NCBI GenBank assembly: GCA_028282585.1
Contig: JANQHR010000079.1
Coordinates: 1 to 31,052, forward strand
Direction of reading: 5' to 3'
DNA: 31,052 bases
DNA from: Bacteroidales bacterium
GTDB lineage: Bacteria; Bacteroidota; Bacteroidia; Bacteroidales; UBA12077
Part shown: piece after piece, positions 1 through 31,052 of the stretch
Numbering within the stretch: the first letter of the stretch is position 1
Layout of the letters: each line of letters starts with the position of its first letter
Translations under genes and position numbers: made by a program
Notes under the pieces: generated by a model
What the model saw: the letters and a program-made list of their open reading frames with translations, nothing else
What the model was told of the DNA's origin: nothing
Databases searched by the model: none

Positions 1-17
1 AAAAATTATAAAACAAA

Positions 18-49
18 AAATAACAGCAAGTTTAAACTTGCTGTTATTT
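18..49. terminator. Perfect 32-bp palindrome, probable intrinsic terminator of a gene outside the window
   Basis: AAATAACAGCAAGTTT|AAACTTGCTGTTATTT, flanked by A-rich and T-rich sequence. Confidence 0.6.
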
Positions 50-232
50 AAATATTTTTTATCCTTGTAAAAACTGTATCGTTTTTTTAGGACTAGTCAT
101 AATTTAGTATTGCCAAAAGTTTAAACATTATGTAATAAAACTTATATTTGTAATAATTATCTTCATATTGTAAAAGATAATTTAGAACGAAATAGAAGTT
201 TTTCTATTTTTGTTATTAAATAAAACTACTAT

Positions 233-628
233 ATGAGAAAGATTCTTTATCTGTTCATTGCCATTGTTTCGTTACAATTAGTCTCTACAAATTCATTTGC
301 ACAAAAAGATATTTTCATCAAAGAGTTTCAGTTTGAATTAAAAAAATTAAGTGCAAATCAGTATGAAAACGAGTATTTTCTTACGATTACATTAAATAAA
401 AATTCACTTTATAAATTTACCGTTTTAAACCATATTGGAGACTTTCCTGGCGAGGCTGTTGTACAAATCTTAGAAAATGATAATATTGTAGCAACTAATT
501 ATGTTAATGGGAAATATTATGAGAAGTTTATGTTTAAATGCACAAAGACGGGCTTCTATGATTTATTGATTCATTATGAGGATAATAAATTGGGATCATC
601 TCTTATAAAGTTGTTTTTAGTTCAATAA
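233..628 (+). CDS. Hypothetical exported protein with Sec signal peptide
   Basis: 131-aa ORF; N-terminus MRKILYLFIAIVSLQLVSTNSFA-Q fits an SPI signal with Q at +1, typical of Bacteroidota; TATTTTTG -7 box at 205-212; terminator downstream. Confidence 0.75.
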   Translation: MRKILYLFIAIVSLQLVSTNSFAQKDIFIKEFQFELKKLSANQYENEYFLTITLNKNSLYKFTVLNHIGDFPGEAVVQILENDNIVATNYVNGKYYEKFMFKCTKTGFYDLLIHYEDNKLGSSLIKLFLVQ

Positions 629-641
629 GGAAAATTAAAAA

Positions 642-671
642 ATAAAAGGCTGGAGTAACGCAGCCTTTTAT
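642..671. terminator. Bidirectional intrinsic terminator between ORF 233-628 and the convergent tRNA
   Basis: ATAAAAGGCTG-gagtaacg-CAGCCTTTTAT, 11-bp stem. Confidence 0.75.
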
Positions 672-677
672 GTGTTG

Positions 678-750
678 TGACCCAGGGAGGATTCGAACCC
701 CCAACCCTCAGAGCCGAAATCTGATATTCTATCCATTGAACTACTGGGCC
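678..750 (-). tRNA. tRNA-Arg (anticodon UCG)
   Basis: Reverse complement GGCCCAGTAGTTCAATGGATAGAATATCAGATTTCGGCTCTGAGGGTTGGGGGTTCGAATCCTCCCTGGGTCA: acceptor GGCCCAG/CTGGGTC, anticodon stem TCAGA/TCTGA with loop TT-TCG-GC, T-loop GTTCGAATC, A20 Arg identity element; CCA not encoded (followed by CAA). Confidence 0.96.
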
Positions 751-761
751 AAATTGTGGTG

Positions 762-769
762 CAAATGTA
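762..769 (-). promoter_or_regulatory. Bacteroidota sigma-A -7 box for the tRNA
   Basis: TACATTTG on the minus strand matches TAnnTTTG, just upstream of the tRNA 5' end. Confidence 0.65.
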
Positions 770-900
770 TAAAAATATTTTACAACTTCCTTTTTATAGG
801 CTTTTTCAATTCAAGTATTAATCAAATATGATAGCCAATTTTTGATAAACTTTTTCTAATTTCGCAATTTGAAAATAAAATCTTTTAATAACCAAGTATT

Positions 901-3663
901 ATGGAATATAATTTTAGAGAAATAGAAAAGAAGTGGCAAAAATATTGGGATGAAAATAAAACTTTCAAAGCAGAAGTAAATAAATCAAAACCTAAATATT
1001 ATGTACTAGATATGTTTCCTTATCCATCCGGAGCTGGATTGCATGTTGGTCACCCTTTAGGATACATTGCTTCTGATATATATTCCAGATACAAAAGATT
1101 AAAAGGATTCAATGTTTTACACCCAATGGGTTATGACGCTTTTGGTTTGCCAGCAGAACAATACGCAATTCAAACAGGTCAGCATCCTGCAATTACAACG
1201 GATAATAATATAAAACGGTATCGAGAGCAATTAAATAAAATAGGTTTTTCTTACGATTGGGATAGAGAAGTTAGAACGTGTGATCCTGAATATTATAAAT
1301 GGACTCAATGGGCATTTATTCAAATGTTTAAACATTATTATGATAATGTAACAGAAAGGGCGGAACCAATTGAGAAACTAATAAAAAGATTCGAGCAACA
1401 AGGATCAAAAAGTTTAAATGCAGTTTTTACTGAAGAATTGGAATTTACAGCCGAAGAATGGAATGGTTATAATGAGGCTAAAAAACAAGAGATTCTTTTA
1501 AATTATAGAATAGCATATTTAGCAGATACTATGGTTAACTGGTGTCCTGCATTAGGAACAGTTTTAGCAAACGATGAGGTTAAAGATGGTCTTTCAGAAA
1601 GAGGTGGTCACCCTGTGGAGCAAAAAATTATGAAACAATGGTCGCTAAGGGTTTCTGCATATGCAAATAGACTATTAGAAGGATTAAATGATATAGAATG
1701 GTCAGAATCTCTTACTGAAATGCAAAAGAACTGGATCGGAAAATCTGAAGGGGCCGAAGTATATTTTAAGACCGTTGATGGAGGAGTAGATATATTAATA
1801 TTTACTACACGCGCAGATACAATGTTTGGTGCAACTTTTATGGTGTTGGCTCCAGAAAGTCATTATGTTCCACTTGTTACAAGCGTAGACCAACAAGATG
1901 AGGTTGAGGCTTACCTCGAAGCTACTAAAAAACGTACTGAAAGAGAGCGTATGGCTGAAACAGGCAAAATAACAGGAGTATTTACTGGTTCTTATGCAAT
2001 AAATCCCTTTACAGGAAAGGAAATTCCAATTTGGATTAGCGATTATGTTTTGGCCGGTTATGGAACTGGAGCAATAATGGCTGTTCCTGCACATGATAGT
2101 CGAGATTATGCTTTTGCAAAACATTTTGATTTACCTATTGTATCTATAATTAAAGGCTCTGACGTTTCTAAAGAATCCTACGATGCTAAAGAAGGAAAAA
2201 TGGTAAATTCAGGTTTTTTAGATGGAATGGATGTAAAACAAGCAATACCTGCCGCCATCGAAGAAGTTGAGAAAATGCAAATTGGTAATCGCAAAGTTAA
2301 TTTTAGATTACGTGATGCGATTTTTGGTCGGCAAAGATATTGGGGTGAACCATTCCCCATTTATTATAAGGATGGAACTGCTTATCCATTAGAAGATAAG
2401 GATCTGCCACTTGAATTACCTGAAGTGGATAAATATTTACCTACAGAGGACGGACAGCCACCATTAGGAAGAGCCGAAAACTGGAAAACAAAAGATGGTT
2501 ATCCAATTGAGTTAAGTACTATGCCAGGATTTGCAGGCTCGTCAGCTTATTATATTCGTTATATGGATCCGCGAAATAATACTGAACTCGTTTCAAAAGA
2601 AGCAAATGAGTATTGGCGAGATGTGGATTTATACATAGGTGGTACGGAACATGCTACAGGCCACTTAATTTATTCGCGTTTTTGGAATAAGTTTTTATAT
2701 GATCTAGGAATAGTATGTGAAAAAGAACCGTTTAAAAAGTTGGTTAATCAGGGGATGATTCAAGGACGTTCCAATTATGTTTACAGAATAAATGGAACCA
2801 ATAAATTTATTTCATTAAACCTAAAAGATAAGCATGAAACTACTGAACTTCATGTTGATGTGAATGTTGTAAACAATGATATGCTGGATATTGAAGCTTT
2901 CAAAAAATGGAGGCCTGAATTCAATGATGCAGAATTTATCCTGGAAGACGGTAAATATATTTGTGGATGGGGAATTGAAAAAATGTCTAAGAGATATTAT
3001 AATGTTGTAAATCCGGATGATATTGCTGAAAAATACGGAGCTGATACTTTACGTATGTATGAAATGTTTTTAGGCCCGTTAGAAATGTCAAAACCTTGGG
3101 ATACTAATGGTATTGATGGTGTGCATAAATTCTTGCGTAAATTCTGGAGATTATTCCATGATGAGCAAAATAATTTTGCTATATCTGAAGAAAAAGCAAA
3201 CAACGATGAATTAAAAGTTTTACACAAAACTATCAAAAAGGTACAAGAGGATATTGAGCGTTTCTCTTTTAATACTTCTGTAAGTGCATTTATGATCTGC
3301 GTAAACGAATTGAATGACTTGAAATGTAATAAAAGGGAAATTCTTGAGCCATTAACCATACTTTTAACATCTTTTGCTCCGCATATTACAGAAGAGATAT
3401 GGCATTTGTGTGGAAATACAGAAAGTATTACTTATGCAGAATTTCCAAAGTGTGAAGAAAAATATTTAGTTGAAAGTACATTCGAATATCCTGTATCATT
3501 CAATGGCAAAATGAGATTTAAAATTAAATTGCCTATGGATATTGATGCGAAAACTGCAGAACAACAAGTTTTGGATCATGAAATGGCTCAGAAATGGATC
3601 GATGGAAAAACACCTAAGAAAGTTATTTTTGTTCCGAAAAAGATTATTAATATTGTGATATAA
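901..3663 (+). CDS. leuS: Leucine--tRNA ligase
   Basis: [14 protein letters not shown] (HIGH motif), CP1 editing motifs FTTRADT and [17 protein letters not shown] in place of KMSKS, C-terminal PVSFNGK...IINIV. Confidence 0.98.
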
Positions 3664-3677
3664 TCAACACAACAGAA

Positions 3678-4532
3678 ATGAGTAAGTTTCTAAAGAGTTT
3701 AAAGGCCTATTCGATTATAACGTTGGGCCTTTTTATTAATGCCTTAGGATGGACAGCCTTTCTTATTCCGGCAGAGATTACTGGCGGTGGAATGACAGGT
3801 GTTGCTACCTTAATATTTTACGCCACAGGAGTTCCGGTCTGGATTCCATACCTAATTATAAATGTAGTTCTGATACTTATAAGTATTAAGGTTCTGGGCA
3901 GAAACTTTGGAGTAAAAACTGTTTATGCTACGCTGGTTTTAACTCTATTCTTTTCGATCCTGCAAAAGATAATTGTTGAACCAATAATTACTGAAGGTTT
4001 TATGTCTTCAGTAGTTGGAGGTATTATGGCTGGTGTAGGCGTTGGTATAGTTTTTAGCCAGGGTGGGAGCACCGGAGGGACTGATATTATAGCAATGATA
4101 ATTAATAAATACCGGAATATTAGTCCTGGTAAAATTATATTATATGCAGATGTTATAATTATATCATCATCATTTTTAATTTTTAAATCCATAGAAAAAA
4201 TTGTTTATGGTTATGTAACAATGGCGGTAACAGCATATGCAATTGATCTCGTTTTAACTGGTGCTAAAAGAACAGTTCAGTTATTTATATTTTCGAAAAT
4301 GTATGAAAAGATTGCGGAAAAAATTGCAATTGATGTGAATAGAGGTATAACAATGATTGATGGCAAAGGATGGTATTCTAAAAAGGAATCGAAGATATTG
4401 ATGGTTTTAGTTAAAAAGCAGGAATCCAATAATATATTGAGAATTATTAAAGAGATCGACCCCGATGCATTTATCTCGGTTAACAGTGTAATGGGGGTTT
4501 ATGGAAGAGGTTTTGATAGAATAAAAGTGTAA
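3678..4532 (+). CDS. YitT family membrane protein with C-terminal DUF2179-type domain
   Basis: Multiple TM helices, GGSTGGTDIIA motif, C-terminal RGIT..G.GWY and IDPDAF..V.GVYG.GF. Confidence 0.9.
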   Translation: MSKFLKSLKAYSIITLGLFINALGWTAFLIPAEITGGGMTGVATLIFYATGVPVWIPYLIINVVLILISIKVLGRNFGVKTVYATLVLTLFFSILQKIIVEPIITEGFMSSVVGGIMAGVGVGIVFSQGGSTGGTDIIAMIINKYRNISPGKIILYADVIIISSSFLIFKSIEKIVYGYVTMAVTAYAIDLVLTGAKRTVQLFIFSKMYEKIAEKIAIDVNRGITMIDGKGWYSKKESKILMVLVKKQESNNILRIIKEIDPDAFISVNSVMGVYGRGFDRIKV

Positions 4533-4585
4533 TTATTTGAAATTAAGCAATTTATTTTTTACATTCGACGTAAATATCTAGTAGT

Positions 4586-5842
4586 ATGCATATTAAAAAA
4601 ATATCAGTAGTAAGTATAATTGGCGCAATTGTAATTTTAATATCTCTTATTAAATCATCAGAAAGTAGAATAATTAGCAGAAATAAGAATATTTATGCTG
4701 TAGGAATTGACCAGAATATAGTTTACCATGATATTAAGAAGGAATTTGATATTACCTTAGATTCGTTTAATGTTGTTCAAAATCGGATACGACGTAATTA
4801 TAATTTGGCAAAATTGCTTTCTGACGCAGGATTGGAAAGTGATATTGTAAATAAAGCTACATTCAGGGCATCGGCAGTTTTTGATATTAGAAAAATTAAA
4901 GCTGGAAATCATTACCGCTTATATTTTACTAAGGATAGTTCTGAAACATTAAATTATTTCGTATACACCCATAGTCCGACTGAATATTTAAAGATATCGC
5001 TAGGTGGTGAACCATATGCTATTAAAGGAGAAAAAGAGATTACAAACGTTAGGAAATCATGCTCGGGTACGGTTTCATCATCTTTATGGGCAACAATGAT
5101 TGAAAATAACATAGATCCAATGATGGCTATAAGATTGTCTGAAATATATGCTTGGACTGTTGATTTTTTTGGTTTGGAGGAAGGCGATAAATTTAAAGTT
5201 GTGTACGATGAACAATATGTAGATAGTATTCCTATTGGTATTGGCGAAATTTATGCAGCAAGTTTTACTCATCGGGGAGAAGAGTTATTTGCTTATGAAT
5301 ATGAGCAGGACAACGTAAAAAGCTTTTTTGATGAAAATGGGAAAAGCCTAAGAAGACAATTCCTAAAAGCACCTTTAAGGTTCTCAAGAATTAGTTCGGG
5401 TTACTCAAACAGTAGAATGCATCCAATTCTGAAAATTAGAAGACCGCATAGAGGTGTGGATTATGCGGCACCTAGAGGAACTCCTATCTACTCAATTGGT
5501 GATGGAACTGTTATAGCAAAAGGTTATGGAAAAGCGGCAGGTTATTATATTAAGGTAAAACATAATAGTGTTTATACGTCCGGGTATAATCATTTATCTA
5601 AATATCCCAAGGGAATAAAGGTTGGTCAACGTGTAAAACAGGGGCAAATTGTAGGTTATGTGGGAAGTACAGGATATTCAACCGGACCACATCTTGATTT
5701 TAGAATATGGAAAAATGGATACCTTGTTAATCCCCTATCGATTAAGGCACCTCCTGTAAAACCAATTGCTGAAGAGGATTTGGAAAAGTATCGAATTGCA
5801 ATTGACGATTTAAAAAAGGAACTCGAAGCCGTTTCATTTTAA
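4586..5842 (+). CDS. M23 family (MepM-like) peptidoglycan DD-metalloendopeptidase
   Basis: N-terminal anchor; HRGVDYAAP (HxxxD), YNHLS, VKQGQIVGYVGSTGYSTGPHLDF. Confidence 0.92.
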   Translation: MHIKKISVVSIIGAIVILISLIKSSESRIISRNKNIYAVGIDQNIVYHDIKKEFDITLDSFNVVQNRIRRNYNLAKLLSDAGLESDIVNKATFRASAVFDIRKIKAGNHYRLYFTKDSSETLNYFVYTHSPTEYLKISLGGEPYAIKGEKEITNVRKSCSGTVSSSLWATMIENNIDPMMAIRLSEIYAWTVDFFGLEEGDKFKVVYDEQYVDSIPIGIGEIYAASFTHRGEELFAYEYEQDNVKSFFDENGKSLRRQFLKAPLRFSRISSGYSNSRMHPILKIRRPHRGVDYAAPRGTPIYSIGDGTVIAKGYGKAAGYYIKVKHNSVYTSGYNHLSKYPKGIKVGQRVKQGQIVGYVGSTGYSTGPHLDFRIWKNGYLVNPLSIKAPPVKPIAEEDLEKYRIAIDDLKKELEAVSF

Positions 5843-5899
5843 TTTGGCTTGGTATTTGTATCCTATTCCGTAAACATTCTAAAAAAGAACCTTAACAAC

Positions 5900-6595
5900 A
5901 TGAAAACAAGAAAATTAATTTTTTTCATTGGATTGGTTTTTATAATTTCTTCTTGCAGTCCTGAGTATGTTCCAAATATGGTCAATTCACCAATGTTTAC
6001 AAATGCAGGTGAATTTCAAGCATCTATCGCAACCGGAAATAGTGATTTTGATGCACAGACTGCGGTAGCCATTACAAATAATATTGGAATTATGCTAAAT
6101 GGGAGTTATGGAAATAATACCAATGATAGCACTGACGATTTTCATAAGCATGCTTTTATTGAAGCTGGAATTGGATATTATGAAAAGATTGGAGATAAAG
6201 GTCGTTATGAGATATTTGGAGGGTATGGTTTTGGAAAAGTAGAAGGATATTTTGAGGATGCTCTTTTTGATGAACAAATTACAGATGCAGAGTATAATCG
6301 GTTTTTTATTCAACCGGGAATTGGAATTGCAACTGGGATTTATGATGGAAGCTTTTCTCCTCGTTTCGTGTTGGTGCAAATGGATCCTAAAGGAACAAAC
6401 TTTCAAACTGGAAATTACAATGTATTTTTTGAGCCGGTTATTACTTCAAAAATAGGATATAAATACTTAAAATTTATTGCGCAGTTTGGAGTTTCTGTAC
6501 CAATGGGAGACGAACCTGTTAATTACGATCATCAACACTTTATATTTAATTTCGGACTCAATTTTAATATTGGTCGCAGATACTACGATTTTTGA
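5900..6595 (+). CDS. Hypothetical lipoprotein with outer-membrane beta-barrel-like sequence
   Basis: Preferred start is ATG 5900, giving MKTRKLIFFIGLVFIISSC with a lipobox Cys; alternating aromatic/Gly beta-strands (EAGIGYY, EIFGGYGFG, FIQPGIG, FNFGLNFNI). Confidence 0.75.
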   Translation: MKTRKLIFFIGLVFIISSCSPEYVPNMVNSPMFTNAGEFQASIATGNSDFDAQTAVAITNNIGIMLNGSYGNNTNDSTDDFHKHAFIEAGIGYYEKIGDKGRYEIFGGYGFGKVEGYFEDALFDEQITDAEYNRFFIQPGIGIATGIYDGSFSPRFVLVQMDPKGTNFQTGNYNVFFEPVITSKIGYKYLKFIAQFGVSVPMGDEPVNYDHQHFIFNFGLNFNIGRRYYDF

Positions 6596-7158
6596 TCTAA
6601 AAGAATATTTTCAATTATTACAGGAAAGTGTTCGTATTCAAGTTCGTGCACTTTTTTTGCAATATCTTCCGGAGTATCATTTTCACTAATAGGACATTTG
6701 GCTTGAAAAATAATATTGCCCTTATCATATTCATTATTAACAAAATGGATGGTAATTCCAGATTCAGTTTCATTATTTTTAGCTACGGCTTTGTGCACAT
6801 TCATTCCATACATTCCTTTTCCTCCATATTTTGGTAGTAAAGCAGGGTGAATGTTGATAATTCTATTGGGGTATTCATCAATTAAATATTCAGGAATTAA
6901 CCATAAAAAACCGGCTAAAACAATAAAATCTATTTCATTTTCTTTTAATGTTCTAAGTATATTTTGGTTATCGTAGAATTCAGTTCGAGAAAAAATATGG
7001 TATTTAATATTATGATTTTTAGCTCTTTCAAGTACGTATGCGTTTTTATTGTTCGAAAAAATGAATGAGATTTCAATTTTTTTATTTTCTTTGAAAAACT
7101 TTATTAGGTTCTCGGCATTTGTACCGGAACCGGAAGCAAATATTGCTATTTTGTTCAT
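6583..7158 (-). CDS. purN: Phosphoribosylglycinamide formyltransferase
   Basis: IAIFASGSGTN, VLAGFL, INIHPALLPKYGG, SGITIHFV..YDKG. Confidence 0.96.
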   Translation of the reverse strand: MNKIAIFASGSGTNAENLIKFFKENKKIEISFIFSNNKNAYVLERAKNHNIKYHIFSRTEFYDNQNILRTLKENEIDFIVLAGFLWLIPEYLIDEYPNRIINIHPALLPKYGGKGMYGMNVHKAVAKNNETESGITIHFVNNEYDKGNIIFQAKCPISENDTPEDIAKKVHELEYEHFPVIIENILLDQKS

Positions 7159-7250
7159 ATTTAGAATGTTATAAATTTTTAAGTCCTATAAAAAGGACTT
7201 TATAATATAAAAATTTAATGCAAAAATGGCTTTTAAAAACCAAAAAAAGC

Positions 7251-7258
7251 TATTTTTG
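7251..7258 (+). promoter_or_regulatory. Candidate sigma-A -7 box for the acpP-fabF-rnc operon
   Basis: TATTTTTG followed by CA in the purN/acpP divergent intergenic region. Confidence 0.45.
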
Positions 7259-7357
7259 CAACAAAAAAATTAAGAAATATTTTTGATTTATCACAGTTAA
7301 TTATATTTCTTTGCACTGTTAAAAAATAAACTTAATTATTAATCAAAATTAAAAATT

Positions 7358-7594
7358 ATGTCTGATACTGCATCAAGAGTAAAAGCTATTATCGTTGATA
7401 AGTTAGGAGTTGACGAAAACGAAGTTACACCAGAAGCTAGTTTTACTAACGACTTAGGTGCTGACTCTCTTGACACTGTTGAGTTAATTATGGAATTCGA
7501 AAAGGAATTCAATATTTCTATTCCGGATGATCAAGCTGAGACTATTAGTACTGTTGGTGATGCTATTAATTACATTGAAGAGCACGCTAAGTAA
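7358..7594 (+). CDS. acpP: Acyl carrier protein
   Basis: [14 protein letters not shown] with the phosphopantetheinylated Ser; 78 aa, acidic. Confidence 0.98.
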
Positions 7595-7634
7595 ATTTTA
7601 ATATCATTAAATCTTGTTTTAAATTTTATTTGTT

Positions 7635-8888
7635 ATGGAATTCAAACGTGTAGTTATTACGGGAATTGGAGCAATTACGCCTCTAGGAAACAATGTTGAG
7701 GAATATTGGAAGAACTTAATGGATGGAGTAAGTGGTTCTGTACCAATAACTCATTTTGATGCATCAAAATTTAAAACAAGATTTGCTTGTGAAGTAAAAA
7801 ATTTTGATCCGCTAGAACATTTTGATAGAAAAGAAGCTAGAAAATTGGATCTTTTTGCTCAGTTTGCAATGGTAGCAGCTGAGGAAGCTATGCAAGATTC
7901 TAAGATAGATTTAGAAGCTATCGATCATGATAGTGCTGGTGTTATTTGGGGATCAGGTATTGGTGGTATTAATACTTTTTTGGAAGAAGTAAGAAACTAT
8001 GTCAGTGGAGATGGAACACCACGATATAGTCCTTTCTTTATTCCTAAGATGATTTCGGATATTGCTTCTGGTCATATTTCTATGAAGTATAATTTCCGAG
8101 GTCCTAATTTTACTACGGTTTCTGCATGTGCATCATCAACTAACGCAATGATTGATGCATTAAATTACATTCGTTTAGGTAAAGCAAATATCATTTTAAC
8201 CGGAGGATCGGAAGCATCGATTAATGAAGCCGGAATGGGTGGATTTATTTCAATGCAAGCGGTTTCTACCAGAAATGATGAATACGAAACGGCATCTCGT
8301 CCTTTCTGTAACACCCGAGATGGATTTGTTATGGGAGAAGGAGGAGCAGCGCTAATTTTCGAAGAATTAGAACATGCTAAAAAGCGTGGTGCTAAAATTT
8401 ATGCCGAAGTTGCTGGAGGCGGTTTATCTGCCGACGCACATCACTTAACTGCACCACACCCTGAAGGATTAGGAGCCATGAATGTAATGAAAAATGCATT
8501 AAGTGATGCTAATATGCAACCGGAAGAAATTGATTATATCAATGTTCACGGTACGGCAACTCCTCTTGGAGATGTTGCTGAATTAAAAGGAATTAAAGAA
8601 GTTTTTGGTGAACATGCGTACAAATTGAACGTTAGTTCAACCAAATCGATGACAGGACACTTATTAGGTGCTGCCGGAGCAATTGAAACTTTAGCTGCAT
8701 TATGTGCTGTTGTTAACGGAGTAATTCCTCCAACAATTAACCATCAAGAAGTAGATCCAAATATTGATCCTAAGTTTAACTTAACATTCCATAAGTCTGA
8801 AAAGCGTGAAGTTAGAGCTGCTCTTAGTAATACATTCGGATTTGGTGGACATAATGCTTCGGTTATTGTTAAAAAATATACAGAATAA
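7635..8888 (+). CDS. fabF: 3-oxoacyl-ACP synthase II
   Basis: RVVITGIG, SACASS (catalytic Cys), NVHGTAT and GHLLGAAG (His pair), SNTFGFGGHN. Confidence 0.97.
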   Translation: MEFKRVVITGIGAITPLGNNVEEYWKNLMDGVSGSVPITHFDASKFKTRFACEVKNFDPLEHFDRKEARKLDLFAQFAMVAAEEAMQDSKIDLEAIDHDSAGVIWGSGIGGINTFLEEVRNYVSGDGTPRYSPFFIPKMISDIASGHISMKYNFRGPNFTTVSACASSTNAMIDALNYIRLGKANIILTGGSEASINEAGMGGFISMQAVSTRNDEYETASRPFCNTRDGFVMGEGGAALIFEELEHAKKRGAKIYAEVAGGGLSADAHHLTAPHPEGLGAMNVMKNALSDANMQPEEIDYINVHGTATPLGDVAELKGIKEVFGEHAYKLNVSSTKSMTGHLLGAAGAIETLAALCAVVNGVIPPTINHQEVDPNIDPKFNLTFHKSEKREVRAALSNTFGFGGHNASVIVKKYTE

Positions 8889-8894
8889 CATTTT

Positions 8895-9632
8895 GTGTTA
8901 ATAGGTTTACCTCCTGTAAAATATTATTTCTCAAAGGACAAGAGATTTTATAAACTGATTCATCAGCTTACAGGATTATATCCTTCAAATTTACAGGTAT
9001 TTAAGGTAGCATTTATCCATAAGTCTGCTTCTAAGAGTTTTGATAGAAAGAGACTTAATAACGAACGATTAGAGTTTTTGGGAGATGCTATTCTTGCTTC
9101 GATAGTTGCAGATTTCCTTTATGCATATTTTCCTTTTAAAAAGGAAGGATTTTTAACCAAAATGCGTGCAAGAATTGTAAGTCGAGATCAGCTAAATGAA
9201 ATTGCTTTAAAGATGGGACTACAGTTTCATATTGTAGCACAAAACAAAATAAATGGCACCAAGAATATTTATGGAAACGCCTTAGAAGCATTAATTGGAG
9301 CTGTTTATGTTGATAAAGGATACAAAAAAACCAAGAATTATGTTCTAAAAAAGGTTATCGAAAATAATATCGATTTATACAAATTGGCATTTACTGATTC
9401 TGATTATAAAAGTCAGGTTATTGAGTGGGCTCAAAAAAATAAACTCGAGATCAATTACGAGGATGAAGAAGTAGAAAGTACAGAACAAAATAGTTTATAC
9501 TTTACATCAGTAATTAAGTTAGATGACCATATTTTAGGAAGAGGCAAAGGTGCTTCAAAAAAGGAAGCACAACAAAGAGCATCTAAACAGGCTTTAGATA
9601 ATACAGAAGAGTTTACCCCGGTTTCTTCTTAA
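8895..9632 (+). CDS. rnc: Ribonuclease III
   Basis: NERLEFLGDAIL signature, GNALEALIGAVY, C-terminal dsRBD (G.G.SKKEAQQ.AS); GTG start is uncertain. Confidence 0.96.
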   Translation: MLIGLPPVKYYFSKDKRFYKLIHQLTGLYPSNLQVFKVAFIHKSASKSFDRKRLNNERLEFLGDAILASIVADFLYAYFPFKKEGFLTKMRARIVSRDQLNEIALKMGLQFHIVAQNKINGTKNIYGNALEALIGAVYVDKGYKKTKNYVLKKVIENNIDLYKLAFTDSDYKSQVIEWAQKNKLEINYEDEEVESTEQNSLYFTSVIKLDDHILGRGKGASKKEAQQRASKQALDNTEEFTPVSS

Positions 9633-9699
9633 CAAATCGTTGTTTCATTATTATAACTAATAATTTATTTCTATTTTAGTTCGCCTAAAGATTATAAAG

Positions 9700-10128
9700 G
9701 TGGCAAAGAAAAAAGTTCATAAACTGGTATTCGAATTTGATAATGACTTTATTTTAATAGGAATAGCTTCGCACGAAAATGATTATCGTTTAAGTTGGGC
9801 TATTAATAAATCGCTGAGCTTCGACCTCACTAAATGTGAAAATCTTACAATTAAACATCCAAAACATAAAATTGAGCTTAGTTATTCGATGTACAGTTTT
9901 TCCGATTCGAATAATTACATGAATTATCAATTGATCTCAAATAAATCGGAGCAAGGATTTTTATTGCCGGAGTTTAAAAATATTGATTTTCTTTTTCGCA
10001 TATCAGGGCATTCAGATTTGAGTTATATTAATGAACTGTTAGTACAAATAAAGAAAATTGATATTGTTATCACAGCATTTCCTATCGATGATCTTTCTGA
10101 GAGACAAAAAAAGCTTTTTGTATTTTAA
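9700..10128 (+). CDS. IPExxxVDY family protein (Bacteroidota conserved)
   Basis: LIGI....DYRL.W.IN and LLPEFKNIDF motif variant; usual position downstream of rnc. Confidence 0.8.
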   Translation: MAKKKVHKLVFEFDNDFILIGIASHENDYRLSWAINKSLSFDLTKCENLTIKHPKHKIELSYSMYSFSDSNNYMNYQLISNKSEQGFLLPEFKNIDFLFRISGHSDLSYINELLVQIKKIDIVITAFPIDDLSERQKKLFVF

Positions 10129-10144
10129 TAACTCCATAAAATCG

Positions 10145-10170
10145 AAAAGAGAGACGCCAGTCTCTCTTCC
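10145..10170 (-). terminator. Intrinsic terminator hairpin with its T-tract on the minus strand
   Basis: AAGAGAGAC-gcca-GTCTCTCTT (10147-10168); the minus strand reads GGAAGAGAGACTGGCGTCTCTCTTTTCG. Confidence 0.65.
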
Positions 10171-10222
10171 CTTAACCCTAAAATATAAACCTATGTGACA
10201 ATCTTTCTTGCATTCTCAATTG
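10145..10222 (-). ncRNA. Candidate ~75-80 nt small RNA divergent from rprX
   Basis: Minus-oriented terminator with no minus-strand gene upstream; ECF-like TAACC-N18-GTCTA element at 10253-10226; U-rich body CAUAGGUUUAUAUUUUAGGGUUAAG; 5' end is estimated. Confidence 0.35.
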
Positions 10223-10267
10223 TCATAGACAAAAGTATTTTATACATTGGTTAAGTTTTTTAAACCT

Positions 10268-10320
10268 ATGTTAAATAATGTTAAATAATTCATTTAGAAC
10301 TGTTCAAGCATATATATTTG
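10268..10320 (+). promoter_or_regulatory. rprX promoter: tandem 10-bp direct repeat plus -7 box
   Basis: ATGTTAAATA x2 (10268-10287) and TATATTTG at 10313-10320, 7 nt before the ATG. Confidence 0.55.
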
Positions 10321-10327
10321 TACTGCT

Positions 10328-11914
10328 ATGCAAAAAAGACTACTTTGGATTATTACAATAATTTTATCGGTTACTCTAATATGTTTAATATTTGTTCAGG
10401 TTTACTGGATAAAAAATGCTGTTAAAATTAAAGAGGAGCAGTTTTACCAATTGGTAAATAATGGGATGGATAATATTGTAAAAGAAATTGAGAATCGTGA
10501 GATGATTTCTCAGGTTGTAAATGAAATGGAACCATTCCAGGATGTCTCGCCGTACGGAAGTCCGTCAATAAATTACAGATCAAACCAAATGTCTCAAAGT
10601 ACTTATGGATTATCTTCAACAAGTCAGGAAAAAGAAGTTTTTGTTCTTCAGAATACAGATTCATTAAGTGTAAGCTCACAACTCAAACTTTTGGGCAAAA
10701 ATGTAATACAGATCAATAATCAACCAGCTTTAGGAATAGATAATATACAAAAACAAGAATCATTTGGAAATTTAAGACTAAATATAAATTTTAATGAGAA
10801 ACTAAATAATCGAACAGTATTTGTTGAAAATGTAGTAAATAAACTAATTCAGATTGATGTCGATATTGAGGATAGAATTAATAAAGAAACTGTTGAGCAA
10901 ATAATTAGGAATTCATTTCATGAATTGGGAATTGATATTGGATATGAGTATGTAGTAACTAAGAATAAATACAAGGCAGTCTACAGTTCAGATAATTATG
11001 ATGCAAGAGCAAAGGCCAAGAAATTTTCAACGAAACTATACCCAAATGATGTACAGGATAAAAGCAATTATTTATTCTTGTACTTTCCAAGTGAAAAGAA
11101 TTTTATTTTTCAATCAACAAGTTTCATGACATTTTCTTCAACAATACTTACGATAATTATTATACTTGGATTTTCGCTTTCAATTCATATAATGTTCAAA
11201 CAAAAAAGGTTATCACAAATTAAAAATGATTTTGTGAATAACATGACTCATGAGTTAAAAACCCCGATTTCCACTATATCTCTGGCTTCGCAAATGCTAA
11301 AAGATGATTCAATACCTGTGGAGGTTAAAAACCTGGGTTATATTTCAAATATTATTGATGATGAAAGTAAGCGTTTAAGTTACCAGGTTGAAAAGGTACT
11401 TAAAACAGCTCTTTTTGAACAAGGGCAGATTAAACTTAAACGTAGAGAAATTAACATTCATAAACTAATTGAAAACGTAATTAAGAATTTTGATATACAA
11501 GTAAAATCAAGAAATGGAGATGTAATTAAAAAGCTGATAGCTGAAAATCCGGTTTTAAATGTTGATGAAGTTCATTTTACAAATATTATCTTTAACTTGC
11601 TTGACAATGCGGTAAAATATAGTGACGAAGAGCCCAATATAACCGTATCAACAAAACAAAATGGTAAAGGCATATTAGTTTCAGTTGCTGATCAGGGAAT
11701 CGGGATAAGAAAGCAGGATCAGAAAAGAATTTTTGATCAGTTTTATCGAGTTTCAACAGGTAATTTGCATGATGTTAAAGGTTTTGGTTTGGGTTTAAGT
11801 TATGTTAAGAAGATTGTTGATGCTCACCATGGAGAGATTAGACTAAAATCTGAATATAGAAAAGGAACAACTTTCGAGATATTTATTCCAAATAATCATA
11901 TAAACAATGGATGA
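10328..11914 (+). CDS. rprX: Sensor histidine kinase, RprX-like
   Basis: Two TM helices around a periplasmic domain; NNMTHELKTP H-box; NLLDNAVKY, DQGIGI, GFGLGL; overlaps an RprY-like regulator. Confidence 0.85.
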   Translation: MQKRLLWIITIILSVTLICLIFVQVYWIKNAVKIKEEQFYQLVNNGMDNIVKEIENREMISQVVNEMEPFQDVSPYGSPSINYRSNQMSQSTYGLSSTSQEKEVFVLQNTDSLSVSSQLKLLGKNVIQINNQPALGIDNIQKQESFGNLRLNINFNEKLNNRTVFVENVVNKLIQIDVDIEDRINKETVEQIIRNSFHELGIDIGYEYVVTKNKYKAVYSSDNYDARAKAKKFSTKLYPNDVQDKSNYLFLYFPSEKNFIFQSTSFMTFSSTILTIIIILGFSLSIHIMFKQKRLSQIKNDFVNNMTHELKTPISTISLASQMLKDDSIPVEVKNLGYISNIIDDESKRLSYQVEKVLKTALFEQGQIKLKRREINIHKLIENVIKNFDIQVKSRNGDVIKKLIAENPVLNVDEVHFTNIIFNLLDNAVKYSDEEPNITVSTKQNGKGILVSVADQGIGIRKQDQKRIFDQFYRVSTGNLHDVKGFGLGLSYVKKIVDAHHGEIRLKSEYRKGTTFEIFIPNNHINNG

Positions 11915-12599
11915 AAATAAAGTAAAAATAATGTTGGCCGAAGATGATGAAAATCTGGGCACTTTATTACGCGAATACTTATTAGCCAAAGGCCTAAATA
12001 CAGATTTATTTGTAAATGGAGAACTCGCGTTGGATGGATTTAAAAATAGCAAATATGATCTTTGTATTTTAGATGTTATGATGCCTAAAATGGATGGATT
12101 TACGTTAGCAAGGGAGATTAGAAAAATCAATTCGAAGGTGCCATTTATATTTTTAACTGCAAAATCGCTTAAAGATGATGTTATAGAAGGATTTACCGTT
12201 GGTGCAGATGATTACATTACAAAGCCGTTTAGTATGGAAGAATTGCTGTTTAGAATTAAAGCAATTTTAAGGAGAACCGGCTCAAACCATGTTTCTGAAG
12301 CAAATGAAAAATTTGCAATAGGTGATTATACATTTGACTCTCAGAAACAAATACTTAAAATTGGAGAAAAGGAGCAAAAATTAACTACAAAAGAATCTGA
12401 TTTATTAAAACTTCTGTGTAATAATATGAATACCGTTTTGGAGCGGAATTTTGCTTTAAAAACCATTTGGCAGGAAGATAGTTACTTCAATGCCCGAAGC
12501 ATGGATGTTTATATAACTAAACTAAGAAAATATTTAAAAGAAGACTCTTCTATCCAGATCTTAAATATTCACGGAAAAGGTTATAAACTGATTGTATAA
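11907..12599 (+). CDS. rprY: OmpR-family response regulator, RprY-like
   Basis: AEDDENLG..L.EYL, LDVMMP, FLTAK, GADDYITKPF, winged helix YFNARSMDVYITKLRK. Confidence 0.9.
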   Translation: MDENKVKIMLAEDDENLGTLLREYLLAKGLNTDLFVNGELALDGFKNSKYDLCILDVMMPKMDGFTLAREIRKINSKVPFIFLTAKSLKDDVIEGFTVGADDYITKPFSMEELLFRIKAILRRTGSNHVSEANEKFAIGDYTFDSQKQILKIGEKEQKLTTKESDLLKLLCNNMNTVLERNFALKTIWQEDSYFNARSMDVYITKLRKYLKEDSSIQILNIHGKGYKLIV

Positions 12600-12600
12600 A

Positions 12601-13140
12601 ATGATCGATCAGCAGAAGAAAGAAATACGCAGAGAAATAAGAGAAAAAAAGAAGCAATATTCTTTATCTGAAAAGAAAGCAAATTCTAAAATTATATTTG
12701 AAAAAATTGAATTTTTAGAAGAATTCAAAAGAGCCAAAACAGTTCTGGTATATTGGTCAATGCCTGACGAAGTTTTTACCCATGAGTTTGTTTTAAGATG
12801 GTACAAAAAAAAGAAAGTACTTTTACCTGTAGTCAAAGGCGATGAATTAGAATTAAAGATTTTTAGCGGTCCGGAAAATATGATAAAAGGAGAGCAATAT
12901 GGAATTGAAGAGCCCATTGGAGAATCGTTTTATCAATTTAATGAGATAGATTTAATTATTATTCCCGGAGTTGCTTTTGATAAAGAAAACAATCGACTTG
13001 GAAGAGGGAAGGCTTATTACGATAAACTTTTAAAAGCGTCTAAAGCAATTAAAGCTGGAGTCTGTTTCGATTTTCAGTTTTTAGAAGTGGTGCCAACAGA
13101 TAAACATGACATTAAGATGGACACAGTAATTTATAATTAA
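12601..13140 (+). CDS. 5-formyltetrahydrofolate cyclo-ligase
   Basis: K.EIRR, DEV.T, IIPGVAFD....RLGRGKAYYD, VP.DKHD; ATG at 12601 preferred over 12592. Confidence 0.92.
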   Translation: MIDQQKKEIRREIREKKKQYSLSEKKANSKIIFEKIEFLEEFKRAKTVLVYWSMPDEVFTHEFVLRWYKKKKVLLPVVKGDELELKIFSGPENMIKGEQYGIEEPIGESFYQFNEIDLIIIPGVAFDKENNRLGRGKAYYDKLLKASKAIKAGVCFDFQFLEVVPTDKHDIKMDTVIYN

Positions 13141-13143
13141 TCC

Positions 13144-13671
13144 GTGGAAAAAACTACTCATTCAAAATACCTTTTTAAAAATAAGTCATTACCTAAAGAT
13201 TATTTTCCTCCTATTATTGTTGGATATAAAATTAAAACACCTGAAAATATTGGTAATATTATACGCGTAGCCGATAATATTGGATGTAAGGAAGTTTTTT
13301 TTATAAAGGATAAAGAGGAAATCAGAGAATCAAAGATAAAAAAGACAGCTTCCTCTAGTTACCATTCAATTAAATGGGGGTTTTATAATTTCCTGGAATT
13401 AGAGGAATTAGTTCCAAATGACTATTCATGGATTGCTGTTGAAACCTCAAGCGACTCTGAAAGTATATACCATTTAAAATTACCTGCAAAATGCGCTTTT
13501 TTTGTTGGGAATGAAATACATGGAATAGATTTAAATATTCTTAATAAATGTGATAAAACTGTTCATATACCATTAAATGGAAATAATACCTCAATGAACG
13601 TATCTCACGCCTTAGTAGTTGCTGTATTCGAATGGCAAAGGCAAATTATACATTGCAAATTCCAAAATTAA
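13144..13671 (+). CDS. TrmH/SpoU family RNA methyltransferase
   Basis: PENIGNIIRVAD, VGNEIHGI, IPLNG...SMNVS; GTG start. Confidence 0.88.
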   Translation: MEKTTHSKYLFKNKSLPKDYFPPIIVGYKIKTPENIGNIIRVADNIGCKEVFFIKDKEEIRESKIKKTASSSYHSIKWGFYNFLELEELVPNDYSWIAVETSSDSESIYHLKLPAKCAFFVGNEIHGIDLNILNKCDKTVHIPLNGNNTSMNVSHALVVAVFEWQRQIIHCKFQN

Positions 13672-13756
13672 CGTTTCACGTGACCATACCTCTTGTTGAT
13701 TTTCAGTAATATAGAGTGAAATTTTATTAACAAATTATTGCATGAATTGATTTTTA

Positions 13757-13846
13757 TATTAACTTTAATGTACAGTATAGTAATAATACATTTTGTATAG
13801 TAGAACTTTGCAGCTTATAGAACGTATATCCTAGTATTAACTTTAA
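13757..13846 (+). promoter_or_regulatory. Phased direct repeats upstream of the small peptide ORF
   Basis: TATAG at 13776, 13796 and 13816 (exact 20-bp period; GTATAGTA in the first two), bracketed by TATTAACTTTAA at 13757 and 13835. Confidence 0.35.
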
Positions 13847-13857
13847 AAATTAATGAC

Positions 13858-13968
13858 ATGAAACAAGAAAAAATCAACTCATGCGGTGTTGCCTTAAACA
13901 AAATGTCTGGTGGGGATGAAGGTGGTAATGGGACAGGTAGTGGCAGTGGAGAACAAGAACCAGGTTAG
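13858..13968 (+). CDS. 36-aa Gly-rich peptide with a double-glycine-like leader (MKQEKINSCGVALNKMSGG-DEGGNGTGSGSGEQEPG)
   Basis: ATG 13858 to TAG 13966-13968; A-rich start context TTAACTTTAAAAATTAATGAC; G-rich coding island in AT-rich DNA; followed by a hairpin and the TPR kinase gene. Confidence 0.6.
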   Translation: MKQEKINSCGVALNKMSGGDEGGNGTGSGSGEQEPG

Positions 13969-13993
13969 ATTTAAATGTGAACAAATTAATGGT

Positions 13994-14026
13994 AAACCTA
14001 ACAACACTAAAAATGTTGTTAGGTTT
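13994..14026 (+). terminator. Hairpin between the peptide ORF and the kinase (leaky terminator or mRNA-stabilising stem)
   Basis: AAACCTAACAACA-ctaaaaa-TGTTGTTAGGTTT, perfect 13-bp stem with no further U tail. Confidence 0.55.
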
Positions 14027-14089
14027 GGTAAAACAAGTTATTTACTAAATATTTAATCTCTTTTAGGAAATACTGAAGGTACTAATAAA

Positions 14090-16186
14090 ATGAAGAAAAT
14101 TATAAAACTTTTTCTTTTTATAGTTGTAGGTTTGGTAATTGCTCAGACACAAGTTATTTATTCAACTCCTGATAATCTAGATAGCCTTAAAATGAAGGTT
14201 CGAAGTTTACAAGATGATACATTAAAAGTGTTGGAATTGGCAAAATTATCCAAAAGATATTCTAAAAATCAAGCTGACTCTTCTTTAACTTTAGGGCTGG
14301 AAGCCTTAGATTTATCGAGAAAGTTAGGTTATCAGTATGGAGAAGCTTATAGCTCATTCATATTAGGCATTTCATATAAATATCTTGGAGATTATAACAA
14401 ATCAATTGAATATGCAGAAAATGCGTATAATATATTTAATCATATAAAAAACGAACCATATAAAGCGAGAGTTTTAAATTCTTTAGGTAATTTGTATAAA
14501 AGAAAAGGAGACTTTGAAAAAGCCATTGTGAATTTTACAATTTCTATGGATATTTCTAAAAGAATTAAAGATTCTATCATGCTTTCTGCCTTATATAATA
14601 ATATTGCTGTATTATACTATGAATTAGGAAATAGACATGAGCAATCACTTGAATATCATAAGTTAAATTTGGAATTGCTTAAAAAGGTGGGTGATAAGGG
14701 AAATATTTTTAATTGCTACATGAACCTTGGGAATGTCTATAAAGATATGAATGATAATGAAAAAGCATTGGACTATTATCGACAATCATTAGATTATCTT
14801 GAAGAAAATAATTTATATGATAAACTCCTTTTAGTCCATAATTTAGGAACGGTATATGAGAAATTGAAAAAATATGAACTAGCTCTACGCTATTATAATG
14901 ACGCGATTGAACTGGAGAAAATTATGGGTAATAAAGGAATGCTTGTATATTCTCTTCAAGGCGTGGGAAATGTTTTATTATCACAAGGGAGTTTTGTAGA
15001 AGGGGAAAAGTATTTATTAAAAAGTTATACCCTAGCTAAGGAAATTGGTGACTTGACTAAACAAAAAAGGTTAGTTAATAATCTTAAAAAAGTATATGAA
15101 AAGCAGGGAAATTATAAAGAAAGTTTGAAATACCTGGAAATATATGATGACATAGAAGATAGTATTTATAATATTAATTATATTAAGCAAGTAACTTTAT
15201 TAGAGCAAAAATATGAAACGGAAAAGAAACTACAACAAATAGCTTTCCTTGAAAAAGAAAATGAGATACATAAATTAGAAATCAAAAATAAAGAAATTGA
15301 GAATAAACAAAAAAGTTTTCAAAGAAATGTATTGATAATTGCGGTTTTTGTTACCATATTATTGACTTTTTATTTTGCTTTAAATAGTAAGAAAAGGAAA
15401 AAAATAAATATGCTACTCATTAAACAGAATAAAAAGATAATTGACCAAAGAGAAGAGATCGGTAAGCAAAATGAAGAGCTTTTAGATTCGAATAAGACCA
15501 AAGATAAGTTGTTCCAGATTATTGCGCACGATTTAAGAAGCCCTTTAGTTTCAATGGACAGTATAACGCAGCTAATTCCGTACTGGATTGAAGAGCAAGA
15601 TTATGAATCTTTAAAAAAGCTATCGCAAACTTTAGAACTTTCTGTAAATAATGTACTTTCCCTGATAGATAATTTGCTGAATTGGGCACTTAATCAGCAG
15701 GGGAAATTTCCTTACCAACCGGAAAACCTTAAACTTAAAGAAAATATAATTGAGACCATTGAAGTTTATAAGCCCATAGCCGAAATAAAGAATATTGATT
15801 TGAAGTTTACTTTCACTAAAGATGTGCGCGTATTTGCCGACAAGGATATGTTATTTACGGTTATGCGAAATTTATTAAATAATGCTATAAAATTTACACC
15901 CGAGCATGGACAAATTACGGTTGGAATTGATAGCAATGTCCAATTTGCAAAGGTTTGGGTAAAAGACTCAGGAGTTGGAATCCCTAAGGGAAGAAAGGAA
16001 GAGGTTTTTGAATTGGCAAATGGAATTCATAAAGGAACTTCCGGAGAAACAGGTAAAGGATTGGGGTTATTTTTCTGCAAAGAATTTGTTACCATGAATA
16101 ATGGCGATATTTTTATCGAAAGCCAGGAAGGACGAGGAACTACTATAACATTTACACTTCCGTTATTTAATTTAGCAGAGAATTAA
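14090..16186 (+). CDS. Tetratricopeptide-repeat sensor histidine kinase (orphan)
   Basis: N-terminal signal; about 6-7 TPRs (NSLGNLY, NNIAVLY, MNLGNVY, HNLGTVY, QGVGNVL); coiled coil KYETEKK; TM VLIIAVFVTILLTFYFAL; IIAHDLRSP H-box; RNLLNNAIKF, DSGVGI, GKGLGL. Confidence 0.92.
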   Translation: MKKIIKLFLFIVVGLVIAQTQVIYSTPDNLDSLKMKVRSLQDDTLKVLELAKLSKRYSKNQADSSLTLGLEALDLSRKLGYQYGEAYSSFILGISYKYLGDYNKSIEYAENAYNIFNHIKNEPYKARVLNSLGNLYKRKGDFEKAIVNFTISMDISKRIKDSIMLSALYNNIAVLYYELGNRHEQSLEYHKLNLELLKKVGDKGNIFNCYMNLGNVYKDMNDNEKALDYYRQSLDYLEENNLYDKLLLVHNLGTVYEKLKKYELALRYYNDAIELEKIMGNKGMLVYSLQGVGNVLLSQGSFVEGEKYLLKSYTLAKEIGDLTKQKRLVNNLKKVYEKQGNYKESLKYLEIYDDIEDSIYNINYIKQVTLLEQKYETEKKLQQIAFLEKENEIHKLEIKNKEIENKQKSFQRNVLIIAVFVTILLTFYFALNSKKRKKINMLLIKQNKKIIDQREEIGKQNEELLDSNKTKDKLFQIIAHDLRSPLVSMDSITQLIPYWIEEQDYESLKKLSQTLELSVNNVLSLIDNLLNWALNQQGKFPYQPENLKLKENIIETIEVYKPIAEIKNIDLKFTFTKDVRVFADKDMLFTVMRNLLNNAIKFTPEHGQITVGIDSNVQFAKVWVKDSGVGIPKGRKEEVFELANGIHKGTSGETGKGLGLFFCKEFVTMNNGDIFIESQEGRGTTITFTLPLFNLAEN

Positions 16187-16250
16187 AATACTATTATCTG
16201 CAAATTCATATCTTTATATCTTATTTTAAATTTTATAAAACAGAAACATT

Positions 16251-16724
16251 ATGGCTAAACGTGATAATGCAATAAAAGATATTGTTGAATTACATAAACT
16301 TGAAGATATTATTAAAAAATGTAAGATCTGCAGAGTTGGTATGGTAGATGTTGATTCGCCTTATGTATTGGCGATGAATTTTGGCTATGAAGACCAAACG
16401 ATATGGTTGCACTGCGCCAAAGAAGGGAAAAAAATCGATATTTTAAAACGTAATAATAAGGTTTGTATCGAATTTGACACGGATCATAAACTTTTTTTTA
16501 GACATGAGCATGTAGCCTGTTCTTGGAGGTACGCATACAGAGGTGTGCTGGTTCATGGACGTGCTATGTTTGTTGATGATTATGATGAAAAGATAAAGGG
16601 TTTAAATATATTTATGAAGAATTATTCCGATCGAGATTTTGAGTATTCAAAACCTGCAGTAAACAATATTCAAATCATAAAAATACCTATTGAATCAATC
16701 ACAGGACGTTCATTTGAGTATTAA
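16251..16724 (+). CDS. Pyridoxamine 5'-phosphate oxidase / NimA-like flavin-binding family protein
   Basis: CRVGM....PYV..MNFGY, HCAKEGKK.D....N.KVC.EFD, CSW...Y.GV...G. Confidence 0.85.
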   Translation: MAKRDNAIKDIVELHKLEDIIKKCKICRVGMVDVDSPYVLAMNFGYEDQTIWLHCAKEGKKIDILKRNNKVCIEFDTDHKLFFRHEHVACSWRYAYRGVLVHGRAMFVDDYDEKIKGLNIFMKNYSDRDFEYSKPAVNNIQIIKIPIESITGRSFEY

Positions 16725-16733
16725 ACAAATTAT

Positions 16734-17210
16734 ATGAGAAGAATTATAAATCCTTATTTACAGACTAAAGGATACAAATGTTTTGGTTGTTCACCAGACA
16801 ATAAACTGGGACTACAAATGGAGTTTTTTGAGGATGGTGATTACGTTATTAGTAAATGGTTGCCGAAAGATCATTTAGCTGGTTACGGTAACATTTTACA
16901 TGGAGGTATTCAATCTACTTTAATGGATGAAATTGCCAGTTGGGTTGTTTACGTAAAGGCAAAAACAGCAGGAGTTACAGCAACTTTAAATGTAAAATAT
17001 AAAAGTACCGTTTACACGGATAGAGGTACGCTTTTGATTAGAGCCAGACTAACCGATCAAAATAAGAAATTAGCTACTATTTATGCAGAACTATTGGATA
17101 ATGAGGGAAGAGTCTGCTCCGAGGCAGAGGTAAAATACTTTTTATTTCCGGTGGAAATAGCAAAAAATAAATATAATTATCCCGGTGAGGATGCTTTTTT
17201 TGAGAATTAG
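16734..17210 (+). CDS. PaaI family hot-dog thioesterase
   Basis: CFGCSPDN..GL.M.F, LHGGIQSTLMDE. Confidence 0.88.
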   Translation: MRRIINPYLQTKGYKCFGCSPDNKLGLQMEFFEDGDYVISKWLPKDHLAGYGNILHGGIQSTLMDEIASWVVYVKAKTAGVTATLNVKYKSTVYTDRGTLLIRARLTDQNKKLATIYAELLDNEGRVCSEAEVKYFLFPVEIAKNKYNYPGEDAFFEN

Positions 17211-17295
17211 TCTTCGATTCGGCCTAGACTGGCTTGAAGAGAAAACTATTTATTAGTAAAAGTCTTCTGGAGGAATCAAAAAAAGTTCAGTTAAC

Positions 17296-18129
17296 TTAAT
17301 ATATATCAAGGTTTAAAGTTACAGCATCAGTAAAACCCGATTCCTGATTGCTTTTGCAAATTGGGAATTGTTTTTTTAGATCAGAAGGAGCATTGTTTAC
17401 GACATATTTTTTGGCTGTAAATTCTAACATGTCAATATCATTATAGTCGTTTCCAACACTAATTGTTTTATAAGGGCTGATATTTAATTCATTGCAAAGC
17501 CAATCAATTCCATGCCCTTTGGATACGGTTTCAGGAAAAATCTCCATCCAAATAGAATCTCCATCCAGTGGCGAAGTAGTTCTAATAATTTTTATATCAT
17601 TGAATTTTTGCTTTATCTCGTCAAAAAGATCAACATCATTTGGAAATACTGCCAGTATTTGGCAAGCGTTTTTATAATCTTCCGTTTTAAGATTTAATTC
17701 AACTGCAAAATCCTTATATACACTAATTCTTCTTTCAAAATCCGGATTCTTTGCACCCGTTTTATAATAAATAAATTTATGGTTTTCCGGAATCATTTCG
17801 TGAATCATAAAATCTATTTTATGGTTAATAAGAATTTCAGAAATTAGTTTTACCTCAAAATCAGGGATATAATACGAATGCATTAATTTTTTACTTTTCC
17901 AGTCGTAAATTCCTGCGCCAGAAGAAAAAATAAGGTAATCAATTGGAAAATTATGCTTTAATACTTTGTTCAGAGAAAAGAAATTTCGACCGGTAGCAAT
18001 TACTCGTACTATATTTTGTTCACCGAGCCAGAAAAGAGTCTTCATATCTTCAAAGCTTACTTCCCGATTATTATTTAACAAGGTTCCATCTAAATCGGTA
18101 ATTACCATTTTCCAGTTAAAGTCTGTCAT
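17296..18129 (-). CDS. Cof-type HAD-IIB hydrolase
   Basis: DLDGTLL, IATGR, SKG, GNDYNDIDML. Confidence 0.9.
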   Translation of the reverse strand: MTDFNWKMVITDLDGTLLNNNREVSFEDMKTLFWLGEQNIVRVIATGRNFFSLNKVLKHNFPIDYLIFSSGAGIYDWKSKKLMHSYYIPDFEVKLISEILINHKIDFMIHEMIPENHKFIYYKTGAKNPDFERRISVYKDFAVELNLKTEDYKNACQILAVFPNDVDLFDEIKQKFNDIKIIRTTSPLDGDSIWMEIFPETVSKGHGIDWLCNELNISPYKTISVGNDYNDIDMLEFTAKKYVVNNAPSDLKKQFPICKSNQESGFTDAVTLNLDIY

Positions 18130-18533
18130 CTTAAAAATCTATTACTTTGGTATTAAAGTATGTTTTTTATTATCACGATATATCATTTTGGAATTAAATT
18201 TCCATTTCTATTGCTGCGAAAAATTTCCTTCGGGCAAATCTACATGAATAAAAGTATTAAGTCCAATAACATTGTTTTTTTTATTTAAAATTCTTTACGG
18301 ATCGTTAACGGACCCCATCCCTTGTAATTTAATATTTTATTGAATAAGATGTAAGGTATTTTTTTTATTCAGATGAATTAAAAATTCTTAAGTTGGTCTA
18401 ATTTATAAAATATTAAATTTACAACCTTAATTTCTTGAACGAAGAAATAAAATTATAATAAACAGAAACAACTATTTGTTAATACGCTTGTTTTCTTAAT
18501 TAGATTAGTAACAGAAATAAAACTCATTATAAA

Positions 18534-20552
18534 ATGAACAACCCATTATTAATTGAAAATAATCAAATTATAGATTTTAATAAACTGTCAGGAAAAGATA
18601 TTAATGATGTAACTTCTTATATTATTGAAAGATCAAAAGAAAAATTGAATAGAATTTACAAAATTAATGATGATGAAAGAACATTTGAAAACACGGTAAG
18701 ATCTTTAGATAATATCTTTAATGATTTAATGAAAGTAAGCGAGGTCATTTCTTTATTGGCGTATGTTCACCCTGATGACGAAATAAGAAATAATTGCTTA
18801 GAATGCACTTCGGAATTCGGGAGATTTTTCAATGAAATATCATTAAGTGAAGATTTATATATAGCATTTAAAAATTATTCTGAAACTTCAGAAGCTAAGA
18901 ACCTGAATGGTCCATATAAAAAGTATTTAAAAGAAACAATCGAAGAATTCGAAAGAAATGGATTTGCATTAACAAAAGAAAAAAGAGAGCAATTAAAAAT
19001 TTATAAAGACAAACTTTCCGACTTAGGTATTCAGTTTGATGCTAACATAAATTCTTATGAGGATTTTCTGGTTGTAAATGAATATCAAATGGAAGGATTG
19101 CCTGAAGATTATAAAAAATCTCACCTTCAGGATGATCTGCATGCTGAGCGGGTGAGCAAGGCAGGTGGAACATATAAGATTGGTTTAGATTATCCGTCTT
19201 ATATACCATTCATGAAGTATTCAAAATCAGATGAATCGAGAAAGAAACTTGCAAAAAAGTATAAAAATACTGCAGCAGATAAAAATCTGGAAGTTTTGAA
19301 ACAAATATTAATAGAAAGAGAAAAGATGGCAAAACTTTTAGGGTATAAAACATTTGCAGAGTACAGAACAGAAGATAGAATGGCCAGGAATCCTGAAAAT
19401 GTATGGAATTTTGAAAATAAGCTAAGAGAAAGAGTTCGTTTAAAGGCAGAAAAAGATTATGAGGAATTATTGCAAATTAAACGAGAGTATTTAGGCGATA
19501 ACTCAGCTGAAATTATTGAATCATGGGAATCGATGTTTTATAATAATATTTTATTAAAAGAAAAGTATGAATTAGATAATCAGAAGTTGAAAGAATATTT
19601 TGAGGTTGGAAGAGTAATTGATGGTTTATTTCGAATTGCACAGCATTTATATGGTGTAAAATTTGAAGAGGTAAATAGCCCTTCGGTATGGAATGATGAT
19701 GTGAGATTTTTCGAAGTAAAAGAAGAAAATAAATTAATTGCCCGTTTTTATCTAGATCTATATCCTCGTAAAAATAAATATAATCATGCGGCTATGTTTG
19801 GAATGACACCGGGTAAGAAATTAGATGTCGGATATCAAATACCAACGGCAAGTTTGGTGTGCAATTTCCCGAAAGCTACAGAAGAAAGGCCGGCTTTAAT
19901 GTTACATAATGATGTTGTTACTTTTTTTCATGAGTTTGGACACTTAATGCATGATCTTTTAACAAAGGCCGAATTAGCTTCGCAGGCTGGAACTAATGTT
20001 GCAAGAGATTTTGTGGAAATGCCTTCTCAAATCTTTGAAAATTGGGCTTGGGATTACGAATCGCTTTCTCTTTTTGCCAGGCATTATAAAACCGATGAAG
20101 TTTTACCAAAAGAATTACATAATAAAATGATTGCTGCCAAAAATGTTGGTTCGGGATTACACGTTTTACAGCAAATTTTTTATGGAACACTCGACATGAC
20201 ATTTCATGATAAGTTTGACCCAAACGGAGAAAAAACTACAACCGAATTGGTAGAAGAACTTCAAAATGAAATAACACTATATAAATTTCAGGAAGGTACT
20301 CATTTTGAAGCGGGATTTGGTCATTTAAATGGTTATGCTGCCGGATATTATAGTTATTTATGGGCATTGGTATTTGCTGAAGATATGTTCTCCGAATTTA
20401 AGCAACATGGAATTATGGATCAGGAGACGGGTATGAAATTGAGAAAACTTGTTTTGGAAAAAGGATCAACAATTGAAGAAATGGAGATTGTTAAACAGTT
20501 TCTTGGAAGAAAACCAAACGAAGAAGCTTTTATAAAATCTATTGGTATATAG
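18534..20552 (+). CDS. M3A family metallopeptidase (thimet oligopeptidase-like)
   Basis: FFHEFGHLMH (HExxH), DFVEMPSQ..ENW, YLDLYPR.NKY.HAA, FGHL.GY.AGYYSYLWA. Confidence 0.93.
   Translation: MNNPLLIENNQIIDFNKLSGKDINDVTSYIIERSKEKLNRIYKINDDERTFENTVRSLDNIFNDLMKVSEVISLLAYVHPDDEIRNNCLECTSEFGRFFNEISLSEDLYIAFKNYSETSEAKNLNGPYKKYLKETIEEFERNGFALTKEKREQLKIYKDKLSDLGIQFDANINSYEDFLVVNEYQMEGLPEDYKKSHLQDDLHAERVSKAGGTYKIGLDYPSYIPFMKYSKSDESRKKLAKKYKNTAADKNLEVLKQILIEREKMAKLLGYKTFAEYRTEDRMARNPENVWNFENKLRERVRLKAEKDYEELLQIKREYLGDNSAEIIESWESMFYNNILLKEKYELDNQKLKEYFEVGRVIDGLFRIAQHLYGVKFEEVNSPSVWNDDVRFFEVKEENKLIARFYLDLYPRKNKYNHAAMFGMTPGKKLDVGYQIPTASLVCNFPKATEERPALMLHNDVVTFFHEFGHLMHDLLTKAELASQAGTNVARDFVEMPSQIFENWAWDYESLSLFARHYKTDEVLPKELHNKMIAAKNVGSGLHVLQQIFYGTLDMTFHDKFDPNGEKTTTELVEELQNEITLYKFQEGTHFEAGFGHLNGYAAGYYSYLWALVFAEDMFSEFKQHGIMDQETGMKLRKLVLEKGSTIEEMEIVKQFLGRKPNEEAFIKSIGI
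19137..19166. repeat. GC-rich imperfect palindrome, apparently inserted in frame in the M3 peptidase gene
   Basis: CTGCATGCTGAGCGGGTGAGCAAGGCAGGT, 19/30 GC, arms CTGC-a-TGCT / AGCA-ag-GCAG; encodes LHAERVSKAG between QDD and GTYKI. Confidence 0.45.
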
Positions 20553-20589
20553 AGATTCTCGAGTATAATCCCAGGTTTCTTTTACCGTA

Positions 20590-20764
20590 TTTTACCTACT
20601 TTTTAAAGTTATTAGATATTGCTTGTCAACCTTGCCTTTGCAACTCATTATCATTTTCATCAGGTTCAAGGGTTTCAAATTGAGTGGTAAGTTTTAATTT
20701 CATTTTCCGAAGAAAAAGAAATAGATATGATTCTGTTATCATCCAGCAATAATTCAATTAATTT
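20590..20764 (-). pseudogene. Decayed 3' part of an SRPBCC/AHSA1 (START-like) family gene
   Basis: Minus strand reads KLIELLLDDNRIISISFSSEN, then a frameshift, then FETLEPDENDNELQRQG*QAISNNFKK*V; this resembles the family C-terminus ELQRQGWQAILNNFKKYVE with W->TGA (20628-20626) and Y->TAG (20598-20596). Confidence 0.7.
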
Positions 20765-20775
20765 TTATAGTGCCT

Positions 20776-21168
20776 TCATTTTAGTCGAACCAGTTTACCT
20801 TTAAGCTTATAAATGTTTTTGTAGCCCCATTGTATTTCTTTTGATTTTGAAATCCAACGTTGCAGGTCTTCAAAATTGATCTGATTCAAAGAAGTGTATA
20901 GAATTGATGCATCTTTGAATTTACCTGTACCAGGTTTTAATCGTTCTTCTTCAAAACTTGCACCACTCCAGAACATTAAACGAATTCCAGCTTTTAATTT
21001 ATTATATCCGACTATTGGATTTCCTTCTAAAAACCAAACAGGATGTTTATGCCAGATCTTACTTTCTGCTTCCGGTAATAATTTATTGATTATTAAAGCA
21101 AGTCGATTACATATTTCTTGTTCTTCCCCTAATTTATTTTCGTTATATGCTTTTATGTTTTGATTCAT
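20776..21168 (-). CDS. DUF1801 (YdhG-like) domain protein
   Basis: LPEAESKIWH.HPVWFL.GNPIVGY...K.GIRLMFWSG..F.E. Confidence 0.85.
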   Translation of the reverse strand: MNQNIKAYNENKLGEEQEICNRLALIINKLLPEAESKIWHKHPVWFLEGNPIVGYNKLKAGIRLMFWSGASFEEERLKPGTGKFKDASILYTSLNQINFEDLQRWISKSKEIQWGYKNIYKLKGKLVRLK

Positions 21169-21198
21169 TTTTTATTAATCCGCAACCTTTTAGTTAGT

Positions 21199-21864
21199 TC
21201 AACTTTGTCTACTTACCATTTCTTTGATCCAAACAGGGGCGAAAGGTGAAGTACATCCTTTTGATACAGGATAATCCCTATAGATTCCTAGTTTTTCTCC
21301 GATATTAATAGCACGTTCACGGTGTTCAGGTTTGTTGATTCCTATTTCTGCCAGTGTGTTATTCATGGTCCATTGAACATTTGAATCAGCATGTTCCATT
21401 TCAGATTCGATTCGATTTAATATTTCTTTGAAGTTCAGGGTTTCCGGATTTTTTACGACCCGTTGTGCGGTTAAATTCCAACCTGCACGAGCAGCCATTG
21501 GATCTTTATCATTCATCCATTCTTTACGAAGGTCCTCACTTTCAGGATGATTCTTTACTACATAAGCATTTAGCCAATCAGCTACCTGAACAAATTTGAC
21601 CGATCGTACCATTTTATCTATTTCATTGGCAGATAAATCCTTGGGTTTTACAATGAGGGTTGATAAAAGTCGTGCATCAATATTTTCAGTATTCCATAAG
21701 TCGATACCTAATTTATGGTTGACTTTTATTTTTTTTGCTAATTTTCTAATATCGCCCAATTTAACGCCGAATTGGTTATCGCGGGCACCTTTTTTAGTGT
21801 TTTGCATTCGCATCTTCTCATTCCCGAAAGATTCAAGCTCTAACAAAACTTCTTTTATTGTCAT
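21199..21864 (-). CDS. DNA alkylation repair protein (AlkD-like HEAT repeat)
   Basis: FGVKLGDIRKLAK, LW.T.N.DARLL, QWTMN..LAEIGI, YRDYPVSKGCTSP. Confidence 0.88.
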   Translation of the reverse strand: MTIKEVLLELESFGNEKMRMQNTKKGARDNQFGVKLGDIRKLAKKIKVNHKLGIDLWNTENIDARLLSTLIVKPKDLSANEIDKMVRSVKFVQVADWLNAYVVKNHPESEDLRKEWMNDKDPMAARAGWNLTAQRVVKNPETLNFKEILNRIESEMEHADSNVQWTMNNTLAEIGINKPEHRERAINIGEKLGIYRDYPVSKGCTSPFAPVWIKEMVSRQS

Positions 21865-22041
21865 ATTCTTTACTTAATTAAGTTGTTTCTAATGTATTTA
21901 CAACATATAAATGCTAATATAAGTTCATGTTTTGTAGCCTTTCATTATAAATATCCATGAAGGTTTGTCAGGTAGTTATTTTTCAATTTTAAGATTGTGT
22001 TAAGAATTTTTTTGATTGTTTTATATTTTTAAACTATGTCG

Positions 22042-22049
22042 TATGTTTG
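22042..22049 (+). promoter_or_regulatory. Sigma-A -7 box of the ars operon
   Basis: TATGTTTG just upstream of ATG 22076, flanked by the inverted repeat TATGTC-N17-GACATA (22035-22063). Confidence 0.55.
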
Positions 22050-22075
22050 CGTCATTAGACATAAAAATTAATCAT

Positions 22076-22789
22076 ATGAAATTAAATGGAATTTTAATAT
22101 TAGTCATTATTCTTTTGTTTGGGAATTTATCATGTAAAAACAAAACTGATAATCATCTTAAACTAACTCAAGGTTTGGATACTTATATAAAAACTTTAGA
22201 GAATGAATTCGATTTGATATCGGCAGAAAGAAAAACCTTATTGGAAGAACTTTCAATGTTTATTGCAGAGGAAAAAAAATCGGATAATACAGGTAAAGTT
22301 ATATTTATTTGTACTCATAACTCAAGGCGAAGCCATATGAGCCAGCTTTGGGCTCAGGTAGCTTCATATTATTACAATATAGAAAATATTTATTGTTATT
22401 CAGGGGGGACTGAGATAACCGCGTTTAACCCCAGAGCTGTTAAAGCTCTGAAAAAAGCTGGATTTCAAATTGAGCAAATGGATTCAACTTCTAACCCTGT
22501 TTATAATGTTAAATATGCGGAAGGTGTTGAAAGAGTTAAAGGTTTTTCAAAAAAGTTTAGCAATGAGTTTAATCCTCAAAAGGAGTTTATAGCTGTTATG
22601 ACATGTTCTGATGCTGATGAGTCTTGCCCTTTAGTTCCTGGAGCAAAATATAGAGTAGCAATTCCTTATAAAGATCCCAAAGTTTCAGACAATACACCTG
22701 CTGAAGAGCGCATATATAATGAACGATCCAGGCAAATTGCCAGAGAAATGTTTTATGTTTTTTCAAAGGTAAATAATATTTTAAATTAA
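22076..22789 (+). CDS. LMW protein-tyrosine-phosphatase / ArsC-like protein with a lipoprotein signal peptide
   Basis: P-loop FICTHNSRRS, SGGTE.TAFN, MTC.DAD..CP, Y.DPK; start ATG 22076 gives MKLNGILILVIILLFGNLS-C. Confidence 0.85.
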   Translation: MKLNGILILVIILLFGNLSCKNKTDNHLKLTQGLDTYIKTLENEFDLISAERKTLLEELSMFIAEEKKSDNTGKVIFICTHNSRRSHMSQLWAQVASYYYNIENIYCYSGGTEITAFNPRAVKALKKAGFQIEQMDSTSNPVYNVKYAEGVERVKGFSKKFSNEFNPQKEFIAVMTCSDADESCPLVPGAKYRVAIPYKDPKVSDNTPAEERIYNERSRQIAREMFYVFSKVNNILN

Positions 22790-22802
22790 TAAGGTAGTAA
22801 TT

Positions 22803-23141
22803 ATGACAATAGCAAAATCGGAATTATTTGATGAGGATTTACAGAAATTGGCTGAAATAGCAAGGGTTATGAGTCACCCTGCTCGGCTTGCTATACTTAG
22901 ATATTTAGCAAAATGCAAAACCTGTATTTCAGGTGATATAAGTAATGAGATTCCATTGAGTCGAACTACAGTTTCTCAGCACTTAAAGGAATTAAAAAAA
23001 GTGGGATTAATTAAAGGAGAAATTGACGGGTTAAAAGTAAACTATTGTTTATGTAGTACATGTATTGAGAATATTAATTCAAATTTTAAAACATTTTTCA
23101 ACGAAATACTAAAAGGATCGGATATAAACTGTAAAATTTAA
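22803..23141 (+). CDS. arsR: ArsR/SmtB family metalloregulator
   Basis: SHPARLAIL, CISGDI, LSRTTVSQHLKELK..GLI.GEI.G..V.YC; Cys-rich; located in the ars operon. Confidence 0.9.
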   Translation: MTIAKSELFDEDLQKLAEIARVMSHPARLAILRYLAKCKTCISGDISNEIPLSRTTVSQHLKELKKVGLIKGEIDGLKVNYCLCSTCIENINSNFKTFFNEILKGSDINCKI

Positions 23142-23145
23142 CCAT

Positions 23146-23571
23146 ATGAAAATCTTAATTCTTTGTACAGGAAATTCATGTCGTAGCCAAATGGCACATG
23201 GATTTTTGGAATCGTTCGATAAAAATCTTACCGTAAGATCCGGAGGTACCGAAGCTTCAGGAAAGTTGAATGAGAAAGCAGTAGCGGTAATGAAAGAAAT
23301 AGGTATTGATATTAGTCATCATACTTCGGATTCAGTTGATCTGTATTTAAACGAAGAGTGGGACCATGTGATTACCGTTTGTGGTGGAGCTAATGAGAAT
23401 TGTCCGGCATTTTTTGGTAAAGTTAAAAACCGGCTTCACATTGGCTTTGATGACCCTACGTATGCAGAAGGGTCGGAAAAGTATATCTGGAATGAATACC
23501 GAAGAGTAAGGAATGAGATAAAAGACGCTTTTTTAGAATTATACGAAAAGGAATTAAAACAACAAGAATAA
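23146..23571 (+). CDS. arsC: Thioredoxin-coupled arsenate reductase
   Basis: LCTGNSCRSQMA, ITVCGGANENCP, GFDDP. Confidence 0.92.
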   Translation: MKILILCTGNSCRSQMAHGFLESFDKNLTVRSGGTEASGKLNEKAVAVMKEIGIDISHHTSDSVDLYLNEEWDHVITVCGGANENCPAFFGKVKNRLHIGFDDPTYAEGSEKYIWNEYRRVRNEIKDAFLELYEKELKQQE

Positions 23572-23604
23572 TTTTCTATTTAACGAAAGATTAAAACTAA
23601 TATC

Positions 23605-24696
23605 ATGCCTTCGCAACCCAGATTAAAACTCTTAGATCGCTATTTGACACTTTGGATATTTTTAGCAATGGCTATTGGTGTTTTGTCAGGATATTTTTTT
23701 CCATCTATTGCAGTATTTTGGGAATCACTAAAAGTTTCACCCGAAAGCACAATGAATATACCAATTGCTGTTGGCTTAATATTAATGATGTACCCACCAT
23801 TAGCCAAGGTTAAGTATGAAGAATTAGGAGATGTATTCAGAAATTATAAAATACTTTCATTATCGCTGATACAAAATTGGATTATAGGTCCTGTATTAAT
23901 GTTTGCACTTGGGATTTTGTTTTTTAAACTATTTCCGGGTGAAAATAATTCTAACTTACCTTACATGTATGGAATTATAATGATTGGGCTTGCTAGATGT
24001 ATTGCAATGGTAATTGTTTGGAACGACTTAGCGAAAGGAGATACTCAATATGCAGCAGGACTGGTAGCGTTTAACTCAATATTCCAGGTTTTGTTTTTCT
24101 CTATATATGCCTACTTTTTTATTGCTATTTTACCAGGATGGTTTGGTATACCAACGAATAATGCTGTAGAAAATATAACTATCGGACAAATTACCGAAAG
24201 TGTTCTTATCTATCTTGGTATTCCTTTTATAGCTGGATTTTTAACACGTGCCATTCTTACAAGAATAAAATCAAAAGAATGGTATCATACTAAATTTATA
24301 CCAAAGATTAGTCCGATTACATTGATTGCATTATTATTTACAATTATTGTGATGTTTTCTTTAAAAGGAGAATATATAATTAAAATTCCACTTGATGTAG
24401 TTTTAATTGCTATCCCATTATTACTTTATTTTCTTCTTATGTTCTTCCTATCATTTGCAATGAGTAAGAAATTCGGTGCAAACTATAAACAGACAACAAC
24501 CTTATCTTTTACAGCAGCAAGTAATAATTTTGAACTGGCTATAGCAGTTGCAATTGCTATTTTTGGGATGAACTCAGGTGAAGCATTTGCTGCGGTTATT
24601 GGCCCTTTGGTAGAAGTACCGGTTATGATTGCTTTGGTTAACGTGGCTCTATCCTTTAAAGAGAAATACTTTACCGAAAAAAAGGGCTGCTTTTGA
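23605..24696 (+). CDS. acr3: ACR3 family arsenite efflux transporter
   Basis: [57 protein letters not shown]. Confidence 0.95.
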
Positions 24697-24723
24697 GAGA
24701 CGCTTGGCTATAATACAAATAAA

Positions 24724-26253
24724 CTATTTAGTTTTAAAATAGCCTGTAATGCTATTTAAAACATCAGCCTGATTTGATAAATTTTCAGCATCATCAGCAA
24801 GTGATTGAAACAATGCCGCATTTTGCTGGGTAATTTGATTTAATGACTGTAAGGCATTATTTACTTGGCTCGTACCAGAATTTTGTTCATTACTTGCAGC
24901 AGTAATCTCTTGAACCAGTTTCGATGTTTTTTCGATTTCAGGAATTACCTTATTTACTAGCTCCTGAGCTCTTTCAGTGGCATCAACACTCGATTTTGAA
25001 AGCTTTTCGATTTCTTCGGCAGATACCTTACTTCTTTCAGCTAGTTTTCTTACCTCGGCTGCAACAACAGCAAAACCCTTTCCATGCTTACCTGCACGAG
25101 CAGCTTCAACGGCAGCATTCAGAGCTAAAATATTGGTTTGGAAGGCTATATCATTTATAATACCTATTTTCTCAGCAATTGAGTGAATTGAAGTTAGACT
25201 TATTTTTGTGGCTTCCCCTACATCCTCACTTTTTTTTGCTGCACTAATGGAAATTGCTTCTGTTTCTCTGGAATATTCTGAGTTTTGTTGGATATTCGTT
25301 GTCATTTCTTCCATAGATGAAGCTAATTCTTCAGATGACGAAGCTTGCGAATTCGCCCCATTAACCAGTTCCTTGGATTTACCCGTTATTTCATTACTGG
25401 TCATTGAAATAAAATTGGATGATTTTGTTAGAGAGCTGACCATTTCGTTTAGCTTTCCGGCCATATTACTTAAAGACAAAGCCAAATCTCCAATTTCATC
25501 ATTTTGACTTATGTTGACGCTAACAGTCAGGTCCCCTTCTTCTATTGATTTAGCAAATGCAACACTACGCTTAATAGGTGATGTAACGGTGTTATTAATA
25601 TATATTATTACAAAAATGAATATCAAAATTATTACAATAGTCGTAACCAAAATAATTTTAGGAAAGTTCCTAAAAGATTTTTCCATTTTAGCAATAGCTT
25701 TGCTTGTAAGATTAGACTGATAACTGATAAGGTTGTCTAATATTTCAATTGCCCTATTTGATTTAACAATTATATCGCCTTGTTCTTCTACCAAAGTCAT
25801 AACATTCATCGTTATCATAAAATCATTGTAGCTTTCAAAGGTGCTTAAATCATTCATTACTTGAGAATGTAATGGTGTGATTGTGTCGTTTATTATTTCT
25901 TCAACCTGTTTTAATAATGCGATATTCTTTTCTTCCCAATTTTCTGATAATTTTTTTAAATTCGATATGGTTTCAGGAAATTTAGTAGAATGAATCTCTA
26001 ATAATTTAATTTTATCGGGAGTGCCTTGCTGTTTATCTATATAAACCCAATTCTTAATTAATATCTTAGAATCCGTCAATAATATTCTTAAATCATTCAG
26101 ATTAGTTTGTGATGGATTATAGTTTTCGGTAATTTGACGATTTAATCTGCCATTTTTTATGGATGAGTTCAGTATAATAAATGCATTAACTATTAGGGCC
26201 AATAAAATAACGCCAAAACCAATTATTAATTTATTCCCAATAGTTAATTTCAT
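24724..26253 (-). CDS. Methyl-accepting chemotaxis protein (TM, periplasmic helical sensor, TM, HAMP, MCP signalling domain)
   Basis: [39 protein letters not shown]; HAMP GDLT......DEIGDL; methylation-type [13 protein letters not shown]. Confidence 0.94.
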
Positions 26254-26268
26254 GATACCCCTTATTTC

Positions 26269-26775
26269 TTAATGTGTTTTAGTCGCCATCTCAGAAACCT
26301 TGGAATGGAATTTAAGACCATGTTTAAGCGCATTTGTCCTACTAAATTCGTAAATTAATCTATTACCTTCCAGAACAAATTTGATGATAGAACCATTTTC
26401 TATTGCCACAACACTATCACTAATTATTAAGCAGTGTATTCCGGTTTTAGTATGGATATTATTAATAGATTTAGATTTTAGTGCATCTACATAGATTACA
26501 TGACATTTTGTTACATCATTTTCATTACTAAAATATTTTACAACTATATTTTGAGTGACATTTTTTTTGCCCTTAGTAACAGTGGTTAATTCATTCGCTA
26601 ATGTTCTAGCTCCCAAAACGCCGATTACAAAATCACCAGTTTTTTCAGATTGAGGCCAATCGAAGAATTTAGTAAAATTATAAATAAAATTAGCTTGAGC
26701 TCTAGGAATTTCTGTTTGCCCAACCGATATTTTTACAAGACTAATTATTAAGATCGATAAAATTAATTTTTTCAT
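26269..26775 (-). CDS. YfiR/HmsC (DUF4154) family periplasmic protein
   Basis: Signal peptide; A.FIYNFTKF..WP, FVIGVLG, CHVIYV, LIISD, I.F......L..E......A...GLK..S. Confidence 0.85.
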   Translation of the reverse strand: MKKLILSILIISLVKISVGQTEIPRAQANFIYNFTKFFDWPQSEKTGDFVIGVLGARTLANELTTVTKGKKNVTQNIVVKYFSNENDVTKCHVIYVDALKSKSINNIHTKTGIHCLIISDSVVAIENGSIIKFVLEGNRLIYEFSRTNALKHGLKFHSKVSEMATKTH

Positions 26776-26842
26776 AACTTTAATTTTTGATGATTTAGTT
26801 TACCTTAATTAAAATAAATTTCTTTCCACATTAACTGTCTTA

Positions 26843-27283
26843 TTATCTTTTTCTTACAAAGAAATTTTTAATCAAATGACTACATTCATATTCTAATATA
26901 CCTTTAGTAATAACAGTTTTGGGATGAATAATATCTCCATTTATAATATTATAACCTCTTTTTTTATCGCTAGCACCATACACAATTTTTCCAACTTGTG
27001 CCCAATATGCAGCGCCCGCACACATTATGCATGGTTCCAGTGTTACATATAATACACAATCATTTAAGTATTTTCCTCCTAAATAGTTTTCTGCAGCAGT
27101 AAAGGCTTGCATTTCAGCATGTGCAGTCACATCATTTAGTGATTCGGTTAAATTATGTGCTCTGGCAATTACTGTATTGTTATGAACAATAACTGCCCCA
27201 ATAGGAACTTCATCTTTATCTAAGGCTCTTTTTGCTTCTTTCAAGGCCTCTTTCATAAAGAATTCATCATTAAATAAATCCAT
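26843..27283 (-). CDS. tadA: tRNA adenosine(34) deaminase-like nucleoside deaminase
   Basis: EVPIGAV, AHAEM, YVTLEPCIMCAGA, C-terminal FF..KR; TATATTTG -7 box at 27310-27303. Confidence 0.88.
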   Translation of the reverse strand: MDLFNDEFFMKEALKEAKRALDKDEVPIGAVIVHNNTVIARAHNLTESLNDVTAHAEMQAFTAAENYLGGKYLNDCVLYVTLEPCIMCAGAAYWAQVGKIVYGASDKKRGYNIINGDIIHPKTVITKGILEYECSHLIKNFFVRKR

Positions 27284-27423
27284 GATTAATAATTAAACCG
27301 TTCAAATATAACTCTTTATTGTCAAATTTGTTTAATAATTCGTATTATCAGATTTTTAAAAAGGAAATAAAATCCTATTTTCGCAATTCAATTAAAGTAT
27401 AAATTTTGCTAAAATTTTAAATA

Positions 27424-29172
27424 ATGTATAGAACACATAATTGCGGTGAACTAAGAATTAATAACGTGAATCAGGATGTTATACTTAGTGGATGGATTCA
27501 GACAATTAGAAAGCTTGGTGGTATGACATTTGTAACTTTAAGAGATCGTTATGGATTAACTCAATTAGTTTTTGACGAAAACATTTCAGATGAATTAAAG
27601 CAAAAAGCAGAATCACTAGGAAGAGAGTTTGTTGTGCAGGTTAAAGGGAAGGTAATTGAACGTAGTAGTAAGAATCCCAAAATGTCGACAGGAGAAATTG
27701 AAATAGTGGTTAATGAAGTTAATATACTAAATAAATCAGATATACCTCCTTTTACCATTGAAGACGAAACAGATGGTGGGGACGAATTACGAATGAAATA
27801 TAGATATCTCGATCTTAGGAGAAATCCGGTTCGTAAAAATTTAGAATTACGTCACAGAATGGGGCAAGAAATTAGAAAGTTCTTAGATGGTGAAAACTTT
27901 ATGGAGGTTGAAACCCCTTATTTGATTAAGTCAACTCCTGAAGGAGCACGAGATTTTGTTGTTCCTTCAAGAATGAATTTAGGAGAATTTTATGCATTAC
28001 CCCAATCTCCTCAAACATTTAAGCAGTTACTAATGGTATCCGGATTTGACAGATATTTTCAAATAGTAAAATGTTTTAGGGATGAAGATTTAAGAGCTGA
28101 TAGACAACCCGAGTTTACTCAGATTGATTGTGAAATGTCTTTTGTAGATCAAGAGGATATTCTTAACACGTTCGAAAAGTTAGCAAAGCACCTATTTTAT
28201 GAGGTAAAGGGGATTACTTTTAATGAAAAGTTTCCAAGAATTTCATATCAGGATGCCATGAAATATTATGGTTCAGATAAACCTGATTTAAGGTTTGATA
28301 TGAAGTTTATTGAAATTACAAAAAATGTTCAGGGTAATGGGTTTAAGGTTTTTGATGATGCTGAATATATTGGGGGAATAAGTGCTAAAGAATGTGTTAA
28401 CTATTCCAGAAAGCAATTAGATGAATTAACAAAGTTTGTCCAAAAGCCGCAAGTAGGAGCAAAAGGATTGGTCTATGTTAAATATAATGAAGATGGAACT
28501 TTTAAATCATCAGTCGATAAATTTTTCTCACAAGAAGACTTAAAAACTTGGGCCGGCTTATTTGATGCCAAGCAAGGAGATCTTTTATTAATATTAGCAG
28601 GAAATAAAAATGATACCCTAAATGCATTAAACGAATTAAGGTTAGAAATGGGTAACAGACTTGGACTAAGAGATAAAGATAAGTTTACACCATGCTGGGT
28701 AGTAGACTTTCCACTTTTGGAATGGGATGAGGAAGAACAAAGATATTTCGCTAAACATCATCCATTTACATCACCGAAAGATGAAGATATAGAATTGTTT
28801 GGAACCGATCCCGGTAAAATGAGAGCAAACGCGTATGACTTTGTTATTAATGGTGTTGAAATTGGCGGTGGCTCAATAAGAATTTATAATTCGGATCTAC
28901 AGAAAAAAATGTTTGAAGCACTCGGAATTTCAAAAGAGGAATCAGAAGATAAATTTGGATTTTTATTAGATGCGTTTAAATTTGGGGCGCCTCCTCACGG
29001 GGGAATTGCTTTTGGATTTGATAGATGGTGTTCCGTTTTTGGCGGATCTGAGTCAATTAGAGATTACATTGCATTTCCTAAAAATAACTCAGGTAGAGAT
29101 ATTATGATTGATTCTCCTTCCCAAATTGATAATAAACAATTAAATGAATTAATGTTGATATTAAAAAAATAA
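27424..29172 (+). CDS. aspS: Aspartate--tRNA ligase
   Basis: [54 protein letters not shown]. Confidence 0.98.
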
Positions 29173-29198
29173 AAAGAGTTCCATTTCGGAACTCTTTT
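29172..29198. terminator. Bidirectional intrinsic terminator between aspS and the convergent gene
   Basis: AAAAGAGTTCC-atttc-GGAACTCTTTT. Confidence 0.8.
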
Positions 29199-29221
29199 CT
29201 TTATATCAATCGTTAATTTTA

Positions 29222-30166
29222 TTAGATTTTAGTTTCTGTTGTGAACTTATATTGACCTTTAACGTCCCATTGCCTTGTATCTCTGTTCCAGATGAATTCG
29301 GTTTTTTCCGTCATATACCCTTCTTCATTATAAGAAGCGCTATGCTTATTGAAATTTAACCAGGACTGGTTTGCAATATTATATTTCTTTTCTATGTATT
29401 CCGTTTGATTTCCTTTTTTATCATAAATCATTTCTAACATAATACCTTCTAACCAAACTTTTTTACTTTGATTCCATGTATATCTGGTTTCCTGAGTTTT
29501 ATCTCCTCTCCAATTGTATTGAATGCTATACTTGCCTTCAGTTTTCCATTCATTAGCCCACGATTGTGCGATAACAACAGATGGTGGAGAGTAAGGAGCA
29601 TCGAATTCCATCAAATACTTCTTGTGGTTATCCCAGTCTTTGGTAACACCATTGTAGAGTTTAATAACAACATTGTTTTTATCTCCATTATCATTGTATT
29701 TGATTAAATATTTCATAATATTGAACCACTCACTTGTGGGTTTTTTCCATTGTTGAAATAGTACCTCTTCTTTATGTCTTCCTTTATAGGATGTAGTTTT
29801 TAACTGAGCGTTAACCCAACTGTTTGAAGAACCATCCCATTCTTGTGTGATTTCTTCAACTTCATTTCCATTTATGTCGTAAGTGTAGTTAATTCTCATG
29901 TAATTAGACCATTTTTGATTACCCCATACTTGGACAAAGTTTTCTACAGGATTTTGCTGGCTATCAAACCTTCGAATTTCTCTCTGAAAATAGCTCCAGG
30001 AATTTGTAGCAGAGTTAAATTGGAATGTATATAAGGTATCTGCGCCAGACCAATTCATTTTTGGCTTATTATCAGCAGGTATTTCTGATTTTGGTTGAGC
30101 ATTTACATTTACGCAGATAAATGTTGTCAACACGATTCCGATCATTAATTTAATTATTGTTTTCAT
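29222..30166 (-). CDS. Secreted Trp-rich beta-hairpin repeat protein (DUF3836/YD-like repeats)
   Basis: Signal peptide ending NVNA-Q; about nine ~28-32 aa repeats of the form W...W.N..K....Y(D/N)..G. Confidence 0.75.
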   Translation of the reverse strand: MKTIIKLMIGIVLTTFICVNVNAQPKSEIPADNKPKMNWSGADTLYTFQFNSATNSWSYFQREIRRFDSQQNPVENFVQVWGNQKWSNYMRINYTYDINGNEVEEITQEWDGSSNSWVNAQLKTTSYKGRHKEEVLFQQWKKPTSEWFNIMKYLIKYNDNGDKNNVVIKLYNGVTKDWDNHKKYLMEFDAPYSPPSVVIAQSWANEWKTEGKYSIQYNWRGDKTQETRYTWNQSKKVWLEGIMLEMIYDKKGNQTEYIEKKYNIANQSWLNFNKHSASYNEEGYMTEKTEFIWNRDTRQWDVKGQYKFTTETKI

Positions 30167-30370
30167 AGTCTTTGTATTTTAATTTAACTTATCTTTTAGT
30201 TTTAATCGTTTCTATACCTAAGATGCATAAAATTTAAAATACCCTATTCTAAATAAAAATATCAGAAATTAGCTGTTTATATTGGGTTTGTTCTTTCTAT
30301 TTATAATTTGAGAATTCTTGGAACGAACTTTGTACTTTCTATTTTTAAGAAGTAATGTTAACTTCATTTT

Positions 30371-30406
30371 TAAGTTGAAAACTTCAACTTATATTGTTGA
30401 AAACTT
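30371..30406. promoter_or_regulatory. Palindromic operator-like site in a divergent intergenic region
   Basis: TAAGTTGAA-aac-TTCAACTTA (30371-30391), plus GTTGAAAACTT repeated at 30374 and 30396. Confidence 0.45.
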
Positions 30407-30476
30407 AAAATTCAATTAAATATTTAATTAAGTTATACATCGTATTTTCACAATGTTAAATAACAAAAAAAGACTT

Positions 30477-30782
30477 ATGATAACAGTTGATCACATTGAG
30501 AACACTTATTTGGCTTCTTTCTTTAATATGACAAGGCTGAATATTTTGAATTCGAAAGAAGTAGAACAACAATTATTACCATTAGTTAGCCAAACAGGTT
30601 CTATTCTTACGTTAAATCTTAATGGCATTAAATTTGTTGATAGTGCAGGATTTGAAACATTACTACGCTTATATAAAACAGCTAAAATGAATAATTCAAG
30701 CTTAAAACTAATTAACCTTTCGGATGAATTGGTAGAGTTAATAAAACTGGTAGAGCTTGATCATGTATTTCAACTAAATTAA
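30477..30782 (+). CDS. STAS domain protein (anti-sigma factor antagonist)
   Basis: LNLNGIKFVDSAGF..L with the phosphorylatable Ser, L.L.NLS..L.ELI.L..LD.VF; start is 30477 or 30453. Confidence 0.85.
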   Translation: MITVDHIENTYLASFFNMTRLNILNSKEVEQQLLPLVSQTGSILTLNLNGIKFVDSAGFETLLRLYKTAKMNNSSLKLINLSDELVELIKLVELDHVFQLN

Positions 30783-30790
30783 GTATACAG

Positions 30791-30823
30791 AAGCTGTCTC
30801 AAAACTAATTGAGGCGGTTTTTT
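30791..30823 (+). terminator. Terminator hairpin after the STAS gene, overlapping the putative IS end
   Basis: AAGCTGTCTCAA-aactaa-TTGAGGCGGTTT (G:U pairs on the + strand) followed by a T run. Confidence 0.55.
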
Positions 30824-30910
30824 ATTATTTAGTTTGTTTTCAAACGCCTTTTTACTTTAAGAACCCTAATTTTCAGAAGTTTTTATTTCACAGAAGATAA
30901 TTTCTTTTTA

Positions 30911-31051
30911 TTAAGCAGCAATCTTTTTAAGATTATGTGCAATAGCTATTAAACCAAGTTCTATTTCCACCTTTATCTTTCCTCTAAGATTAAATCTCCT
31001 AAACTTTCTATTATGTTTTATATGTGCAAATACAGGTTCAACATCAGCAGT
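30911..31051 (-). CDS. IS1182-family DDE transposase, C-terminal 46 aa (partial)
   Basis: TADVEPVFAHIKHNRKFRRFNLRGKIKVEIELGLIAIAHNLKKIAA* matches the VEPVF..IK.N..FRRF.LRG..KV..E.GL.A.AHNL.K pattern. Confidence 0.85.
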   Translation of the reverse strand, partial: TADVEPVFAHIKHNRKFRRFNLRGKIKVEIELGLIAIAHNLKKIAA

Positions 31052-31052
31052 T

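Follow-up and report, generated by a model that had tools for sequence, protein, structure and literature searches.

What does the periplasmic TPR array of a sensor histidine kinase bind, and could a neighbouring small gene supply its partner? Bacteroidota commonly have kinases with a sensor of this kind. In the window analysed here, a stretch of 31,052 nt from an uncultured Bacteroidales bacterium, a 36-codon ORF lies directly upstream of such a kinase. An earlier note on this DNA had proposed that the ORF encodes an exported peptide with a double-glycine leader that acts on the kinase. We examined the kinase, the small ORF and the DNA between them, and compared the locus with those of related genomes. 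The features of the locus are collected in Table 1.

Table 1. Features of the small-gene/TPR-kinase locus and its neighbourhood, in window coordinates
Feature	Position	Strand	Basis or description
Second histidine kinase (10328-11914) and OmpR-type response regulator (11907-12599)	10328-12599	+	Pfam
Promoter-like block, conserved	13750-13768	+	-33-like TTG about 19 nt upstream, then -7-like element; includes first 12-mer copy
Second 12-mer copy (13835-13846) and A-rich leader abutting the start codon	13835-13857	+	13832-13857 is 92% identical to the sister species
Small gene, 36 codons	13858-13968	+	ATG start; conserved N-terminal half, acidic Gly/Ser-rich tail
Stem-loop between small gene and kinase	13994-14026	+	13 perfect pairs, 7-nt loop
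Sensor histidine kinase	14090-16186	+	Pfam/NCBIfam matches, hydrophobicity

The kinase is co-oriented with the small ORF and starts 121 nt past its stop codon, as the earlier note had described. Its product consists of an N-terminal hydrophobic segment, a TPR array (residues ~22-405; six TPR_12 stretches, E 9.4e-40), a coiled coil, a transmembrane segment (~413-433), HisKA and HATPase_c. Only two hydrophobic 19-residue windows were found in the protein, with starts at residues 1-8 and 409-416. The TPR array therefore sits between them and is predicted to be periplasmic, in agreement with the earlier view of it as an extracytoplasmic sensor. The best named family for the kinase was FimS of Porphyromonas (NCBIfam NF053520). 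FimS, of the P. gingivalis FimS/FimR system, likewise has a periplasmic TPR sensor between two hydrophobic segments followed by HisKA and HATPase_c. However, the score of 229 bits is far under the 600-bit cut-off, so the window kinase is not a FimS orthologue and has only the architecture in common with it. Of the kinases with a periplasmic TPR sensor, P. gingivalis FimS is the best studied. One source describes the signal of its sensor as not known (PMC11053733). Compared to its orthologue in a sister species (82% identical overall), the window kinase is 74% identical in the TPR part and 97% in the kinase core, which indicates that the TPR part evolves faster. The kinase had also been called an orphan with no response regulator in the window, which is wrong as stated. 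The nearest regulator is of the OmpR type, lies 1.26 kb upstream and is paired with a second histidine kinase (Table 1). In the related loci, ORFs of ~538 and ~231 aa occur at the same relative place, and this position is kept across the genus. A paralogue of the TPR kinase in the same genome (contig C120; TPR part 58% identical) is preceded by a LytTR regulator and lacks a small ORF.

The ORF listing of the window gave a 36-aa translation identical to the one proposed earlier, with an ATG start. An A/T-rich stretch of 20 bases that includes a run of A precedes the ATG, and 13906-13968 contains 43% G compared to 18% in the window and 13% in the flanking intergenic DNA. The A-rich start context and the G-rich island noticed before were thus both present. 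Such a G-rich tail seldom gains stop codons in any case. Codons 1-16 form the conserved N-terminal half, and 13906-13965 encodes the acidic Gly/Ser-rich tail. Upstream of the ATG, the frame is closed by two TAG codons at 13798-13803. The identical 36-aa sequence was found in a protein collection, as was a third orthologue, a public sequence of 38 aa; the sister-species orthologue has 37 aa. The earlier note had named stop codons in close relatives as grounds for rejection; the ORF was found intact in both the sister species and the third sequence. Length changes are in-frame and the stop codon keeps its position, being TAG in the window and TAA in the sister species. Between these two species, identity is 90% over codons 1-16 and 54% over the tail, and the alignment contains a single 3-nt indel. 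Codons 1-16 differ at five positions, three non-synonymous and two synonymous (counted by eye), and thus give no visible sign of purifying selection at the protein level. When the window's own genome was searched for further copies of the intergenic DNA or the peptide, only the window itself was returned. Of the sequencing runs listed, the only one to contain this stretch is a DNA run, possibly that of the source sample.

The promoter-like block upstream of the ORF was found in the window and in 8 of 8 aligned relatives. It resembles the Bacteroidota promoter consensus, a fit judged by eye. The region 13661-13770 is 89% identical to the sister species, compared to 45% over the next 61 nt, and identity is again high directly before the start codon (Table 1). 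The block includes the first copy of a 12-mer (13757-13768) that recurs 78 nt downstream; this 12-mer occurs 16 times in the 4.9-Mb genome, as does its reversed control. A scan for sigma-70-type promoters returned 6 sites with 5.7 expected and was uninformative. Rfam searches of 13400-14400 gave no match near the gathering score (best 26.3 bits compared to 60).

A search for conserved small ORFs upstream of homologous kinases, the test proposed in the earlier note, was performed on uncultured Bacteroidales MAGs of the same genus. The locus was taken as the interval bounded by a SpoU methylase gene and the TPR-kinase orthologue, and an ORF was counted if it started with ATG, had at most 150 aa and carried an acidic Gly/Pro/Ser/Thr/Asn-rich tail. 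A tail-bearing ORF was present in all 30 assessable genomes. As a background rate, the same tail rule picked out 13 small ORFs from 25,177 across the genome that the window comes from. In the window, the small gene lies directly upstream of the orthologous TPR kinase and behind the conserved promoter block. Relatives have tandem duplications of the module with distinct Gly-rich and Pro-rich tail types, and four of their five tandem second kinases are accompanied by a separate ORF of 29-31 aa whose acidic tail is rich in proline; the module in the window is the Gly-rich one. One homologue was found outside the genus, among 401 genomes of the order. It belongs to another family and lies 126 nt upstream of a TPR membrane protein that has the same build as the kinase. 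Position and tail are the only universal features of the family. The tail types follow the kinase tree, a pattern that plain co-inheritance would also give. Because the small gene is constantly found just upstream of one kinase type, it is a candidate partner for that kinase, a class of TPR kinase lacking a known signal. Together with the intact frames, these results suggest that the ORF is probably a real, conserved protein-coding mini-gene, a judgement that we make jointly for all parts of the explanation favoured here.

In most species of the genus, the small gene has a longer form of 112-118 aa, comprising a beta domain and a disordered tail. A structural model of the long form gave block means of pLDDT of 70-89 over residues 11-90 and values below 50 in the tail. 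Searches of 1.84 billion representative proteins revealed 12 family clusters, all with members of 112-118 aa and disordered-type tails. This distribution suggests a narrow family of small proteins, probably confined to one genus of uncultured Bacteroidales and the one homologue in another family. The fold search of the model against the PDB gave no match at E <=0.001, the best being a Bacteroides DUF1344 protein (TM-score 0.45, E 0.8), and Pfam and NCBIfam gave only sub-threshold matches to the long forms. The short form, of 36-38 aa, was found in the window, the sister species and the third public sequence. The all-beta domain of ~90 residues is missing from the window, where no frame of 13672-13857 matches it, and likewise from 7 other primary loci and the tandem second modules.

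To relate the two forms, the tail DNA of the window was compared with the long-form tail of a relative, which gave a score of 43 compared to a shuffle maximum of 30 (z 8.5); ten DNA comparisons were run and eight were not above shuffles (z -1.4 to 3.3). All six columns that are invariant across the long-form tails are retained in the window tail. The long-form profile scored 8.5 bits on the window frame (E ~15 against 125,650 genome frames, conditional E 8.5e-4), and the genome-wide search with this profile did not recover the frame. Given this weak profile score, the homology of the window ORF rests on position and the low-complexity tail. The kinase tree places the long form at the base and requires four changes to account for the short forms, at least three of them on well-supported branches, which indicates that the domain was lost repeatedly and the tail-bearing ORF kept. 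We consider it probable, as part of the same joint judgement, that the beta domain was lost in at least three lineages including that of the window, leaving an N-terminal piece of 12-24 residues and the tail. The window ORF may correspond to the last (3') third of the long form, read from a new internal start. In line with this origin, its DNA locally matches the corresponding region of one relative (z 4.6), and a start-like stretch, now decayed, is found at the distance from the first promoter block that would be expected. It may also have kept the ancestral start, since the relatives' genes have a leader and start similar (by eye) to the second 12-mer, A-rich leader and ATG of the window.

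Loss of the domain could also mean that the long-form gene was mostly deleted in this lineage and that the ORF is a decaying remnant, a functionless frame left open by accident. The missing beta domain, the TAG codons that shut the upstream frame, the low identity to the sister species over the 61 nt before the second 12-mer and the weak profile score would all fit such decay. However, the sister species retains the ORF, its start, its stop position and the downstream hairpin although the tail DNA has diverged by 46%, with indels in-frame, and the third sequence retains the ORF as well. In addition, the leader and first 16 codons are 90-92% identical, above the surrounding spacer, and independent shortenings in other lineages keep a tail-bearing ORF too. 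Decay is thus very unlikely to explain the ORF.

The earlier note had described a perfect 13-bp hairpin between the ORF and the kinase. Folding recovered this stem (13994-14006 paired with 14014-14026) at -18.2 kcal/mol and z -4.99, a value matched by 0 of 200 shuffles. A terminator scan made no calls and missed the hairpin because no T-run follows it. Three relatives have equivalent strong hairpins after their short ORFs (z -5.2 to -5.6), with a U-run after two of them. In the sister species, the 5' arm carries two A-to-G changes and pairing is retained as G-U. Since G-U pairing holds only in RNA of the + strand, these changes are compatible only with structure in a + strand transcript. The hairpin is likely to be a partial terminator or an RNA-stabilising end. 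When the ORF and hairpin were folded together, the hairpin formed separately, the centroid contained no competing pairing and the whole fold was unremarkable compared to shuffles (z -0.65).

This arrangement raises the possibility of a cis-acting leader ORF, in which translation of a difficult acidic Pro/Gly-rich stretch, together with the hairpin, would tune read-through into the kinase or its translation and the peptide itself would have no function. The order of short ORF, strong hairpin and kinase recurs in the window and three relatives, two of the hairpins being textbook terminators, and several relatives have tails made of proline runs or of Asp/Glu runs with prolines. Acidic and proline-rich stretches are described as ribosome-destabilising in a preprint (bioRxiv 10.1101/2021.02.02.429294). 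The leader and first 16 codons are also conserved at the DNA level with no sign of protein-level selection. However, most species carry the 112-118-aa form with a domain predicted to fold confidently, which a leader peptide would not need, and the window tail lacks proline runs and contains just five acidic residues. The hairpin also stands alone: the alternative RNA structures of an MgtL-like attenuator were not found in the joint fold, with its lack of competing pairing and z of -0.65. Finally, relatives have copies of the gene with Gly-Gly leaders (see below), and these point to the tail as an exported product. Collectively, these observations make a leader ORF improbable, and we favour a mini-gene whose protein product is functional.

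Double-glycine leaders have hydrophobic residues at -4, -7, -12 and -15, Glu at -8, and Gly-Gly (or Gly-Ala or Gly-Ser) at -2/-1. The earlier note had read the window peptide as such a leader followed by a 17-aa core. Measured against this pattern, the peptide fits at -4 (Met16), -7 (Leu13) and the Gly-Gly, but not at -8, -12 and -15. Searches against leader families returned no match (NCBIfam at E <=10, Pfam at E <=1). The window and the third orthologue read Ser-Gly-Gly at this site, whereas the sister species reads Pro-Glu-Gly (Ser17 to Pro, Gly18 to Glu). In 11 of 12 short forms, a proline directly precedes the acidic tail (by eye). No signal peptide or recognisable export leader was detected in the primary forms, long or short, whereas the TPR array is predicted to be periplasmic, and this speaks against the tail acting on that sensor. 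The reading of a leader and 17-aa core is therefore unsupported for the window peptide, and its Gly-Gly probably belongs to the tail, with no proven cleavage site, a point included in our joint judgement.

For the family, the picture is different. Five of 37 genus genomes carry, once each and at this locus only, an extra mini-gene in which a Gly-Gly leader precedes the same kind of tail. The leaders look canonical by eye, with the presumed cut exactly before the tail, and match lantibiotic leader families weakly (E 0.045 and 0.093, below the Pfam/NCBIfam cut-off). In 3 of 6 cases, the core was closest to, or tied with, the tail of its own module; in the other 3 it was not. The pattern of these good leaders had no match in the window's genome, and the window has no Gly-Gly-leader paralogue. 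No C39-ABC exporter was found in the window (ten larger ORFs by Pfam, five in a separate run) or in the related loci examined. The earlier statement that the window lacks an exporter was accurate for the window, but three full-length C39-peptidase ABC exporter candidates are present on other contigs of the genome. Next to a TPR-CHAT protein, the genome also encodes two other Gly-Gly-leader peptides, whose cores are short and acidic. Since the Gly-Gly paralogues of the relatives end in tails of this family's type, it is plausible that such tails are exported in the family.

These findings bear on the specific proposal that the window peptide is a precursor cut after Gly18-Gly19 by a C39-ABC exporter, releasing a 17-residue acidic core as a secreted, quorum-sensing-like ligand of the kinase. 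The matches at Met -4 and Leu -7, the Ser-Gly-Gly of the third orthologue, the three exporters, the much better leaders of the five relatives with their weak lantibiotic-type matches, and the two leader peptides beside the TPR-CHAT protein all speak in its favour. Conversely, the window peptide matches no leader family and misfits at three positions, the junction is Pro-Glu-Gly in the sister species and proline-bearing in nearly all short forms, and the loci examined contain no exporter and the genome no good-leader match. We regard this proposal as unlikely for the window peptide.

The locus resembles the Firmicutes pheromone cassettes ComC/ComD/ComE, BlpC/BlpH/BlpR and AgrD/AgrC in that a small gene lies beside the sensor kinase it is thought to address, and five relatives share with them a Gly-Gly-type leader before the presumed active part. 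Tandem duplication of the module with distinct tail types is a further likeness. In those cassettes, however, the sensor is polytopic, whereas here a periplasmic TPR array is followed by a single membrane anchor. The cassette described here also has no LytTR regulator or exporter, no leader is recognisable in the window peptide, family members are usually folded proteins of 113 aa that carry a tail, and the host is a diderm member of Bacteroidota. A polytopic kinase with an adjacent LytTR or cognate regulator, as in ComCDE and Agr, was not found at the window locus. RRNPP receptors are cytoplasmic TPR proteins with DNA-binding or phosphatase output, and their Sec-exported propeptides are re-imported by Opp. 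In the window kinase, the TPR array instead lies between N-terminal hydrophobic and transmembrane segments and is fused to HisKA/HATPase_c, and the window peptide has no hydrophobic signal sequence. Small proteins are known to modulate sensor kinases, with MgrB and SafA acting on PhoQ and Sda on KinA. As is proposed for the window, these are small proteins near or under two-component control that act directly on a kinase. In contrast to the family described here, they are membrane-inserted helices or small folded cytoplasmic proteins, and they are not known to work through a disordered acidic tail or to be tied to a TPR sensor. A parallel for the tail comes from TPR domains whose ligands are acidic C-terminal peptides, EEVD among them, according to two sources (PMC11259706, PMC8913300). 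As far as these sources go, the TPR domains of Hop, CHIP and PP5 take the extended acidic C-terminal EEVD peptide of Hsp70/Hsp90 as a ligand, although these proteins are eukaryotic and cytosolic and have no kinase output.

On balance, we favour the explanation that the mini-gene encodes a kinase-linked small protein whose tail acts on the TPR kinase. The observations behind it are the conservation, the synteny, the tail homology, the hairpin and the repeated shortening with the tail kept. The small gene would be transcribed from the promoter-like block, and the hairpin would end or stabilise most transcripts, with some reading through into the kinase. The working part of the product would be the disordered, acidic, Gly/Pro-rich tail of ~17-20 residues, which would affect the adjacent kinase, its likeliest role being that of a ligand or modulator for the TPR sensor. 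A bolder and much more tentative extension is that the acidic tails are cognate ligands of the periplasmic TPR sensors in a form of released or exported peptide signalling in Bacteroidota. The C39-ABC exporters would then carry the Gly-Gly-leader paralogues and other tails would leave by another route, and the duplicated Gly-type and Pro-type modules, each with its own kinase, would behave like pherotypes. Across 19 orthologues, the TPR region carries a net charge close to neutral (-6 to +8), which offers no charge complementarity overall. Prediction of a complex between TPR residues 22-405 (19-row alignment) and the 36-aa peptide scored 0.02 compared to a mark of 0.32, a result that speaks neither for nor against their pairing.

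No description of a small-gene/TPR-kinase module was found among the best-ranked literature matches, in a search whose coverage lay outside subscription journals. The small number of clusters among the representative proteins and the uncultured hosts limit the reach of the finding. Within the genus, the tie between the small gene and the TPR kinase turns the question of what binds the TPR sensor into a direct question of binding and phosphorylation. What the small gene conserves is a short, disordered acidic tail, which is accessible to synthesis. Repeated loss of the domain with retention of the tail, and the Gly-Gly copies with the same tail, single out the tail as the part of interest. If the ligand reading is true, these tails would be the first candidate class of ligands for TPR sensor kinases.

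The 36-codon ORF proposed in an earlier note is present as claimed, and its second half stands out as a G-rich island, at 43% G where the window as a whole has 18%. The hairpin described 3' of it was likewise recovered, and the co-oriented kinase starts 121 nt past the ORF's stop. No family match was found for the 36-aa peptide in Pfam or NCBIfam or for the ORF-hairpin region in Rfam, and a search for second copies of the DNA or peptide in the window's genome found it to be single-copy. A Pfam search of the neighbouring kinase identified a TPR array, HisKA and HATPase_c. Its only two hydrophobic segments are at the N-terminus and at ~residues 413-433, and basic residues cluster after the second; the TPR array is therefore predicted to sit beyond the cytoplasmic membrane. 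Contig C120 of the same genome carries a paralogue of the TPR part (58% identity across residues 5-465) immediately behind a LytTR-type regulator; with an open frame of ~501 aa, this paralogue may be without the kinase half.

Positions of the small ORF and associated features (C, other contigs of the window's genome; L, extracted loci; G, related genomes)
Feature	Position	Strand	Remarks
Non-coding region 3' of SpoU stop	13661-13770		
12-mer, two copies	13757-13768 and 13835-13846		78 nt apart
36-codon small ORF	13858-13968	+	co-oriented with downstream kinase
Stem-loop, perfect 13-bp stem	13994-14026	+	-18.2 kcal/mol, z -4.99
Second TPR kinase in tandem, immediately 3' of first, with mini-ORF	L103:150-639, L104, L105, L009:3750-3842		relatives G023, G042, G048, G018
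Paralogue of kinase TPR part	C120:32077-33411		
Two tandem ORFs	C108:25520-25924 (L106:5520-5924)		41-42 aa

The genus that includes the window's genome consists of uncultured Bacteroidales represented by metagenome bins alone; 37 of its genomes were sampled. The gene order is conserved: kinase, OmpR-type regulator, 5-formyltetrahydrofolate cyclo-ligase, SpoU methylase, gap, TPR kinase, PNPOx-like protein and thioesterase. The gap was searched for ATG ORFs of 20-150 aa whose last 18 residues are ≥72% Asp/Glu/Gly/Pro/Ser/Thr/Asn with at least three acidic. At least one such ORF was found in each of the 30 assessable genomes (30/30), bearing out the expected conservation of a small ORF upstream of homologous kinases; of the other seven, two were cut by contig ends and five (63-91% complete) had no orthologous kinase that we could find. 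Genome-wide, only 13 of 25,177 ORFs in the window's genome pass the same rule. A complete Bacteroidales-type locus is also carried by record JBKHIH010000016.1 (L039), from a bin labelled Thiohalospira sp., which is probably mislabelled or mis-binned.

In 17 of the first loci examined the gap ORF is a long form of 112-118 aa with no signal peptide. Structure prediction (mean pLDDT 71.6) gave a beta domain of six strands and, after it, a disordered tail (pLDDT <50 at residues 91-112); in alignment this tail is rich in Gly and acidic residues and has six invariant columns. The domain had no significant match in the PDB by fold search or in family libraries. The family is narrow: searching 1.84 billion representatives yielded 12 clusters, whose members all end in acidic tails. 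It occurred in four genomes of a 401-genome sample of the order, three of them from this genus. In that sample the sole homologue outside the genus is again followed, 126 nt downstream, by a similarly built TPR membrane protein. In the window the beta domain is absent and the tail-bearing ORF retained; the long-form profile matches this frame weakly (8.5 bits) and the tail DNA matches one relative's long-form tail (z 8.5).

Short forms of 30-40 aa replace the long form in eight primary loci (the window's own genome G000, the sister species G046, and G015, G016, G019, G043, G044 and G045). In a quick IQ-TREE kinase tree (33 rows, none dropped) rooted on that homologue from outside the genus, the long form occupies the basal position; four changes are required to account for the short forms, and at least three of these fall on well-supported branches. 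Of five tandem second kinases, four come with a 29-31-aa ORF of their own that ends in a proline-rich acidic tail; that of G008 has no such ORF, and that of G023 is accompanied by a Gly-Gly-leader ORF as well, whose proline-rich core matches. In G015 (L017) the 32-aa short form upstream of the kinase contains ten uninterrupted prolines, a run that should need EF-P for translation, and is followed by a textbook terminator.

The G046 kinase is 82% identical to that of the window, and the same ORF there has 37 aa; a third version in public records has 38 aa. Identity between the window and G046 is 89% in the non-coding region 3' of SpoU, 45% in the next 61 nt, 92% in the second 12-mer and leader, 90% in codons 1-16, and 54% in the tail, with one 3-nt indel. 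The non-coding region, better conserved than the tail or adjoining spacer and with blocks conserved genus-wide, is likely an operator or promoter. Both 12-mer copies are retained in G046 and could represent a promoter element in duplicate or a binding site for a regulator; the genome-wide count is at background (16 vs 16 for a reversed control). The ORF's stop shares its position with G046 and uses a different codon. Because the five differences in codons 1-16 comprise three non-synonymous and two synonymous changes (by eye), the case for coding comes from the frame, the stop and the family context and not from the substitution pattern. We are confident that the gene is real, and a decaying remnant is the least likely of the three rival readings considered.

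The earlier note had also read the ORF as a double-glycine-leader peptide. Where the window and the third sequence read Ser-Gly-Gly, G046 reads Pro-Glu-Gly. In 11 of the 12 short forms a proline closes the N-terminal piece, immediately ahead of the tail (by eye), and the window peptide agrees with the leader pattern at -4 and -7 alone. Contrary to that proposal, the Gly-Gly of this peptide therefore seems to belong to the tail. Mini-genes with a better Gly-Gly leader (DNA pattern) occur once each in 5 of the 37 genomes, always at this locus, and a sixth is part of a second module. A seventh, in G010 (L012 / L038:2329-2430), has an in-frame TGA eight codons past the ATG and is probably a pseudogene or started at an internal Met. 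Each fuses the better leader to a family-type tail. The core was most like, or tied with, its own module's tail in three of six, and in the other three that tail ranked 5th, 8th and 27th of 32. The suggested genome search yielded three C39-ABC exporters but no better-leader mini-genes by DNA pattern, and we consider an exported, Gly-Gly-cleaved pheromone improbable in this genome. The tandem C108 ORFs encode peptides that combine a basic N-terminus and a short acidic core with a Gly-Gly-type leader (sub-threshold matches: BLP family, E 8.8e-4; ComC, E 0.008). They are divergent from a 916-aa protein (L106:2710-5460) with a signal-like N-terminus, TPR array and CHAT domain, a second acidic-peptide/TPR-protein pairing within this genome.

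The order of ORF, hairpin and kinase would also suit a leader ORF, a less probable reading. The hairpin is retained in G046, where two A-to-G changes keep pairing only as G-U in + strand RNA; strong hairpins, here with U-runs, come after the short ORFs in G015 and G019 as well; and some tails have a stalling-prone make-up of the kind described in bioRxiv 10.1101/2021.02.02.429294. However, the long form is predicted to be folded, and folding found no alternative RNA pairing.

Collectively, these comparisons show, at the level of sequence, a conserved, kinase-linked small gene whose constant part is the tail. We slightly favour a product that acts on the neighbouring kinase through this tail. 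The tail would act on the TPR sensor, as suggested by linkage, the repeated loss of all but the tail, exported-looking paralogues, and the binding of acidic C-terminal peptides by TPR domains, known from PMC11259706 and PMC8913300. No export signal was found in the primary forms, and the TPR region has a neutral net charge. Compared with each of the named families in turn, the module falls short of the features that define them, and no published description of such a module was found among top-ranked open papers. In its working it would most closely resemble a peptide-plus-kinase cassette or a small-protein modulator of kinases.
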